A stretch of DNA of 64,000 nucleotides. Source: a bacterium (GTDB taxonomy: Bacteria; UBA10199; 2-02-FULL-44-16; JAAZCA01). Positions within the stretch are counted from its first letter, which is position 1. Each line of letters opens with the position of its first letter. The position numbers and the translations under genes are program-made. This document shows, piece by piece, positions 1-64,000 of the stretch. The notes beneath the pieces are model-generated. The model ran no database searches and had not been told where the DNA came from. It worked only from the letters and a program-made list of their open reading frames with translations. Location: assembly GCA_963674695.2 (NCBI GenBank), contig CAXXGI010000002.1, positions 320,001 through 384,000 on the forward strand. The letters run 5' to 3'.

Positions 1-1
1 T

Positions 2-298
2 GATCTTTTATTAATATCTGATCCCGTAGGATGGGAAGTCTTCTGTTCTCTTGTGCGCGCTGGGGATTCAGCTGCAGACATTCTCAATCAGAGGCTTACC
101 CAAACAAATTGGAAGACCGATAAATTCAAGGATTTTCTTTATTGTGTGCCTTGCCAATCCTCCGAGCCTCCTCATGAGGGGCTTTTGTCATTACATGAAG
201 ATATCGTCGAGGATATTTGCAAAACGTTTAACCGAGGGACTTATAAAAGACGGTCCATTGGTGACGAATGGAGACAGATCTTTCCAACATTATCGTAA
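2..298 (+). CDS. 3' end of a hypothetical protein (partial, AT-rich region)
   Basis: Frame is open from position 2 (DLLLISDPVGWEVF...) to TAA at 296-298; runs off the window edge. Confidence 0.55.
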   Translation, partial: DLLLISDPVGWEVFCSLVRAGDSAADILNQRLTQTNWKTDKFKDFLYCVPCQSSEPPHEGLLSLHEDIVEDICKTFNRGTYKRRSIGDEWRQIFPTLS

Positions 299-557
299 AG
301 TTGCTAAAACTTCGCACGATAAATGGTTTGTTTTCTGGTGTTTAAGCTCATGAATACAAATGCGTGGGACTGCCCTTTTTAACTCAAATTACGGGAGGCA
401 AGGCGGTTAATAAGGGCTATTAAGGGCCAAGTCTGAGGTAAATATCACCATGATCTCCATATCTCAACTCTATATATATGGGATGGAGGTTGGTGTTTGG
501 TTGTGAATTTGTCTAATCTGTCAGAAGAAGCAAGTGTAGGTGGCTGGCGGGGGTTAT

Positions 558-1394
558 TTATGGCTTGGCTGTATGTCCTTTGTATTCATCTAAGGTTTTG
601 GGTAGTGCCATGATGATGTTATTCTTTTTATTCATCATGAGTATAATCGGTTGGTCGATCCAACTATTCACATCGTTATTCCATTCTTCGGTTGCCACAA
701 GACCCATCTGAAGTCTAGTTGCTCCGTCAGCATCTTGAATTGCCAGATAACCATCATCAAGAGACGATTTCTTTAGTAACAATTTATTAACCTCCAGCTC
801 CCCAAGCGTGAGCCTGTCAAATTTTTTAGAACTGATTAATTCATTCCCGGTTTGAAATTGAAGCAAGATTGCCCCAACAAGTAAGGTGAGTATTGCAGTG
901 AAGACACTTGCTATCCATGTTCTGTTCCAGATCGGGTTTGGTCTTCCTCGTATGATTTGATCTATTTTGTTAATACGATTTTTGATTAATTCGCCCACGG
1001 GTATTTCAATTTCATGTCGCATTTCTGATTCCAACTGCTCATACAATGCATCGCCTATATTTATTCGGTCTATTTCTGCGCGACTTTTCATTGTTGCTTC
1101 ATGAAATTCATTATACCTATCGGAAAAGTATTTATCTAAAGGTTGCTCAAAAGAACTAATCGCTCTCTTGGCTGATCGGTTTGTAAGATAAGCTATATGT
1201 CTCTCTATGGAATCAAACATTGTTTCTAATGTTGCTTCCATTGTAACTCTATATGTCTTTCTTTCTTGCTTCCATCGATCCCCGCTACTTGCGAAACCGC
1301 GCTCATTGAGTTGTCCAGACACCATTTCATGCTTGGTGGTATATGACTGTTCAAATTTCATTTTAAGTTCTTGCAGGGCGAATTTAAGATCCAT
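558..1394 (-). CDS. Hypothetical single-pass membrane protein, AT-rich
   Basis: 278-aa ORF, SD AAGGAG upstream, one hydrophobic segment (WIASVFTAILTLLVGAILLQF); no recognised family. Confidence 0.65.
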   Translation of the reverse strand: MDLKFALQELKMKFEQSYTTKHEMVSGQLNERGFASSGDRWKQERKTYRVTMEATLETMFDSIERHIAYLTNRSAKRAISSFEQPLDKYFSDRYNEFHEATMKSRAEIDRINIGDALYEQLESEMRHEIEIPVGELIKNRINKIDQIIRGRPNPIWNRTWIASVFTAILTLLVGAILLQFQTGNELISSKKFDRLTLGELEVNKLLLKKSSLDDGYLAIQDADGATRLQMGLVATEEWNNDVNSWIDQPIILMMNKKNNIIMALPKTLDEYKGHTAKP

Positions 1395-1528
1395 TTTATC
1401 TCCTTAGGGCCTACCCATCACAAAATAAATCCCAATACGCTAATCAACAAGACTCCTGTATCCCACTCCCATTTGAACTGCAATTGAATCGGTAAGGTCA
1501 GTTCCCCAATGATTTCGCCATCACTCGA

Positions 1529-1723
1529 TGATCGGTCGAGGAGCTGCCGACTGCGCCTTGCCGGGAATCGGCGGGGACCCATCGCAAGTGGACGGGCGGT
1601 GGAGACCTCAGCCTCAACTTCACCTTCGGTGAGGTTGAGGAATGAGGTGGGTTCGCCGCCCGTCCGCTGCGAAAGGGTCGCCGATGGAGGCAGAAGCGCA
1701 GTCGGCAGCTCCTCGACCGATCA
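1529..1723 (+). repeat. 195-nt rod-like inverted repeat (candidate structured RNA or MITE)
   Basis: Perfect 28-bp arms 1529-1556 and 1696-1723 enclosing further imperfect stems with several G-T pairs on the + strand. Confidence 0.8.
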
Positions 1724-1787
1724 CACGCTTTGCGCATGCCGGTGAACGATTGGTTGTGGCCGGCCGACTCGACGGGCTTTGCTCTCG

Positions 1788-4385
1788 TCAATCTTTCCAT
1801 TTCACATACTGCGGATAGATCTCGCGGAAGTCGGGGTCGGCGGGGACGAGGCGGGCGCTGACTTCTTGCAGGCCCGTGCCGGTGAGCGGGAAGGAGCCCA
1901 CGAACTTGGCCACGCCGTCGGGGTAGCGTTCGACGAACGGGAGGTCCACGGTCGAGACGCGGCGCTTGCCGTCGTCGTGGACATAGAAGGCCTCGGCGGC
2001 GAAGAGTTTTTCATCCGTGTCATCGAGGTAGATGTAGCACTCGATCTGCATCTGCTCGCCCGAGACCGGCATGCGCCCGCTCACGTTCGTGAAGAAATCG
2101 CGCACGGCGAGTTTGGGCCAGACCGCATCGATCGTCTTGCGATGCTCGGCCATCTGCCTGAGCAGTGCGCCGTTGTCATCGAGGATGCGCTCCTGCATCT
2201 GTCGCTCCGGGAGATAGAAGCGGGTGATATATTCGCGCACGGTGCGGTGCATGTTGAAGCCGCAACAGACCGTCTCGATCGAGTGCTTCATCATCTCCAC
2301 CCAGTCCTGCGGGAGGTCGCTCTCGGTGCGGCGATAATAGAGGTCGGAGATGTCGTGCTCCAGCAGTTCGTAGAGGCGCATCGCCTCCAGCTCGTCGATG
2401 ATCTCCTGTTGCGCACCGGCAACCCCCGCGTCGATCGCCCAGCCGTTTTTTTCGTCGTAGGCCTCGGGCCACCAGCCATCGAGGACGCTCAGGTTCAGCA
2501 CGCCGTTGATGCCGGCCTTCATGCCGGAGGTGCCGCTGGCCTCCATGGGCCGGCGCGGCGTGTTGAGCCAGACGTCCACGCCCTGCACGATGTGCCGCGC
2601 GATGTTGATGTCGTAGTCCTCCAGAAAGACGACGTTGTTTTCCACCGGATAGCGGTTGATGAACTCCACGATGCGCGCGATGAGCTCCTTGCCGATGCCA
2701 TCGGCCGGATGCGCCTTGCCGGCGAAGACGAGCTGCACCGGTTTTTCTTCGTTCAAGAGGATCGCGGCCAGGCGGTCGGGATCGCGCAGCAGGAGGTCGG
2801 CGCGCTTGTATTCGGCAAACCGACGCGCGAATCCGATCGTGAGCGAGTCGGGGTTGAGCACGGAGTCGACATCCTTGACCTTCGGCGTGCAGTAGCCGCG
2901 CACGCGCATCGTCTCTCCGATGCGGCGGCGGATGAAGGAGACGACCTGCTCCTTGCGCCGACGGTGCGCGTTCCAGATCTCGCCGTCGGGGATGGTGCGC
3001 ACCTTCTTCCAGATCTCATCGTCATCGGAGCGGTGCAGATAGTCCGGACCGATGTAGCGGTTGAAGAGTTCGGTCATCTGTAGGCTCAGCCAACTCTGCA
3101 GGTGCACGCCGTTGGTCACGCCCTCGATGGGGAGTTCGCGCTCATGCAGCATGGGGTAGAGGTCGCGCCACATCGAGCGCGAGACCTCGGCGTGGATGTC
3201 GGAGACGCCGTTGGAGCGGCGCGCGAATCGCAACGCCATCGCGGGCAGCCAGAACTCCTCGCGCTCTTCCGGCTTTGTCTCCCCCTTCGGCCGGGGCTTC
3301 GGCGCGGGCTTGGACTCCTTGAGATGACCCCAGGAGAGGAATTCGTCCATCGAGATTCCGAGTGCCTTGATGTCGTTGCTCAGGTATTCGGTGATCAGCT
3401 CCTCGGTAAAGTGTTCGTTGCCCGCGGCCACGGGCGTGTGTGTCGTGAAGACCGTGCTATAGCGGATGATGCTGCGCGCCTCGTCGAGCGAGTGCTTCTG
3501 CGACTGCATGAGTTCCAAGAGGCGCTCGAGAATCGAGAAGGCGGTGTGCCCCTCGTTGAGGTGATAGATGCGCGGCTTGATGCCCAACGCGCGCAGGGCG
3601 ATCACGCTGCCGCGTCCGAGCAACAGCTCCTGTTCCAGACGAGGGCGTCGGCCCGGAGCGTAGAGGGTGCTGGTGATCTCTCGATGCTCGGGTTTGTTCT
3701 GATGGATGTTCGTGTCCATGAGGTAGAGCGGCACGCGCCCGACCTGGATGCGCCAGATCTTCACCATGACGCGTTCGTTCTTCAGCGGCACTTCGATTAC
3801 GAGCGGCTGTCCGTTCGCATCGGTCACCTCCTGCACGGCGCTCATGTACCAGGTGTTCTCGCGATACTCCTCGATCTGCGCGCCTTCGGAGGTGATGTGT
3901 TGATTGAAGTAGCCGTAGCGATAGAGCAGGCCGAAGCTGACCATCGAGCAGCCCACGTCCGAGGCCGCCTTGAGCTGATCGCCGGCGAGTACCGCGAGCC
4001 CGCCCGAATAGACCGGAAGCGATTCGTGCAGTCCGTACTCGGCGCAGATATAGGCGACGACCTCGTCCTGGGAAAAGGATGTGTCGCCTTCTTCGGTGAT
4101 GGAGGACCCCTCGAAGTTCATGTAGCTCTGGAACCGCTCCGAGACGCGGTCGAGTTCATAGAGAAACCCCTTGTCGTCGGCGATCTCTTTGAGCCGTTCG
4201 GGGCTCAGCCGACAGAGCAGCTCCACCGGGTTGTGGTTGACGCGACGAAAGAGCGCGGGATCGAGGCGGTGAAAGAGCTGCGCGGCGTCCTTGTCCCAAC
4301 AGGTCCAGATATTGAAAGCCAGGTCGTGCAACGGCTTGAGCCGTTCGGGGATCATCGGTTTGATGAAGAAGGTGCGAATATCCAT
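1788..4385 (-). CDS. glgP: Alpha-glucan (glycogen/maltodextrin) phosphorylase, GT35
   Basis: [28 protein letters not shown] and [11 protein letters not shown] (PLP lysine) motifs; GGAGG SD before ATG at 4385. Confidence 0.95.
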
Positions 4386-4401
4386 GGTGTCCTCCCGGGG
4401 A

Positions 4402-5598
4402 TCAGTAGAGTTCATCCCGCAGATGTGCGAGCGCGTTCATGTAGAAGAGGTAGGCCTGTTCCGGCGATTGATACGGTGAAAAATACTTGTGCACGTCGCC
4501 GTCCTGAAAATATTTGGTGCACATATAATAGAAGTGATCCGAGGTCGACAGCCTGCGCGCGCGATCGAGCAGGTCGTCGCGGCCGCGTGTTTTGATCTCG
4601 CGCAGGATCTCATAGAAGGCCTCGCAGGCGTTGCGTTGCAGGTCGTTCTCCAGCCACGCGGAGAGGTCGCGCTCGGTATCCGCCCAGGAAACCGGCTCCG
4701 GATACGAGAGCACCTCCGGCTCATAGTTGGTCATGTGGAGCACATCGGAGGGCCAGGCAAACCCCATGTGCGGGCGCTGAAAAATCTTCTCCGGAAGATG
4801 GCGCATGAACTCGAAGATGCCGGTGTCGGCCCACTGGTGTTCGCCGAAGGTCTCGTAGTCCATGAAGAGGTTGAGGAAGAGGTTGCGATCATTGTGTTCG
4901 ATGAGCGAGAGCTTTTCCACCCACCCGGCGAACTTCTCGGCGGTCAGCGGAAATTCCGGCCAGGCCCGGTTGGAGAAGCGAAACGCGATGTCGTCGGCGA
5001 GGCTGTAGTATTTCAGCAGGAGCAGCATGTTGTGGTTCTGTGACCGATAGGTATAGAGCGGCGAGCGCCAGCCCAGGCGTTTCTCCACGCCTTCGGCCAG
5101 GATCACCTTGAAGCCGGCCTCCTCCCAGACGGTGTCGGCGATCTCGTCCTGATAGATCAGCTCCGTGTTGCGAAAGACCGTCGGCGTTGCACCGAACTCT
5201 TCCTGCATGAGCTTCTTGTGCATGCGCACCTGCGTGAGGAACTCTTCCTTGTCGTAGAGCGATGCCAACGAATGATAATAGGTCTCGCCCAGGAACTCGA
5301 CGCAGCCGGTGCGCGCCAAGGCCCGGAAGGAGTCGAGCACCTCGGGCTGGTAGGCGCGAAACTGTTCGATGGCCACGCCCGTGATGGAGAAGGCGACGCG
5401 GAAACGCCCTTCATAGCGTTCGGCCAGTTCCAGCAGGAGCTTGTTTGTGGGCAGGTAACATTTCTCGGCCACCTTCTGGATGACGGCGCGGTTGAGCCCA
5501 TCGTCGAAATAGTTGCCGCCGTCGCCCGCATCGAGCAGGCGCAGATGCTTGAGCCGGTAGGGCTGGTGGACCTGGAAGTAGAAGACTACGTGCAGCAT
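4402..5598 (-). CDS. Glycoside hydrolase family 57 (alpha-amylase-like)
   Basis: FQVHQPYRL, FRNTEL, FMDYETFGEHQW, SWADTERDLSAW and TSDHFYYM motifs. Confidence 0.93.
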   Translation of the reverse strand: MLHVVFYFQVHQPYRLKHLRLLDAGDGGNYFDDGLNRAVIQKVAEKCYLPTNKLLLELAERYEGRFRVAFSITGVAIEQFRAYQPEVLDSFRALARTGCVEFLGETYYHSLASLYDKEEFLTQVRMHKKLMQEEFGATPTVFRNTELIYQDEIADTVWEEAGFKVILAEGVEKRLGWRSPLYTYRSQNHNMLLLLKYYSLADDIAFRFSNRAWPEFPLTAEKFAGWVEKLSLIEHNDRNLFLNLFMDYETFGEHQWADTGIFEFMRHLPEKIFQRPHMGFAWPSDVLHMTNYEPEVLSYPEPVSWADTERDLSAWLENDLQRNACEAFYEILREIKTRGRDDLLDRARRLSTSDHFYYMCTKYFQDGDVHKYFSPYQSPEQAYLFYMNALAHLRDELY

Positions 5599-6890
5599 AG
5601 CAGTTCCCGATAGGCCTCGTGTGTTTTTTCGGCGGCGCGATGCCATTCGATGGCCATGGCTTCCTGTTGGCCGGCCAGGGCGACGCGTTCGCGCTCTTCC
5701 GGATGTTCCAACAGGTGCACGATGGTGTCGGCCATCTCTTCGACATCCCAGAAGTTGATCTTGTAGGCGTTGGAGATCACCTCCGCCACGCCCGACTGTT
5801 TGGAGACGATCGCCACCGCGCCGGAAGCCATCGCCTCCAGCGGCACGATGCCGAACGGTTCGGAGATGGACGGCAGCATCAGGATGTCGGTCGTGGCCAA
5901 CAGCGCATCGACCTGATCGCGGTCCAAAAATCCCGTCGCGAGGAAGCGGTCTTTCAACCTGCGGGCGGCAGCGCCGTGCAGGATGCGCGAGAACATGTCG
6001 CCGCTGCCGGCCAGGACGAAGCGCACGCGTTCATGGCGCGCCAACACGCGTGCGGCGACATCGAGAAAGTAATCGGGTCCCTTTTGCAGCGTGACGCGTC
6101 CGAGCAGGAGCACGATCGGGTCGCGAAAAAGACGATGGCGCGCGCGCGGCTTTCCGGGGAGCGTGTGCGCATTGTGCACCACGCGCACCTTTTCCATCGG
6201 GATGCGATAGCGGTCGCAGATCATCTGCGCGGTATACTGGGAGACGGCGATGATCTGGTCGGCGGCCATGAGCCCCGCGTATTCGATCTTGTGAATGCGC
6301 TCATCCCCCGGCCCGCCCGCGCGGTCGAACTCGGTGGCGTGGATGTGGGCGATCAGCGGTTTTCCCAGGATGTGTTTCAGGATGATGCCGGCTGGATAGG
6401 TGAGCCAGTCGTGCGCATGGATCGCATCGCATTCGATCGCCGAGGCGAACTTCGCCGCTCGTGCGGCATAGGCGCGCACGCGTCGGAAGAGATCCTCCTC
6501 GCCGTTCATGTGGAGGGAGAGTTCTTCGATGCCCGGCAGCGGATGGGTCGTCGCACCCGTTTCGATCTGTGCGAGCACTCGTTCGAAGAGGGCGGGCGTG
6601 GTGTACGATTCCGGAAGCGTCATCAACCCCAGCTGCACCAGGCGTTGGCGCAGCTCGCCTTCGATCGTGGGCGCGCCCTGCGCCTGCCGGGTCGCATCGA
6701 GAAAGGCGGCCGGAAGCGAATCGGAATCGGCGGTCTGTCGCAGCGGAAAGAAGACCTCTTCGCTCGTCGGCAGGAGCATGTCGAGCTGGATGCCTATGTC
6801 CAGCAGGCCCTTGAACAGGCCATAGCAGGCCATGCCCAAGCCGCCCGAGATGAAGGGCGGAAATTCCCATGTGAGCATGAGGATCTTCAT
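5586..6890 (-). CDS. GT4 glycosyltransferase (glucan synthase-like)
   Basis: TWEFPP..SGGLG, HAHDW, QKGPDYF, PSISEPFGIVPLEAM; TGATG overlap with the upstream gene. Confidence 0.92.
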   Translation of the reverse strand: MKILMLTWEFPPFISGGLGMACYGLFKGLLDIGIQLDMLLPTSEEVFFPLRQTADSDSLPAAFLDATRQAQGAPTIEGELRQRLVQLGLMTLPESYTTPALFERVLAQIETGATTHPLPGIEELSLHMNGEEDLFRRVRAYAARAAKFASAIECDAIHAHDWLTYPAGIILKHILGKPLIAHIHATEFDRAGGPGDERIHKIEYAGLMAADQIIAVSQYTAQMICDRYRIPMEKVRVVHNAHTLPGKPRARHRLFRDPIVLLLGRVTLQKGPDYFLDVAARVLARHERVRFVLAGSGDMFSRILHGAAARRLKDRFLATGFLDRDQVDALLATTDILMLPSISEPFGIVPLEAMASGAVAIVSKQSGVAEVISNAYKINFWDVEEMADTIVHLLEHPEERERVALAGQQEAMAIEWHRAAEKTHEAYRELLCCT

Positions 6891-8905
6891 CAGGCGCCCT
6901 GTCCGTTCTGAGCATCCAGCAACAGGTGCTCGATCTCCAGCAGGGCGAAGACGCTCCAGGCCTGAGCGGGGCAGCCCTTGGGAAGCTTGGGGTCGATGCC
7001 GTCCCAGATCTCGGGGATCGAGGCCAGCTCGCCGCGCATCAGGTCGTTGCGCAGCGTCCAGGCGGTGCGCGTGGCTTCCTTGATCCAACCCTCATCCGAG
7101 CCGTTTTGCTTCAGGACCTTTCGCGCGAGCATCACATAGGGGAGCAGGAGGAAGGTCCAGACCGTCCCCTGATGATAGGCGAAATCGCGCTGTTTCTGCG
7201 AGCCGACATACTTCTGTTTGAAGGCCGGATTCGCCGGATCGAGGCTGCGCAGCCCATACGGCGTGAGGAGCTTTTCCCGCGCGGTGCGGAAGACGCGTGC
7301 GCAGACATCTGTATCCACGACGTCGAAGGGGAGCGAGAGCGCGATGACCGCATTGGGCCGAATCTCCCAGATGGGGCTGTCCCCTTCGATGCGATCGGCC
7401 AAAAAATTTTCACCCACGAAGGCGGAAAACGACTGGCGAACCTTCTCCGCATGGGCGGCGACGGTGGCGATGTCGCATCGCTGCGAATGGCATTCGAGTT
7501 CACCCACGCCCTGAATCTCGGCCATGGCGACCACCGCGCGCAGCGCGTTGTACCAGAGGGCGTTGATCTCCACGGGTTTGCCCCAACGCGGGGTGACGGG
7601 TTTGCCGTAGATCTTGGCGTCCATCCAGGTCAGCCCGTAGTCGCCCTGCTGGATCTCGATGAGACCGTCTTCGCTCGTGAAGAACGGGTGCCGATCGTCG
7701 AAGAGGTAGTGCAGCACCACGCGGCCGGCGGCGTTCAAGAGATCGCGATCGGTCGGTGCATATTCGAAGCAGCGCAGGGCGAACCAGAGCGGCGCGTCGA
7801 TGCTGTCGTAGTTGAGCCCCTCGCCCCCTTCGCCGAAGGTGTTCGGCAGCAGGCCATGCCGGAGTGCTTTGGCGTAGCGCTTCAGGAGCCCCACCCCTCG
7901 CTTCGTTCCGCCTTTCAGTCGGCGCAAACCCCCCAGACAGATGAGCGAGTCGCGCGCCCAGGCGCCGAACCAAGGATATCCGGCCAGGAGGTCCGAATCG
8001 GCGCCGAAAAAATCGCGCGCCGCAAACTCGAGGATCTGCAGGGCCTCGTTCTTTTCGAAGAGGATGGCATCGGTGTGCTTCGGCGTGGTCGTCGCCCCCG
8101 CACGTTTGGGGTGATCCGCCGGAAGCGGAAGCTTCGCATAGCGCTTCTGCGCCTGCTCAGCGATCTCGAAGGGGGCGTCGAGCGGTTCGGCCGAACAGAC
8201 AAACCGCACGCTCTCCTGCGGCGCGAGCGTGCACCGGATTCGGAAGGGGGCGATGAGATCCTCGGCGGCATCGTAGCCGCGCGCGGCCTCCAGCGGATAG
8301 AAGACGGAGCGATAGATGGCCTGGTCTTCCAAGATCTCTCCGTGCTCGATGTAGCCGCAGGCGCCGTATCCGTTATCGCTGCGACGCACGGTGAAAAAAC
8401 CATCGTTCGTTCCACGTTCCAGGCCCACCCGATCCCACGTGCCGGGGGTGTTCACCGCATGGTGATCGCGCAGCGTGAACTTCGGGCGCAGCGTCAGTTC
8501 GATCGGTTGTTCGCCCCGGTTGGTGTAGCGAACGACGACGACGTTTTTTCCTTCGGCCAGGAAGATCTCCTTGAAGACCACAAACCCGGGATTCGGGGGG
8601 AGGGTGGAGAAGAGGGCGCACGGATAGGGGCGCAGCCACGATTCCACGATGTGGGCCGCACCGTTCGGATGGATGCAGTTGAGGTAGTGGTTGCTGTCGA
8701 GGGGAAAGACGGTGCCGCCGGATTCGACCTGTTCTTCGATTGTGGCGAGCGTGTGCACCCGCTTGTGCTGATGGCGTTCGGCGATGAGCAGGCCGTCGTA
8801 TTTGCGCTTGTTGACCATGTTGCCAAAGCCGAGCGCATACGCGCCCGTGCCGTTGGTCAGGATCCACTCGCGGTCGGAGATGCAACCCAGCGCCGGGGCA
8901 TTCAT
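6890..8905 (-). CDS. Amylo-alpha-1,6-glucosidase / archaeal-type glycogen debranching enzyme
   Basis: REWILTNGTGAYA, AGYPWF..WARD, LTWMDAK, YHQGTVW, GCPAQAWS. Confidence 0.92.
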   Translation of the reverse strand: MNAPALGCISDREWILTNGTGAYALGFGNMVNKRKYDGLLIAERHQHKRVHTLATIEEQVESGGTVFPLDSNHYLNCIHPNGAAHIVESWLRPYPCALFSTLPPNPGFVVFKEIFLAEGKNVVVVRYTNRGEQPIELTLRPKFTLRDHHAVNTPGTWDRVGLERGTNDGFFTVRRSDNGYGACGYIEHGEILEDQAIYRSVFYPLEAARGYDAAEDLIAPFRIRCTLAPQESVRFVCSAEPLDAPFEIAEQAQKRYAKLPLPADHPKRAGATTTPKHTDAILFEKNEALQILEFAARDFFGADSDLLAGYPWFGAWARDSLICLGGLRRLKGGTKRGVGLLKRYAKALRHGLLPNTFGEGGEGLNYDSIDAPLWFALRCFEYAPTDRDLLNAAGRVVLHYLFDDRHPFFTSEDGLIEIQQGDYGLTWMDAKIYGKPVTPRWGKPVEINALWYNALRAVVAMAEIQGVGELECHSQRCDIATVAAHAEKVRQSFSAFVGENFLADRIEGDSPIWEIRPNAVIALSLPFDVVDTDVCARVFRTAREKLLTPYGLRSLDPANPAFKQKYVGSQKQRDFAYHQGTVWTFLLLPYVMLARKVLKQNGSDEGWIKEATRTAWTLRNDLMRGELASIPEIWDGIDPKLPKGCPAQAWSVFALLEIEHLLLDAQNGQGA

Positions 8906-9013
8906 GAAACGATCCTTTCGGGATGGGAAATCCCTCCCTATCTATCAGCGCGCTGGGGTGGAGGCAATTCAAATGCGATTGCGGTATGCGATTTTTAAGG
9001 TGGTTTATCTGTG

Positions 9014-9166
9014 GGGCACTTCTAAAAACCCGGTTGTGACTGTCATCCCCGAATGGGGTAATCGGGGATCCAGTTCCGGACAGTCGTACACACAGGCACC
9101 TGGCTGGATTCCCGCTTTAAGCATGCGGGAATGACATGCGTAAAGAGCACGTTTTTTGAGGTGCCC
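9014..9166. mobile_element. MITE-like element with GGGCAC(T/C)TC..AAAAC terminal inverted repeats and an internal GTCAT-type REP pair
   Basis: gggcacttctaaaaac ... gttttttgaggtgccc; internal gtcatccccg...gcgggaatgac; the same ends occur at 33419-33549. Confidence 0.7.
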
Positions 9167-9251
9167 TATTGCCAACGCGAACAAAAAACGATAGGAGCCT
9201 ACCCAGCATTTTGGCACATCATAATGGATCAGAACGATTGGGAGGGTTTCC

Positions 9252-9461
9252 ATGGTTCAGCGTATTATCCGGATGATCAAACCCCGCCGCCGCATAACGA
9301 AGGACTCGACCTTGCCGACGGTTTCTGAAGAGCAGTTCGCCGAGTTGACCCAGCAGCGGGCTTTCGAACTCTATTCCCGCCGTGGAACGGATCAGGGCGA
9401 TGCCCTGGCCGACTGGCTCGAGGCCGAGCAACAGGTCCGGGTGGAAGTCGAAGTCGGATAA
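9252..9461 (+). CDS. Small DUF2934-like protein
   Basis: RAFELYSRRG..QGDALADWLEAEQQV resembles the DUF2934 signature; GGAGG SD. Confidence 0.7.
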   Translation: MVQRIIRMIKPRRRITKDSTLPTVSEEQFAELTQQRAFELYSRRGTDQGDALADWLEAEQQVRVEVEVG

Positions 9462-9481
9462 GTGCGGCCTGTCGGTGTCGA

Positions 9482-10099
9482 TTACGGCACGAGTCTCATC
9501 GCAGCGCTCCAGAGGAAATAACCGCCGAACGCCGTCATGATCAGGCCGCAGAGGCGCAGGACCCAGCGTTGCCAGGCCCCGCCCAACCGAATGGAACGCG
9601 CGGCACCATACCCCACCAATCCATACCAGCAGAGATCCACGAGGATGTGCGCCAGAAAGGCGAGGATGAGCACCCCTGCCGACCACTCGAGCGCTCGGGC
9701 GATGATCGCCGCACCGGCGGTGGCCCACCAGAGAAAGAAATAGGGATTGAGCGAAGCGATGATGCCGGCGGCGATGGAGCGGCGAGTACGCTTTCCTTCG
9801 GGCATGATCGCTATTGCCGGTTGTGCGCGCAGGTTCTCGATGCCCATCCCGATGAGCATCGCGCCACCGGCGAGCCCCACGACGACATAGGTGGTTGGAC
9901 CCTTCAGGAAGTGCGCAAGTCCGAAGGCGATGAGCAGGACGAGTGGCCCTTCGACGGCAGCGTGCCCGACAACGACTTCGAGTCCCGCCCAGCGGTTGCG
10001 CGGCGCGGCGCCGATCACGACCGCCAAGACCGGTCCGGGCATCAGCGCACCTGAAGTTGAGATGGCGGCAACCGAGAGGAGAAAGAGGAGGATGTCCAT
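9482..10099 (-). CDS. LysE-family exporter
   Basis: SGALMPGP, VVGHAAVE, SLNPYFFLWW; multiple TM segments. Confidence 0.88.
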   Translation of the reverse strand: MDILLFLLSVAAISTSGALMPGPVLAVVIGAAPRNRWAGLEVVVGHAAVEGPLVLLIAFGLAHFLKGPTTYVVVGLAGGAMLIGMGIENLRAQPAIAIMPEGKRTRRSIAAGIIASLNPYFFLWWATAGAAIIARALEWSAGVLILAFLAHILVDLCWYGLVGYGAARSIRLGGAWQRWVLRLCGLIMTAFGGYFLWSAAMRLVP

Positions 10100-10102
10100 G
10101 GG

Positions 10103-10282
10103 TCAGGCGATCAATTCCAGCATGCGCTCGGCCAGGCGCACGTGTTCGATTTCGTCTTGGCGGATCACTTCGATTTTTTCGCGCACCTCTGCATCCTGCA
10201 CTTGGTCGAGAATATTTGTATAAATCTCGACGGCCCGCTGCTCCACCTCAAGGATTTTTTCAAACTCAGTTTTAGAAATCAT
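10103..10282 (-). CDS. Half-ferritin-like two-helix protein B' (59 aa, absent from the ORF track)
   Basis: Hand translation MISKTEFEKILEVEQRAVEIYTNILDQVQDAEVREKIEVIRQDEIEHVRLAERMLELIA; E...DExxH motif; clear paralogue of 10551-10733. Confidence 0.82.
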   Translation of the reverse strand: MISKTEFEKILEVEQRAVEIYTNILDQVQDAEVREKIEVIRQDEIEHVRLAERMLELIA

Positions 10283-10517
10283 CGGCGTCCTTTCCGCGAA
10301 TCAGTTCTTCGGTTTCATGCACCAGTTTTTTATGGCGTTCCGAGTCGGTCTTGATCGTCGTGAGGATGCTGCGGATCTCATCGCGCGCTTCGGGCGAGAC
10401 GCCGAAATCGGCGTTGCGCTCGATGTGAAACGAGAGGATCTGCGCCAGAGCGTTGATATGAGATTCCTCCAGCGCGTGGGCATCTTTGAGGGATTGCAGC
10501 AGGAGATCGCGGTGCAT
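10272..10517 (-). CDS. Half-ferritin-like two-helix protein A' (81 aa)
   Basis: GAGGAG SD before ATG at 10517; LEES...TDSERH; paralogue of 10723-10962. Confidence 0.8.
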   Translation of the reverse strand: MHRDLLLQSLKDAHALEESHINALAQILSFHIERNADFGVSPEARDEIRSILTTIKTDSERHKKLVHETEELIRGKDADDF

Positions 10518-10550
10518 GTGGTGCTCCTCGATGAAGGGTGCGTTGGCCAA

Positions 10551-10733
10551 TCATTCTTGAATCAGTTCGAGCAGGCGCTCGGCAATCTTGATGTGCCGCT
10601 CCTCGTCGTCGCGGATCTCTGCGATTTTGTCGCGCACGTTCTCGCGCGTGATCTGTTCGACCAACTTTTGGTAGTGATCGCGCGCCTGGATCTCGAGCCC
10701 GAGGATCTTTTCAAAATCTGCTTTAGATGTCAT
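10551..10733 (-). CDS. Half-ferritin-like two-helix protein B (60 aa)
   Basis: MTSKADFEKILGLEIQARDHY...IRDDEERHIKIAERLL; ferritin/rubrerythrin-type E...ExxH spacing. Confidence 0.82.
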   Translation of the reverse strand: MTSKADFEKILGLEIQARDHYQKLVEQITRENVRDKIAEIRDDEERHIKIAERLLELIQE

Positions 10734-10962
10734 CGCTGTCCACCCCGTAGATGAGGTCCTTTGTCTCTTCCAAATACCGCCGATGCTTGCGGCAATCTTC
10801 CGTGAGGATCGTGAGCAGCCCCTTGATCTCGAGCCGATTCTTCTCGGGGATGTCGTCTTGACGGTCGGTGTAGAAGGAGAGGATCTGCGTGAGCATGAGG
10901 ACGATCGATTCCTCCATCGCATCGCCTCGAGAGAGGGCTTCGAGTAGCTGGGTTCGCTCCAT
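10723..10962 (-). CDS. Half-ferritin-like two-helix protein A (79 aa)
   Basis: AAAGGA SD before ATG at 10962; MEES...EDCRKH; stop overlaps the B start by 11 nt. Confidence 0.8.
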   Translation of the reverse strand: MERTQLLEALSRGDAMEESIVLMLTQILSFYTDRQDDIPEKNRLEIKGLLTILTEDCRKHRRYLEETKDLIYGVDSDDI

Positions 10963-11054
10963 GGGGAATCCTTTCGACAAAAACCATTGTATCGTCGATG
11001 GGGGGATCGCGCAAGAAGTCGATGGATGACGAAGGTGGGGGGCTTTGACGGAAC

Positions 11055-11084
11055 AAAAAACAGGGGGCCCAACCACGGGCCCCC
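11055..11084 (-). terminator. Rho-independent terminator
   Basis: GGGGGCCC-loop-GGGCCCCC stem followed by TGTTTTTT on the minus strand. Confidence 0.8.
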
Positions 11085-11133
11085 AAAGGGAGGAGAATTG
11101 TCTGTGTCAGATGTTTCCGTTTGTGCGTTCTCA
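11055..11133 (-). ncRNA. Candidate sRNA (~80 nt) with an anti-SD tract
   Basis: Lies between a sigma28-like promoter (11140-11166) and a strong terminator; contains UUCUCCUCCCUUU; no credible ORF. Confidence 0.5.
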
Positions 11134-11139
11134 TAACTG

Positions 11140-11166
11140 TTATCGGCGAAGGGATGTGTAAAGTTG
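11140..11166 (-). promoter_or_regulatory. Sigma28 (FliA)-like promoter
   Basis: CAAC-N15-GCCGATAA; the -10 box matches the sigma28 consensus exactly. Confidence 0.65.
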
Positions 11167-11276
11167 CGTTTTTAATACAAAAACCGTTTACAAAAGAGAA
11201 CAGCCGATCCCCCCTTTTCATGTTCGGGTTGGTGCATATAATGAGGAACGTCATTCGATCGGAACGGGGGGAATTC

Positions 11277-12335
11277 ATGCAATGTATTCGGTACAGAGGA
11301 CGATGGCTCTTCGCTATGGCGTTGATCGCGATAACCCTCTTTGCAGCGGTTTCGCTCGAAGCGGCTGAGCTTAGTGATGCCGCTCCATTTCAGGTGACCT
11401 CTGCGATGCGCGGGCGGCCGGATCCGGAAGGGACGCCCACGCCGGTCAAGATCGGTGTCTATATCCTGGACGTCTACGATATCGATGATGTAGAGCAGAC
11501 CTTCACCGCAGAGTTCGCCTATCGCCTGCAGTGGCGCGATGAACGCCTGGCGGCGGGGCTCGCTGAAGGCGAGACGCGGCGCTTCGGGATGGAGGAGGTC
11601 TGGCGCCCAAACGTCCTCGTCTTCAACGGGCGCGGGCTCGAGTCACAGGTGGAACGCTTCATCGAGGTCGATGCACAGGGAAACGTCAGTCTCTGGCAGC
11701 GCGATTATGGTGATCTCGCCTTTCGTTTGAACCTGCGCGATTTTCCATTCGATACCCATCATCTTCCCATCATCTTCGTCTCCGGTCGCTATGGCCCGGA
11801 AGCGGTTCGCTTCGAGGTCGATCGGCGCTTCACCGGCGAGTCGGAAGAGCTCGCCATCGCCGATTGGATGATTCGAGCCGCCGAGCCGAGGCTGGATGGA
11901 TATCACTTCGCTCCCCAGGGGCGCGATCTGTCGATGGCGGTCTTTCGCATCGAGGCGACGCGTCGCGTGGGTTTCTTCGTCTGGCGCGTCATCGCTCCGC
12001 TCATGCTCATCGTCTTCATGTCCTGGATGGTCTTCTGGATCGATCCAAATCACCTGGAGGCCCAGGTGGGGGTTTCAGCCACATCGGTGCTCACGCTCGT
12101 CGCCTTTCAGTTTGCCTTGGGCGTGTTGCTCCCGCGCATCGCGTATCTGACGCGCATCGACATCTTCATTCTCATCACATCGTTGTTGGTTTTTCTAGCG
12201 CTCGTGGAGGGAGTCGTTACCAGCGGGTTGGCCGGGAAGGGGCGCCATGAAACGGCGCTTCGCATCGACTGGTGGTCGCGACGACTCTTCCCGACGGTCT
12301 ATGTTGTCGCCTCGGCGCTGACGTTTCTGCTCTGA
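11277..12335 (+). CDS. Prokaryotic pentameric ligand-gated ion channel (GLIC/ELIC family)
   Basis: Signal peptide; WRDERL, WRPNV, FPFD Pro-loop, M1 PLMLIVFMSWMVFWI, M2-M3 LPRIAYLT; four TM helices. Confidence 0.9.
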   Translation: MQCIRYRGRWLFAMALIAITLFAAVSLEAAELSDAAPFQVTSAMRGRPDPEGTPTPVKIGVYILDVYDIDDVEQTFTAEFAYRLQWRDERLAAGLAEGETRRFGMEEVWRPNVLVFNGRGLESQVERFIEVDAQGNVSLWQRDYGDLAFRLNLRDFPFDTHHLPIIFVSGRYGPEAVRFEVDRRFTGESEELAIADWMIRAAEPRLDGYHFAPQGRDLSMAVFRIEATRRVGFFVWRVIAPLMLIVFMSWMVFWIDPNHLEAQVGVSATSVLTLVAFQFALGVLLPRIAYLTRIDIFILITSLLVFLALVEGVVTSGLAGKGRHETALRIDWWSRRLFPTVYVVASALTFLL

Positions 12336-12350
12336 GGGTTCGAACGGTTT

Positions 12351-13490
12351 TTATCGATGCACGTGGGAATAGGCGCGCACGATTTCCAACACGCGCCCGA
12401 GCGGCAGGGCATTGGCGCGATTGCCCGAGTGCCCCTCCATCGTCTCGGCCATGCACAGCGCATTCATGATGGCCTCTTCGGTTGCCTCGATCGTGGCGCG
12501 ATAGAGCGGGTCGATGGCTGTATCGAGCAGCACCTTCATCTTATAGCGCATCTTCTTCGACTGCCTCGGGACCGTGTTGGCGGTGGAGAATCCCACCATG
12601 ATCTCGCCCGAATCGTTTGCCGCGATCGATCCGCAGCGCCCGACACCGAGGGCCGCGCGTTTGCACAGCCGCGCGATCTGGTGCGACATGAGCGGCGCAT
12701 TGGTGGCGACCACGACGATGATGCTGCCGTAGTTGTGTTCGCGCCGGGGCTCGGTGCGCATCTCCTCCATGAGTATCTCGCCCAAGGGAATGCCGTCCAG
12801 GCGCAGGTCCGCCATCGTGCCGAAGTTGCTCATGACCAGCACGCCGACCACATAGCCGCCCTCCGCCGGTGGCAGGCGCCGTGAGGAGGTGCCGATGCCG
12901 CCCTTGAAGTCGCAGCTGACCATGCCCGTTCCGCCGCCGACGTTCCCTTCTGCAACCGGACCACTGCTGGCATTTGCGATCGCCTCGAGGACGTGTTCTT
13001 CGCGAACGTGTCCGCCGCCGATGTCGTTGAGCCAGGAATCGTCGCATTCGCCCACGACCGGGATGATGACATCATGAATCGTGCCGATGCCGGGGTAGCG
13101 GTCGACCATATACCTGACCACCGCGTCCGAACAGGTGCCGACCGAGAGGGTGTTGGTGAGCAGGATCGGCGTCTCGATGAGCCCCCACTCCACCACCTGC
13201 GTGAGCCCCGAGACCTCGCCCGCGCCGTTGAGGATGAAGCCGCTGCCGACGACGCGTTCGTGAAAGATGTCGCCGCCCACCGGCAGGATCGCGGTCACCC
13301 CGGTGCGCGCGGGGCCCTTGCCCGATCGGAGCTTGCCCTCCCCCTCCCCGTGAACGACCGTTGCGTGTCCGACCATGACGCCCGGCACATCGGTGATCGC
13401 ATTGAAGCGGCCGGTGGGATAGCGTCCAATTTTGACACCCAGCCCGCGCAGCCGCACGCGTTTGCCTTCGCGGATCTTTTTGTCGACCAT
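12351..13490 (-). CDS. dmpA: DmpA/BapA-family (S58/P1) aminopeptidase
   Basis: NAITDVPGVMVGH, VVGECDDSWLND, EGNVGGGTGM, KGGIGTSSR and the G|SIIVVVAT autoprocessing site. Confidence 0.88.
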   Translation of the reverse strand: MVDKKIREGKRVRLRGLGVKIGRYPTGRFNAITDVPGVMVGHATVVHGEGEGKLRSGKGPARTGVTAILPVGGDIFHERVVGSGFILNGAGEVSGLTQVVEWGLIETPILLTNTLSVGTCSDAVVRYMVDRYPGIGTIHDVIIPVVGECDDSWLNDIGGGHVREEHVLEAIANASSGPVAEGNVGGGTGMVSCDFKGGIGTSSRRLPPAEGGYVVGVLVMSNFGTMADLRLDGIPLGEILMEEMRTEPRREHNYGSIIVVVATNAPLMSHQIARLCKRAALGVGRCGSIAANDSGEIMVGFSTANTVPRQSKKMRYKMKVLLDTAIDPLYRATIEATEEAIMNALCMAETMEGHSGNRANALPLGRVLEIVRAYSHVHR

Positions 13491-13492
13491 CG

Positions 13493-15550
13493 CTACCCCC
13501 TACGTCCCAAGAGCTGTTCCCGTCGGCGCTCGCGCATGCGGCGCAGCGCCGGCGCCATGATCTCGCCGACGAGGGCGCGAAAACCGATGCCCACCGCCTC
13601 GGCGATGACACAGAAATCAGAAAACCCGGGCGTGAGCCCCGGGAGCGGATTGCACTCGACGAAGTGGACGTGACCTTTTTCATCCAGGCGCAGGTCGATG
13701 CGCGCAAAGTCGCGGCAGCCCAGGACCGTGAACGCCGACTTGGCCACGCGCTCCAACTCGCGCTTGAGCGGTGGTTCGACGTTCGCCGGCACCTCGAATC
13801 GCACCTTGTCGACGTTGAAGAATTTACTCTCGAACGTATAGAGCAGATACTTCGGGCTGCGGTCGAGGAAGATCACCTCCATCGGCGGCAGCGCGCGCGG
13901 ACGGCGCTCGCCCAAAAGCGCCACGGTGAATTCGCGGCCCGGGAGAAAGTGCTCCACGATCAGGGCCTGGTGGTAGCGCCCGACGATCTCCTGCACCAGT
14001 TCGCGCAGCCCTTTCTCGTCTTCGGCCACGCTCGTGCGCAACACACCTTTGGAACTGCCCTCGGCCACGGGTTTTGCGATGACCGGAAATTCGAACCCCT
14101 TGGGCAGGCGTTCGCGTCCGGTGGTCATGAGGAGAAACGGCGGCGTGCGCAGACCCGCCTGCGCGATGAGGCGTTTGGCCAACCCCTTGTCGTGTGAGAG
14201 CGAGAGGGTGGCTGGATCCGAGCCCGTGTAGGGGATTCCCAGCAGTTCGAGGAGCGCGGGCACCTGCGACTCGCGCGTGCGCCCTTCGATCCCCTCGGCG
14301 ACGTTGAAGGCGACGTCGATTCCCGATGCCGGCAAGATCGACGGGAGCTCGCGCGTCGCCTCCAGCCGCACCACGTTATGGCCGTAGGAGGCGATCGCCT
14401 CCTCGATGGCGGCGACCGTGTCGGGCGAGTCGAACTCGGCCTCGTCATCGCCCGTGGCTTCGTCGAGACGGTTTTCCATGCGGCGCAGATTGTAGATGAG
14501 TCCCACCTGGATGGGGGCACGTGCGAAGCTGCGCCGCGAGCTCTTGAGCGTGATGCCGAAACGATCGGCGGCGCTCGAGATGATCGCCTGTAGGACCTTC
14601 TCGATCGAGCCCAGACCCACGAGCGCAGCCGATTCGTAGATGGACGCGCCCGGCTCGAGGCTCGGCAGGGCGTTGACCTCGATGAAGTGCAATTCGCCGG
14701 CGGCATCGAGACGGAAGTCGACGCGTCCGGCGTCGCGCACGCCGAGAGCGGCGATCACGCGACGCGTGAGGTCGAAGGCGCGGTCGCGAATGCTCGCGTC
14801 GATCTGGGCCGGCACGCGCACGGAGACCGCGTCGAAGTGCGTGGCCTTGAGGTCGTAGTCGTAGATCTGATAGCGGCGCGGTCCGGTGATGGCCTCGTCG
14901 AAGCAATACTGCGCCGGTTCGAGTACGCCCCCGCGCTTGGGTGCGGCCTTTTCCAGGAACGGGACGGTGATGTCCTGCCCCACGATGAACTCCTCGACGA
15001 GCACGCCCGTGGGAAAGCGCTGCAGCAGCGACTCGACCAGAGGGGCGAGCTCCAGCGCGTTCTCCACGATGGAGTCCTGCGTGATCCCCATCGAACTCCC
15101 CTCGAAGTTCGGTTTGACGATCACGGGAAAACGCAGCGTGGAGGCGGCCAGCAGCTCGATCTGTTCGCGCCGTTCGACGAAGACCGAATGTGGTGTGGGC
15201 ACGCCTCGGGCTGCCAAGACCATCTTGGTCAGCTGCTTGTCGAGCGTGAGGGCGCAGACATAGGCGTCCGACATGGTAAACGGCAGGCCCAGCCGGTCGA
15301 AGAGCGCCGGATAGAAGGCCTCGCGAAAACGTCCGCGGCTGCCCTCGGCGGTGTTGAAGACCAGATCCGGCGCGAGCGCCTCCAGGCGCGCGACGATGCG
15401 CGAGGCGGGTCCGGCCACATCGATGGGTTCCACCTCGTGACCGAGGGCGCGCAGCGCCTCGGTGATGGCGGCGACGGTCTCGGGCCGATCGAACTCGGCC
15501 TCGTCCTCGCTCGTGGACAGCTGCAGGTTGTGCGTGAAGGCGATCTTCAT
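13493..15550 (-). CDS. Tandem (two-domain) D-Ala-D-Ala ligase-like ATP-grasp protein
   Basis: Two copies of EAEFDxPxTV..VFNxAEG..KPxxEGSSxG..EE/HFxxGxxxTV..RxDxRLD..ExNxLPxL. Confidence 0.88.
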   Translation of the reverse strand: MKIAFTHNLQLSTSEDEAEFDRPETVAAITEALRALGHEVEPIDVAGPASRIVARLEALAPDLVFNTAEGSRGRFREAFYPALFDRLGLPFTMSDAYVCALTLDKQLTKMVLAARGVPTPHSVFVERREQIELLAASTLRFPVIVKPNFEGSSMGITQDSIVENALELAPLVESLLQRFPTGVLVEEFIVGQDITVPFLEKAAPKRGGVLEPAQYCFDEAITGPRRYQIYDYDLKATHFDAVSVRVPAQIDASIRDRAFDLTRRVIAALGVRDAGRVDFRLDAAGELHFIEVNALPSLEPGASIYESAALVGLGSIEKVLQAIISSAADRFGITLKSSRRSFARAPIQVGLIYNLRRMENRLDEATGDDEAEFDSPDTVAAIEEAIASYGHNVVRLEATRELPSILPASGIDVAFNVAEGIEGRTRESQVPALLELLGIPYTGSDPATLSLSHDKGLAKRLIAQAGLRTPPFLLMTTGRERLPKGFEFPVIAKPVAEGSSKGVLRTSVAEDEKGLRELVQEIVGRYHQALIVEHFLPGREFTVALLGERRPRALPPMEVIFLDRSPKYLLYTFESKFFNVDKVRFEVPANVEPPLKRELERVAKSAFTVLGCRDFARIDLRLDEKGHVHFVECNPLPGLTPGFSDFCVIAEAVGIGFRALVGEIMAPALRRMRERRREQLLGRRG

Positions 15551-15565
15551 GGGTGGGCGCTGCTC

Positions 15566-16558
15566 CTATATGTTCTCGTCCTTGACCTTGATGCGCGGAA
15601 ACCAGATGGCGCGATGGGCCAGCGTGAACTGCCCGCGCAGGTGCTCCCATGCCTTCTCGATGAGCCGCCGGGCCAGAAGAGAGATGAGTTCGTCGGGCAC
15701 GCCGTCCTTGTGCTCCGATTTCGGATAGATGGCACACTGGTCGTTCATATAATCGATGGCGATGAACCGTTTGGTCTTGGCGCACTGCGCGATCTCGCAG
15801 GAGAACCAGTCGACGCGCGTGATGCGCCCGATCTCGGAGGCAATGCGCATGAGCGGCATGAGCCGATGTTCGTCCATCTGGCGCAGCGTCACCTGGGTGT
15901 ATTCGTGCGTCTCCGGGTTCCACCAGCAGGGGATGATCTCGCCGAAGAGCTGATAGACGCGAAACCAGGCCGGACGTCCTTCGATCACGCGCGTGGTGAT
16001 GAACTCCTGCAACAGGAAGTTGTCGCCCGGCGAGAACTTCCGTGCGCGCGCGATCTCGGCGAGCGTCTGTTTCGAGCGGACGATGGCCACGCCCTGTTGT
16101 CCGAAACCGAGTGCGGGTTTGATGACAAACGGGGTTCCCAAGAGTTCGCGCTCTTGGGCGGAGAGCCGTCGCGAGGGTTCCCAATGGCGAATGACGATCG
16201 TGGCCGGCACCGGAACGCGCGAGCGCACGAGGTCGAAGTGGGTAATCGATTTGTCGGCGGCCGAACGCACCGCGTCCGGGTCGTCGATGATGCGCGCGCC
16301 CGAATCCTTGGCGCGATAGACGAACTGGGTGAAGGGGTGAGCGGTGTCGAAGGTCTCCGAGGCCATGTCGATGAGGACGCGGATTTTCAGTCGACCAGCG
16401 GCAAGATCCCGCGCATCGCGCGCGAGGGTTTTTTCATCGATGCAGCGAAAGGAGATCTGCCGCACGCGGCATTCCTCATCGAGGGCATTGATGAACGGAT
16501 CGCGTTTGTCGCGGGGTTCGGGCCAGGCGATAGCCACATCCGCCGTTTTCTCCGGCAT
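15566..16558 (-). CDS. ATP-grasp fold protein, uncharacterised
   Basis: ADKSITH..VPVPAT, PFVIKPALGFGQQGV, LLQEFI, IDYMND. Confidence 0.78.
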   Translation of the reverse strand: MPEKTADVAIAWPEPRDKRDPFINALDEECRVRQISFRCIDEKTLARDARDLAAGRLKIRVLIDMASETFDTAHPFTQFVYRAKDSGARIIDDPDAVRSAADKSITHFDLVRSRVPVPATIVIRHWEPSRRLSAQERELLGTPFVIKPALGFGQQGVAIVRSKQTLAEIARARKFSPGDNFLLQEFITTRVIEGRPAWFRVYQLFGEIIPCWWNPETHEYTQVTLRQMDEHRLMPLMRIASEIGRITRVDWFSCEIAQCAKTKRFIAIDYMNDQCAIYPKSEHKDGVPDELISLLARRLIEKAWEHLRGQFTLAHRAIWFPRIKVKDENI

Positions 16559-16612
16559 GGATCCTCCGAAACCGCATCATACTGGGGAAGGCAGGCGGAG
16601 GTCAACGGCGCA

Positions 16613-16999
16613 TCAACAGATCACCGATGGGGGATCTCGTTCGATGAACTGAACCTTGTCGATGCGATGGTTCGTCTGATGGAAGCGTACGGCGGCGAGT
16701 CGCGAGAGGTCGCCGTGTTTCTGTTCGAAATACCGCAGCGCGCGGAGATAGGCATTCATATCGTTCCGGGCGTTGCGGGCCTGGTCCATGCGACCGTCGC
16801 CGTCGATGAAGCCGGAGTAGTAGTCGACGTACTGGTATTTCCCCTTCCGAAAATCCCCCTCCAGGCCGATCAGGTCGAGTGTCTCGACCGTGTTCCGATC
16901 TCCCAGAGAGCTGCGCCGCGCGATCGCCTTGAGGATCGCGTAGTCGCGCAGGGGTTCGGTGGCTTCAAACCACCCGGTCTTCGGTGTCGATGTGAGCAT
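16613..16999 (-). CDS. Hypothetical protein
   Basis: GGGGAG SD before ATG at 16999; 128 aa; no family recognised. Confidence 0.5.
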   Translation of the reverse strand: MLTSTPKTGWFEATEPLRDYAILKAIARRSSLGDRNTVETLDLIGLEGDFRKGKYQYVDYYSGFIDGDGRMDQARNARNDMNAYLRALRYFEQKHGDLSRLAAVRFHQTNHRIDKVQFIERDPPSVIC

Positions 17000-17144
17000 G
17001 ATCTCCCCCCATGAAGCGCATCGTTTCAATCGTGGGAGCGATTGTGCCGCCGGAGGGGAGAGGAGGCAAGCCGCAGTGCGGCAAAAGGAACGTCCTTGTC
17101 TTTCGATGTATTCTCGTTATGATGCGTCACCAGGAGGATCACCC

Positions 17145-17588
17145 ATGCGCAACGCGCTCATCATCGCCATCGCGGCTTTCATTTTGCTCACCACGCTCTG
17201 TTTTCTCGGAATGCCCGAGGCCCAGGAGGGCTTTTCCGCGCCGCGTGCGACCAAGGCTTCGAGCAGTTCTTCCATCCATCAGGTGCAGCGCGATGGCCCG
17301 ATCGAAGGGTGCGAAGAGCGGGGCCTGCAGGACAAGATCGTCTACATCGGAACGCCCAGCTGCCCCAATTGTCGAAAGGCCAAGCCCATTATCGATACCG
17401 TGATTGAAGAAGAAAAGTTGGGGGGGAGCTACATCGAGATCGATACCCGCGATTCCGTTTCACGAAAGCAGATGGATGAATACCGCATCAGCGTTCGCTT
17501 TGTTCCGACGCTCATCTCCGGGTGCCGTGCGCACGTCGGCGCGCGCAACAAGGAAGCCTACCGCAAGATCATGAAGCCGAAGTCGTAG
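17145..17588 (+). CDS. Exported thioredoxin/glutaredoxin-like protein
   Basis: AGGAGG SD, N-terminal signal/TM, CPNC and FVPT cis-Pro motifs. Confidence 0.78.
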   Translation: MRNALIIAIAAFILLTTLCFLGMPEAQEGFSAPRATKASSSSSIHQVQRDGPIEGCEERGLQDKIVYIGTPSCPNCRKAKPIIDTVIEEEKLGGSYIEIDTRDSVSRKQMDEYRISVRFVPTLISGCRAHVGARNKEAYRKIMKPKS

Positions 17589-17863
17589 GAACGTTTCCTT
17601 TCGAGACCCTTTCCCTGGTATGTTTTTACCCTCTTCCGCCAAAAAAGAGACATGATCGCTCACGGCATTTCGCATACTTAGCGTAAGATGCACTTTTGCC
17701 ACCTCTTGCGTCGTCTGTCGCTCGCGCATCTAACCTCTCGTTCGAACAGGGTATATTGCTCTGGGGATCGCCGACCCCGGCTCTGACGTGTTCTGGAATA
17801 CAACTTGCTTCTTTCATCTCCGACGATGGGAGCTGGTTGGATCCACAACCGAAGGGGGGTTCT

Positions 17864-19876
<2,013 letters not shown>

Positions 19877-19928
19877 ATTCCCGGCGTGGGTGTGTACGAG
19901 GGGAGGGGGCCTTGAGGCCTCCTCCCCG

Positions 19929-20076
19929 AGGTTGATGACAAACCTTGGTTTTGTCATCCCGACCGACCGAGTTGTACGAGGGAGTGGAGGGATCTCATGA
20001 GATTCCTCGACTCCCCCGGCATCATACGATGCCGGGTCCGCTCGGAATGACATCATGAGGACTTTGTCAGCAGTCT
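19929..20076. mobile_element. MITE/REP element between two similar terminator-like hairpins
   Basis: Imperfect ends aggttgatgacaaa / tttgtcagcagtct; internal gtcatcccg...cggaatgac; gagggggc..gcctcctcccc hairpins on both sides. Confidence 0.6.
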
Positions 20077-20169
20077 GGAGAGGGGGCTAAAGCCTCCTCC
20101 CCTTTGTTTTGGTGGGGAGGGATGTCAGGGCAATCCTACAATGTCGGATATGCAAAGAAGTCGTGTCGG

Positions 20170-20196
20170 CAACTTCTGAATCATCTCGACCGATAA
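20170..20196 (+). promoter_or_regulatory. Sigma28-like promoter
   Basis: CAAC-N15-ACCGATAA upstream of 20240. Confidence 0.6.
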
Positions 20197-20239
20197 TAGA
20201 TATGACGGGAGGAATCAATGCGTATGCGGGGAGACGTGT

Positions 20240-21925
20240 ATGTCAAAGATTGCCGTCGTGATCAATGGTGACACCCACAGGAAGAGCGTCGAGAAGCATC
20301 AGAAGAATGCCGATCGGGCGTTGAAGGTCCTCGAGGGAATGGGATACGAGACCTTCGTCGCCAATCCCAAAAAACCGAATGCAGACTTCGATCATTACTA
20401 TCACGCCGATGTGGATGGCGTTGATGACCTGATCGACGACCTGAAGCAGAAGCTCGATGCCGATGATGAACTCTGCATCTATGTGACCGGACATGGGAAC
20501 AAGTCGGGGTTCTGTCTCGGCGACGATTGCCGCACGAGCGATCTCATCGCACGCTTCGATGCGCTGCCGTTTGCCAAGCGCACCGTCGTCATGGATCAGT
20601 GCAAGGGAGGCAATTGGCTGAACCGCTTCGTGGACGATCCGCGCACACTCTTCATCTCCAACGGCAGTTCCGACGAGATCGTCTGCTGCGGCGAGTTCGC
20701 GCCCGTCTTCTGGGGAGAATGGATAACGGACCGGAACCACGACGGGGTCATCAGCTTCGGCGAGCGATACGCTCAGGTCCTGGAGCACGGCGTCAAACAT
20801 TCGTTCCCGCTCAAAAATCTGAGCGCAGGGTATGTCGACGACGGAACGAGACCATTTGAACAGAAGGTCGTCACGGTCGATACGCCAGCAGAAATGGATG
20901 CGCAGCTCGAGCGATTGATGCCCGGACAGCTGGCCATCGTCATGTTTTCGATGAAGGGGTGCCCGCACTGTGATCGTTTGCAACCGAAGTTTGAGAAACT
21001 CGTCAAACAAGCCAAGGGCCAGTACCTGATTCTCTATACGAAGAATATCGAAATGGCGATGGAGCGATACGGCGTCACCGGCTTTCCGCAGGTCTCTGCG
21101 CTGGACCATAAGGGGGGTGCGCTCCAGTTGCGTCAGTACGACGACATGCTCGGGGAGCTCGCGCGGGCGGTCATGCCACGCGAGGAAAGAATCGCTCTCT
21201 TGCGCGCGCGGATCGACAGTGAAGCGGGCAGCGATGTGTATGTTGCGCTCTGCAAGCGCCTGTCACAGGAGCAGTTGGCGACTGAGGCGAAAACGCTTCG
21301 CACGCTCTCGCTTTCCGACCCGAAGATGGAAGAAGGAGGAGAATTTATTTGGAGCGCGTATGTAAAGGTTGTGTCGATGCTCGAAGAACCATGTCGATCG
21401 GCCGAGATGAAGCGTGGAGCGGTGATGCAGAAGAGCTTCGATCCCGTTCATAAGCGTATGGCCGAGAGCTTGAGAGGGGCTATCAACAAACGAAAGCGCG
21501 AGGAGAAGCGGGGGCATCCGAAGCGAGTGACGGGAATGGCGCGGGCGGTCCGAACCTATTTTCGCAAGATCGATACCGTCGATCGATCGCGGTACATCGT
21601 CGATGAGTCCGACATTCCCCTCCAAACGGTCGTCGATGGGGAGACCGTTCTGGTCGATGTTTCGATGAAACTGGAGGTGCTGCGGTTCCTCTGTAAAGAT
21701 TCTGACGCGAACATTCGGCGGTGGGCTGCCCTCGTCTATGGAAACCTGGCACAGAAAACCGATGATAAGAAAGAGCGCCGGAGGGGGCGCATCCTGATGC
21801 GACGCCTGATCAAAGGTGATGATGACGAGGGCGTTCGAGCGAAGGCCAAGCAGGCGCTGAAAAAGATCATGCCGGAAAAGCTGATTGCAGATGCGGTGCC
21901 GGATTCCGCTTCCGTACAGAAATAG
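20240..21925 (+). CDS. Caspase/legumain-like (clan CD) peptidase domain + thioredoxin domain + HEAT-like repeats
   Basis: IYVTGHG...VVMDQC His-Cys dyad; DRNHDGVISFGE; CPHC and GFP; C-terminal DSDANIRRWAA and DDDEGVRAKA repeats. Confidence 0.7.
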   Translation: MSKIAVVINGDTHRKSVEKHQKNADRALKVLEGMGYETFVANPKKPNADFDHYYHADVDGVDDLIDDLKQKLDADDELCIYVTGHGNKSGFCLGDDCRTSDLIARFDALPFAKRTVVMDQCKGGNWLNRFVDDPRTLFISNGSSDEIVCCGEFAPVFWGEWITDRNHDGVISFGERYAQVLEHGVKHSFPLKNLSAGYVDDGTRPFEQKVVTVDTPAEMDAQLERLMPGQLAIVMFSMKGCPHCDRLQPKFEKLVKQAKGQYLILYTKNIEMAMERYGVTGFPQVSALDHKGGALQLRQYDDMLGELARAVMPREERIALLRARIDSEAGSDVYVALCKRLSQEQLATEAKTLRTLSLSDPKMEEGGEFIWSAYVKVVSMLEEPCRSAEMKRGAVMQKSFDPVHKRMAESLRGAINKRKREEKRGHPKRVTGMARAVRTYFRKIDTVDRSRYIVDESDIPLQTVVDGETVLVDVSMKLEVLRFLCKDSDANIRRWAALVYGNLAQKTDDKKERRRGRILMRRLIKGDDDEGVRAKAKQALKKIMPEKLIADAVPDSASVQK

Positions 21926-21951
21926 GCGGATGATTCCGGATTGCCCATTGT

Positions 21952-24180
21952 TCAGATGACCTGCCCAACCACGGCGTCGACGGCGAGCCATTCCTGGATC
22001 AGGCGTCCGATGATGCGGTCGCGCGCGCGGGCGGGGGTGACGAAGGCAAACGCCTGCTTCAAGAAATCGTATGCGGCCGGATCGCCCTGCTCGGCCAGAC
22101 GCCGAACGGCCTGGCGCACGGCGGTCGCCGAGATCCCCTCCTGCTGCATCGGCATCGGCATCAATCGCAGTCGATCGGCGTATCGCTTGACCTGCGCGTC
22201 ATAGCGCCCCTCGTCCATCTCCTTCTGTCCCACGATCAGCGCAACCGCACCCTTGCGATTGTCTTTTGCAGCGCGGTTGAGGAACCGCCAGAACGCACTC
22301 GTGTCGATGACGTGCGCGTGCACCCCCTCGGGTAGCCCCTGCTGCAGAATCTCCGTGCGAAGCGCGGGCGAGAAGACGTGCGTATAATCGCCCGCCTGTA
22401 CGTCCTTCTTTCGCGCGGCCACTCCCCACCCCTTCCACGTCTCGGCCGTAAGGTCGGGCGCTTTGTCGGAGGCGAGCACAAAGAGTTCGGAGGGGGACCA
22501 TTCCTGCATCGCCGCACCGATGAGTGCGATGTGTCCGGCGTGCGGCGGCTGCATCTTTCCGATGAAGAAGGCCGCGCCCGCCCGCCAGCGATCGAGCGGC
22601 GGTGGTAATTTTGTTGCCGGTGCGAATTTCTTCGGTGCCTGTTTCGTGCTCGTTGCGCGACGCACGCGTTTCTCCTGCGTGCGCATCTGCTCGCCTGCGA
22701 AGTTGTGCATCGTGAACTCGAGCCGGTCGACGAGCTTGACCTTTACGCCGCTGGTTTCATCGGTGACCATGATCCCCTCGATGGGACCGCCGCCAAGCTT
22801 TGAGGTATAGGCCCCCCGCATGTGGGGCTTGAGCTGAAAGAGGATGCGGTTCGCGTCATAATAGGCCGCGAGTGCAGCGCGTAGATCGTCGCCGCTGTCC
22901 GCAACGAGCGCGTCGAAGTCTGCCGGCATCCGTCGCGGCGCCATCCATCGCTTGGCGCCCGATGGCGAGATGCGCAGCGTGTTTGCGCGCTCGGTAATCC
23001 ACGTGCGAAATACGGCGCAGATCCGATCGAAGTCGAACGGTTCATTCGCGGCGGCTGCCTGATAGAGCCCGCCGTTGTGCCCGGCCTTGAGGCTCGTGTT
23101 GAGAAAGATGCGGAAGGTCGGCAGGAAGCTTGCCCACTGTTTGCGGAAATCGGCGCTCATCCCCGCGAGCCCCGCGCGCATTCCCGACAGGGCTGCGCGG
23201 ATCTCCGTCTCCTGTGCATCGGTGAATCGGTTTTTTCCTCGATCGATTCTCACATCCCGCGTCCACGGATCGACGGCGAAGACGCCGTCGGAGCGCAGCG
23301 TTCGGACGAATGCCTCCACCGCATCCGCGTCGTCGAGCGGTTCGACGCGTGCAACCGTTCCCGTCTCCTCATCGATCACGCGGCGGCCGACAGTGTGTAC
23401 GACCAACCCCAGCTGCACGTTCGAAACGAAGGGATGCAGCTTTGAGTGCTTCGTGATGCGATAGGCAAGACCGGATGGATTGGCGCGAATGATCACCGCA
23501 TCGTTTTCAACAGTGCGTGCACCATTGTTGGGTGTGAAGAGTAGGTCGGCCTGAAAGACGAGCGACGGGTCGGAAAACGCCTTCAGGCGCGGGCGCAGGA
23601 CGCGAATGCAATCGGCCAGGATCGCCGCGATCGGTGAGTTCCCATAAAGCTGTGCGGCTTCCGCGACGGTGCGCACGAGCTTGGGCGCGCCCTTGCGTTC
23701 GATGCCGAGCTTGTAGGCGACATAGGGGCGGTTGTCCGCGTCGAATCCCAGGACGATGGCGGGCGAACCGTCGATCTTTTCGTTGAGTTCTGAGATGGAT
23801 CCCGCCCGGATCCAGCCGATGAATTGGTCGATGAAGCGCTCATACAGGTCGAGGCCGGGAAACGCGTCCTCCGCGGCCCCCGGAGCGACATCGAGGACGA
23901 GGTCGGCCAGGTGTTCGCCGTGTTTGAGGATGCCGGTACGCAAACCTGCGAGCTTCGGCCCCGAGCCGCTGCCATCGCCATCGTTTCCGCCGCCGCTTCC
24001 ATTCGGGGGGGGGATGGACGCCGGCGGTGATGAAGGGGTGTCGCTCCCAACCATCGCGAAGGTGTCGATCGGTTCGAGTGATGCGTCCTCGAACAATGTC
24101 GAATCGACAAACGGATCCAAAGCGGCCGTCATAAACGGCGTTCCCACATTCCCGATGATGGTGGATCCCGCAGCGGACAT
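21952..24180 (-). CDS. Phage-like KxDG ligase/nucleotidyltransferase (DUF6267-like) fused to an HxGH cytidyltransferase-like domain
   Basis: HGEHLAD, EKIDGSPA, FQADLLFT, GLVVHT, EGIMV, VKLVDRLEF..NF; then GKMQPPHAGH and ISATAVR. Confidence 0.7.
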   Translation of the reverse strand: MSAAGSTIIGNVGTPFMTAALDPFVDSTLFEDASLEPIDTFAMVGSDTPSSPPASIPPPNGSGGGNDGDGSGSGPKLAGLRTGILKHGEHLADLVLDVAPGAAEDAFPGLDLYERFIDQFIGWIRAGSISELNEKIDGSPAIVLGFDADNRPYVAYKLGIERKGAPKLVRTVAEAAQLYGNSPIAAILADCIRVLRPRLKAFSDPSLVFQADLLFTPNNGARTVENDAVIIRANPSGLAYRITKHSKLHPFVSNVQLGLVVHTVGRRVIDEETGTVARVEPLDDADAVEAFVRTLRSDGVFAVDPWTRDVRIDRGKNRFTDAQETEIRAALSGMRAGLAGMSADFRKQWASFLPTFRIFLNTSLKAGHNGGLYQAAAANEPFDFDRICAVFRTWITERANTLRISPSGAKRWMAPRRMPADFDALVADSGDDLRAALAAYYDANRILFQLKPHMRGAYTSKLGGGPIEGIMVTDETSGVKVKLVDRLEFTMHNFAGEQMRTQEKRVRRATSTKQAPKKFAPATKLPPPLDRWRAGAAFFIGKMQPPHAGHIALIGAAMQEWSPSELFVLASDKAPDLTAETWKGWGVAARKKDVQAGDYTHVFSPALRTEILQQGLPEGVHAHVIDTSAFWRFLNRAAKDNRKGAVALIVGQKEMDEGRYDAQVKRYADRLRLMPMPMQQEGISATAVRQAVRRLAEQGDPAAYDFLKQAFAFVTPARARDRIIGRLIQEWLAVDAVVGQVI

Positions 24181-24196
24181 CGATGATACCTCGTGT

Positions 24197-25018
24197 TTAT
24201 CTCAAACGATAGACCGAATGGTTGTCGGGCGTGATGCCCAGGTGCGACCAGAAACGATGGCCATAATCGAAGCGCAATTCTTCGCCGGCTTCGATCGCTC
24301 GTCGGGCGAAGAAGAGGGTGTGAAATCCTCCCTCGCAGAAGACGTGGGCGAATTGCATGTTTGCCGCGAAAAGAGTGCTGGAGTCAATGCGCACGGAATC
24401 ATCGATGTGATTGGCAAAGCGCATCGCGCTTCCGGCGCGTTCGCCATCGATGGCGAAAGGGCTGTGGGAAACGCGGGGAGCATTTTTGAGCAGGGCGTTC
24501 CACGGGTGGAGCTCCATCGCGTAGACGTTCCGACCGGAGAGCATCGTCTGACTCACGATATAGCCGGTATATTCGCCGATCCAATCGCCCTGCTCGAATG
24601 GCTGCAGGGCGAAGAGGCCGAATCCCTGTTCCAATCCGATGCGGGCGATTCCCAAATTCGGCGATGTGTGATTCTCGGATGCCGGCAGGCGTTCCCAGTT
24701 GGCACGAACGAAGAGATCTTTTTCTGATCCCGGCGGGAGATTGTGGTGACGTGATGCGTGTTGGTGAACAGTGCGATAAGCCTGTGCCTCCCGGGCAAGC
24801 GCTGCTTTGATCGTGCGATTCTTCGGTTTTGATTTTGGCAGATAGTGGAGATCCTGGCTTCGGTAAAAAGCGGCCATGCCATCGGGATCTGCTGTCGTGG
24901 CGACGATGGGTGAATATTCATCGATGGCGTCGAATGTCGGCGACGAATCCGCCGTTTGGACGAACGTATCCGCAGCGAGAGGGGTGAGTGCAACGATATG
25001 TGCCGGTGGCAAGATCAT
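24197..25018 (-). CDS. SET-domain lysine methyltransferase
   Basis: GFGLFA..GDWIGEYTG, RFANH, GEELRFDYG. Confidence 0.88.
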   Translation of the reverse strand: MILPPAHIVALTPLAADTFVQTADSSPTFDAIDEYSPIVATTADPDGMAAFYRSQDLHYLPKSKPKNRTIKAALAREAQAYRTVHQHASRHHNLPPGSEKDLFVRANWERLPASENHTSPNLGIARIGLEQGFGLFALQPFEQGDWIGEYTGYIVSQTMLSGRNVYAMELHPWNALLKNAPRVSHSPFAIDGERAGSAMRFANHIDDSVRIDSSTLFAANMQFAHVFCEGGFHTLFFARRAIEAGEELRFDYGHRFWSHLGITPDNHSVYRLR

Positions 25019-25036
25019 GAGTCCTCGTTTGCATCC

Positions 25037-25062
25037 TTATCGGTGAATGCCCTCAAAAGTTT
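25037..25062 (-). promoter_or_regulatory. Sigma28-like promoter
   Basis: AAAC-N14-ACCGATAA upstream of the SET gene. Confidence 0.55.
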
Positions 25063-25258
25063 CGAGGTTTTTGCCATGAAGAATCATGGTTTCCCCATAT
25101 GGTTTTTTCGGTGTCTTTTCTAGATAGATGAGGGGAGAGGTGCCTCTCGTGGGGTGCCCCGATGCGGGTATTCGGCCGGAGAGAATTAAATTCTTGAATC
25201 ATTCCCGCTCGTTGGGTATGTCTCTCCCCTCTTTCCATACTTCTCAAGGGGGCGAATC

Positions 25259-26998
25259 GTGACCACTGAAACGGATGCCAAGGGACGGATCATTCGCCGG
25301 GGGCCCTACCCCGAACTCACTCTGCCGGGGATGCTCGTCGGCTATTTCCTCGGAGCGCTGCTCACCGTGGCGGTCGGATACGCCAGCCTCGTCCTGGGAT
25401 ACGGCACCTGCGGGTCGATTTTGGCCGCGATCCTGGGGTTTGGGATCCTGCGCGGAATCTTTCGGCGCTCGAGCATCGTCGAGAACAACATCAACCAGAC
25501 GGTCGCCAGCGGCGTGAACAATGCCTCCACGGGGTTCGTTTTCACCTTCCCGGCGATCTTCCTGCTCAACCAACCCGAGATCAACCCGTGGCTTGTGATC
25601 CTGGCGGCGATTTCCGGCGGCATCCTGGGCATTGCCTTCATCATTCCGCTGCGCAAGCAGATGATCGATTTTAACCGTCTCCCCTTTCCGGATGGGATTG
25701 CGGTGGCCACGATCCTCAAATCGCCGGGCGCGGGCGTGCGCAAGGCGATCCTCATGACTGCGGGCGCGGTCATCAGTGCGATCGCCGCGCTGCTCACCCA
25801 CTTCACCGGGTTTGAGAACTTCGCCCTGGGCGAGGCGATCGGTGCGCCCGCTTACATGAACATCGTCTACTACATCTCGATCATGACCATCGGCGTGGCC
25901 TACATCGCCGGAAAGGGCGGGCTCTTCTTCGTCGTCGGTGGCTATCTCTGCTATTGGATCCTCGCGCCGATCCTCTCGAATATGGGCGTGCTGCCCACGC
26001 CGGAGGCGCTCGCCGCGATGGATGTGGATCTGTTGCAGTATCTGCGCTTCTCGCTCTTCCGTCCGCTGGGCATCGGCATGCTCATCGGGGGTGCGCTCAT
26101 CGGAATTGTGCTGGCCGTGCCGCTGATTCGCAGCGCCATCGGCAGCATGCAGTCGGCATCGAAATTGAAAAAAGCATTCTCGCGCGATGAGATGCCGATC
26201 AAGGTCCTCTATTTCGCCATCGCGGCCGGCTGTGTGGTCCTCTTCGTCGTGGCCTGGATGTCGACCACGCAGATGGGCGTCGGTCGCGGCATCGCCATCG
26301 CGGTGCTCGGCATCCTCTGGCTCTGGATGGCCGGGGTGATCATCTCCGAATGCGTCGGGTATACGAACTGGTCGCCGATGAGCGGCATGACGCTCGTGGC
26401 GGTGACGATTCTCATTCTCATCTCCTCGGGGCTGGGCGATACCGCAGCGATCGCTGCATCGATCGTGGTGGGGGTGGCCATCTGCATCGCCATGGGAATT
26501 GCCTCCGATATGATGCAGGACTTGAAGACCGGATATCTGGTCGGCTCATCCCCGTTCAAACAGCAGACCGCGCAGTTTCTCTCCGTCTGGCTCGGGCCCA
26601 TCATTATACTCTTCGTCATCATCGTCCTGAACGAGGCGTACGGCATCGGCTCCGACAAACTCCCGGCGCCGCAGGCAAGCGCCTTGGCGGGCATGATCAA
26701 GGGCGTGCTCGGCGGGAACGTCCCTGTGCAGAAGTATATCGCGGGCGCCACGCTCGGCGGTCTGCTCTCGCTCACGGGGCTGAGCTCGCTCGGTGTGCTC
26801 GTGGGCCTGGGGTTCTACATGCCCTTCAATATCGTGCTGACCTATACGGTCGGCGTCGTGTTGCGCCTCGTCATCGATAAGGTGCGCGGCCCGCACTTCA
26901 GCGCTGAGGTCGGCATCCCGATCGCAGCCGGGCTCATCATCGGCGAGGCGCTCATCGGTGTGGGCATAGCGCTCGTCGCCGTCGTCGGTGCGGCGTAG
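25259..26998 (+). CDS. OPT/YSL-family oligopeptide transporter
   Basis: ENNINQTVAS, IPLRKQMI..LPFPDG, DMMQDLKTGYL, LPAPQA. Confidence 0.9.
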   Translation: MTTETDAKGRIIRRGPYPELTLPGMLVGYFLGALLTVAVGYASLVLGYGTCGSILAAILGFGILRGIFRRSSIVENNINQTVASGVNNASTGFVFTFPAIFLLNQPEINPWLVILAAISGGILGIAFIIPLRKQMIDFNRLPFPDGIAVATILKSPGAGVRKAILMTAGAVISAIAALLTHFTGFENFALGEAIGAPAYMNIVYYISIMTIGVAYIAGKGGLFFVVGGYLCYWILAPILSNMGVLPTPEALAAMDVDLLQYLRFSLFRPLGIGMLIGGALIGIVLAVPLIRSAIGSMQSASKLKKAFSRDEMPIKVLYFAIAAGCVVLFVVAWMSTTQMGVGRGIAIAVLGILWLWMAGVIISECVGYTNWSPMSGMTLVAVTILILISSGLGDTAAIAASIVVGVAICIAMGIASDMMQDLKTGYLVGSSPFKQQTAQFLSVWLGPIIILFVIIVLNEAYGIGSDKLPAPQASALAGMIKGVLGGNVPVQKYIAGATLGGLLSLTGLSSLGVLVGLGFYMPFNIVLTYTVGVVLRLVIDKVRGPHFSAEVGIPIAAGLIIGEALIGVGIALVAVVGAA

Positions 26999-27023
26999 CG
27001 TTGTTGTTTAACGGGTGCCTCCC

Positions 27024-27080
27024 GGGGAAGATGAAGACCTTTTTTCCGGTGAGGCTGTAAAAAAGGTCTTCATCTTCCCC
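27024..27080. repeat. 22-bp perfect inverted repeat
   Basis: ggggaagatgaagacctttttt / aaaaaaggtcttcatcttcccc. Confidence 0.85.
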
Positions 27081-27133
27081 TCGCGGCACGCGGGAGAGAA
27101 GAAGATGGCGCAGTCACGCGAAAGGATACGGTC

Positions 27134-27661
27134 ATGAAGATTCTGGGATACGTTCTCTTGGTCGGCGGGCTCATCGGGGCGAGTGTCGTGGCCTCGTTGC
27201 AAGCCGAGGTCGTCAATTGGCTCTGGTTCCTTCCCGTTCTCGCCGTGGGTGTGATCGGCATGATCTTCATGCGGCGCGCTTCGCATCACGAGAAGCGCGG
27301 CGATGCGAAGGTCAGCGGCGACATCGAGGCGATCAAGACGAGCCTCGCCAATATCGTCGAAAAGATGAAGCGCCTGGATGCCGAGAAGGAGGCGATCGGC
27401 GTGTACGATATTCATCCGCGCATCGATGCGGATCTGCGCGACGATATCGACAACTTTATCGACGCGCGCGAGAGTATCAGCCACGTCTACGGCCTGCAGC
27501 ACTATGCCGACATCATGAGTCACTTCGCCGCCGGCGAGCGCTATCTCAACCGCTCCTGGTCCTCCTCTGCCGACGGCTACATCGACGAGTGTTACACCTA
27601 CGTTACCCGCGCCGCCAATCAGTTCGCCGAAACCCGCGAAGCATTTGCGAAGCTGGGGTAA
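27134..27661 (+). CDS. Hypothetical membrane protein (2 TM + helical domain)
   Basis: AAGGA SD; two N-terminal hydrophobic segments; GC3-rich codon use like its neighbours. Confidence 0.75.
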   Translation: MKILGYVLLVGGLIGASVVASLQAEVVNWLWFLPVLAVGVIGMIFMRRASHHEKRGDAKVSGDIEAIKTSLANIVEKMKRLDAEKEAIGVYDIHPRIDADLRDDIDNFIDARESISHVYGLQHYADIMSHFAAGERYLNRSWSSSADGYIDECYTYVTRAANQFAETREAFAKLG

Positions 27662-27687
27662 GGATAGAATTGCCATCCCTCATCGAT

Positions 27688-27783
27688 TGTCATCCCCGTG
27701 AAAACGGGGATCTCGGTGTTTCGTGACAATCGAGATTCCCCCGCCACACAACCGGCGGGCAGGCTGCGTTCGCGGGAATGACA
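27688..27783. repeat. GTCAT-type REP pair
   Basis: tgtcatccccgtgaaaacggggatctc ... gagattccc...gcgggaatgaca between convergent genes. Confidence 0.7.
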
Positions 27784-27792
27784 CTCTCTTTG

Positions 27793-29205
27793 TTAGCGTC
27801 GACTCCAACTCGGTTTCTGCAGTTTCATGATGATGAACGGCGGGAGGCACATGACGATCATACCCGTCAGGAGCAAGGCCACATAGAGGACGTGGTTTCC
27901 CGTGTCGATCTGTGACGGTGGAAGGAACCCCACCACGAAGGTGAAGAGCGCCCCCACGATACCAATTCCCGCCACCACCCACATGCCGATGTTTTTTATC
28001 GGAATGCGATAGGCGCGCTCGACGTTTGGCTTCGAATACCGCAGGCGAATCGCTGCAGCGAAGACAATGATATACATGAGCAGATAGAGCATGACGCTGA
28101 AGGCCGAGAGGATCCAGTAGGAACTGCTCACCGTCGGCATGAGGAGAAAGACGAGCGTGATGATGCTGACGATAATGCCCTGAACGAGCAGGATGGTCGT
28201 CGGGACGTCGCGCGCGTTCACCTTCTGCAGGAAGGGCGGCAGGTGCCCCTCCTCGGCGGTGGTCATCAGGCCCTTGGCCGGGCCGATGATCCAGGCGGCC
28301 ATCTCGCCGATCGATCCGGCCGTGATGAGCAGGGCCATGATCGGAACGAGCGCGTGCAGCCCGTGCGAGTGAAAGAACGCGGCGAAGGTCTCCATCACGC
28401 CGGCCACGAGGCTGAGTTCCTTTTGCGGCACGACGATGGCGATAGAGAGCGATCCCAGGATGAAGACGACGAGCGAGACGCATGTTGCAAGCAAAATGGC
28501 GCGCGGATAGGTGCGCTTCGGGTTGACCACCTCCTGCGAGTGCGCGGCCGAGACCTCCATGCCCGAGAAGATGAGGACCGCGCCTGCCAGGAAGACGATG
28601 TTGTGGATGTCGCCCATGTCGGGGAAGAGAGCGGCAGACGACAGGTCGATGGCGATGGGCTGGCCAGAACTAACCCAGAGTGCGCCCATCGCGATGATGA
28701 TGATGCCCGGTACGATGGTCCCCGCGATGACGCAGATGGTGCTGAGCGTTCCTGATGCCTTCATGCCGCGGAAGTTGATGAGCGTGCCGCCCCAGAAGAC
28801 GACGAGGATCACGCTGATGACATAGAGCCGGTTGTGGACGAGCTCGGGGTTGTAGAGATAGGCGAGCGTTGCCGCGATGAAGGACAGGACCGTCGGAAAC
28901 CAGACGACGTTCTGCACCCACTGCAGCCAGATGGCCAAAAAACCCCAGCGCGGACCGAAGGCCTGGCTCACCCAAATGTAGACGCCGCCCGGTCCATGGG
29001 GGGGCCAACCGGTAGCCAGTTCCGCCGAGACGAGCGAAACCGGGATGAGAAAGATGATGGCGACGAGCACCAGATAGAAGATGAGCGCGAGCCCCTCTTC
29101 GGCCATGATCGGCAGCCCCCGCAGCGAACAGACGATGGCGAGGTTGAGCATGGCGAGCATCGTTACGCCGAGCGTCGGGCGGGGGGTGGACAGAGATGCC
29201 ATCAC
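27793..29205 (-). CDS. APC-family amino acid permease/antiporter (GadC-like)
   Basis: SLRGLP, SAELATGWP..GGVYIWV, GMEVSAAH; about 12 TM. Confidence 0.9.
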   Translation of the reverse strand: MMASLSTPRPTLGVTMLAMLNLAIVCSLRGLPIMAEEGLALIFYLVLVAIIFLIPVSLVSAELATGWPPHGPGGVYIWVSQAFGPRWGFLAIWLQWVQNVVWFPTVLSFIAATLAYLYNPELVHNRLYVISVILVVFWGGTLINFRGMKASGTLSTICVIAGTIVPGIIIIAMGALWVSSGQPIAIDLSSAALFPDMGDIHNIVFLAGAVLIFSGMEVSAAHSQEVVNPKRTYPRAILLATCVSLVVFILGSLSIAIVVPQKELSLVAGVMETFAAFFHSHGLHALVPIMALLITAGSIGEMAAWIIGPAKGLMTTAEEGHLPPFLQKVNARDVPTTILLVQGIIVSIITLVFLLMPTVSSSYWILSAFSVMLYLLMYIIVFAAAIRLRYSKPNVERAYRIPIKNIGMWVVAGIGIVGALFTFVVGFLPPSQIDTGNHVLYVALLLTGMIVMCLPPFIIMKLQKPSWSRR

Positions 29206-29336
29206 GGGCTCCTTTCGCAGGGTGTCGCGATTCTACCCGATCGCCGCAGTCGCGTCACGTCCTGCGTGTTCCTCGGCGGGATTGCACAGTTGTCATTCGG
29301 CGCTGATCTCGGTAGAAAGAGTGCAGGAGGTGGGAT

Positions 29337-29618
29337 ATGCATCGAATGCTCATGATCGTTGGGTTGGTGTCGGCCGTCGCGTTCTGTGCCTGCGGGAGCA
29401 CGAGCAGTGTGGATAGCTCCTGCGATTGCGCCATCTGCGTGAACGAAACCCCCGTCTATCCGAGCGACTCCGAGGCCAGCTGCACGCAGTATGCCGCCGA
29501 TCAGCTCTGCCAGCATTCGAGTTTTTATTATGAAGGCGCCGAGAGTTGCGGCGGTTCCGATCAGCCGCATTGCAACGTCTTCGGCTGTACGCACGGGTGC
29601 GCATGTCCTGATGTGTGA
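29337..29618 (+). CDS. Small Cys-rich putative lipoprotein
   Basis: GGAGG SD; signal ending FCAC; eight further Cys. Confidence 0.65.
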   Translation: MHRMLMIVGLVSAVAFCACGSTSSVDSSCDCAICVNETPVYPSDSEASCTQYAADQLCQHSSFYYEGAESCGGSDQPHCNVFGCTHGCACPDV

Positions 29619-29629
29619 GAAAATGATCT

Positions 29630-30511
29630 ATGACGAAATCGTTTCTTATTCTTCTCTCCGGCTTGCTTTTTCTCGCGGCGTTTTTTTCTCCGGCACACGC
29701 GGATAATGCGGCGCTGCCGGTCTTTGTCAGCATTCCGCCGCAGGCCTTTTTTGTCGAACGCATCGGCGGTGAGCATGTCTCCGTAGGCGTGTTGGTGGCG
29801 CCGGGACAGTCGCCGCACGCCTACGACCCCACGCCCCGACAGCTTGTCGATTTGGCACGGGCCAAATTCTTCTTCGCCATCGGCCTTCCGTTTGAGCGGA
29901 GCTTGTTGTCCAAGCTCGAGGGGTCGCATCCGAATCTTCGCATCGTACATACGGAGGAGGGGATCGCTCGTCGCCGGTTGCCGACGCATGATCATGGCGA
30001 TGGGCACGCCCATGAGGCGCTCGATCCACACACCTGGCTCAGCCCGAAGCTCGCATTGCACCAGGTGCGCGCGATAGCACTCGCGCTGGAAGCGGCCGAT
30101 CCGGAGCATGCAGCGACCTATCGAAAAAACCTCGTGGTACTCGCCGCAGAACTGAACCAACTCGATCGTACCATCGCGAAAGCGTTCGCTCCCTATCGCG
30201 GGAGATCCTTCTTCGTCGCGCACCCGGCGTTCGGCTATTTTGCCGACGCCTACGGTCTCGTGCAGGTGCCGATCGAACACGAGGGGAAGCGGCCGGGGGC
30301 GAGGGCACTGGCCGGGGTTATCGAGGATGCCCGGCACAAGGGCGCGCGCGTCGTCTTCGTCGAACCACAATTTTCTCAGCGCGAAGCGGATATGCTGGCG
30401 CGTGCAATCGGGGGGAGGGTCGTAACGCTCGACCCCCTGGCGCGCGATTATGCAATGAATCTCCGCACCATGGCCGATCGCATTCGTTCGGCGGTGGCGC
30501 AGGAGCGATAG
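29630..30511 (+). CDS. znuA: Zn/Mn ABC transporter substrate-binding protein
   Basis: SPHAYDPTP, His-rich loop, DPHTWLSP, HPAFGYF. Confidence 0.9.
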   Translation: MTKSFLILLSGLLFLAAFFSPAHADNAALPVFVSIPPQAFFVERIGGEHVSVGVLVAPGQSPHAYDPTPRQLVDLARAKFFFAIGLPFERSLLSKLEGSHPNLRIVHTEEGIARRRLPTHDHGDGHAHEALDPHTWLSPKLALHQVRAIALALEAADPEHAATYRKNLVVLAAELNQLDRTIAKAFAPYRGRSFFVAHPAFGYFADAYGLVQVPIEHEGKRPGARALAGVIEDARHKGARVVFVEPQFSQREADMLARAIGGRVVTLDPLARDYAMNLRTMADRIRSAVAQER

Positions 30512-30521
30512 GAGTCATCAC

Positions 30522-31277
30522 GTGACAGGACGACCGGTCATCGAAGTGCGCGATGTGAGCTTTTCCTATGATGGATCGCCCATCCTCGATGGAGTGAACC
30601 TCACCATCGATGAGCTCGATTGCGCCAGCATCGTCGGACCGAATGCGGGAGGCAAGACGACCCTCATCAAACTCTTCCTGGGGCTGCTCAAACCGCAGCG
30701 GGGGTCGGTGCGCATCTTCGGGCATTCGCCTGTCGAGGCGCGCACGCGCATCGGGTATATGCCACAACGCGTGCGCTTCGATCCCGCCTTTCCGGTCACG
30801 GCCTTCGACGTGGTGCTCATGGGGCGTCTGGGAACGGGGTCCTCCTGGGGGCGCTATCGGCGCGAGGACCGCGAAGCGGCACAACGCGCCCTGGCCGAGG
30901 TGGGGCTCGAGGAGAAACAGGCCGCATCGTTTTCGGCGCTTTCCGGCGGGCAGCAGCAGCGCGTGCTCATCGCGCGCGCGTTGGTCGGGACCCCTGAGAT
31001 CCTCCTCCTGGACGAACCCACCTCGAACCTCGACTTCGTCGTCGAGGGGAAGTTCTACGAGCTGCTCTGTCATCTCAACGAGCGCATGACGATCGTCATC
31101 GTTTCGCACGACATCGGATTCGTCTCGCGCTCGGTGCGCCGCGTCTTCTGCGTGAATCGCCAGGTCGTCGAACATCCGGTCGAGGATTTTACGGCCGAGG
31201 GTGTGGCGCATCTCTATGGCGGCGAGGTGCACCTGGTGCGCCACGATATTCGGAAGGAGGGCACGTGTCCTTCCTAG
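30522..31277 (+). CDS. znuC: Zn/Mn ABC transporter ATPase
   Basis: GPNAGGKTT, LSGGQQQR, LLLDEP, VSHD. Confidence 0.9.
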   Translation: MTGRPVIEVRDVSFSYDGSPILDGVNLTIDELDCASIVGPNAGGKTTLIKLFLGLLKPQRGSVRIFGHSPVEARTRIGYMPQRVRFDPAFPVTAFDVVLMGRLGTGSSWGRYRREDREAAQRALAEVGLEEKQAASFSALSGGQQQRVLIARALVGTPEILLLDEPTSNLDFVVEGKFYELLCHLNERMTIVIVSHDIGFVSRSVRRVFCVNRQVVEHPVEDFTAEGVAHLYGGEVHLVRHDIRKEGTCPS

Positions 31278-32107
31278 AGGCGCTCATCGGGTTTGCTTTT
31301 TTGCAGTATGCCTTGGCCGCAGGCCTGCTCGCGAGCATCGCCTGCGGGGTGGTCGGCTCTTACGTCGTCGTGCGGCGCATCACTTACATCGCCGGCGGCA
31401 TCGCGCACTCGGTGCTCGGTGGCATGGGTGCAGCGCGCTATCTCCAGGTGGTGCACGGTTGTGACTGGTGCACGCCGATGCTCGGCGCCGTGATCGCCGC
31501 GCTCGCTGCCGCAATGATCATTGGGGTGGTGAGCCTGAATGCGCGCCAGCGCGAGGACACGGTCATCGGCGCCATCTGGGCCATCGGCATGGCCACGGGG
31601 CTCCTCTTCATTTCGCAGACGCCGGGATACAGCGAAGATTTGATGAGCTATCTCTTCGGCAATATCCTCATGGTGAGTCCAACCGATCTCGTCGTCATCG
31701 GTGGACTCGACGCGATCGTGTTGATCGTGGGGATTCTGCTCTATCGCCCCCTCATGGCGGTTTGTTTCGACGAGGAGTTCGCGCGCCTGCGGGGCTTGGG
31801 CGTCACCTTCTACTACCTGCTGCTTCTGGGGCTCACCGCGCTCACCGTCGTCCTGCTCGTGACGGTGGTCGGCATCGTCATGGTCATCGCGCTCATCACG
31901 TTGCCGGCCGCGATCGCCGGTCGCTTCACCCGAACGCTCGGGGGGATGATGGCGCTGGCAACGGCGCTCGCCGCGGCATTCACCGTTGTGGGCCTCTGGC
32001 TGAGCTTTGCCCCCAATCTTCCCGCTGGTGCCACGATTATCCTCGTGGCCGGTGCTGTCTATCTCCTCGTTTCATTCGGCAAACGGCTTCCCCGACGCCG
32101 GGCATAA
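31265..32107 (+). CDS. znuB: Zn/Mn ABC transporter permease
   Basis: GIAHSVLGG, YLFGNIL, FDEEFA; start position approximate. Confidence 0.9.
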   Translation: MSFLEALIGFAFLQYALAAGLLASIACGVVGSYVVVRRITYIAGGIAHSVLGGMGAARYLQVVHGCDWCTPMLGAVIAALAAAMIIGVVSLNARQREDTVIGAIWAIGMATGLLFISQTPGYSEDLMSYLFGNILMVSPTDLVVIGGLDAIVLIVGILLYRPLMAVCFDEEFARLRGLGVTFYYLLLLGLTALTVVLLVTVVGIVMVIALITLPAAIAGRFTRTLGGMMALATALAAAFTVVGLWLSFAPNLPAGATIILVAGAVYLLVSFGKRLPRRRA

Positions 32108-32139
32108 TCAACCACGATGGCATGTGAAGGATTCCAAAG

Positions 32140-33372
32140 ATGGAAGCACACAGCCTTGGCAGCTATGTCAACGAATACATGATCGGCGGCGCGGCGTTCA
32201 TCATCATGCTGAGTATCCTGGTCAGCCGGGCGCTCGGGCGGTTTGCGATCCCGTCGCTCGCGGTCTTTCTCGGCATCGGCATGCTCGCCGGCTCCGAGGG
32301 CCTGGGCGGCATCACCTTCGACAACGCCTGGGTGGCGCAGTTCATCGGCCTGCTCGCCTTGGCCATCATCATTTTCTCCGGCGGTTTTCACACCGAGTGG
32401 AAGGAGATCCGCCCGCTCCTCAAAGAGGGGGCCGCACTCGCGACCGTCTCGGTCATCCTCACGGCGATCATGATCGGGGCCTTTGCGGCCTATTGGATCG
32501 ATATTCCGATCATCGGCGGCATGCTCCTGGGCGCCATCGTCTCCTCCACCGATGCGGCTGCGGTCTTTTCCGTCCTGCGTTCGCGCAACGTGAACATGCG
32601 CAAGGACATACGCGCCCTGCTCGAGTTCGAATCGGCCAGCAACGACCCCATGGCGGTGCTGCTCACCATCGGCGTCATCGAATACATCATGAGTCGGCAT
32701 GTCGGGCACAATCTCTTCGTGCTGGTGATGGCACAGCAGATCGCCGTGGGACTCGTGGTCGGCTACGCGTTTGCGCGCGCAACCGTCTTTCTGCTCGAAC
32801 GCATTCGCCTCGATTACAAGGGACTCTATCCGGTCCTGCTGTTATCGCTCGTCTGCATCACCTATGCGCTCACCGATGTGCTCGGTGGCAGCGGATTTCT
32901 GGCGGTCTACGTCATGGGCGTGACCATGGGTCATCGTCGCTTCCTGCACCGAGCGCTGCTCCAGGATTTTTTCGAGGGGCTGGCCTGGCTCTCGCAGATC
33001 GCCATGTTCGTCATCATGGGGTTGCTCGTCTTTCCTTCACGGCTTGCAACCATCTGGCAGCATGGGCTCGTCATCGCGGCATTCATCATGTTCGTCGCGC
33101 GACCGGCCAGCACCATGATCACGCTCGCCCCCTTTCGTATGGGGTGGCGCGAGCGCGTGCTCATCTCCTGGACGGGGCTGCGCGGTTCGGTGCCGATCCT
33201 CTTGGCCACCTTTCCGATCGTGGCGGGGGTGCCGCATGCCGATAAGATCTTCGACACGGTCTTCTTCGTTGTGCTCATCTCCATCCTCGTGCAGGGGATC
33301 ACCATCCCGCCCTTTGCGCGTATGCTCGGGCTCACGGAGGAGACGGCGGCCGAAACGAAAACGATAGCGTGA
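32140..33372 (+). CDS. CPA1 K+/H+ antiporter (CvrA/NhaP2-like, membrane domain only)
   Basis: SSTDAAAVF, EFESASNDP, GLRGSVPILLA. Confidence 0.88.
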   Translation: MEAHSLGSYVNEYMIGGAAFIIMLSILVSRALGRFAIPSLAVFLGIGMLAGSEGLGGITFDNAWVAQFIGLLALAIIIFSGGFHTEWKEIRPLLKEGAALATVSVILTAIMIGAFAAYWIDIPIIGGMLLGAIVSSTDAAAVFSVLRSRNVNMRKDIRALLEFESASNDPMAVLLTIGVIEYIMSRHVGHNLFVLVMAQQIAVGLVVGYAFARATVFLLERIRLDYKGLYPVLLLSLVCITYALTDVLGGSGFLAVYVMGVTMGHRRFLHRALLQDFFEGLAWLSQIAMFVIMGLLVFPSRLATIWQHGLVIAAFIMFVARPASTMITLAPFRMGWRERVLISWTGLRGSVPILLATFPIVAGVPHADKIFDTVFFVVLISILVQGITIPPFARMLGLTEETAAETKTIA

Positions 33373-33389
33373 AAGGATAAAGGATACCG

Positions 33390-34739
33390 ATGATGAAGAA
33401 CATTCGAAACTGGATTATGGGCACCTCTCAAAACGACCTTATCGGGAGCTGTCATCCTGAGCGTAGCGAAGGATCCCCTGAAATTTCATGGAGATCCTTC
33501 GCTATGCCCAGGATGACAATGCGAGAAATGGCAGTTTTTAGAGGTGCCCTTATTGTGGTCGCTCTCTTTTTTTCCATCGCCGGATGCGGCAGCTCGCCCG
33601 CGGCGATCTCACCCGAGATGCAGCAGCGCGTGACCGATGCCTTCACCACATCGCTCGCTTCAAACGGATTTCCCGGCGGAGTCTTCGGCATGATGCGCGC
33701 GGATGACGGCGCCTCGTTTGTCGTCGCCTCCGGCATGGCCGAGGCCGAGGACACTTCGAACATCGATCAATCCACCTGGACGACGAAGGTGGCGATGACC
33801 AGTGATACGCGCACGCGCGTCGCCAGCGTCTCCAAACCCTTCACCGCCATGGTGATCCTCATCCTCATCGATCGCGGATATGTGACGCTCGATGATGTGA
33901 TCGACGATTTCTTTCCCGGTCTCGTTCCCAACAGCTCCCGCATCACCGTGCGCAATCTGCTCAACATGGCCAGCGGTCTCTACGATCACGAGAACTCCGT
34001 TCCGCTCAACGAGGCGACGCTCTGCGGCGATATGACCGTGTATTATAGCCCTGAAGAACTCATCGCCATGTCCAACGAGGTGGGTGGGGGCGCGGTTATG
34101 TTCGAGCCGGGCGCGTATTACACCTACATCAACACGAACTTCACGATCCTGGCGATGATCGCGCAGCAGGCGACCGGACAGACCTACGGGGAGCTCGTCA
34201 CTGATCTGATCATCGGTCCGCTCAATCTCACGGGCACGAGCGTGCCGGAAAACGACGAGGCGACGATGGCCGCTCCTTACGCGCACGGCTATGACATCCC
34301 GGCCAGCGTGGGCGCCGGATTCGTCTGTGTCGGCGACGATGCGTGGCGCGACTACAGCGTCCAGAACATGTCGTGGGACCTCGGCGCCGGATCGATCGTC
34401 TCGACCTCGGCTGACCTCATGCGCTTCATGAAGGCGATCATGACCGGCGAACTCATCAGCGCCGAACTCCATGAAGCGATGCTCACCCCGCCGGCGATCA
34501 CCGATTTCGTGACGGGGGCGCCCAGCGCCTACGGCTTCGGCCTGATGGTGTTGGAAAATGGTTTCATCGGTCACGAGGGGGCCAACGCCGGCTACAATAC
34601 GCAGATGTGTTATTACAAGGGGTATTACTTCGGTGCCTTCGTCAACGCGGGGATATTTGTGACCATCGACGGCCAGCGGCTGACGGAATCGGTCGATGCC
34701 GTTTTTTCCAATGTCTATCACAGCGCCATTGAGCCCTGA
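33390..34739 (+). CDS. Serine hydrolase (beta-lactamase/DD-peptidase family) lipoprotein
   Basis: SVSK, YIN, GHEG motifs; lipobox IAGC; N-terminus carries an in-frame MITE. Confidence 0.88.
   Translation: MMKNIRNWIMGTSQNDLIGSCHPERSEGSPEISWRSFAMPRMTMREMAVFRGALIVVALFFSIAGCGSSPAAISPEMQQRVTDAFTTSLASNGFPGGVFGMMRADDGASFVVASGMAEAEDTSNIDQSTWTTKVAMTSDTRTRVASVSKPFTAMVILILIDRGYVTLDDVIDDFFPGLVPNSSRITVRNLLNMASGLYDHENSVPLNEATLCGDMTVYYSPEELIAMSNEVGGGAVMFEPGAYYTYINTNFTILAMIAQQATGQTYGELVTDLIIGPLNLTGTSVPENDEATMAAPYAHGYDIPASVGAGFVCVGDDAWRDYSVQNMSWDLGAGSIVSTSADLMRFMKAIMTGELISAELHEAMLTPPAITDFVTGAPSAYGFGLMVLENGFIGHEGANAGYNTQMCYYKGYYFGAFVNAGIFVTIDGQRLTESVDAVFSNVYHSAIEP
33419..33549. mobile_element. 131-bp MITE with TTAT target duplication
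   Basis: gggcacctctcaaaac ... gtttttagaggtgccc flanked by TTAT on both sides; internal gtcatcctgagc...ccaggatgac REP pair. Confidence 0.8.
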
Positions 34740-34795
34740 GGCGGCATGCGCACGTTGCATTTGCAATTGAGATTGCGCAGCGTTACCTTCCCTCC

Positions 34796-36328
34796 ATGTC
34801 CCGACACAAGCCGATGCTCTTCAAAAATGCTCGCGTTCACACGATGGATAACGTCGAGCCGCATGCTGATTGGTTCACCGCCCTGGGCGGGCGCATTCAG
34901 CGCATGGGTGAGGGTGCTGCGCCTGAGCTGCCTCATGCGATCGATCTCAAGGGTGCCACCGTCGTTCCTGGGTTCGTCGACGCGCATGCGCACTTCTTCC
35001 AGACCGGCGTCGATCTCCTCTTTATCGACATGAGTGGTGTGATGAATGTCGCCGAGGTCGGCGAGCGTATCACCAGCGTCCCCGGTGGTCCGCGCACCTG
35101 GGTCTTCGCCCAGGGGTTCGAAGAGGACGAGGTGAAAGACGCGCGTTTCGTCACGCGCGAGCACCTCGATGCGTTTGTGCCCACGCGCCCGGTCTGGATC
35201 AATCGCGTCGACTACCACTCGGCGGTCGTCAACAGCGCGGCGCTCTCGCGTCTGCGCATCCCCATCGGCATGCCGGGGCTGGTGCTCGAAAGCGGCCGGC
35301 CCAATGGGATCCTGCGGAGCGAAGCCTACTTCTATGCCAAGGCCAAGGTGACCGCACTCTATCCGCAGGAGGTCCGCGAGGGCGCCATCCGCGAGGCGAG
35401 CCGACGGTTTGTGCGCAGCGGCATCACCGCGGTGCATGCGCTCGAAGGCGGGCGCCTCTTTGGCGGCGAGGGAGTGTCCATGGTCCTGCGGCGCATCGAA
35501 TCGATTCCGCTCGATGTGACGCTCTTCCTCCAGGAGAAGAATATCTTCTTCACCACACGTCTGGGGTTTCGCCACCTGGGCGGGTGCATATTGATCGATG
35601 GCTCCATCGGGTCGTACACCGCCGCCATCGATGAGGACTATCCGGGTATGCCCGGCTATCGGGGCCAGCTCTATGAGAAGGCGCGTGAGTTCAACCGCTT
35701 CGTGGAGGAGGCGCATACGGCGGGTGTGCAGCTGGCCTTTCACGCCATCGGGCCGCGTGCGATCGATATGGTGCTCGATGCTTACGAGCGCGCCATGGAA
35801 CGGCACCCGCGCTACAACCACCGGCATCGCATCGAGCACTTCGAGATGGCCACCGACGAACAGATTCAGCGCGCGCGCAACATCGGCGTTGTGGCCTGCA
35901 TGCAGCCGAGCTTTGAATATCTCTGGGGCGGGCCGGACGGGATGTATGCCAAGCGCCTGGGGGAGGGCTGGCGGCGCACCAATCCGTTGCGCCGCGTGCT
36001 CGACGGCGGCATGCGCCTGGCGGGCGGTTCGGACGCCAACGTCACGCCGCCGGAACCGCTGCTGGGGATCCACGCCGCCGTCAATCACCCCAATCCCGAA
36101 CATCGCATCACGCCGTATGAGGCCCTGCACATGATGACGGTCGATGCCGCCTATGCCGCCTTCAACGAGGCGCGCCACGGTTCGCTCGTCGCGGGGAAAG
36201 AGGCCAACTTCGTCGTCCTCGGCGAGGATCCGCTCTCGGTCGATCCGAAGCGCATCAAGGACATCCCGGTGCTCGAGACCTGGTACGCCGGAAAACGCGT
36301 CTGGCGCAAAACCGACGAAGAGCGGTGA
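34796..36328 (+). CDS. Amidohydrolase (YtcJ-like, amidohydrolase 3)
   Basis: PGFVDAHAH, DGSIGSYTA, FHAIG, HRIEH, GSDA. Confidence 0.88.
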   Translation: MSRHKPMLFKNARVHTMDNVEPHADWFTALGGRIQRMGEGAAPELPHAIDLKGATVVPGFVDAHAHFFQTGVDLLFIDMSGVMNVAEVGERITSVPGGPRTWVFAQGFEEDEVKDARFVTREHLDAFVPTRPVWINRVDYHSAVVNSAALSRLRIPIGMPGLVLESGRPNGILRSEAYFYAKAKVTALYPQEVREGAIREASRRFVRSGITAVHALEGGRLFGGEGVSMVLRRIESIPLDVTLFLQEKNIFFTTRLGFRHLGGCILIDGSIGSYTAAIDEDYPGMPGYRGQLYEKAREFNRFVEEAHTAGVQLAFHAIGPRAIDMVLDAYERAMERHPRYNHRHRIEHFEMATDEQIQRARNIGVVACMQPSFEYLWGGPDGMYAKRLGEGWRRTNPLRRVLDGGMRLAGGSDANVTPPEPLLGIHAAVNHPNPEHRITPYEALHMMTVDAAYAAFNEARHGSLVAGKEANFVVLGEDPLSVDPKRIKDIPVLETWYAGKRVWRKTDEER

Positions 36329-36355
36329 AATGTGTGCCTCATTTGGAATACCCGC

Positions 36356-37120
36356 CTATTTTGAGTGCAAACATACGGGGAGGCGATCGCGCTTGAGGTC
36401 GTGCGTGCAGATGAAGCTGCGGCGTCCGCTCGTGCCCTGGAGGATAAGGGTGTCCTCGCTCGGGTCAGCCGTGATCTGGATCGTGGGCGCATAATAGATG
36501 CAGGCGCCCAGGTTCTCATTATAGCTGGCGCTCGGCATGATGTTGTCGTTCTCATCGAACATGCTCTGGTAGTAGACGTAGGTCACGCCCTGTTTTGGAT
36601 GCGAGGTATGCACCTCATATCCGTTCTGCTTGAGCACCTCTTTGGCGCCCTGCGAAAAGCGCATGGCCGATCCGATCGTCTCCAGCTCACCACAGACGCT
36701 GTCGAGCACGACTTTCGAGGAACCAAAATTGTCGGGGCCGAAAGAGGTCAGTTCGCCAATATGATCCCCCTTGCTCACGACGCCGTTGCGATCGGTGTCG
36801 ACGACGCGCATGCCGAGGCTGTTCTCTTCCCGCATGCGACGGTTGAACGCATTCACGCCTTCGCGATTCTTTGCCGATTCCTGCGCGATCTTGTACCAGG
36901 GCGATTTTTCGAGATCAGCCTTCGTGAGTTTTCCGATGCTGCGTTCGGAGAGGCTGACGAATTCATCCTGAGGTGTCGCCTTGCCATCATTATCCGCGTC
37001 GATGATGCGCACCGGAATGTGGGTATCCGATTTCGCTTTCCGTGCGCGCACGTCGATGGCCGCCGACGCCCGATTGGCCTGGTCGACGGTCGGTGTGAGT
37101 TTGAGTGTCTTGGCTCCCAT
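36356..37120 (-). CDS. Orphan protein with two EF-hand-like loops
   Basis: AAGGAG SD before ATG at 37120; DADNDGKATPQD and DTDRNGVVSKGD. Confidence 0.65.
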   Translation of the reverse strand: MGAKTLKLTPTVDQANRASAAIDVRARKAKSDTHIPVRIIDADNDGKATPQDEFVSLSERSIGKLTKADLEKSPWYKIAQESAKNREGVNAFNRRMREENSLGMRVVDTDRNGVVSKGDHIGELTSFGPDNFGSSKVVLDSVCGELETIGSAMRFSQGAKEVLKQNGYEVHTSHPKQGVTYVYYQSMFDENDNIMPSASYNENLGACIYYAPTIQITADPSEDTLILQGTSGRRSFICTHDLKRDRLPVCLHSK

Positions 37121-37171
37121 GGTCTTCTCCTTTGTGGTGATGAGGCTGTTCGCTTCCAACTGCCGGAAGGG

Positions 37172-37197
37172 ATATCGGCACAGATGCAGAAAGGTTG
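37172..37197 (-). promoter_or_regulatory. Sigma28-like promoter
   Basis: CAAC-N14-GCCGATAT. Confidence 0.55.
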
Positions 37198-37263
37198 CGC
37201 CCGATATGCGCATAGCGTGTACATTTGTGAACAATAGCAACGTAGAAATGAACGAGCGATCGC

Positions 37264-38055
37264 TCAGCGTGCGAGAAAGGCGAGGATTTGTTCGGCCCAT
37301 GCATCCGGGGCTTCGATGGGGAGGGCGTGTCCGGCTTCGATGTTGTGATGCACGGCCCCGTCAATTCCCCGCAGGAGCTTCTGTGCATCCCGCTCGGTCG
37401 AGATGATGTCCTGCGTTCCCGTAAGGATAAGCGTCGGCGCGGCAATTTTTTGCAGAAAGTCCGTGGAATCGAACGTTTTCAATACGCCACATTGGCGGCG
37501 AAGGTTTTCCAGTGTCGGTGGAAATGGCGCCGCGAGAGTCTCCCGTTTGCATTGAGCCATTTTCTCAGCATCATCGAGAAAGTTCGGGCCATAGCACCAC
37601 GGGGCCACGACGTCGAAGACGAGTTCCACGTGCGTGCCCTCCTCCAGGAGTGTGAGCGACGTGGCAAATGCCATGAGGACAGCGCTGCTCCAGTGCGGCG
37701 AGGTCGCTGACAGGATGAGCCTGTCGACCGCATCCGGGTGCCGCCAGGCGAGCGCCTGCGCGATCGTGCCGCCCATCGATTGCCCGACGACGTTGAAGGT
37801 TTCCATTCCGAGTGACCTGGCCAGCGCAACGGTGTCGTCCGCCATCGCCTCCGCCGTGAGCGGCTCTCCCCCGTCCTTTGTTTGTCCAATCCCCCGGTTG
37901 TCGAAGATGAGCACGCGGTGTTCACGTGCCAGCGCGTCGAGCACGTCGCCCCACTGGGTGTGATCCCCCGAATAACCGGAGACGAGCACCAGCGGCGAAC
38001 CCGCACCGTGCAGCTCATAGTAGTAGGAAGCGCTGTCGATGGCGATGCTGGGCAT
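37264..38055 (-). CDS. Alpha/beta hydrolase
   Basis: FDNRGIG, GQSMGG nucleophile elbow, GTQD, AGH. Confidence 0.9.
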   Translation of the reverse strand: MPSIAIDSASYYYELHGAGSPLVLVSGYSGDHTQWGDVLDALAREHRVLIFDNRGIGQTKDGGEPLTAEAMADDTVALARSLGMETFNVVGQSMGGTIAQALAWRHPDAVDRLILSATSPHWSSAVLMAFATSLTLLEEGTHVELVFDVVAPWCYGPNFLDDAEKMAQCKRETLAAPFPPTLENLRRQCGVLKTFDSTDFLQKIAAPTLILTGTQDIISTERDAQKLLRGIDGAVHHNIEAGHALPIEAPDAWAEQILAFLAR

Positions 38056-38068
38056 GAGCCTTTCTCCA

Positions 38069-39259
38069 CTACGATACGACGTCAAAATGAGGCAGGACGC
38101 GTTTGAGGTAGGTATCAAAGAGGGGAACGGTGAATTCGTTTTCTCCGTGGGATGGGCTGTAGATCATTCCTTTGCGAATGAGGTTTGCGCGGGTGGGGCC
38201 GACGGATTGAACTTCGCGTCCGAGAAGATGGGCGATATCGCCCGATCGACAGGATTCTCCTCCAAGTTCCGCCATTGCGCGAAGATATTTCTTTTCGCTT
38301 GGCGTAAGCCGATCGAACCGAACGCGAAAGAAACCGGCATCGAGTTCTGCAATGGCGTATTCCGTTGCCTCTTCGACATTCAATTGTGTGATTGGTGATT
38401 CAGGTGAACATGCCCAGCAATGCTTGCCCCATTCTTGAAGAAAATAGGGGTATGCTTTTGTTGCCTGTATGATCGCATCCAATGCGTCGTGTGTGTAATG
38501 AACGTCGGAACGTTCAGCAGGAATAACGAGTGCATTTCGTGCTGCTTCAGGAGTGAGTGCGCCGATTTCGATATATTCAAAAAGTCGTTCGGCATAGGAT
38601 TTAGCGCGGCCTGCTTGGCCGACCAGTTGGGGAAGACCTGCTCCGATGAGAAGGATGGGAAGCTGTTGTTGAGCGCATTTGTGAAGCGCCATGATCATGG
38701 CGGCGAATTGATCTTCTTGAATATATTGAATTTCATCGATGAAGAGGATGATCGCCGTTTGCTTTTCTCTTGCCGCACGACTCACTTCGATGAACAGATC
38801 GATGAGATCATGCTCGAGGTCTCCAGAATCAGCGCAGCCGGGTTCTGTTCCGAGGTCGAGTCCAAATTCAACGTCCTGATATTTCATCTTCATTGCGGAT
38901 ACAAAACCGCCGAGTGTTCGGAGCGCTCGTTTGCCCAGCTCCGTAGCCGCTGCCTTTCGGTTCAATTTGAGCAGTGCTGCTCGAAGGGTGGGGATGAGTA
39001 GCGCTGGTAGGGAACGTTTTTCCGGGGTTTCGATGGAAACCGTCAGAAATGAGGAGGCCTCTGCATCCTGGGACATGCGTGCGAGAAGGACTGTTTTGCC
39101 TACGCCGCGCAATCCGACCAACATCAGGCCTCGGGAGGCCAGGCCGTTTCGGCATCGGTCGATGGCGATCGATGCCTTTTCGAGGATGTCATTTCTCCCG
39201 GCGAGTTCAGGGGGGATGGTTCCGGCGCCGGGGGCATATGGATTGGTTCGGGGGTCCAT
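38069..39259 (-). CDS. P-loop ATPase (AAA/STAND-like) with C-terminal winged helix
   Basis: NPYAPGAG..PP.LAGR, GLRGVGKT, IDEIQ, YPYFLQ; visibly more AT-rich than its flanks. Confidence 0.85.
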   Translation of the reverse strand: MDPRTNPYAPGAGTIPPELAGRNDILEKASIAIDRCRNGLASRGLMLVGLRGVGKTVLLARMSQDAEASSFLTVSIETPEKRSLPALLIPTLRAALLKLNRKAAATELGKRALRTLGGFVSAMKMKYQDVEFGLDLGTEPGCADSGDLEHDLIDLFIEVSRAAREKQTAIILFIDEIQYIQEDQFAAMIMALHKCAQQQLPILLIGAGLPQLVGQAGRAKSYAERLFEYIEIGALTPEAARNALVIPAERSDVHYTHDALDAIIQATKAYPYFLQEWGKHCWACSPESPITQLNVEEATEYAIAELDAGFFRVRFDRLTPSEKKYLRAMAELGGESCRSGDIAHLLGREVQSVGPTRANLIRKGMIYSPSHGENEFTVPLFDTYLKRVLPHFDVVS

Positions 39260-39371
39260 ATTGAGTAAAATTAGTATAGTTTATCGTTTTTTGATAAACA
39301 ATGATAATTTCATTATATATGTGAGAGTGGTGGGAGGGGAATTGATATAATCCAATAATAACAATAGATTA

Positions 39372-40190
39372 TTACATTCCCTTTCGATGGGTCGTGGAGA
39401 AGGTTTTGAGTATGGGAACGGCTCTCGTCATGTAATCGTCGAAATCCTTCCGGCTGATCCAGATCTTGCGGAGCTGATCCTCCAGCCGTGCGAGCTGGGG
39501 ATAGTTTGATTGGGAGAAATAGTTCTCTTTGATCGTTTGCCATGGCCAGAGCTTTTGCATCAGCTCGGGGTCGTCGAGGATAAAGACGGTCGTGATCTCC
39601 GCAAACGCCCACACGCGCCAATTGCTCAGCTTGGCTTCGGAATAGCGCTGGCGAACGATGTGGAAGATATGTGACAGGACGATTTCGTGTGCGGTGATTC
39701 GCCGTTGCTTGAGGGGGTCCTCGTTATATGCGCGCGTGATCGTGTTGGAATACCAGCTGCTCAGGCCCTTGTGAAAGGGCGAGACGACGCATTCGTAGTT
39801 CCTATAAAACCAGGGGGAACCGCTGAGCTCCTGGGCTCTCCGCGAGAAGACCTCAATGACGGGGTCCCACGATTTCGCATATTCCTCCTGGGACTTCTGG
39901 ATGAGGTCCGATTCGGAGAGATAGGTCCTGTCGACCAAGTCGGTTAGCTTCGGTTCGATCACTTCATAGGACTCCGCCTTCGAGACCTCCTTCGCAAAGC
40001 CATAATCGAATCCCATCTGCTTTGACCGCGATTTGAGGCCGGCGGGATCTTTGCCTTGAAACATCCGGAAGATCATCATCTGATCGTATTGGCGGTCGCT
40101 GATGAAACGGATGCTGAAATCATGTTGCTTTGCACAGGAACAAAGGAGCGGGAGAAACAGAACGCAGAGGATGAGTATTGTGGCGCGCAT
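39372..40190 (-). CDS. Hypothetical lipoprotein
   Basis: Signal MRATILILCVLFLPLLCSC; atypical HEIVLSH. Confidence 0.65.
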   Translation of the reverse strand: MRATILILCVLFLPLLCSCAKQHDFSIRFISDRQYDQMMIFRMFQGKDPAGLKSRSKQMGFDYGFAKEVSKAESYEVIEPKLTDLVDRTYLSESDLIQKSQEEYAKSWDPVIEVFSRRAQELSGSPWFYRNYECVVSPFHKGLSSWYSNTITRAYNEDPLKQRRITAHEIVLSHIFHIVRQRYSEAKLSNWRVWAFAEITTVFILDDPELMQKLWPWQTIKENYFSQSNYPQLARLEDQLRKIWISRKDFDDYMTRAVPILKTFSTTHRKGM

Positions 40191-40490
40191 GACGCGATTA
40201 CGCGTAGGCGAAGGCGGGAATGAAAGCAAGGAGAAATCGTGCGGTGTTCCTCCGGGAATGGGCCTTTTGCGGTGGACAATCTCGGAAAAACCCTTTATGA
40301 GCTGCCCGTTGAGAGGGTCCGAAAAGGACCGCAATGGGAGCGCTTTTCCGATGCCGATCGGCCCCAACATCAAGGCCGCACAGGCTTTGATCCTTCGAAG
40401 GCGCTGGCTGTTCGAGCCAGACCCCTTTCAGGCACCAATCCTTTTTCTCGCACACATCACCAAACGGGATCGTCATCCCAAGGAGGCGGT

Positions 40491-42722
40491 ATGAAGCACG
40501 CGCGGATCATCTATACCATCGTGGACGAGGCACCGGCGTTGGCGACCTATTCGTTTCTTCCCATCGTGAAGTCATTTGCGAAGATCGCCGGTATCGATTT
40601 CGAGACCAGCGATATCTCTTTGGCTGGGCGAATCATCGCGAAGTTTCCGGAACGCTTACGCAAAGAGCAGCGGCAGACGGATGATCTGGCCTACCTGGGC
40701 GAACTGGTGACAAAGCCGGGGGCGAATATCATCAAGCTGCCGTGCATCAGCGCCTCCATTCCGCAGCTCAAAGCGGCCATCAAGGAGTTGCAGCAGCAGG
40801 GTTATGATCTGCCCGACTATCCCGAAGCGCCAGCGAGCGATGAAGAGCGCGAGATCAAGGAGCGCTATGATTCGGTGAAGGGTTCGGCGGTGAATCCGGT
40901 GCTGCGCGAAGGAAACTCCAGCCGCCGTGCGCCGCTTTCGGTGAAAAACTATGCGCGCAAGCATCCGCATGCGATGGGCGAATGGTCGAAGGACTCCAAA
41001 TCGCATGTCGCGCATATGACGCGCGGCGATCTGCGCGCGAACGAAAAGTCGATGACCGTCTCGAAGGAGCAGGCGGGGGATGCCCGGATCGAATTTGTCG
41101 ATGAGAGTGGAAAGACGACGACGCTCAAGGAGCGTGTTCCCCTGCTCGCGGATGAGGTCATCGATGCCAGCTTTATGAGCGTGCGCGCACTGCGTCGTTT
41201 TCTCGAGGAACAGATGGCCGATGCCAAGAAGCAGGATGTGCTCTTCTCCTTGCACTTAAAGGCCACGATGATGAAGGTCTCCGATCCCATCATCTTCGGC
41301 CACGCCGTCTCCGTCTTCTTCCAGGATGTCTTTACCAAATACGCTGCAACCTTCCGCGAACTCGGGGTGAGTCCCGACAACGGGTTGGGAGATCTTCACA
41401 GCAAGATCGATACGCTGCCTGAGAAGGAGAAAACGGAAATCCTTGCAGATATGCGGGCGGCGGTCGACAGCGGCCCAAAGCTTGCGATGGTCAACTCGGA
41501 AAAGGGGATTACCAATCTCCAAGTGCCCAGCGATGTGATCATCGATGCCTCGATGCCGGCGGCGATCCGCAACTCGGGAAAGATGTGGGGCGCAGACGGC
41601 AACCTGCACGACACGAAGATGGTCATCCCCGACAGCAGCTATGCGGGGGTTTATGAGGAGACCGTCAACTTCTGCAAGAAGCACGGGGCGTTCGACCCGA
41701 CGACCATGGGGACGGTTCCCAATGTCGGGCTCATGGCCCAGAAGGCCGAGGAGTATGGTTCGCACGACAAGACCTTCCTGTGCGAACATGACGGAGTCGT
41801 GCGCGTCGTCGCTGAAAACGGCGAGACGCTGCTCGAGCAGAAGCTCGAGGGCGGCGACTTCTTCCGCATGTGTCAGACCAAGGACGTTGCCATTCAGGAT
41901 TGGGTCAAGCTCGCGGTGGAGCGCGCACGCGCCACGGGCGCGCCTGCGGTCTTCTGGCTCGACAAGAAGCGTCCGCACGATGCGCAGCTCATCGCGAAGG
42001 TCGATGCCTATCTCCAGAGTCATGATACAAAAGGGCTCGAGATCGCCATCATGTCCCCGGAAGAAGCGACGCGCTTCACCTGCGAGCGTCTGCGCGAGGG
42101 CAAGGACACCATCTCCGTCACGGGCAACGTCCTGCGCGATTATCTCACCGACCTCTTTCCGATCCTGGAGGTCGGCACCAGCGCCAAGATGCTCTCGATC
42201 GTGCCGCTCATGAACGGCGGGAAGCTCTATGAGACGGGTGCGGGCGGTTCCGCGCCGAAGCACGTGCAGCAGTTTCGCGAAGAGGGGCACCTGCGCTGGG
42301 ATTCGCTCGGCGAGTTTTTGGCGCTGGCGGCTTCGCTTGAGTTTCTGGGAAATGCGACCGACAACGCGCGGGCCAAGATCTTTGCCAAGACGCTGGATAA
42401 GGCCAACGGCATGTATCTCGAGAACAATAAGTCCCCGCGTCGCAAGGTTGGCGAGCTCGACAATCGCGGAAGCCACTTCTACCTCGCCCTCTACTGGGCG
42501 CAGGCGCTGGCCGAGCAGATGGACGATGTTGAACTCAAGAGCGGCTTTGCCAAACTCGCCAAGGAGCTGACGGAAAACGAGAAGAAGATTCTCGATGAGA
42601 TTAATCACACCCAGGGCCTGAAGATGGAGCTCGGCGGGCACTACAAACCGGACGAGGCGCTCGCCAACAAGGCCATGCGCCCGAGCGAAACCTTCAACGC
42701 GATTGTGGAAAAGGTGGGGTGA
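40491..42722 (+). CDS. icd: Monomeric NADP-dependent isocitrate dehydrogenase
   Basis: [44 protein letters not shown]; AAGGAGG SD. Confidence 0.96.
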
Positions 42723-43321
42723 GCATGTCTTTTTTCTTCGAGCGTGCCCTGTTTGCTCTGCCGGTCTTGGCCGTTCTCTGTGCATCAGGTTCTCTTCATG
42801 CGGCGGGCAAGCTCACCGGTGCGCAGACAAACTGCTTCACGCTTTGCCATAAAAAGATCCCGAAGATCTGCGCTGAATTTATCACGCAGGTCGATGGCTA
42901 TCCGGCGGAGACCCGAGCGAACTATCGGGAAAGCTATATCTACAACCCGGCGTATTGTAGCTCGCTGTGTGCGAGCTGGACGGACGAGGTGAAGCATTGT
43001 GTGGCCAGTGCGGATTCCTGCAGTAAGATTCAGGATCACGACGGAAGCTGTCTGTATGAACCGAGCGCGAATCCCTTTGTGCAGGATCCACCCCCGCAGA
43101 CGAATCGCTCCTGTGCTTCCATCTGTAGGAAATATGCGAAGTGCGCGGGGTATGGCGACGGTGCGACCCAACAGGATCGCCAGCATGCTGCCAACTCCTG
43201 TCTCAGCGAATGCCCGAAATGGTCTCCACAGACCATTCGGTGTATGAGCCGCATCACCATTCGGGCTCCGGCAGACTGCGCACCTTTGAGCAAGTGTGGT
43301 CTTCGGCAGTATGTACCCTGA
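42719..43321 (+). CDS. Secreted Cys-rich protein with two similar disulfide modules
   Basis: Signal peptide; repeated CxxxC..C..CxxxCxxW..C pattern. Confidence 0.65.
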
Positions 43322-43499
43322 AGCTACTCGTGCTTGCGCGGCAGCGGAAGATTCCCACCTGAGAACGCATATTTTGCTTCATCGCGTTTGCCCGGATCGA
43401 GGGCGGCATGCGCTTTGACGTGTGTGCAGTCAATATGATGTAGCGGTATTCAGATTTGGTGCGATAAATGGAAAACAGAAAATGGAGCATGGTGCGAGA

Positions 43500-43865
43500 A
43501 TGGCTGACATGGATGAACTGACCCCAGAACAGATCGAGGAATTGCACGAAGACCTTCTGGCATTGAAGGTGACGCTGGAGGAAGCGCTTGCAGCAACGCA
43601 TGAGGGTGCAAAGCCGGTTGAGGCGGATGAGCCGATCGGCCGCATCTCCCGCGGCGACGCCATGCAGCAGCAACAGATGGCGCGCGCGAGTCGGGCGAGC
43701 ACTCAGGGGCGTCTTGGGCAGATAGCGCGCGCGTTGGTGGATTGTCGCGAAGGGAGTTATGGATTGTGTCGCGGGTGCGAGGAGCCGATCGGGTATGCTC
43801 GCCTCAAGGCGCGTCCGGAGACACCGTTTTGTCTCGATTGTCAGAGTGAGCGAGAGGCGCGATAA
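43500..43865 (+). CDS. TraR/DksA C4 zinc-finger protein
   Basis: YGLCRGCEEPI...RLKARP....CLDCQ. Confidence 0.88.
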   Translation: MADMDELTPEQIEELHEDLLALKVTLEEALAATHEGAKPVEADEPIGRISRGDAMQQQQMARASRASTQGRLGQIARALVDCREGSYGLCRGCEEPIGYARLKARPETPFCLDCQSEREAR

Positions 43866-43903
43866 TGCATGCTCGTATCCTGTTTCACAACGACAAGGGG
43901 CGT

Positions 43904-44460
43904 ATGATTATGAAGAAGACAATCCTGCTCGTGGGAATACTGGGCAGTCTTTGTGTGGCAAACGTCATTTCTGCACAGACGCGCTCAACGGCATTCGATG
44001 ATGGTCAGTTTGGAAAGTGGATCATCACCTCAAGTTCAACGCTCGCACCCCAGTCGGGAAAATCCTATGCCCCAAAGAATGCGGTCGATGGCGATGATGC
44101 CACCGCATGGGTCGAGGGTGCGCCGGGCCATGGCGTCGGTGAATCGATCATGATCACGTTTGAACAGCCGATGAAGATCGGAACGATCTGGATAAAGAAT
44201 GGCTATGGCAAGAGTCGAAAGCTCTTTCAGCTCAACGGAAGAGTCAAGAAGGCCAATGTTCAGATGGACGGTGGCATGTTTCCGATCGTCCTCAAGGATA
44301 CTATGAAGGAGCAGACGATTACGGTGCCCAAAAAGATCAGAGACGCGCAGACGACCTGGGTGAAGCTGACGATCGAGAGCGTCTATCCCGGGAGCAAGTG
44401 GTCCGATGTTGCGGTGAATGAATTTCGCCCGAACCTCGAGGAGTTTAATTATGACATACA

Positions 44461-44467
<7 letters not shown>
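43904..44467 (+). CDS. Secreted discoidin/glycan-binding-like domain protein
   Basis: Signal peptide; YAPKNAVDGDDATAWVEG..G.GVGE, NGYGKS, SVYPG.KW.D. Confidence 0.72.
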
Positions 44468-44762
<295 letters not shown>

Positions 44763-44776
44763 AAATACTTTTTGTC

Positions 44777-45442
44777 TTACAATTTTTTGTGACACAGCCA
44801 CCAGTCGAGGTATTCGAATTCGCCCGCCTGGGATTTCTTCAATCGGTCCTTCGCGGTTTTGACATCCTTCGCCGGGGGGATGATGACGTGATCCTTGCCG
44901 ACGACTTCGCTGTTCGGCCACTGCGCGGGCATGGCCACGCCGTTCTTGTCTGAAATCTGCATCGCTTCGACCGAGCGCAGAATCTCATCCATGTTGCGCC
45001 CCAACTCCTGCGGGTAGTAGAAGATGATGCGGATCGTTCCCGCGGCATCGACGATGAAGACGGCTCGCACCGTGTTCGACCCCTTGCCCGGATGGATGAT
45101 CCCGAGCCGCGCGGCCACAGCACCTGTGTCGGCGATGATCGGGAACTCGATCTGGACGTTCAGGTTTTCCTTGATCCACTCCTCCCATTTGATGTGGGAG
45201 AAGACCTGGTCGACGCTCATGCCGATGAGCTCGCAATTGAGAGCCTTGAATTTATCGTATCGATTCTGAAACGCCACGAACTCGGTCGTGCAGACCGGCG
45301 TGAAATCGGCCGGATGGCTGAAGAGGATGAACCATTTTCCGGCATAATCGTTCGGAAGCGTCTTCATTCCCTGCGTGGTCTGTACCCTCATCTCGGGAAA
45401 GGCATCGCCCAGAAGCGGCATTCCCTTCTTTTCATTGTCCAT
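44777..45442 (-). CDS. Peroxiredoxin (Prx6/TdxH-like)
   Basis: [27 protein letters not shown]. Confidence 0.93.
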
Positions 45443-45666
45443 GACCTGACTCCCTTCAATGGATTCGATGACGGTGTCCGAAAAACTGCGCGTGTTTACA
45501 ATGAGTTAGCATGTTTGTCCAGTTCTAAAAAAACCGTCTAATATTCAGAATTTGGGTTCGCCCGCGCGATAGCTCAAAAAAGGCGCGACATTGCTATCGA
45601 TCGATCCCTCTGGTATGTTTGCGACCTTCAGGATCGTCCATTTTCCCCAGAAAGGCGGTATCGGTG

Positions 45667-48363
45667 ATGCATTCTCAGTCGAAGCAGCTCCTGATCGCGG
45701 CACTGATTGGACTCTCCATGCTCTTTTCCCCGGCGGCTTATGCTCAGATCGCCGATGGTTCTGGGGGCATATCGGGAGGGAAGACGCCCGACGCGGGTCT
45801 GGTCACGCTCACGAAGTGGGATTATGCGGCGAAAATTGCGGCGGCCTCGAAAAAACTCAGGGAGGCCGAGGATATGCTCGCGCGGGCTCGTGAGGAAGGC
45901 TGGCCCGAAGCGTTTATCGATGTGGCCGAGGACAATGAAATCCTTGCGCGTGATGTGTTGGGTGCGAACGAGAAAGCGCTGGCGGTCGAGAAAAAAACGG
46001 ATGAGCTGACAGCAAAATACGTCCAGATCAGCGATCGCTATAGGGAAACGACAACGCGCGTCGAGGAACTCGGCCTTACGCCCTCATCGATCGCCCTGAT
46101 TCAGAAGCAACGCAAGCAGCTTTCGCTTTTCGAACTCCCAAAGCGCTCAGGCATCGTGAGGCGCGCGGAGGTCGGGCGCGTGAATGAAGACGATCTCAAC
46201 CTCGAAGACATCCGGGACCACATCGCATCGATGGATGACAATGTGATAGCGGGATATCTCGATCATTCAGATGTGAGTGCCGTGCAGAAGGATCGGGTGC
46301 GATCGGGAATGAAGGAAGTGCTTCAGGCAGGGCTCGCGCTCACAGATGATCTCCAAGCCATAAACGCGCGCTATCTGGTCATTCTCGGAAATGAGAGTTA
46401 TGCCGAGCGTGCCTTGAGGATCGAAGCGAAGGAGTTCATCGATTTTATCAATCTCAATCTGCTCTGGGCCAGAAGCAACCAGACCTTTGGAGTGGCGAGT
46501 GCCACATTTTTAGATACGGCATTGGCGCGATTGACGAATCCGTCAAAGTGGTCTGCCCTCAAGCATGACCTCGCGCACTCCCTTGTGTGGGAATGGATCC
46601 TCTGGGTGCTCATCCTCGCTGGAATCGTCGCGTGGGTTCTGTTCTCGGTGAAGCGAAATGCGTATGCGCGGAAGGTGCAGAAGCGCTCTTCAGCTTCACG
46701 CTACGGCTCCATCGTTCAGATTTTTTCGGCGATCGCATTGGCGATCGTGAGCGCCGGTGCTATCCCACTGTTCGTGTATGTTGCGTCGAAGCTCCTGGTC
46801 CGAGTGCCCGGCTGCCACGAGTTTACCATGGCGTTTGCTCTGGGGCTGCAATCATTCGCTAGCATTCTCTTTCTGGCGTGGCTCGCGCGGGAACTGCTGA
46901 AAGAAGAATATGCATTGGACGAACATTTCGGTTGGTCCAAAACGGTGTGCAGCGCTGTCAAGCGGTTTGCGTTTTGGGTGATGGTCCTGATCGCACCGAT
47001 CGTTTTTTTCGTGACCACCATCAACTCGGCGTTGAGCACTCCCGCCCGAGGTTCGTTGGGTCGCATCCTCTTCATGGTGGGGCTCCTCATTCTGTCCTTT
47101 CTCATGGCGCGGCTCTTCAGACCAAAGGGACCGCTTTTTTCCAATCGAAATGGCTCTGGATTTATCATCACATTCAAAACGATATGGTTTGCCCTGTCCC
47201 TCCTCATTCCCCTGACGCTGCTCCTGCTCGCATACCTGGGTTATTACCGAAGCTCGGTTTTGATGGAAAAGGATCTGCTGCTGACGCTTGCGCTCATCGG
47301 TGCAGCTTTTCTGCTGAAGGGGTTGCTCCAGAGCGTATATATGACGGCGGTGGCCGTGAAACCGTCCGCCTCCGAAGAAGGAACGGATGCTCTCGTTTTG
47401 GATGATCATCATCGGACAAAAGCCCGGAAACTCATCAAGACCGTCGTGCTCATTCTGTTCCTCTCTGGGCTGTATGCGATTTGGGGACAAGACATTCCGT
47501 TTGCAAAGCTCCTCAATGCCATCGTCCTTTGGACCTACCAGGCGGGTGTCGAGATGCGGGCAACGACGATGGGAGATGTTGTCCTCTCGATTCTCATCCT
47601 CGCCTTTACCATCCTGATTGCAAAAAATTTGCCGGGACTTTTGGAGGCCGCACTCTTTCAGCATGCACGCGTCTCCGTTGGAGGCCGGCATGCGATCACG
47701 ATGATCTCGCAATATGTGGTCGTGGTCGTGGGCCTAACGCTCGCGCTCAACGCCATCGGTTTGACCTGGTCGAAGTTTCAGTGGTTGCTCGCCGCCCTTA
47801 CGGTAGGGCTCGGGTTTGGGCTTCAGGATATCGTGGCCAATTTTGCTTCGGGTATCATCATTCTGTTGGAGCGGCCCATCCGCGTTGGCGACATCGTGAC
47901 CATCGGCAGTATTTCGGGGCAAGTTGCGACCATTCATGTGCGCGCGACGACGATCACAGATTGGGATAAGAAGGAGGTGATCGTCCCGAACAAGACGCTC
48001 CTCACGTCGAATATCACGAACTGGTCGCTTTCCAATCAGCTCAACCGCATCGTCATACCGGTTGGCGTTGCCTACGGATCCGATGCCAGAAAGACGGAGG
48101 GGCTTCTGCTTCAAGCAGCGAATGAGAATGCGCTCGTGCTCGACACGCCGGCTCCGAGTGTGATCTTCACCAGCTTCGGAGACAACAGCCTCGATTTTAA
48201 CCTTCGCGTATTTGTGGAGAACGATTCACGTATGAGGGTGATTCACGAGCTGCACATGGCCATCAACGATGCGTTCAATAAGGAAGGCCTCGAGATTCCG
48301 TTCCCGCAACGGGATACGCATGTCGACACGCCAAAGCCGATCGAGGTCAAGATCGTAGAGTAG
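45667..48363 (+). CDS. Large MscS-family (MscK-like) mechanosensitive channel
   Basis: Signal, periplasmic coiled region, many TMs, GLGFGLQDIVANF..ERPIRVGD, PFPQRD. Confidence 0.9.
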   Translation: MHSQSKQLLIAALIGLSMLFSPAAYAQIADGSGGISGGKTPDAGLVTLTKWDYAAKIAAASKKLREAEDMLARAREEGWPEAFIDVAEDNEILARDVLGANEKALAVEKKTDELTAKYVQISDRYRETTTRVEELGLTPSSIALIQKQRKQLSLFELPKRSGIVRRAEVGRVNEDDLNLEDIRDHIASMDDNVIAGYLDHSDVSAVQKDRVRSGMKEVLQAGLALTDDLQAINARYLVILGNESYAERALRIEAKEFIDFINLNLLWARSNQTFGVASATFLDTALARLTNPSKWSALKHDLAHSLVWEWILWVLILAGIVAWVLFSVKRNAYARKVQKRSSASRYGSIVQIFSAIALAIVSAGAIPLFVYVASKLLVRVPGCHEFTMAFALGLQSFASILFLAWLARELLKEEYALDEHFGWSKTVCSAVKRFAFWVMVLIAPIVFFVTTINSALSTPARGSLGRILFMVGLLILSFLMARLFRPKGPLFSNRNGSGFIITFKTIWFALSLLIPLTLLLLAYLGYYRSSVLMEKDLLLTLALIGAAFLLKGLLQSVYMTAVAVKPSASEEGTDALVLDDHHRTKARKLIKTVVLILFLSGLYAIWGQDIPFAKLLNAIVLWTYQAGVEMRATTMGDVVLSILILAFTILIAKNLPGLLEAALFQHARVSVGGRHAITMISQYVVVVVGLTLALNAIGLTWSKFQWLLAALTVGLGFGLQDIVANFASGIIILLERPIRVGDIVTIGSISGQVATIHVRATTITDWDKKEVIVPNKTLLTSNITNWSLSNQLNRIVIPVGVAYGSDARKTEGLLLQAANENALVLDTPAPSVIFTSFGDNSLDFNLRVFVENDSRMRVIHELHMAINDAFNKEGLEIPFPQRDTHVDTPKPIEVKIVE

Positions 48364-48364
48364 G

Positions 48365-49183
48365 TTAGTCTTCGTGGACGAAGCTCGTGATGACGTAGTT
48401 TCCGGATTTCTCGTCGAACTTGAGCTGGAGCAGTTTGCGCGTCTGGGCCTCTTCGAGCAATTTGCTGAACGAACGAAAGCCGTGGTAGCTCTCGTTGAAT
48501 CCCGGATTGCGCCGCTTGAGCGCCTGTTTGACCATCGATCCCCAGACCTTTTCCTCTTCACCGCGTTCAGCGAAGAGGGCTTCGACCGTTTCCATGACCA
48601 GGTCGAGCGCCTCCTGCGCCTTGTCGCTCGCAACGGGTTCTGCCGTTGCAGGAGAGGCCTTCTTCGTGGTCGATCTTCTGCGCCTGGCGGTGGCCTGCTT
48701 GGTGGCGCCGCGAACCAGGTCGTCATAGAAGATGAATTCGTCGCAGCTCGAGGTGAGCAGATCCGAGGTCGAATTCTTCACGCCGATGCCGATCACCACC
48801 TTGTTGTTCTCGCGCAGCTTGCTGACCAGCGGCGAAAAATCCGAGTCGCCGCTGATGATGACGAACGTATCGACGTGCGCCTTCGTATAGCAGAGGTCGA
48901 GGGCGTCGACCACCATGCGGATATCGGCGGAGTTCTTGCCGGACTGGCGCACATGCGGGATCTCGATCAGCTCGAACGCCGCCTCGTGCATGGGCTTTTT
49001 GAATTCCTTGTAGCGCGCCCAGTCGCAATAGGCCTTCTTGACGACGATGTTGCCCTTGAGCAGCAGTCGCTCGAGCACCCGCTTGATGTCGAAGGCCTCA
49101 TACTTCGATTCCTTCACGCCCAGGGCGACGTTCTCGAAATCACAGTAGATCACCATATTCCGGATTTGGGCTGACTCGCTCAC
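48365..49183 (-). CDS. NYN-domain (PIN-like RNase) protein with C-terminal LOTUS/OST-HTH
   Basis: DFEN, GKNSADIRMVVD, SGDSDF, FNESYHGFRSFSKLL. Confidence 0.9.
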   Translation of the reverse strand: MSESAQIRNMVIYCDFENVALGVKESKYEAFDIKRVLERLLLKGNIVVKKAYCDWARYKEFKKPMHEAAFELIEIPHVRQSGKNSADIRMVVDALDLCYTKAHVDTFVIISGDSDFSPLVSKLRENNKVVIGIGVKNSTSDLLTSSCDEFIFYDDLVRGATKQATARRRRSTTKKASPATAEPVASDKAQEALDLVMETVEALFAERGEEEKVWGSMVKQALKRRNPGFNESYHGFRSFSKLLEEAQTRKLLQLKFDEKSGNYVITSFVHED

Positions 49184-49276
49184 AGAACCTCCTCGTGATG
49201 TCTGCTCGAGAAGTTATATCAAAATGAGAGCGACGTCCATCGCTGTCTTCGCACTCGCCCGAGAGCGTGCGCTCGC

Positions 49277-51121
49277 TCACCCCTCAGTAGAGGTGAGTCT
49301 CTCCTCGTATACCTTCGAAAGCCGCTCGTATTCCAAGGTCGCCTTCTCCAGATCGACGAAATGGGCATCGATGCTCGCCTGCATCTCCTTGATGGATCGG
49401 GTGAGGGCGACGCACGCCACGCCCTCCTGATTTTGCGCGGCGATCAGGAGATCGCGATTGGCCTGTGCGGATTCCTCCTCAAGTTCACAGATCGCTGTCT
49501 CGGCGGCATCGATCCGTTCCTTGAGGGGGCGAATGACCGATGAACGCTCCTCGATGATCTGCGCGCGCATGCGGCGCACGTCCTTTTTGCTGGTGACCGT
49601 TCTTTCCTCGCCGGCCGCTGCGGATTTCAGATCGCGTTCCTCATCCCATCCCCGCTTTTCGAGGAATTCGTCGTAGCTTCCGTCGAAGATTTCGACGGCA
49701 CCGCCCTGAAAGATGACCATCCGTGTCGCGATGCTGCGCAGGATCATCTCGTCGTGTGTCACGATCACGACCGCACCGGGGAATTCGTCGATGCTGTCGA
49801 CGAGGGCTTCGATCGATTGCATGTCGAGGTGGTTCGACGGCTCGTCGAGCAGGAGGAGGTTCGCGGGGGCGGCCATGATCTTTCCCAGCAGGACACGGCT
49901 CTTCTCGCCGCCGGAGAGCACCGTCACCTTCTTCTCCGCCAACTCGCCGCCGAACATCATCGTTCCGCAGATGCCGCGAACCATGGATTTGCCGAGCATA
50001 GGATTGGCCGAACCGATCTCTTCCTCGATGGTGGCCTGCGGGGCAAGCCGGTCGATGTTGGTCTGGCCGTAGTAGCCGACGCTCGTGGCGTGATGGATTT
50101 TTCTCTCGCCGCTTGAGGGGGCGAGTTCTCCGGCGAGCAGGCGCAGCAGCGTGGACTTGCCCTTTCCGTTCTTGCCGATGATGGCGATCCGGTCGTCGGC
50201 ATGCACGCTCATGCTGAGATCCTCGATCAGCGGCTGTCCTTGCGGATAGGCAAACGAGACGGCCTCGATCTCCATCATCCGCTTGGCGGGAAACGAGCTG
50301 TAGTGGAACCGGAAGTCCAAGTCGGTCATGCATTCCAGCTTGTCGCGCAGCGGCATCTTCTCGATCATCTTCATCTTGGATCGGGCGGCGGATGCCTTCG
50401 TGTTCTTCGCCTTGAACCGCTCGACGAAGGAGAGCAGCTGCGCGCGCCGACGCTCCTCGTTGATGCGGGTCTTTTCGTAGGCCTCTTCCTCTTCGGCGAT
50501 CTGCGCGCAGACCTTTTGTGTCGGGCCCTTGATCGTGCGGATCGTGCGCCGGTGGATCATCGCGGTGTGTGTGGTCACCGCGTCCATGAACTCGCGGTCA
50601 TGGGAGATGATGATCAGCTCGTTCCTCCAGGCATTGAGAAAACGGGTGATCCAGCGAACGGAGACGATGTCCAGATAGTTCGTCGGCTCATCGAGCAGCA
50701 GGAGGTTGGGCGACGAGACCAGCGTGCGCGCGAGCTGGAGTCGGACCTGATAGCCGCCCGAGAGCTGCGCGGGGGCGCGCGCCATGTCCTCCTGGTCGAA
50801 CCCGAGGCCGAAGAGGATCTCCTTGGCGCGATAATCTTCATGCTCTGCCTCCGCGGGCAGCGCGGCGCAGACCACTTCGAGGACCGTTGGTTCGATGAAG
50901 TTCAGGTGCTGTTCGAGATAGCCGACGCGATAGTGTTTCGGAATTTCGATTGTGCCTGAATCCGGGTGATCCTGGTCGATGATGAACCGGAAGAGCGTCG
51001 TCTTCCCGCTGCCATTACGCCCGATCAGACCGAGGCGTTCGCCGCCTGACATCTGGAGGCTCGCGCCGTCGAAGAGCAACTGCGACCCGTATTGTTTCGT
51101 AATGTCGTTGATTCGAAGCAT
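49277..51121 (-). CDS. ABC-F family ATPase
   Basis: Two NBDs (GRNGSGKT, LSGG, LLLDEPTN; GKNGKGKS, LSGGEK), no TM segments. Confidence 0.92.
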   Translation of the reverse strand: MLRINDITKQYGSQLLFDGASLQMSGGERLGLIGRNGSGKTTLFRFIIDQDHPDSGTIEIPKHYRVGYLEQHLNFIEPTVLEVVCAALPAEAEHEDYRAKEILFGLGFDQEDMARAPAQLSGGYQVRLQLARTLVSSPNLLLLDEPTNYLDIVSVRWITRFLNAWRNELIIISHDREFMDAVTTHTAMIHRRTIRTIKGPTQKVCAQIAEEEEAYEKTRINEERRRAQLLSFVERFKAKNTKASAARSKMKMIEKMPLRDKLECMTDLDFRFHYSSFPAKRMMEIEAVSFAYPQGQPLIEDLSMSVHADDRIAIIGKNGKGKSTLLRLLAGELAPSSGERKIHHATSVGYYGQTNIDRLAPQATIEEEIGSANPMLGKSMVRGICGTMMFGGELAEKKVTVLSGGEKSRVLLGKIMAAPANLLLLDEPSNHLDMQSIEALVDSIDEFPGAVVIVTHDEMILRSIATRMVIFQGGAVEIFDGSYDEFLEKRGWDEERDLKSAAAGEERTVTSKKDVRRMRAQIIEERSSVIRPLKERIDAAETAICELEEESAQANRDLLIAAQNQEGVACVALTRSIKEMQASIDAHFVDLEKATLEYERLSKVYEERLTSTEG

Positions 51122-51273
51122 GGTGTTTGCTGACCTCGTACGTCATATGAACTATCTCGCCGGAGTTATCAAGTTCTTGATATTCGCTGCATATGGTGCG
51201 ATTTGTGACATGCTCTTTGTAGCGGTATACATGACCCCAACCCAATGACTGGCCTCGGAGTTCAGGAACTCCT

Positions 51274-51975
51274 ATGTCTAAAAAAATCGGCTCGACAAAT
51301 AGGCATCTGCCAAAGGGGCTTCGGATCATTCACGAGGATCAAGATATCCTCGTCGTTGAGAAACCGCCGGGGCTTTTGACGGTGGGGACTGATCGCGACA
51401 AGACGAGGACGGTGTACTATGCCTTGACCGATTATGTCCGAAAGGGGCAGGCCAAATCGAAGAATCGAATCTTTATCGTCCATCGCCTCGATCGCGAGGC
51501 CTCCGGCATCCTCGTCTTTGCGAAGAACGAGGAGGCGCGGGACTATCTCCAGAAAAACTGGAAGGATGTGAAAAAGACCTACTTTGCACTCGTCCACGGA
51601 AACCCGACGTGTAAGGAGCGGACGATCACATCGCATCTGACGGAGAACAAAGCCTATGTCGTCTATTCGACCGCGAATGCGAAGGAAGGAAAGCTCTCCC
51701 ATACGGCCTATCGCGTGCTTCGAGAGGTCGAGGGGATGAGCCTCTTGGAGGTCGATCTCTTGACCGGCCGAAAGCACCAGATCCGTGTGCACCTTGCGGA
51801 GAGCGGCCATCCGATCGTCGGCGATCTGAAGTATGGGGACAAGAAGTCGTCACACAAACGATTGTCGCTTCATGCGATAGCGATCTCCTTCCGGCATCCA
51901 CGAACCGGAAAGTTGTGTGACTTCAAAACGGAAAGACCTGAGTTTGCCAAAAAGTTCGACGCGTTGGATTCATAA
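51274..51975 (+). CDS. RluA-family pseudouridine synthase
   Basis: KPPG, HRLDREASG, TGRKHQIRVH, GHPIVGD. Confidence 0.93.
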   Translation: MSKKIGSTNRHLPKGLRIIHEDQDILVVEKPPGLLTVGTDRDKTRTVYYALTDYVRKGQAKSKNRIFIVHRLDREASGILVFAKNEEARDYLQKNWKDVKKTYFALVHGNPTCKERTITSHLTENKAYVVYSTANAKEGKLSHTAYRVLREVEGMSLLEVDLLTGRKHQIRVHLAESGHPIVGDLKYGDKKSSHKRLSLHAIAISFRHPRTGKLCDFKTERPEFAKKFDALDS

Positions 51976-51993
51976 TAGAAGCCAACCGATCCC

Positions 51994-53718
51994 CTATTTT
52001 CCAAACGGATACATCTCGATCGTGTTCACCGCCGAACAGAGGATTCCCATCTTGCGATAGGTTTGCACCATACGATTGCTGATTGGATCGATGAGGATTC
52101 GCGCGATACACGCCTCGCGTGCACGCTTCCCTCCTGATTCGCGCACGCTTCCCGAACGGAGATCGACGAGTGCGCCGTCGAGTTCGTTGACGATCTTGAG
52201 CAGCATGAGCTTTGAGCCACGGTGCCGGTAGAACTCGGCATAGTTCGGTCCCAGCCTTCGGTTGATGACCTGCTGTTCCATCTCGCCGAGCGACGCGAGG
52301 GTTTTGGCCGACTGTGCATTCTTGGCGCTCTGTTGTTGACGGTACATCTGCGATTCGAAGGCCGCCGTCTGTGCAGCAGAAGTATAGCTGCGCGAACCGT
52401 CCGAATATTCCTTCCAGGCCTGTTTGGCGCCCGGCGCGCTCCCTTGAAAATTGGAGAGCGCCACCGACATCGCCGCCTGCTTGAGTTTTTGAATCTCGAT
52501 GATCGGATCGATGAATCCCGTCTGCTCCCAGGCCTGCGCGCCATCGGCGATGGAAAAGGCGATGGCCCCTTCAAAACCGAGGAGAACGACCTTGTCGTTC
52601 ATCTGCCGCAGTGCATCGATGGAGCGGAAGAAGCCCTTGTCGATCTCCGTGCGATAGCGCTCGCTTCCTGTGGCCAGGTCGAGGCCGATGAGGTGACGAT
52701 CGGCCGGCTGCGCGACGACGTTGCCGAACACCGCCACGCCGCGCGGCGGCAGGCCGTACTTCTTCGCTTTGTGTTTGACGCTCGTCTGCCAGCGCACTTT
52801 GCCGGTGGCGATGTCGAATGCGGCGAGGAAGACCTCCTTCTTGGAGGCAAGGCTCGCAACGATGCTGCCGTCCGACCAGACGATGCCGTTGGGATGCTCC
52901 GCTTTCGCAAGCACATGTTGCCATGTGAGTCCCGTTTCGGAGGAAAAGAAGGCGATACCGTTGCCGCGCATCACCGCTGCCCCGCCCGGGCCGAAGACCC
53001 AGGAGGATCCGTTCCCGCTCGTGAGATTCAGTTCGCTCGACCAGGCGAGTTTTCCATTCGCGGCTTCAACGCGTGCGCCGCGGCCGCCGGCGGCCCACCA
53101 GACGCTCCCCTCGTTCACCGCGAGTTCACCGCCGAAGGCATCGACGGCGCCTTGGATGTTGCCGATCGGTGTCGACCAACGCTGTGCGCCGTTCTTGAGA
53201 TCGATCGAGACCATGGTCGCGGGATAGGCCTTCTCCGTTGCCAACGGCCATTCGTAGGGCAGCATGACCATGATGAGTTCGTTCGAATCCGGGAGAGAGA
53301 GCGTTGAGGCCGGGATGCCGTTCATCGGATAGCGCCAGAGCTCCGCTCCGCTCTTCACAATCGCGCGCAGCGTGAGGCCGGAGCCGCCCACCTCCATGAT
53401 GACGGCCTGCGGGCTGTCGGCGATCAGCGCGGTCTTGGCCTCCGGTCCTTGCCAGAAGACGTTGCCCGCATAATCGAGAAGCGCGCGCGTGCGCGGCGAC
53501 TTCTTGCTCCTGCCGTCGCGCGCAACGGCGTGCAGCAGCCCCGCGGGCGTCATCTCGAGGCGCATGACGGGACCAGGGAACGTATGCGACCAGAGCATCT
53601 TCGCCTCGATCGCATTGCGCTCTGCCTTCGTGCGTTTCTTGGCGATAAGATCAGGGGAGAAGAGTGTGATCGCCAGCGTGGTGATCAAGAGAAGGGGAAG
53701 ATAACGATGATGGTTCAT
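51994..53718 (-). CDS. Secreted PQQ-like beta-propeller protein
   Basis: Signal peptide; repeated D..(T/N)G..(R/A)W blades. Confidence 0.75.
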   Translation of the reverse strand: MNHHRYLPLLLITTLAITLFSPDLIAKKRTKAERNAIEAKMLWSHTFPGPVMRLEMTPAGLLHAVARDGRSKKSPRTRALLDYAGNVFWQGPEAKTALIADSPQAVIMEVGGSGLTLRAIVKSGAELWRYPMNGIPASTLSLPDSNELIMVMLPYEWPLATEKAYPATMVSIDLKNGAQRWSTPIGNIQGAVDAFGGELAVNEGSVWWAAGGRGARVEAANGKLAWSSELNLTSGNGSSWVFGPGGAAVMRGNGIAFFSSETGLTWQHVLAKAEHPNGIVWSDGSIVASLASKKEVFLAAFDIATGKVRWQTSVKHKAKKYGLPPRGVAVFGNVVAQPADRHLIGLDLATGSERYRTEIDKGFFRSIDALRQMNDKVVLLGFEGAIAFSIADGAQAWEQTGFIDPIIEIQKLKQAAMSVALSNFQGSAPGAKQAWKEYSDGSRSYTSAAQTAAFESQMYRQQQSAKNAQSAKTLASLGEMEQQVINRRLGPNYAEFYRHRGSKLMLLKIVNELDGALVDLRSGSVRESGGKRAREACIARILIDPISNRMVQTYRKMGILCSAVNTIEMYPFGK

Positions 53719-53809
53719 GGTGTCTCCCGGTTAAAGCGGCGTGTATGCGGAGCCCTCTTTTTCGCAGAATGGAAGGGGTTTAGCAAGGACGCTTGAGCGG
53801 TGCGGGCTT

Positions 53810-53926
53810 TTCCCCCGCCATGAGTCCCAGCCAGAAAGCGCTGAAAGCATTGGCGAAGAGGTGGACGCGCGCGATCGATCCCAGTGCGCTGCCGAGGACA
53901 ACGCAGATGATGAAGGGCGTGTAGGT
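53810..53926 (-). pseudogene. Fused remnant of the Fluc gene pair
   Basis: 53851-53926 matches the 5' part of 58307-58708, and 53810-53841 matches the 3' end of 57945-58310. Confidence 0.75.
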
Positions 53927-53937
53927 CTTGATTCTCC

Positions 53938-55629
53938 TCATACCCCGAACTTCAACGGCCGCCCGAGTTCCGCGAGGAGCGCGTTGATCTCATGCTTCAT
54001 TTCGATGATGCGCGTCTCGCGCCCGAGCATGAAGCGGTTGAGCTTCTCGACCATGTTCAGCTGGCGGGCGAGGTTCTCGACGGCCACATGCCGGGCCTCC
54101 TCTGCCCCCAGCGCGCCGGCGAGCACCCCCAGGGCGTCGAGCTCACCCTGCACCGGTTCATGCGCGTCCTGATAGACGACGCACAGCGATCCGATGTGCT
54201 TGGATTCCAGGCGAACGACCTGACCGATGTAGGTCTGCAGACCATACTTCCTCACGTTGGGATCGGTCTCCGCGTAGGGCGAGTCCTGAAGGTTGCAAAT
54301 GATGAGGCGTCCTTCGGGAACCCCCTGGATCACGTCGTAGCAGATGTGTCCCTCCGGTTTGTCCCGCGGGTTGAAATCGGCAGGTTCGTTCCACATCCCG
54401 ACGGAGCAGAGCAGGTTTCCCCCCAGCCGGTTATAGAGGGCGCAGGCGCTGCCCATGATTTCGCCGGCGGCCTTGGTGATGGCGTTCACGTTCTTCTCGT
54501 AGTTCGATCCCAAGCCCATGAGGCACGCGTTGACTGCGACCATGCGCTCCTCCGCGCGACGGCGAGCGGTAATGTCCTGAAAGGTTCCGCCGACCCTCGT
54601 CGTCTTTCCGTTCTCCTGATATGCCTTCCCGATGGCGTGGATCCAGCGCTTTCGCCCCGTTGCTGTGATGATTTCGAGTTCCAAGTCAAATGGCTCGCCC
54701 TCGTCGATGGTGCGCCGAACGGCCTGTTCGATGAGTGGCCGTGAGGAAGGCACGTAGAACGCGATGCCCTTCTCCACGGTTGGTTCGTAATCTTCACTCA
54801 CCTCGTGGATACGGTAGGTCTCTTTCGTCCACGTCTGCTTGTTCGTGGCGACGTCGAATTTCCATCCACCGACGGACGCCATCGCGCCCATCTCGGTGAG
54901 GAGGGTCTCGCGCTGTTCGATCTCGCGCTGCAATCGCGTGTGTTCCCGGAGCGATTGGATCCAGCGGGCCAAAATCTCATTCGACGTGTGGGGGCCGAGC
55001 ATGTCGGCGGGCGGAACGAAATAGAAGTTCTCGTAGAGTTCGATGCCGATGATGGCCAGCGGATGCGTGTTGAGCACCTGGAGCAGAATCTCGGCATCGA
55101 AGCGACGCCGATCGTACTGGCAGACGGCCAGGCTCTTGCTTCCGGGAAAGAAATCGTTGAGCTTGGCCTCGTACTCGATGAGGCGCTCCGATCCGGCGCA
55201 CCCCTTCAGGGCCCAGCTCATCTCGCCCGTGATCCGCAGCGCCGTGCACCCGTCTTCCAGCGCTCGCTTCTCCTCCGAGCGCAGCAGCGCGATCATCCGA
55301 TCCGGATCGAAATCGCCCTCCCGCAGATAGGCCTCGTCCGCGGTAAGGAGCACGAGCCGACCGTTCTCCAGGAAGGGGGCCGGATCCAGGCCGTCGGAGC
55401 GCAGATACTCGAGGATCGCCTCGGCCGTCCGCTGATCGGTGACGTAGAGGACCCGTTCTCCGCGCTCCAGCCCCGTGCGAATGTACGGTGTCAGCACCGC
55501 GCGGTGCTCATCATCCGTCTCGTAGATGATGCAGAGATGATCGCCCGCCTCGATGCCCTGGACCAGGGCGACCGTGTTTGCGGCGCTGTCCGCACCATGC
55601 TCCATGCACGTCCGTTGTTTCTTGCCCAT
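53938..55629 (-). CDS. MEDS-PAS-GAF sensor protein lacking a catalytic output domain
   Basis: GDHLCIIYE, RITGEMSW, EYEAKLN, CQYDRRRF (MEDS); PAS/PAC ending GTFQDIT; GAF; C-terminal GRETRIIEMKHEIN coil. Confidence 0.85.
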   Translation of the reverse strand: MGKKQRTCMEHGADSAANTVALVQGIEAGDHLCIIYETDDEHRAVLTPYIRTGLERGERVLYVTDQRTAEAILEYLRSDGLDPAPFLENGRLVLLTADEAYLREGDFDPDRMIALLRSEEKRALEDGCTALRITGEMSWALKGCAGSERLIEYEAKLNDFFPGSKSLAVCQYDRRRFDAEILLQVLNTHPLAIIGIELYENFYFVPPADMLGPHTSNEILARWIQSLREHTRLQREIEQRETLLTEMGAMASVGGWKFDVATNKQTWTKETYRIHEVSEDYEPTVEKGIAFYVPSSRPLIEQAVRRTIDEGEPFDLELEIITATGRKRWIHAIGKAYQENGKTTRVGGTFQDITARRRAEERMVAVNACLMGLGSNYEKNVNAITKAAGEIMGSACALYNRLGGNLLCSVGMWNEPADFNPRDKPEGHICYDVIQGVPEGRLIICNLQDSPYAETDPNVRKYGLQTYIGQVVRLESKHIGSLCVVYQDAHEPVQGELDALGVLAGALGAEEARHVAVENLARQLNMVEKLNRFMLGRETRIIEMKHEINALLAELGRPLKFGV

Positions 55630-55683
55630 ATGGACCCCCCGGAGTTTCTGCCGAATCCTTCATGCGGCCACCGATATGCCCTC

Positions 55684-55789
55684 GTCCTCGTGGACAAAGC
55701 TCGTGATGATGGAGTTGCCGGACTTCTCGTCGAACTTGAGCTGAAGCAGTTTTCGCGTCTGGGCCTCTTCGAACAATTTGCTGAACGAA
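55684..55789 (-). pseudogene. Remnant of the NYN gene 3' end
   Basis: 106 nt with 9 mismatches against 48368-48473. Confidence 0.8.
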
Positions 55790-56154
55790 TGTGACCAAGA
55801 AGCTATCTCAAAATCTAACCGTCGTCCATGGCTGTCTTTTTCGTCACAAAGAAGCGGATTCGAATATTCGTCTCGGATTTTCGACCGTCATCGTCCGGAT
55901 CTGTGCGTCGCATCGACGGGCCCCAAGACGGTGTGGACCAGAGACATGGATTCCCCCCTTTCTTTGGCGATCGACAGGGAACGCTGCATTGTGCCCGACG
56001 CTGCTTCTGTTTTTAATCGTATTGCATTCGAGAGGTGAACGTTCTGGTTTGAGTTTCACCAGGGTGTATAGCGGGCGAGTGAATGCGGGTTGGATACAAG
56101 AAACGAGCGCGGGATCTCCGCGCTCGTTTCTTTTGATTCCTGCCAATCGGTGGT

Positions 56155-56592
56155 CTACTTCTCCTCGATGATCTTGGAGGAAAATTCGTATCCCTTTTTC
56201 GTGGGCGTGATGGCAAGCTCGGCCGAATAGGTGATCGTTCGGCAGGTGGTGTCATAGCGCACCTTCGATGGCTCCTTCGGCATTATGTCGAACATTGCCT
56301 GAATCGGTTCGCGCCGAGGCGGAATGACCTCGGTCTCACAGATCTCGCGGTCCTGTTTTCCCTGGAGCGTTTTGTTGATCCCCTTGAGCTGGGCGAGCAG
56401 GGCGTCCAACGCCTTGGCGTCGAAGGGCGTCTTCATCCAGGCCTTTCGAATGCCGAGATCCTTGAGCGCTTGGTTGGCCAGGCGCACTTCATCCCTGTTG
56501 AACGAATCATTTCCTTTGATGGTCTCGAGGTCCGTCAGCGCTGTTCGCACATCCAGACGCGGAAGAGCAATTTTCGTCACAGTGTCGACCAT
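56155..56592 (-). CDS. Orphan hypothetical protein
   Basis: AAGGAGG SD before ATG at 56592 (MVDTVTKIAL...). Confidence 0.65.
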   Translation of the reverse strand: MVDTVTKIALPRLDVRTALTDLETIKGNDSFNRDEVRLANQALKDLGIRKAWMKTPFDAKALDALLAQLKGINKTLQGKQDREICETEVIPPRREPIQAMFDIMPKEPSKVRYDTTCRTITYSAELAITPTKKGYEFSSKIIEEK

Positions 56593-57068
56593 GGTTGTCC
56601 TCCTTCTGATGGAGATGGTGTGTGTGAACACGTTGTTTCTCTGCAGAGGACAGAGCCTAGGACGAGGGTCGGCCAGGGCGCAAGCGTTTTGTCTAAATGG
56701 CGAACGGAATCGAGGACGGGACGGAAGCTGACCCTCAATGCACAAACAGGCACGATCGAGCGATCGTCCGTCGGGGGGCCTTTACTTGCAGATGACGAAA
56801 AAACGATAGACGGGCGCTTCGCGGGAGAATTCGTCCACCACGCCGCACTGTATCTGTGGGAGGTAGTCCTGCACCTTTGTCGCATAGGTTTTGGCGTCCG
56901 CCTTCTCTGCAAAGCGGTTGGCGCCGAAGACGCTCTGGGCAGATCGTCGAGCTGCACGGCGGCCGCGTCGAGGGTCGGAGACAAACAATAGGGATATCGT
57001 TGCAAAAACGAAATGTCCCATCGTCGTATTTGTCCGCAACTTTTTTCGCACAAGAGCGATAAGGCGAT

Positions 57069-57923
57069 ATGTCTTTTTTAACGACGCTATCGTTGGCGGA
57101 TGTATGTGCCTTTCCGATTGAGGTGTTTCACCCGTTCGGCTCGTCTCCGACCGATGAGGTGCCCGAGTCGTCGATCGACGATGAGGCATCGGCTTTTGAA
57201 ACCGCCGTCGACATGCGCGAGGCGCTTATCGGAGATGAACGATACGCTTCCCAGCTCTTTTCATCGCCGCAGGTGCTCTCCTGGGCGATCGATCAAGCCG
57301 TGAGGCCCCCGCCCACCGTCGCCCATCGGGATCATCCCGAGCGGGATCGGCGTGCCCATTTTGCATCGAGCCTTATCGACGACGCTCTCGAGATGGCACA
57401 GGGTGAATACCGCATGGAGCGATTGCGCGCTTTTCATCGGCTGATGACCTTCGATCTCGAGCCCACCGTCTCCGTCATCGAAGTCGGTGCCGGCGATCAC
57501 ATCGAAGGCGCGATCGATCTGGCACGGTTGGGCTATGACGTATCGCTCGTTGAGCTGAGGACACATTGTGATGTCTATCGCTTTCTCAAAGAACATCTTC
57601 TGCCGGGCGAGCTGGCGCGTCATCTTCATCCCACGGATCCCTATGATCAGATACAGTCGGATATCGTCTATTTTTCGATGCCATTTTTCCCCTCGGATCC
57701 GAATGGGGTCACTTTTCGAAAATACTGTCGGCCGCCGAGCCTTGAGCGCCGAGGCGGAAGGGTGATCGTCGATACGGATCTCTATAGTGATCTGGAAGAG
57801 TTCTTTCCTCCGTGCGACTGGAAATTATTGTTGAAGATGCGGGGGAGCTTGCGATTGTTCCTGAGCGGCATTCCGGCGCCGTCCTCCCACTGTTTTTTCT
57901 ATATCTTCGAACGCATCCGTTAG
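57069..57923 (+). CDS. Orphan protein with possible class I SAM-methyltransferase-like motif
   Basis: VIEVGAG, VSLVE, DIVYF; acidic N-terminal extension; CAAC-N14-AGCGATAA just upstream. Confidence 0.55.
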   Translation: MSFLTTLSLADVCAFPIEVFHPFGSSPTDEVPESSIDDEASAFETAVDMREALIGDERYASQLFSSPQVLSWAIDQAVRPPPTVAHRDHPERDRRAHFASSLIDDALEMAQGEYRMERLRAFHRLMTFDLEPTVSVIEVGAGDHIEGAIDLARLGYDVSLVELRTHCDVYRFLKEHLLPGELARHLHPTDPYDQIQSDIVYFSMPFFPSDPNGVTFRKYCRPPSLERRGGRVIVDTDLYSDLEEFFPPCDWKLLLKMRGSLRLFLSGIPAPSSHCFFYIFERIR

Positions 57924-57944
57924 GAAAATCTGATCCGCATCGCG

Positions 57945-58310
57945 TTATCCCCCTGCGATGAGTCCCAGCCAGAAGGCGCCCAAGCAGACCACCAGGTTGA
58001 GAACGATGTTGGCGCAGGCCTTCGCGCTGTGTCCGGTGTGCAGGAGACGGAGGGTCTGAAAGCTGAAGGCGGAAAACGTGGTGAATCCGCCGCAAAAGCC
58101 GACGGCGATGAGCTCTTCGTTCAGGCTCGGTGCGCCTCCCGTATCGCCGGCGGCGTGCGCGATGATGAATCCGAGGAGCATCGAGCCCAGGGCGTTGACG
58201 AGGAAGGTCGCCCACGGAAAGTGGCTGTCGCAGTGCCGCGCGAGCACGGCGCGTGCGACCGCACCCATGGCCCCGCCCGCGGCGGTGAGCATCGTCTGCG
58301 TGACGATCAT
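57945..58310 (-). CDS. crcB: Fluoride efflux channel Fluc
   Basis: GGAMGAVAR, FPWATFLVN, GFCGGFTTFSAF. Confidence 0.92.
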   Translation of the reverse strand: MIVTQTMLTAAGGAMGAVARAVLARHCDSHFPWATFLVNALGSMLLGFIIAHAAGDTGGAPSLNEELIAVGFCGGFTTFSAFSFQTLRLLHTGHSAKACANIVLNLVVCLGAFWLGLIAGG

Positions 58311-58708
58311 CGCCGCCTCCGCTTCAGGTGCGGCAGTTTCGCGGCAAGGGCGACGCCGGCCGCAACCGCGATGAGGGTGACGATCAGCGAGAGCGCGATG
58401 TTCGCAAATGCCTGGAGGTGCAGGCCCTGTTCGATGAGCATCACCGTCTGATACGAAAAATGCGAGAGCGTGGTGAACCCTCCGCAGAAGCCGATGGCGG
58501 CAAAGGTGATGATGTGATGATGGACGTGCCCGTCATGTTCCAAAACGAATCCGATGAGAAAAGCGCCGAGGACATTGACGATGAGCGTCGGCACCCAGGG
58601 TAAGGGGCTGGGCAGGATGGCGAAGAGGTGGACGCGCGCGACCGACCCCAGTGCGCCGCCGAGGGCGACGCAGATGATGAAGAGCGTGTAGGTTTTTAAA
58701 CGCTTCAT
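58307..58708 (-). CDS. crcB: Fluoride efflux channel Fluc (second subunit)
   Basis: GGALGSVAR, TLIVN, GFCGGFTTLSHF; ATGA overlap with its partner. Confidence 0.9.
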   Translation of the reverse strand: MKRLKTYTLFIICVALGGALGSVARVHLFAILPSPLPWVPTLIVNVLGAFLIGFVLEHDGHVHHHIITFAAIGFCGGFTTLSHFSYQTVMLIEQGLHLQAFANIALSLIVTLIAVAAGVALAAKLPHLKRRRR

Positions 58709-58883
58709 GCTTCTTCGTTTACACCGTGCCGATCGTGAAAAACAAGCCAAATAGAAGCACTATTTATAGTTGCATAAGTGACATTATGAGAAACAACGCT
58801 TACATTTCTTTGTTTCGCATATCTCTTCCTTGAATCACTCCGACGGTGGTGGTACACACCGTCTCTCACAATGGGAGGCGACA

Positions 58884-60707
58884 ATGAAAATGAACGCGAT
58901 GAATGAAGTGAAAGTGTTCGGAGTGGTGTTGATGCTTGTCCTGGCGATGAGCGCCTGCGTTGGGTCGGGGTCGAGCGACGCGCTCACCATCTATGGTACG
59001 ACGGGTTCGACGGTATCTGCGTCGGATGCGGCAACGAGTGCCGTCAAGGCAGGGCAGTGGGGAAGCCAGGGGGTCGGTGCGCCGACGTCGGTCAAGATCA
59101 GGTTGTACGCGGTTTATCTCGGGGCTTCGAACGATTGCTCCGATGTCGATCTGGTCACCCCCGTGCAGGATTATGGTGCGGACGGACAGGAGTTCGACCT
59201 TGCAGTGGAAACGCCCGAGATCGCTAGTGGCAACCCGGCGGCCGGGGAATACAACTGCATGATTATGAAGATGAGCAGCGTGATCTCCTTCACGCCGGAT
59301 GAAATCGCTGCTGGAGCCTATTCGAGCTGTACGCAACAGGAACACCAGTTTCCGTTGGCGCGTGCGGGAGATGGTGAATATCTCGACCTCGTTGGCAACG
59401 CCATTACCTACGAGAGCACGCTGCTCAATCCGGTTGCGCAGACGCTGTACATCTTTGCCAGCACAGACACGACGCAGATTCCTGATACGAGAGCTGGTGT
59501 TTATCAGCGTCTGGCTATGGCCGAGGCCCTCACGGTTCCGGGCAGCAGCTATTTCATCATGAACTTCGACGATCGCATCGAGGAAATGAACAACGCGGAA
59601 ACGGGAGATCAGCCGCTGTGTACGCTGGAGTCGCCGCAGATGGGTTTTTCCGATACGTCGTCCGTCGATTCCATCAAGTCCTGGTTTGATGCTGGTAGTG
59701 CAGTGCTCACTACGGAGGGAACGTCTGTGATTGACCTCGATGCATCGAGCGAATCGCTCTTTGCCATGTTTCGGACGGATGGTGGAGATATCGGTGTGAA
59801 GAGCACAGAGGTGCGCGGCGGTGCAGAATGGACGGATATGGCCTTTGTTACCAGTGGGTCGGCGGGGATTGCCGCCGCGATGAGCGTGTATGACGACAAG
59901 CCGTTGGTCGGCTACCATCGGCAGTCGCCCATTCCTTCGCTTATCTTCAGTCGCGGGGATGGAGGGAATTCCTGGGATGATTTTAGCACGAACATCGAAG
60001 GCATCACCGCACCCAGCGTGTTGCGAATCGTCAACGATGGCACTTATTTTTACGCCGCATCCGTTGACAATACCGCCAATCGTGCGGTGACGGTCTATCG
60101 GATCAGCGTCGATGCAACGGAGGCGGATGGGTGGACCAGGCTTGGTGCGGGGACGGTTGCTGATACGACACAGTCGCTCTTTGGCATCGGAGCTTATAAC
60201 GAGTATGTGTATCTGGCGGAGACCTCCGATGGCATCAAGGTGCAGCAGTATGATCCCGCTGCGGGGACCTGGTCACAACTGGGAGCGGCGATTAGCACCG
60301 AAACGCCGGAATCGATTTCACTCGCGATTGTCGCGGAGACGCCCTACGTTGCCTATACGATGCCGACGTCCAATGCCATCGCGATCGTTTGCTATGATGC
60401 AGTCGCTGGCACATGGGGCGCGGTCGGAGCGACGGATATTGCAACCGTTCAAGCGACGAGCGCAAAGATTGATGGAAGTGGAGCTACGCCCTTTTTGGGA
60501 TATATCGATACCGGGAACAGCAATGTTATGAGGGCGTTGCGGTATCAGACGGATGCGTGGCTGGGTTTAGAGAGTTCGACGATTGCTTCCAACGCGACGG
60601 TTATCAATGATTTTATCGCCTACAGCGGTATTCCCTACGTGGCGTATGAAAGCTCCAGCGATGGGCAGACCGCGAGTTATGTGAAAAAATTTACGACGTC
60701 GCAGTAG
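58884..60707 (+). CDS. Lipoprotein with C-terminal beta-propeller-like repeats
   Basis: GGAGG SD, lipobox MSAC, repeated W..LG..I and PYVAY motifs. Confidence 0.7.
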   Translation: MKMNAMNEVKVFGVVLMLVLAMSACVGSGSSDALTIYGTTGSTVSASDAATSAVKAGQWGSQGVGAPTSVKIRLYAVYLGASNDCSDVDLVTPVQDYGADGQEFDLAVETPEIASGNPAAGEYNCMIMKMSSVISFTPDEIAAGAYSSCTQQEHQFPLARAGDGEYLDLVGNAITYESTLLNPVAQTLYIFASTDTTQIPDTRAGVYQRLAMAEALTVPGSSYFIMNFDDRIEEMNNAETGDQPLCTLESPQMGFSDTSSVDSIKSWFDAGSAVLTTEGTSVIDLDASSESLFAMFRTDGGDIGVKSTEVRGGAEWTDMAFVTSGSAGIAAAMSVYDDKPLVGYHRQSPIPSLIFSRGDGGNSWDDFSTNIEGITAPSVLRIVNDGTYFYAASVDNTANRAVTVYRISVDATEADGWTRLGAGTVADTTQSLFGIGAYNEYVYLAETSDGIKVQQYDPAAGTWSQLGAAISTETPESISLAIVAETPYVAYTMPTSNAIAIVCYDAVAGTWGAVGATDIATVQATSAKIDGSGATPFLGYIDTGNSNVMRALRYQTDAWLGLESSTIASNATVINDFIAYSGIPYVAYESSSDGQTASYVKKFTTSQ

Positions 60708-60731
60708 GCGATCGTATGCTCTGAATATACA

Positions 60732-60760
60732 AGCGGGGGGCGCATGCCTCCCGCTTTTCT
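60732..60760 (+). terminator. Rho-independent terminator
   Basis: aagcggggggc-gcat-gcctcccgctt followed by a T-rich tract. Confidence 0.65.
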
Positions 60761-60844
60761 TATGAAGTGAGGATGATTGTCCGTGACGGAAAGGCGTGGT
60801 ACAAGGGGGGGCGGGTATCACAAGCCGCATACAGGAGTATGCCC

Positions 60845-61888
60845 ATGAATCGTATTATACTTCTCATCATCGTATGTGTGTTGCTCTGTACAGCGTCGGC
60901 TTTTGCCGACGACACTGCCTTCGGTGGCGAAGGGGCTTCCCCCATGCCGATCGATACGGCGGATGTCGTGTTCGTCGATGAGAAGGTCGTGATTCGGGGA
61001 AAGGGAATCGATGATGCGAAGGCGGAGAGCCTCTGGGAGGTCACCTGCGATTTCACCTTTCGCAACGATTCGGATCAGCCCGTATCGCTCACGATGGGGT
61101 TCCCCTTTCCGGCCGTTCAGGAAGACGGCGCGGTCGCGCTCCCGAAGGGCGTGGCGCGAAAACTCGGCGCGCCGCTGGTCTATGATTTCAGCGTGACCAT
61201 CGACGGGAAGGCAGTTCAGGCGCAGAAGAAGAAGATCGCCCCCAACTCGAGCCGCGAGCTCTATTATACCGATGCCTATCTCTGGGACGTCGCGTTCAAG
61301 CCGAAGGAGACCGTTCGCATTCATCACCGCTATACGACGGGTGTGACCTACGACGTGATGGGATATGTCTGGGCCTCCTATGTCCTCAAGACCGGTGGGA
61401 TGTGGAAGGGGGGCACGATCGGGCATGCTCGGCTCGAGGTCATCCCTGGCATCCTGGCCAAGCCCTGTACGGAACTCGGCGGGGATTCGGTCGCGTATAT
61501 CAAGACGACGCCGAAGGGGATGCAGAAGAAGGGGAACGGGATCGGCCAGATGTATATCTGGGATCTCAAGGCCTTTCGTCCGCAAAAGGATCTCAGCCTC
61601 TGTCTGCTGCCGGCCAAGGATTACGTGCGTCGTCAGATCGTGTATCGCTATTCCTACGAGCTCGAGGCGGAGAAGGAATTGCAGAAGAAGAGCCCCAAGG
61701 AGTTGCGCCTCCTGCGCAACACGGTCTTCGCTCAATATGGACGCCGCTTCAAGGACTCCGCGCTGCAGAAATACTTCGATGCGCAGTGGTGGTACGTGCC
61801 CAACCCCCACTATAATGATACGATGTTGTCGACCGAGGACAAGGAGCTGATCGCCCTCATCGCACGCGTGGAGAAGAAACGACGGTGA
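60845..61888 (+). CDS. Secreted DUF4424-like protein with C-terminal YARHG domain
   Basis: Signal; YVLKTGGMWKGGTIG; LRLLRNTVFAQYGRRF...YF..QWWY. Confidence 0.78.
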   Translation: MNRIILLIIVCVLLCTASAFADDTAFGGEGASPMPIDTADVVFVDEKVVIRGKGIDDAKAESLWEVTCDFTFRNDSDQPVSLTMGFPFPAVQEDGAVALPKGVARKLGAPLVYDFSVTIDGKAVQAQKKKIAPNSSRELYYTDAYLWDVAFKPKETVRIHHRYTTGVTYDVMGYVWASYVLKTGGMWKGGTIGHARLEVIPGILAKPCTELGGDSVAYIKTTPKGMQKKGNGIGQMYIWDLKAFRPQKDLSLCLLPAKDYVRRQIVYRYSYELEAEKELQKKSPKELRLLRNTVFAQYGRRFKDSALQKYFDAQWWYVPNPHYNDTMLSTEDKELIALIARVEKKRR

Positions 61889-61912
61889 GACACACAAGGG
61901 AGAGGAGATTCT

Positions 61913-62740
61913 ATGTTCAGGAATACAAATGGGGGGATCGGCAAGGTTGTGCTGATCATTCTGGGGTCGGTGGCCATCGTTCTGGCGATCCTTATCACCA
62001 TCGGAATGTGGCATACCTCGGGCATGAAGGAGAATGCCGACGCCTTCTTCGCGGCGCTCCGATCCGGAGATTATACGGGCGCTTATGCGCTGACGTCCGC
62101 CTCGTTTCGTGAGGCCACGAGCGTTGAAGAGCTGAAGGCACGCATGGAGGGAGCCCCAATTGTCGGCGTCGAGTGGGGCTCGGAGCACTCGATGGACGGC
62201 GACAAGAAGCGGCTGGATGCCGAATTCATCATGAAAAGCGGCGCCAGGGCACCGATCAGCGTGACCATGGTCCGGGAGGGTAATGCGTGGAAGGTCTTCG
62301 CCATCGATCCGCGCGTGGCGGAAGAGAAACCGAAGGCCGATGAGGGCGACGACGAAGCGCTCGAGGGATCTTCATGGGGCGTCAACTGGTCGACCGCACG
62401 GATTGCCGATGCCTTTCTGACCAAATCGATCGACGACCCCAATGCGATTACGAAGGAGAATCGCTTTTCGTCCGATATAGAGAAGATCTATTGCGCGGTG
62501 AAGCTGGCCAACGCGCCCGAAGATACGGAAGTGACCGCGCGCTGGATATTCCAGGGGGGAGAGGGCAGCGATCTCAAGGATTATGAGATCGGGACGGTCA
62601 CGCAGCCCTCGAAGGGCGATGCCTATCTCACGTTCATCGTCACGCGCCCCGAAGGGGGATTTCCCAAGGGGGACTACATCGTCAAGCTCTTCATCAACGG
62701 CAAGAAGAGGGAGAAGGTATCGTTCACGATAGGGGAATGA
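61913..62740 (+). CDS. Membrane-anchored hypothetical protein (NTF2-like + Ig-like)
   Basis: N-terminal TM; FFAALRSGDY..AY; C-terminal FPKGDY.VKLFING. Confidence 0.7.
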   Translation: MFRNTNGGIGKVVLIILGSVAIVLAILITIGMWHTSGMKENADAFFAALRSGDYTGAYALTSASFREATSVEELKARMEGAPIVGVEWGSEHSMDGDKKRLDAEFIMKSGARAPISVTMVREGNAWKVFAIDPRVAEEKPKADEGDDEALEGSSWGVNWSTARIADAFLTKSIDDPNAITKENRFSSDIEKIYCAVKLANAPEDTEVTARWIFQGGEGSDLKDYEIGTVTQPSKGDAYLTFIVTRPEGGFPKGDYIVKLFINGKKREKVSFTIGE

Positions 62741-62812
62741 AGCCGCTTGGCCTCATGAAAACGGCGTGATACAAAGGGGGAGCAGAGCCCCTCTACCTAT
62801 GGAGTTCATCCT

Positions 62813-64000
62813 ATGCTGCACAAAGAACGCATCAAATTGCCTGAATATATCTATCCGCCGGATCAGTGGCGCCTGGTGGAGACGCAGTTCGATCTCCAGT
62901 TTCTGGAGACGACCGAGAGTCTCTTCTCGGTTTCCAACGGCTATCTGGGCATTCGCGGCGCGCCCGAGGAGGGGCGTCCCGCCTATTGCAACGGCACCTA
63001 TATCAATGGGTTCTACGAATCCTGGCCGATGATCCACGCTGAGGAGGCCTACGGATTTGCCCAGACCGGTCAGTCGATCATCAACGTGCCCGGCGCCAAG
63101 GTGATTCGCCTCTATGTTGACGACGAGCCGCTGGATCTGTCCAAGGCCAACCTGCTGCACTACGAGCGCGCGCTCAACATGCAGGAGGGTACGCTCGACC
63201 GCAACATTCTCTGGGAGACGCCGGCGGGCAAAAAGATCCAACTGCGCACGCGTCGACTCATCTCCTTTCCGGATCGACATCTGGGGCTCCTCCTCCTCGA
63301 GGTCATGGCGCTCGACGCGCATGCCTCCATCGATCTCTCGTCGAAGATCGTTATGTCCAGCTCTGCGCGCGGGGCGACGAATGACCCGCGAAAGGGGCGA
63401 TCTCTGGGAGAGAATGCGCTCGATATGGAGCCCTACCGTGAGCAGGATGTGCGCATCATGATGGGGTATCGCACCAAATCGAGCGGCATGACGCTCGCCT
63501 GCGGAATGGATCACGTCTTGACGACCGATTGCCGATATACGGTGAGCACCGAACATTCGGAGGAGCTGGCCAAGGTCGTCTTCTCCATCGATGCACAACC
63601 GAACGTTCCCATCCAGCTCGCCAAATTCATCACGTATCACTCCTCGCATGGGGCGCCGACGCGCGACCTCTGTTCGCGGGTGGGGCGTACGCTCGATCGC
63701 GCTATTCACCGTGGAATCGATGTCATCCAACAGGAGCAGCGCGAGTACTTGGACGATTTCTGGCGGCGCAGCGACATTCGCATCGAGGGGGATGTCACGT
63801 TGCAGCAGGCGATGCGCTGGAATCTCTTCCAGATCCTCCAGGCCACGGGGCGTGCGGATCATACGGGCGTTCCCGCCAAGGGGCTCACGGGGCAAGGGTA
63901 CGACGGCCACTACTTTTGGGATACCGAGATCTATGTGATGCCGTTTCTCATCTATACCGCGCCCCGCATTGCTCGAAATCTTCTCCTCTTCCGGCACAGC
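62813..64000 (+). CDS. Glycoside hydrolase family 65 (maltose/trehalose/kojibiose phosphorylase-like), partial
   Basis: Hand translation MLHKERIKLPEYIYPPDQWRL..ESLFSVSNGYLGIRG...PAKGLTGQGYDGHYFWDTE; runs off the window, so it is absent from the ORF track. Confidence 0.92.
   Translation, partial: MLHKERIKLPEYIYPPDQWRLVETQFDLQFLETTESLFSVSNGYLGIRGAPEEGRPAYCNGTYINGFYESWPMIHAEEAYGFAQTGQSIINVPGAKVIRLYVDDEPLDLSKANLLHYERALNMQEGTLDRNILWETPAGKKIQLRTRRLISFPDRHLGLLLLEVMALDAHASIDLSSKIVMSSSARGATNDPRKGRSLGENALDMEPYREQDVRIMMGYRTKSSGMTLACGMDHVLTTDCRYTVSTEHSEELAKVVFSIDAQPNVPIQLAKFITYHSSHGAPTRDLCSRVGRTLDRAIHRGIDVIQQEQREYLDDFWRRSDIRIEGDVTLQQAMRWNLFQILQATGRADHTGVPAKGLTGQGYDGHYFWDTEIYVMPFLIYTAPRIARNLLLFRHS

Follow-up and report, generated by a model that had tools for sequence, protein, structure and literature searches.

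Introduction

The closest described relatives of the proteins analysed here are ferritin-like proteins with two helices per chain, which, as far as they are known, are homo-oligomers (PMC5012862 and PMC11202242) with symmetric iron sites. Encapsulated ferritin (EncFtn; Rru_A0973, 5da5; Myxococcus xanthus EncB/EncC, 7s5k/7s8t; PF22277) has two long helices per chain, carries a targeting peptide and depends on an encapsulin shell, and its metal site lies between two chains with the spacing E-x6-Y...ExxH; according to PMC5012862, the ferroxidase centre consists of Glu32, Tyr39, Glu62 and His65 of two chains, and the E62A exchange in homodimeric EncFtn abolishes metal binding at the centre. NE0167 (3k6c) is a small half-ferritin in which no targeting peptide has been recognised (PMC11202242). 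It is encoded by one gene, is homodecameric in the crystal and has no described partner of the A type. In the proposal of He et al. (PMC5012862), such a half was duplicated to give the four-helix ferritins, whose site was free to turn asymmetric once the two halves were linked.

Symerythrin, rubrerythrin and sulerythrin follow the same ligand logic in a single fused chain with both ExxH motifs intact. The internal symmetry of symerythrin is a textbook argument for the fold having arisen by duplication of a two-helix unit. In the artificial “Due Ferri” designs (DF1, 1ec5; DFsc, 2hz8), helix-loop-helix units dimerise to a diiron four-helix bundle, and asymmetric hetero-assemblies (DFtet) have been engineered. 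A literature search returned no paper describing a half-ferritin built from two different chains of two genes, and within that search the term “half-ferritin” was found only in He et al. 2016.

The locus described here lies in a window of 64,000 nucleotides (contig CAXXGI010000002.1 of assembly GCA_963674695.2, positions 320,001 to 384,000; GTDB lineage UBA10199) and encodes two types of two-helix chain, A and B, each present twice. B shares the EncFtn spacing; in contrast to EncFtn, NE0167 and the fused-chain proteins, the halves are two chains from two separate genes and one of them lacks the ExxH Glu. The products of the four genes most probably pair up to give a ferritin-like four-helix bundle whose putative metal site is lopsided; this would make A:B a natural heteromeric counterpart of the designed bundles.

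Gene organization of the locus

Five genes on the minus strand form one apparent operon. The features are as follows, by window position:

10723..10962, minus strand: A, a 79-aa two-helix protein read from its ORF, motif E17-E18 ... D56-C57-x-x-H60
10551..10733, minus strand: B, a 60-aa two-helix protein, ferritin-type half-site E14, Y21, E44-x-x-H47
10723..10733, minus strand: A/B overlap ATGACATCTAA, 11 nt, the B start lying within the last codons of A
10272..10517, minus strand: A', 81 aa, A paralogue (D-S-E-R-H)
10103..10282, minus strand: B', 59 aa, B paralogue (Q-D-E-I-E-H)
10272..10282, minus strand: A'/B' overlap ATGATTTCTAA, 11 nt, read from the sequence
9482..10099, minus strand: LysE-family (PF01810) membrane exporter, 205 aa, by PF01810 profile match
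10963..11276, minus strand: 314-nt region 5' of A with a repeated promoter-like motif and a terminator-like hairpin

The successive gaps along A, B, A', B' and LysE are -11, 33, -11 and 3 nt, and no terminator-like site was found on the minus strand inside 9482-10962. Each B-type start is preceded, at a distance of a few bases, by a purine-rich stretch resembling a Shine-Dalgarno sequence (GGGGTGGA, GGAAAGGA). GAGGAG precedes the A' ATG at 10517, a start that fits the M-x-[RK] beginning of the A family, and the LysE ATG at 10099 follows 3 nt past the B' stop. The ORF list gives A and A' with longer GTG or TTG starts and shows B within a 173-aa TTG-started ORF (10551-11072); B' has no entry because its 59 aa fall below the default limit of 60 aa. 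A and A' are 41% identical (E 8e-19) and B and B' 48% (E 3e-16); A and B gave no BLASTP alignment with each other. An earlier reading of this DNA made without database searches (the sequence-only reading) had called four tiny genes of 79, 60, 81 and 59 aa, one absent from the ORF track and one buried in a longer ORF, with A/A' and B/B' paralogous, both junctions overlapping alike, and the motifs DDEERH and QDEIEH in B and B' and DCRKH and DSERH in A and A'; coordinates, translations and alignments agree with all of these. The arrangement probably represents two old A-B copies in tandem, within an apparent five-gene operon that ends in the exporter.

In the region 5' of A, a promoter-like motif is repeated at about 11140-11201 and was seen at 3 other places in the same genome, and a terminator-like hairpin (11084-11063) is followed by a U run to 11053. 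No Rfam match was obtained within 9000-11600 at E<=1, and the fold of the leader is unremarkable (z -1.39). Any role of the region 10963..11276 is putative.

The A and B families

A full HMMER search of 1,835,955,588 proteins at E<=1e-3 retrieved 94 representatives of the A family, 88 of them stand-alone proteins of 71-86 aa. A defines an unnamed protein family with members of about 78 aa; owing to the very small size and the overlap of the genes, annotation pipelines overlook them or call them wrongly. A itself matched nothing in Pfam or NCBIfam at E<=1, and searching for homologues by word matching retrieved the query alone, for A and B alike; the A family was reached by the full HMMER search and the B relatives by profile. 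The matches in the ESM Atlas were without exception “hypothetical protein” clusters, 79-80 aa in length; with a recognition of 2264, just below the 2300 mark, they serve as a lead only. Twelve of the 93 genomes searched in the phylum carry an A homologue. With P0007 and P0005 as single queries against genome contigs, and P0016 against metagenome contigs, no relatives were found. At L015, a weak A-profile match (E 5e-4) lies within a 641-aa ORF.

The family motif is EE...[DE][STC]xxH. Among the aligned A sequences (n=90), E17 is conserved in 89, E/D18 in 87, D/E56 in 82 and H60 in all 90, and position 57 is Ser, Thr or Cys in 88 and Glu in 1. The replacement of the ExxH Glu by Cys or Ser, which the sequence-only reading had noticed in A and A', is thus family-wide. 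Tyr at E+7 occurs in 33/90 sequences and in neither A nor A'. An AF2 model of A computed with the 90-row alignment (pLDDT 87.1) has helices at 3-34 and 40-78, and the partner B was modelled in complex with pLDDT 90, so each chain is predicted to consist of two long antiparallel helices. The A profile matched EncC (7s8t; E 4.8e-3, positions 1-73) in the PDB. Foldseek with the A hairpin returned nothing at E<=1e-3 (best 0.66); the top rows were hairpins of a generic kind, while EncC ranked 8th and sulerythrin 24th.

B and B' carry the classical ferritin half-site E-x6-Y...ExxH, with Tyr seven residues past the first Glu. F7, E14, Y21, E44 and H47 of B are kept in 11/11 phylum copies and in 36/36 database relatives. 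All matches of B and B' to curated families are below their cut-offs (PF22277, PF02915 and NF058679 were tested; A gave none): B matched Rubrerythrin (18.1 bits against a cut-off of 22.8), EncB_fam (23.7 against 90), COQ7 and Ferritin_2, B' weakly matched EncFtn-like (16.5 against 27), Ferritin_2 and DUF455, and a weak PF02915 match was seen in 6/11 B copies. PADLOC rows naming KwaB for B and B' (E 3e-4 to 8e-3, weak) were judged to be noise. With a B profile, the PDB matches were the designed diiron protein 2hz8 (the best, 4.2e-9), bacterioferritin 9viw (1.6e-8), 2fzf (2e-7), symerythrin 3qhb (2.4e-5), EncB 7s5k (5.8e-5), NE0167 3k6c (1.5e-4) and EncFtn 5da5 (1.4e-3). The A and B profiles are homologous by hhalign (probability 94.2%, E 1.1e-7, 68 columns), with E17, C57 and H60 of A in the columns of E14, E44 and H47 of B, and in a MAFFT alignment the B sequences fall on the A sequences, the His column being unchanged throughout (67/67). 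The earlier proposal that A and B are two-helix halves of the ferritin superfamily is borne out by these matches.

Conservation of the A-B pair

A B gene directly follows A in 10/10 phylum loci examined outside this genome, in keeping with the coupled pair that the sequence-only reading had proposed. The junctions at these loci are an 11-nt overlap in three (L004, L006 and L011), a 4-nt overlap in five, a 14-nt overlap in one, and in L007 an A stop followed by a 13-nt spacer before B. Seven metagenomic loci, which are the sole adjacency data outside the phylum, were fetched by a junction pattern that requires an A end and a B start, and are thus no independent test of adjacency. A-A and B-B identities co-vary (r 0.90 over 15 pairs; 0/2000 permutations reach r), the loci being kin and not independent; four loci were left out: L014, where A is partial, L022, whose A is cut and contains X, L024, where the contig end truncates B, and L027, whose proteins are those of L004. 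A conserved functional unit is the best explanation of the A-B pair.

The same loci bear on whether A and B make one polypeptide by programmed frameshifting, as the sequence-only reading had offered as an alternative, or are the halves of a decayed single gene. The overlaps are conserved, as a frameshift would have it, and one A-B fusion exists among the 94 A representatives (P0022, 149 aa). That fusion is a lone sequence from a contig of 510 bp, with no His in its B half; its AF2 model, computed without an alignment, was poor (pLDDT 61.8). The frame of B relative to A varies, +1 at 11-nt and 14-nt overlaps and -1 at 4-nt overlaps, and L007 has a stop and a spacer; B has its own ATG or GTG start with a purine-rich stretch upstream, no slippery run was found by eye at the two junctions, and the great majority of A representatives stand alone. 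We regard one polypeptide or a decayed gene as very improbable. The outcome that the sequence-only reading had named as fatal to its proposal, homologues that invariably come as one fused gene, is not what is seen.

Gene neighbourhood

The exporter matches PF01810 at E 2.6e-29 (102.5 bits against a cut-off of 25.6), its residues 16-197 covering profile positions 2-191 of 193, and matches TIGR00949 below threshold. PF01810 is the amino-acid exporter family, as distinct from the metal-transporting Mn, Cd or Fe/Pb branches of the LysE superfamily. The proposal that the A-B pairs and the exporter act together in metal handling draws on the position of LysE, on the same strand as B' and almost abutting it. 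Linkage is confined to this genome: LysE is beside A-B in 0/17 other loci (10 from the phylum and 7 metagenomic, several of them with short flanks), and this together with the family assignment speaks against the proposal, which we consider improbable. The adjacency looks like a local coincidence. At other A-B loci the neighbours are GT2 and GH5/GH26 genes in cellulose-synthase-like operons, NnrS/NirK genes, or ferredoxin and nitroreductase genes. These neighbourhoods differ so widely that no single physiological role follows from context, and a portable redox, O2/NO-reactive or iron-binding job appears likelier than a dedicated partnership with LysE.

A search for an encapsulin, suggested by the sequence-only reading, found no shell gene (Linocin_M18, PF04454) in this genome, which is 100% complete by markers; the same search was positive in 3 control genomes. 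Targeting peptides of the GSL type, as given in Table 2 of PMC11202242, were absent by eye from the ends of A and B.

Predicted A:B complex and putative metal site

The heterodimer that the sequence-only reading had postulated is predicted with an ipSAE of 0.80 (three runs: 0.81, 0.80 and 0.80) against 0.00 for the best of 3 controls, with contact agreement between runs of at least 96% and a partner pLDDT of at least 89. The ipSAE mark was reached by 58/80 solved complexes and 2/110 mismatched pairs, a rough calibration as our own alignments were supplied. The score may owe something to EncFtn structures or designed homodimers that the prediction model has learned. In the model, the two chains form a four-helix bundle, and the confident interface contains A E17, D56 and H60 and B E14, Y21, D43 and H47, which are pseudo-symmetric equivalents.

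Taken with the family data, the prediction makes it reasonably probable that A/B and A'/B' are translationally coupled half-ferritin hairpins whose A:B bundle holds an asymmetric metal site at the interface. Within each pair, the A-type and B-type chains would be diverged paralogous helix-hairpins made from overlapping, translationally coupled genes, and one A and one B would pack antiparallel into a bundle of the EncFtn or “Due Ferri” type with the metal between subunits. B would contribute the canonical ligands E14 and E44-x-x-H47, with Y21 in the second sphere, and A would contribute E17, perhaps E18 too, and H60. At the position of the second bridging Glu, A has Ser, Thr or Cys, with a conserved Asp/Glu one residue earlier, so the putative site would be built asymmetric.

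If this is true, a site can become asymmetric in evolution while its halves are still encoded by two genes that are coupled in translation, and A:B is a natural match to the designed heteromeric diiron bundles, as well as a small, tractable two-chain system for the effect of one Glu-to-Ser change on a diiron site. A further-reaching proposal, which we hold to be possible though on the doubtful side, is that A-B represents a naturally occurring step of ferritin evolution at which the half had been duplicated but its copies never became fused: an obligate hetero-half-ferritin, assembling as a dimer or as an (AB)5 ring of alternating chains. Its asymmetric centre, with Ser, Thr or Cys in place of one bridging Glu, would serve as a portable module that responds to O2, NO or iron in unrelated operons (with exopolysaccharide synthases, with NnrS/NirK nitrosative-stress genes and, here, as a duplicate with an exporter).

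Alternatively, A and B could each form their own homo-oligomer, an EncFtn-like dimer or decamer, with gene coupling for co-regulation only. EncFtn and the short, non-encapsulated 3k6c are such homo-oligomers (PMC5012862 and PMC11202242), and from the A-A tandem fusions P0016 and P0059 (2/94 representatives) it is evident that two A-type halves can pair as well. An A homodimer, however, would have no ExxH Glu whatever, and the strict A-then-B order, the mostly overlapping junctions, the co-divergence of A with B and the predicted A:B complex all favour the mixed pair; separate homo-oligomers are in our view rather unlikely.

A:B could also be a helical heterodimer that is no metalloprotein, a small adaptor or regulator of ferritin-like ancestry with the Glu and His residues serving packing or partner binding. 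The ligand set, judged from the altered A motif, would be one canonical Glu short, which counts against a metal site: the ExxH Glu is missing in 89/90 A sequences. The mixed operon contexts fit this explanation, as do the metagenomic variants L021 and L025, in which B lacks the His and A has H-x-x-H, so the ligand set is not universal. Against it stand the A His, present in every aligned sequence, and the invariant E, Y, E and H of the 36 B relatives, and we judge a metal-free A:B unlikely, with the asymmetric metal site preferred. The conserved positions are exactly those of the EncFtn ferroxidase centre (PMC5012862), and the residues fall in the predicted A:B interface.

Organization of the A-B module

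The minus strand of the window carries a head-to-tail run of five genes:

10723-10962, minus strand: A, 79 aa
10551-10733, minus strand: B, 60 aa
10272-10517, minus strand: A', 81 aa
10103-10282, minus strand: B', 59 aa
9482-10099, minus strand: LysE-family gene, 205 aa (PF01810, E 2.6e-29)

A and A' share 41% identity (E 8e-19) and B and B' share 48% (E 3e-16); BLASTP returned no alignment between A and B. Both pairs are joined by an 11-nt overlap (ATGACATCTAA and ATGATTTCTAA) in which the B start falls within the final codons of A, with a purine-rich stretch a few bases 5' of each B start, while 33 nt separate B from A' and 3 nt separate B' from the LysE-family gene. The four-gene layout, paralogy and conserved overlaps proposed in the sequence-only reading are borne out by these coordinates, identities and junctions, and the gene anatomy of the module is solid. 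The gaps in the ORF track were also accounted for: B' falls below the 60-aa default, and B is concealed in a 173-aa ORF with a TTG start.

Conservation of A and of the A-B pair

A had no Pfam or NCBIfam match at E ≤ 1, and word-based homologue searches with A and with B retrieved only the queries themselves. A full HMMER search of 1.84 billion proteins, performed by using a profile of three sequences (A, A' and the copy in the relative genome G004), collected 94 A-family representatives at E ≤ 1e-3, of which 88 are 71-86 aa long; one, P0016, is annotated as "hypothetical protein" in its source. Ninety of them were aligned (numbered as in A of the window), leaving out a 1141-aa protein, an A-B fusion and a pair of A-A tandems; conserved positions in this alignment are His60 (90/90), Glu17 (89/90), Glu/Asp18 (87/90) and Asp/Glu56 (82/90). 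Position 57 is Ser, Thr or Cys in 88/90 and Glu once. The earlier observation that A-type proteins carry Cys or Ser in place of the Glu of ExxH, the ferritin ligand motif, therefore extends to the family, and by this alignment the substitution is an A-family hallmark rather than a peculiarity of the window's genome. The AF2 model of A is a two-helix hairpin (pLDDT 87.1). A hairpin on its own is not expected to give significant Foldseek matches, and this model had none. In P0016 (167 aa) and P0059 (182 aa), two A units are naturally fused in tandem; each half has D-T-x-K-H, the first helices have acidic runs (AEDEEN, AEEEEES), and neither protein contains ExxH.

The A profile matched 12 of 93 phylum genomes, with two matches only in the window's genome. 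A B-type gene lies directly 3' of A in 10/10 places examined outside that genome, a count that leaves out L015, a weak A-profile match.

A/B junctions at loci in other phylum genomes
11-nt overlap: L004, L006, L011
4-nt overlap: L008, L009, L010, L012, L013
14-nt overlap: L014
13-nt spacer: L007

An xAT-G start hidden in the tail of A needs Asp or Asn at position -3 of the A C-terminus; 67/90 A-family sequences have one of these residues there, which is indirect evidence for such a start. All seven metagenomic loci retrieved by a junction-pattern search contain complete A and B genes; as the pattern presupposes the junction, these loci supply variants and context rather than an independent adjacency count. 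A-A and B-B identities co-vary across 15 pairs (r 0.90, reached by 0/2000 permutations, a figure that relatedness inflates). Fusions are rare overall: besides the two A-A tandems there is one A-B fusion, P0022, a single sequence on a 510-bp contig with no His in its B half, and homologues are thus not always one fused gene, as the sequence-only reading had considered. A programmed frameshift joining A to B, also raised there, is unlikely as a conserved mechanism because B is read in different frames relative to A at different loci and is set apart by a spacer at one.

Gene decay, with A and B as halves of a broken gene, is excluded since both genes are conserved. In the metagenomic loci L021 and L025, a variant B lacks the ExxH His (E-S-V-G / E-S-M-A) and the partner A has H-x-x-H instead of [DE][STC]xxH, as though ligand roles had moved from one partner to the other.

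Kinship of A and B with ferritins

Pfam and NCBIfam matches of B and B' were all sub-threshold and all to ferritin-clan models (Rubrerythrin, COQ7, Ferritin_2, EncFtn-like, DUF455, EncB_fam and MbfA). F7, E14, Y21, E44 and H47 are kept in 11/11 phylum copies and in 36/36 database B relatives retrieved with a motif-favouring profile; 4/36 of these relatives are named by their sources, as "hypothetical protein". Against solved structures, the B profile matched a designed diiron protein (2hz8, 4.2e-9), bacterioferritin (9viw, 1.6e-8), 2fzf (2e-7), symerythrin (2.4e-5), EncB (5.8e-5), NE0167 (3k6c, 1.5e-4) and encapsulated ferritin, EncFtn (5da5, 1.4e-3), and the A profile matched EncC (7s8t, 4.8e-3) across nearly the whole A length. 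Profile-profile alignment of A with B by hhalign (probability 94.2%, E 1.1e-7, 68 columns) paired E17 with E14 and H60 with H47 and set A Cys57 opposite B Glu44; MAFFT stacked the two families with an invariant His column. Judged from these profiles, A and B are homologous. He et al. 2016 (PMC5012862) describe an EncFtn ferroxidase centre to which two identical chains contribute Glu32, Tyr39, Glu62 and His65, residues spaced exactly as E14, Y21, E44 and H47 are in B.

Elsewhere in the window's genome (contig 1, 661663-662019, minus strand), a 155-aa open frame has two B-profile matches (8.8e-5, 5.9e-3) and probably encodes a conventional four-helix ferritin-like protein of full length.

Predicted A:B complex and proposed mechanism

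The A+B heterodimer envisaged in the sequence-only reading is supported by complex prediction with both alignments, which scored 0.80 (runs 0.81, 0.80 and 0.80) compared with 0.00 for the best of three controls, although the A:B score may draw on model memory of EncFtn and designed homodimers. The pass mark is reached by 58/80 solved complexes and 2/110 mismatched pairs, rates that are approximate as own alignments were used. Contact agreement between runs was at least 96% and partner pLDDT at least 89. The confident interface comprises A E17, D56 and H60 and B E14, Y21, D43 and H47, equivalent positions in the hhalign register, and this equivalence agrees with a pseudo-two-fold bundle resembling the EncFtn centre.

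Translational coupling would supply A and B in equal amounts for a four-helix bundle with an interfacial site, at which we infer metal binding. Its ligands would be three canonical carboxylates and two His, with Ser/Thr/Cys in the place of the fourth carboxylate, for which Asp56 or Glu18 of A may compensate. According to He et al. (PMC5012862), EncFtn E32A and E62A, which lessen the negative charge at the centre, favour metal-free assembly; the Glu-to-Ser change in A may likewise stabilise a metal-free heterodimer.

The half-ferritins described in the parts of PMC5012862 and PMC11202242 available to us are homo-oligomers, including short non-encapsulated forms in PMC11202242, whereas the A-B module has two different chains from two genes and a predicted heteromer. 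Our literature search found no heteromeric two-gene half-ferritin. We rate A-B as an unnamed but conserved half-ferritin, predicted to be heteromeric and to have asymmetry built into its putative site; the window's genome has two copies, and the anatomy of the pair bears on the evolution of ferritin asymmetry.

Genomic contexts of the pair

Among the loci compared, LysE lies downstream of the pair in the window's genome only; it was absent from the flanks of 10 other phylum loci and 7 metagenomic loci (0/17), some of these flanks being short. Because of this restriction and the match of the exporter to PF01810, an amino-acid exporter family, the suggestion that the pair handles metal jointly with LysE is unsupported. 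The search of the window's genome turned up no gene for an encapsulin shell, so the pair is not encapsulin cargo.

A GT2 cellulose-synthase-like and/or GH5/GH26 gene lies upstream of the pair in L004, L006, L007, L021, L023, L024 and L027. These pairs form one subfamily, with KDVY at the A C-terminus and MFT at the B N-terminus, and such a setting is surprising for ferritin-like proteins; a BcsG gene lies 3' of B in L023 and a TPR protein gene upstream in L024. NnrS adjoins the pair in a second subfamily of five loci (L008, L009, L010, L012 and L013), four of them from one genus. NnrS is divergent in four; in L013 it shares the operon and overlaps the B stop, with a Crp/FNR-type regulator upstream. 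A NirK-like copper oxidase with a cytochrome c tail lies 3' of B in L009 (family scan) and L012 (by reading only). These neighbours tentatively suggest a connection with NO or nitrite stress. In L011 the pair precedes ferredoxin and nitroreductase genes. The mixed contexts fit a portable redox-/gas-reactive or iron-binding small protein and do not fix its role.

Upstream region and neighbouring genes

A motif of ~44-60 nt upstream of A (11140-11201, minus strand) has three further copies in the genome at 82-88% identity (L028 ~1502-1543, L029 ~1477-1520 and L030 ~1457-1500), each just before a large ORF. The motif has 33 invariant columns in the four-way alignment, and at its end stands a GCCGATAA-like box that resembles the -10 of sigma-28/ECF-type promoters; it may be the promoter of the A-B operon. 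A strong terminator-like hairpin (11053-11084, minus strand; 9 pairs, 8 G-C, and a U run) lies ~100 nt 5' of the A start codon. The minus strand has no upstream gene for it to terminate, and it has no Rfam match; it could be an attenuator within a ~170-nt leader or a small RNA. The genes around the operon are:

11277-12335, plus strand: pentameric ligand-gated ion channel homologue (Neur_chan_LBD 3.4e-16, Neur_chan_memb 7e-12), divergent from A
12351-13490, minus strand: peptidase S58
9252-9461, plus strand: DUF2934 protein, convergent with LysE
6890-8905, minus strand: glycogen debranching enzyme (GDE_N/GDE_C)

In G004 a GlgC-like gene lies 3' of the A-B pair, and glycogen genes are near the pair in the window's genome too.

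Follow-up and report, generated by a model that had tools for sequence, protein, structure and literature searches.

The gene at positions 21952 to 24180 of the window (the whole stretch of 64,000 nucleotides that was analysed) raises the question of what a bacterium does with a protein that had been taken, from its motifs, for a domesticated phage ligase fused to a nucleotidyltransferase and repurposed as an effector. Judged by its structural model it is one bacterial protein, combining a very divergent RNA/DNA-ligase-type enzyme with an NMNAT-like enzyme. Below we describe how the two modules were recognized, where else they are found together, and what the protein might do and in which compartment.

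Architecture of the gene

All the motifs listed in the original prediction are present in the 742-aa open reading frame, and in the order given there: HGEHLAD (aa 87–93), EKIDGSPA (134–141), FQADLLFT (209–216), GLVVHT (258–263), EG (468–469), VKLVDRLEFTMHNF (481–494), GKMQPPHAGH (541–550) and ISATAVR (683–689). When 21 and 85 sequences were aligned, their key residues proved invariant or were shared by at least 90% of the members. A GAGGT Shine-Dalgarno sequence lies ahead of the ATG at 24180, and this start is also backed by similar starts in the close relatives P0002 and P0003. The GC content of the gene (63.3% vs. 58.8% for the window) is unremarkable. The leader of some 80 residues that had been noticed is real, an unstructured tail rich in Gly, Ser and Pro, with pLDDT below 50 for residues 1–76 and 78–82 and no charged residue before position 22. 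The coordinates of all these features are collected in Table 1.

Table 1. Features of the fusion gene and of the region upstream, in window positions
Feature	Positions	Strand	Basis
Whole ORF, 742 aa (stop codon 21952-21954): tail, DUF6267 ligase-like module, NMNAT-like module	21952..24180	-	
N-terminal tail, residues 1-82, disordered, Gly/Ser/Pro/Ala/Thr-rich	23935..24180	-	pLDDT, composition
DUF6267 module, residues 83-512, predicted divergent ligase-type nucleotidyltransferase fold, no OB domain	22645..23934	-	Pfam, phmmer, VIA, Foldseek
HGEHLAD, aa 87-93	23902..23922	-	
Motif I, EKIDG, aa 134-138	23767..23781	-	
FQADLLF, aa 209-215	23536..23556	-	
Insert, residues 321-458, mostly helical, between strand core and motif IV	22807..23220	-	Secondary structure
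Motif IV, EGIMVT, aa 468-473, and motif V, KVKLVDR, aa 480-486	22723..22779	-	
Linker, residues 513-532, basic, Pro-rich, differs among family members	22585..22644	-	
NMNAT-like module, residues 533-742, Rossmann-type HxGH adenylyltransferase domain (NMNAT/PPAT-like) and C-terminal helix	21955..22584	-	VIA, Foldseek, profile
GKMQPPHAGH, aa 541-550, HxGH nucleotide-binding motif	22531..22560	-	
ISATAVR, aa 683-689, SxTxxR motif	22114..22134	-	
Spacer from SET stop to fusion start, 16 nt, with GAGGT ribosome-binding site	24181..24196	-	
Upstream SET-domain gene, 273 aa, RFANH and EELRFDY motifs, about 130 aa before the SET domain	24197..25018	-	
Partial sigma28-like match GAAA-N15-ACCGATAA, upstream of SET, by eye, approximate	25030..25060	-	

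A ligase-type fold in the DUF6267 module

The assignment to DUF6267 proved correct. The protein passes the Pfam gathering threshold for this family (PF19782; 67.3 bits vs. a cutoff of 27, E 2.1e-18) with a match to only positions 2–163 of the 376 of the model, and phmmer ties query residues 82–500 to standalone DUF6267 members. Across 85 fused and standalone proteins of the family K135, Y240 and G469 are invariant, and H87, H90, D93, D137, G138, K157, Q210, D212, N234, H262, E468, K482, D485 and R486 are conserved in at least 90%; E468, K482 and R486 are invariant in the 21-sequence family alignment. The KxDG motif I of covalent nucleotidyltransferases is there as E134-K135-I-D137-G138, and K135 is predicted to be the lysine that accepts AMP. 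By its order and conservation FQADLLF, with D212, is a plausible motif III, no counterpart of motif IIIa was recognized, and motif V has one conserved lysine (K482) instead of the usual two. HGEHLAD possibly binds a metal or a nucleotide.

The best structural matches of this module are ligases. With the whole model, VIA gave T4 Rnl2 (2hvq, Z 8.0, 180 residues aligned, rmsd 4.0) and REL1 (1xdn, Z 8.0, 195 aligned); ligases occupied 13 of the 50 rows, including every row that covers residues 78–513. The N-module was also modelled alone for a domain-only search (pLDDT 93.7), in which rows 1–19 were all ligases (Z 5.4–7.6), with Rnl2 1s68 (7.6), REL1 (7.4), NgrRnl (7.1) and Trl1 (6.7) as top scores; 24 of the 29 rows with Z of at least 5 were ligases, and Z stayed below 8 for every match. 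The first 14 Foldseek rows were ligases too, with weak E values and nothing at E≤0.001, and no ligase was found for the fusion protein by phmmer or by profile search against PDB sequences. Rows for hemolysin E and gap-junction proteins from phmmer were discarded (E>0.07, located in the tail or the first helix). Modest as they are, the VIA and Foldseek scores support the ligase-type covalent nucleotidyltransferase fold that had been proposed for this module.

The core fold is like that of Rnl2 (1s68, 2hvq), REL1 (1xdn), NgrRnl (5cot) and the fungal Trl1 ligase domains (6n0t, 9qw7, 9r3w), and nick-sealing RNA ligases align with the module at Z 6.5–8.0 over 177–208 residues with 12–16% identity. 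The KxDG lysine, the EG of motif IV and the motif V lysine follow one another in the same order. Unlike these RNA ligases, the window protein has a helical insert of ca. 140 aa before motif IV, for which the structural matches were generic helical bundles only, and it adds a conserved HxxHxxD at the start and the NMNAT-like partner. The C-terminal nick-recognition domain of the Rnl2/REL1 family is absent from the model, the likeness being one of core fold only, as is the N-terminal OB-like domain of Rnl5 (NgrRnl), with the structured part beginning at residue 83. No OB or other known nucleic-acid-binding domain was found in the model of the N-module.

An NMNAT-like adenylyltransferase at the C-terminus

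The second module had been placed in the HxGH/SxTxxR family, and this stands: its Rossmann fold reaches Z 12.0 and carries both motifs intact (H547-A-G549-H550 and S684-A-T686-A-V-R689). H547, G549 and H550 are invariant (21 of 21 sequences), and so are T686 and R689, with S684 conserved in at least 90%. By VIA the closest structures were the PPAT 4nah and the NadM 2qjt (both Z 12.0), followed by the NMNAT 1f9a (11.7) and, at Z 8.3–8.4, the tRNA-acting TmcAL. Foldseek returned NaMNAT, PPAT and NMNAT structures, with 1kaq matching at 3.9e-4, and the profile search ranked three NMNATs first (1lw7, E 0.003; 9x6f, 0.02; 1f9a, 0.024), the alignment with NadR 1lw7 running through both motifs, SxTxxR included. 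Of the two Pfam profiles proposed as a check, DUF6267 was confirmed and CTP_transf_like was not, as it scored 15.6 bits, under its cutoff of 21; the second domain therefore rests on fold and motifs. The same cutoff is passed by the homologues P0008 (in its precomputed annotation), P0141, P0127 and P0067, and the fusion protein falls far below the cutoffs of the NCBIfam NMNAT models.

The module thus has the Rossmann fold common to NadR, NadM and archaeal NMNAT (1lw7, 2qjt, 1f9a) and PPAT (4nah), and GxxxPxHxGH with SxTxxR in common with NadR; it differs from NMNATs in staying below the Pfam and NCBIfam cutoffs and in being the C-terminal part of a ligase-like protein. We consider its identity as an HxGH/SxTxxR adenylyltransferase of the NMNAT/PPAT type to be supported by the model. 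As to the type of acceptor, the NMNAT, PPAT and NaMNAT folds tie in Z.

Phage fusions and a bacterial sister clade

The fusion of the two domains, originally seen as the distinguishing feature of this locus, is already known from phages. The gp138 of cyanophage S-PM2 (591 aa) is a fusion as well, and its alignment with the window protein stays colinear across the junction (E 2e-17, 24% identity over 503 columns); many viral fusions of DUF6267 with an adenylyltransferase domain appear among the BFVD and atlas matches, and atlas clusters of 54–81 members, viral throughout, contain both domains. The statement that T4-like phages carry DUF6267 beside a separate cytidyltransferase gene was right as well, as illustrated by the neighbouring genes gp182 and gp183 of P-TIM40. 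Both modules of the window protein are homologous to S-PM2 gp138 and to this P-TIM40 pair, with the same domain order and the same conserved residues. Among ten long DUF6267 proteins CTP_transf_like follows DUF6267 in three, and another one (P0148) has weak HIGH-type matches before DUF6267, so fusions may exist in both domain orders.

The new element is a clade of bacterial proteins, sister to those of phages, with 44 representatives (at 50% clustering) that stand in cellular contexts and keep the full architecture. The fusion protein has 20 full-length homologues with 32–58% identity, and 42 representatives at E≤1e-30; the surroundings were cellular in all four long loci of bacterial homologues. 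In our tree, which is unrooted and has no origin labels on most representatives, the bacterial proteins form a long-branched sister group outside the phage sequences. The description as a domesticated myovirus-type gene is not supported by this tree, in which the bacterial proteins are sister to the phage ones and not nested in them. The window protein differs from phage DUF6267 proteins in belonging to this separate clade on cellular contigs, in having an 82-aa tail, with a Sec signal in a sister subclade, and in its gene neighbourhood. The S-PM2 and P-TIM40 genes belong to the replication module (gp43-UvsX-gp41-MazG ... gp61-NrdA); around the window gene no phage neighbours were found.

The distribution in bacteria is patchy, the gene being found in none of 40 relatives of the host genome, which has its own LigA gene and a NadD-like candidate elsewhere. 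For these reasons the gene appears to be accessory, and the concern that it might turn out to be a housekeeping enzyme was not borne out; the NadD-like gene, and not the C-module, is the housekeeping candidate of this genome. The synteny with G013, limited to OPT and the next gene, is weak evidence.

The SET gene and the neighbourhood

The SET gene does lie 16 nt upstream, and this short spacer suggests that both genes are co-transcribed. Three DNA sequencing runs, all of one study, contain the stretch, and no RNA run is listed for it. Its product matches Pfam SET (E 1.4e-13) and the gene was present in 1 of the 40 relatives; no match was found in the phage collection. The nearest look-alike atlas clusters are mostly chlamydial, to be taken as a lead only, and the weak match to NCBIfam AnkI/LegAS4 (E 0.0016) is far below the cutoff. 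The adjacency is unique to the host genome, with SET beside the fusion in none of six other homologue loci (the upstream flank being shorter than 1.3 kb in two of them), and we discarded the idea of a conserved linkage. Searches by tblastn with the SET, Trx/HEAT, OPT and GH18 proteins found none of them beside the six fused homologues. A conserved thioredoxin-fold neighbour was also rejected: the glutaredoxin-domain protein downstream at locus L009 matches the window Trx/HEAT protein only in the CxxC region. Chlamydial NUE and Legionella LegAS4/RomA are SET-domain effectors of intracellular bacteria. The window has likewise an intact SET protein, in a genome with type III components; its linkage to the fusion is not seen in other genomes.

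The other neighbours are cellular (LysE, a pLGIC channel, an S58 peptidase, an ATP-grasp ligase, a GH18 chitinase, OPT, a permease and ZnuABC) and no phage genes were found around the fusion gene, in agreement with the earlier remark that no prophage was visible. A prophage or island was discounted, as phage genes are absent, the sole tRNA is 20 kb away and the GC is unremarkable, and so was a defence system, since PADLOC recognized no family in the fusion, SET or Trx/HEAT protein. The sigma28-like promoter fared worse. It is a partial match, recognized by eye, and the best FliA-like sigma factor of the genome is below cutoff; a flagellar sigma28 reading is doubtful because neither flagellin nor rod genes were found in the host genome. 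A sigma70-type scan gave nothing on the minus strand.

The N-terminal tail and the question of export

The window protein has no Sec signal (maximum 12-residue KD hydrophobicity 1.03, no basic n-region). Sec-type signal peptides were recognized, by a hydrophobicity heuristic and inspection, at the start of 14 of the 44 members of the bacterial clade, 13 of them within one subclade with 98% support and one at the base of the clade; by the same heuristic they are absent from the subclade of the window protein (20 rows). These export signals of its relatives suggest that the bacterial branch acts outside the cytoplasm of the producer. Genes like SctV, SctU and SctD, along with secretins, are present in the host genome and, read from the genes, amount to a non-flagellar type III apparatus. 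This apparatus and the signal peptides of the sister subclade lend some new, indirect support to the effector-like idea, for which the window protein is a possible candidate. The tail is uncharged and disordered, in a genome with these SctV-, SctU- and SctD-like genes. A leader common to the fusion and SET proteins was ruled out, given that the two tails could not be aligned (E 14); neither resembles any other ORF of the 3.03-Mb genome (best E 0.058). All considered, we lean slightly towards export of the window protein to act outside the cytoplasm of its producer.

Few nucleic-acid enzymes that use ATP are known to carry export signals, Lig E being the recognized case. Published accounts describe Lig E as an accessory ATP-dependent DNA ligase that Gram-negative bacteria target to the periplasm, and a phage link has been proposed for some minimal ligases. 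Like the family of the window protein, in part of which an N-terminal export signal is found, Lig E is an accessory enzyme of the ligase superfamily. It differs in that it is a minimal DNA ligase, which has an OB domain but lacks an NMNAT partner, with no sequence relation detected, and, unlike Lig E, the window protein itself has no Sec signal.

Proposed function and alternatives

The explanation that we prefer, with a probability of roughly 0.45, is that of a catalytically intact two-enzyme protein, the bacterial sister branch of a phage module, working as an exported accessory in the joining of strands. AMP would first move from ATP (or NAD+) to Lys135 of the KxDG motif, and module 1 (aa 83–512) would pass it to a 5'-phosphate end and then seal this end to a 3'-OH. 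Module 2 (aa 533–742) would use ATP to adenylylate a phosphorylated acceptor, for which NMN is our best guess, giving NAD+. The pair would serve to repair or join strands, with an adenylate cofactor provided or restored by the partner domain, and would be encoded in the host by an accessory gene apparently co-transcribed with the SET methyltransferase. What the analysis shows is the architecture, the folds, the conserved catalytic residues, the homology to the phage fusions and the patchy distribution, while the substrates, a coupling between the domains and export are inferred from them. A much bolder view, which we regard as improbable, would see in DUF6267 plus NMNAT a travelling strand-sealing machine with its own cofactor chemistry, which enters a foreign compartment with the phage capsid in cyanophages and through the Sec pathway or type III secretion in bacteria. 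The NMNAT-like domain would interconvert ATP, NMN and NAD+ beside the ligase active site and so allow Lys135 to be recharged at places where the usual adenylate donor runs short or is being destroyed. Such a protein would be an injected partner of the SET methyltransferase acting on host or prey nucleic acids and, in cyanomyophages, might in addition be the ligase that has long been missing from the replication module.

There are other ways to explain the persistent association of both domains. They might be two independent rescue activities delivered together without shared chemistry, the ligase-like domain resealing RNA cut by suicide or immune nucleases and the NMNAT-like domain rebuilding NAD+ after NADase-type immunity, under one targeting signal (a capsid tag in phages; a Sec signal or other tail in bacteria). 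Phage and bacterial versions both appear to be delivered proteins, to judge from the Sec signals described above and from cytidyltransferases, which are reported as frequent in cyanophage virion proteomes (PMC10665884). Both domains keep complete catalytic motifs, and a possible variation of domain order suits co-delivery as well as channeling. However, a lasting linkage, adjacent or fused, across very distant members is more typical of enzymes that share substrates, PADLOC matched no defence or counter-defence family, and neither an immune nuclease nor an NADase context turned up around the gene, which makes this explanation rather unlikely. A nucleotide-capping or end-adenylylation enzyme, closest to what the original prediction proposed, would not join strands at all: the NMNAT-like domain would put AMP on a ribose-5'-phosphate end (NMN-like) or make a NAD-type cap, and the KxDG domain would hand a nucleotide on to RNA or protein but seal nothing. 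The KxDG enzymes do include capping enzymes, the missing OB or other sealing-associated domain and the single motif V lysine would fit, and NMNAT-type folds take varied phosphorylated acceptors, the likeness to TmcAL being a case in point. We give it little credence, as the module has ligases for structural neighbours, with the vaccinia enzyme as the single capping enzyme among the domain-only VIA rows (Z 4.3 vs. 7.6 for Rnl2), and as motifs I, IV and V, with the candidate motif III, come in ligase order.

The protein could also be an accessory repair enzyme that came from a phage and stays entirely in the cytoplasm, with the tail as a flexible linker or regulatory element and the SET neighbour as a coincidence. 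The subclade of the window protein free of Sec signals, a tail unlike any other ORF of the genome and the SET linkage missing from the six other loci would all fit, and ATP, which both enzymes need, is cytoplasmic. Against this are the signal peptides in the sister subclade and at the base of the bacterial clade, the tail start kept in close relatives and the non-flagellar type III apparatus, and we consider it a poor candidate. Lastly, the gene might be what is left of a phage gene, in decay or without function, since its nearest annotated relatives are phage genes, or else a housekeeping enzyme of NAD metabolism or ligation. Both versions are largely refuted and very improbable: the ORF is intact with all the conserved catalytic residues, the full architecture persists throughout the 44 representatives, the long loci are cellular, and the absence from the 40 relatives together with LigA and the NadD-like candidate elsewhere speaks against housekeeping.

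Implications

DUF6267 is found in many marine T4-like phages, and in the literature we found no experimental function for DUF6267 (PF19782) or for its phage "cytitidyltransferase" partner. Reading the family as part of the ligase superfamily would add to the latter a new and architecturally odd branch, tied to an NMNAT-type enzyme. Because cyanomyophages are reported to have no recognisable DNA ligase (PMC2984593), the family becomes a candidate for the missing one. In the bacterium, the ligase/NMNAT protein, next to a SET methyltransferase and in a genome that also encodes a non-flagellar type III apparatus, would make a candidate effector of a new kind and, if its two domains are chemically coupled, a new way of fuelling a ligase.

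Gene, Neighbors, and Motifs

The translated product of the fusion gene contains all the motifs listed in the original prediction, in the order given there, and the sequence also bears out the gap of 16 nt between the SET stop codon and the fusion gene, whose ATG is preceded by a GAGGT ribosome-binding site. The upstream SET protein keeps its RFANH and EELRFDY motifs. The claim that there was no visible prophage held as well. The neighbors within 20 kb are cellular: LysE, a homologue of the pentameric ligand-gated channels, three enzymes (an S58 peptidase, a double ATP-grasp ligase, and a GH18 chitinase), an OPT transporter, an amino-acid permease, and ZnuABC. Neither phage genes nor an integrase were found in these 20 kb.

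Some of these neighbors have features of their own. The channel homologue is of the prokaryotic Cys-loop type and matches both Neur_chan_LBD and Neur_chan_memb. The gene of the S58 (DmpA-type) peptidase adjoins that of a 685-aa protein with two ATP-grasp/D-Ala-D-Ala-ligase-like halves, and the two may form a peptide-building and peptide-trimming pair. The chitinase has two CBM2 domains with long (Pro-Glu)n linkers between. The 561-aa protein encoded convergently with the fusion gene combines a thioredoxin domain (aa 216-286) with HEAT repeats at its C-terminus, and in its N-terminal 200 aa a His-Gly and a Cys-Lys-Gly-Gly may, by eye, recall a caspase-/legumain-like His/Cys dyad. OPT-family oligopeptide transporters matched at six sites of the host genome, this one and five others, with similar numbers in most relatives, which suggests a peptide-scavenging lifestyle.

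Features of the window, the host genome (G000, contigs C1-C3), and two phage loci. Positions are those of the window unless a genome, locus, or residue range is named.
Feature	Position	Strand	Remark
Fusion ORF, 742 aa	21952..24180	-	ORF translation
Start motif	24160-24180	-	fusion protein
HGEHLAD	aa 87-93		N-module start
EKIDGSPA	aa 134-141		N-module
FQADLLFT	aa 209-216		N-module
GLVVHT	aa 258-263		N-module
EG	aa 468-469		N-module, motif IV
VKLVDRLEFTMHNF	aa 481-494		N-module
GKMQPPHAGH	aa 541-550		C-module, HxGH loop
ISATAVR	aa 683-689		C-module
SET gene	24197..25018	-	Pfam SET E 1.4e-13
Channel homologue	11121-12335	+	
S58 peptidase and double ATP-grasp genes	12351-15550	-	
GH18 chitinase	17696-19876	+	
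Thioredoxin/HEAT protein	20240-21925	+	
OPT transporter	25259-26998	+	
Type III-related genes	G000 C1:133312-143066 and C3:761045-762064		
Secretins	G000 C3:62644, C3:96118, C2:687556		
DUF6267 gene, S-PM2	L007 5986-7761		
DUF6267 locus, P-TIM40	L006 5986-8250		

Domains and Folds

Pfam placed DUF6267 at residues 86-265 (67.3 bits against a cutoff of 27), in agreement with the original prediction. The CTP_transf_like domain, also predicted, stayed under its Pfam threshold (15.6 bits against 21), and the hints of cytidyl- or NMN-adenylyltransferases from PHROGs and NCBIfam were weak, but the modeled C-module does resemble Rossmann-type NMNAT and PPAT folds. The AlphaFold model of the full protein, built on 21 homologues (mean pLDDT 83.7, pTM 0.77), is confident from residue 83, with pLDDT <50 at residues 1-76 and 78-82. 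Foldseek against the PDB matched only the C-module of this model (NaMNAT 1kaq, 3.9e-4, then PPAT and NMNAT), and a structure search independent of Foldseek found, for residues 533-735, PPAT 4nah (Z 12.0, 150 aligned, rmsd 3.0), NadM 2qjt (Z 12.0), and NMNAT 1f9a (Z 11.7). A profile including the C-module columns had NMN adenylyltransferases as its three best matches; the alignment to NadR 1lw7 (E 0.003) runs through both signature motifs, and 9x6f (E 0.02) and MJ0541 1f9a (E 0.024) were also matched.

For residues 83-492 the Foldseek-independent search gave T4 Rnl2 2hvq and REL1 1xdn (both Z 8.0) and, next below, Trl1, NgrRnl, archaeal RNA ligases, T4 Rnl1, and T4 DNA ligase. Ligases were 13 of its 50 rows, including every row that spanned the N-module. 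Refolded alone (residues 83-520) on an 85-sequence alignment, the N-module reached a pLDDT of 93.7 and a pTM of 0.91, and in the structure search with this model polynucleotide ligases filled rows 1-19 (Rnl2 1s68 Z 7.6 over 177 aligned residues, REL1 7.4, NgrRnl 7.1, Trl1 6.7). In Foldseek with the same model, the comparison with Rnl and capping enzymes that had been proposed, the first 14 rows were all ligases, but none of the matches reached E<=0.001. As these scores are modest and no ligase was detected by sequence or profile search, the modeled N-module is best described as having a ligase-type nucleotidyltransferase fold, very divergent and outside any named RNA ligase family. Unlike known ligases, it lacks an OB domain, has a single conserved lysine in motif V, carries an insert of mostly helical structure ahead of motif IV (residues 321-458), and has an additional conserved HxxHxxD element at its beginning.

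K135, Y240, and G469 do not vary across the 85 DUF6267 proteins, whether fused or standalone, and H87, H90, D93, D137, G138, K157, Q210, D212, N234, H262, E468, K482, D485, and R486 are conserved in at least 90%; in the 21-sequence family alignment H547, G549, H550, T686, and R689 of the C-module are also invariant. This degree of conservation at catalytic-type residues supports putative catalysis by both modules.

The Fusion in Phages

The fusion had been taken as a distinguishing trait of the window gene, which it is not, since S-PM2 gp138 and several viral clusters are fused too; it is in fact common in phages. A tblastn search with the window protein retrieved 71 phage records (70 named cyanophages and one unclassified marine virus), and the top viral structure matches (BFVD) are themselves long two-domain proteins. 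The 591-aa S-PM2 ‘cytidyltransferase-like domain-containing protein’ matched with E 1.1e-22 over 693 aligned columns. In sequence, the alignment of the window protein to gp138 of this phage, located after gp43, UvsX, gp41, and MazG, is colinear across the junction and reaches into the HxGH loop (24% identity over 503 columns, E 2e-17). P-TIM40 carries two adjacent genes in the same place, one encoding a DUF6267 protein of 396 aa and the other a 357-aa ‘cytitidyltransferase’. The DUF6267 gene of both phages lies within the replication module (gp43, UvsX, gp41, MazG ... gp61, NrdA). In the protein atlas, all-viral clusters (54-81 members, 627-679 aa) carry both Pfam families in 19-78% of their members, and CTP_transf_like followed DUF6267 in three of the 10 longer DUF6267 proteins scanned. 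In one more of these 10, P0148, weak HIGH-type matches (Citrate_ly_lig, and Pantoate_ligase just under the cutoff) precede DUF6267, hinting that the fusion may exist in both domain orders.

A 971-aa ‘SET domain-containing protein’ from an uncultured virus (BFVD A0A218ML49) shows similarity to the NMNAT-like module over 209 columns (E 4.9e-4), so a SET domain and an NMNAT-like adenylyltransferase may be fused in some viruses. The window SET protein had no match in the phage collection.

A search of the accessible literature found no publication on DUF6267, PF19782, ‘cytitidyltransferase’, or a phage RNA ligase-NMNAT fusion. According to the accessible part of a cyanomyophage review, homologues of the T4 DNA ligase (g30) were not found in these phages, and distant ones might remain unidentified (PMC2984593); the accessible part of the S-CREM2 paper describes the cyanophage cytidyltransferase as an NMNAT homologue often present in virion proteomes (PMC10665884). 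DUF6267 is not mentioned in those parts of either. Both excerpts are consistent with a ligase/NMNAT module possibly traveling with the virion.

A Bacterial Clade with Putative Export Signals

An exhaustive HMMER search gave 262 representatives at E<=0.001; at E<=1e-30 there were 42, mostly full-length fusions of ~620-870 aa, the others being shorter and probably truncated. In the N-module tree (73 rows, 417 columns, quick search, LG+G4, unrooted), a long branch, supported at 100%, separates the 44 bacterial-type fusions from the 29 phage-type rows, which include both known phage proteins. As the tree is unrooted, the phage origin implied by the original prediction (domesticated myovirus-type) is plausible and no stronger. 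Among named genomes, the fusion occurs in two MAGs of Bdellovibrionales, one of Oligoflexia, and one labeled Elusimicrobia, where its neighbors are cellular and different at each locus.

Apparent Sec-type signal peptides were recognized at the N-terminus of 14 of the 44 clade members (P0015, P0017, P0025-P0031, P0033, P0037, P0041, P0047, and P0048) by a hydrophobicity heuristic and inspection (basic start, hydrophobic core whose hydropathy over 12 residues is at least about 1.9, small-x-small site). Thirteen belong to a single subclade of 15 rows (98% support) and the fourteenth branches at the clade base; the same heuristic found none in the window subclade (20 rows). Export signals are unusual on ATP-using nucleic-acid enzymes; Lig E, described as accessory and targeted to the periplasm, is a precedent for an exported ATP-dependent ligase. 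The closest members of the window subclade mostly share a similar short start and then a variable Pro/Ala/Ser/Gly-rich tail, and the window protein has no charged residue before position 22. The start motif, M-x-[TIVA]-[VILA]-[GK]-[SPT], is common to the subclade (P0002-P0011, P0022) and is followed by a disordered tail that varies and spans about 18-110 aa.

In the host genome, scored 100% complete, a single FHIPEP (SctV/FlhA-type) gene is flanked by a TPR gene and two genes of the FHA/YscD type. The genome also has one SctU/FlhB-type gene as well as three secretins, and lacks flagellin and flagellar rod genes. This combination is probably that of a non-flagellar type III secretion system with dispersed genes. 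It also bears on the sigma28-like promoter that had been proposed, for which there is a weak partial match by eye (GAAA-N15-ACCGATAA) but no flagellin or rod genes in the genome; the best FliA-like sigma factor is under its family cutoff. As a lead, the nearest atlas clusters of the SET protein are bacterial SET proteins mostly recorded from Chlamydiota.

Possible Activities

The best reading, to which we give a probability of roughly 45%, is a K135-based strand joiner with an NMNAT-type domain that supplies adenylate. Lys135 would become adenylylated and hand the AMP on to a 5'-phosphate end, after which the break would be sealed, most likely in RNA or RNA-like nicks. The NMNAT-type domain would supply or regenerate the adenylate donor, e.g., by NMN + ATP <-> NAD+ + PPi. 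Two uncoupled rescue activities delivered together are an unlikely alternative; the recurrent linkage in phages, fused or adjacent, argues that the ligase-like and NMNAT-like enzymes would work together. End-adenylylation or capping without sealing we find less likely still: in the search with the N-module alone, ligases made up 24 of 29 rows scoring Z>=5, and the vaccinia capping enzyme had Z 4.3.

We see just as little chance of a purely cytoplasmic accessory repair enzyme, even if there are points against export of the window protein, which is without a Sec signal by heuristic and inspection, has a tail with no counterpart in the SET protein or any other host-genome ORF, and has homologues next to a SET gene at none of six other loci. 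A remnant or a housekeeping enzyme is very improbable. The fusion gene was found in none of the 40 relatives searched (12 from the same family, 9 from the same order, 19 from the same class) and the SET gene in one, and the host genome has its own NAD-dependent ligase and also, apart from the fusion gene, a NadD-like candidate (91.8 bits, under cutoff), so that by gene content the fusion gene is accessory.

Taken as a whole, the original observation is confirmed and its interpretation supported in part; the fusion itself is common in phages. The fusion protein represents an uncharacterised family in the ligase superfamily, of unusual architecture and with an NMNAT-type partner. What is new is the sister clade in cellular genomes, some of its members with export signals, together with the SET neighbor and the type III genes of this host.
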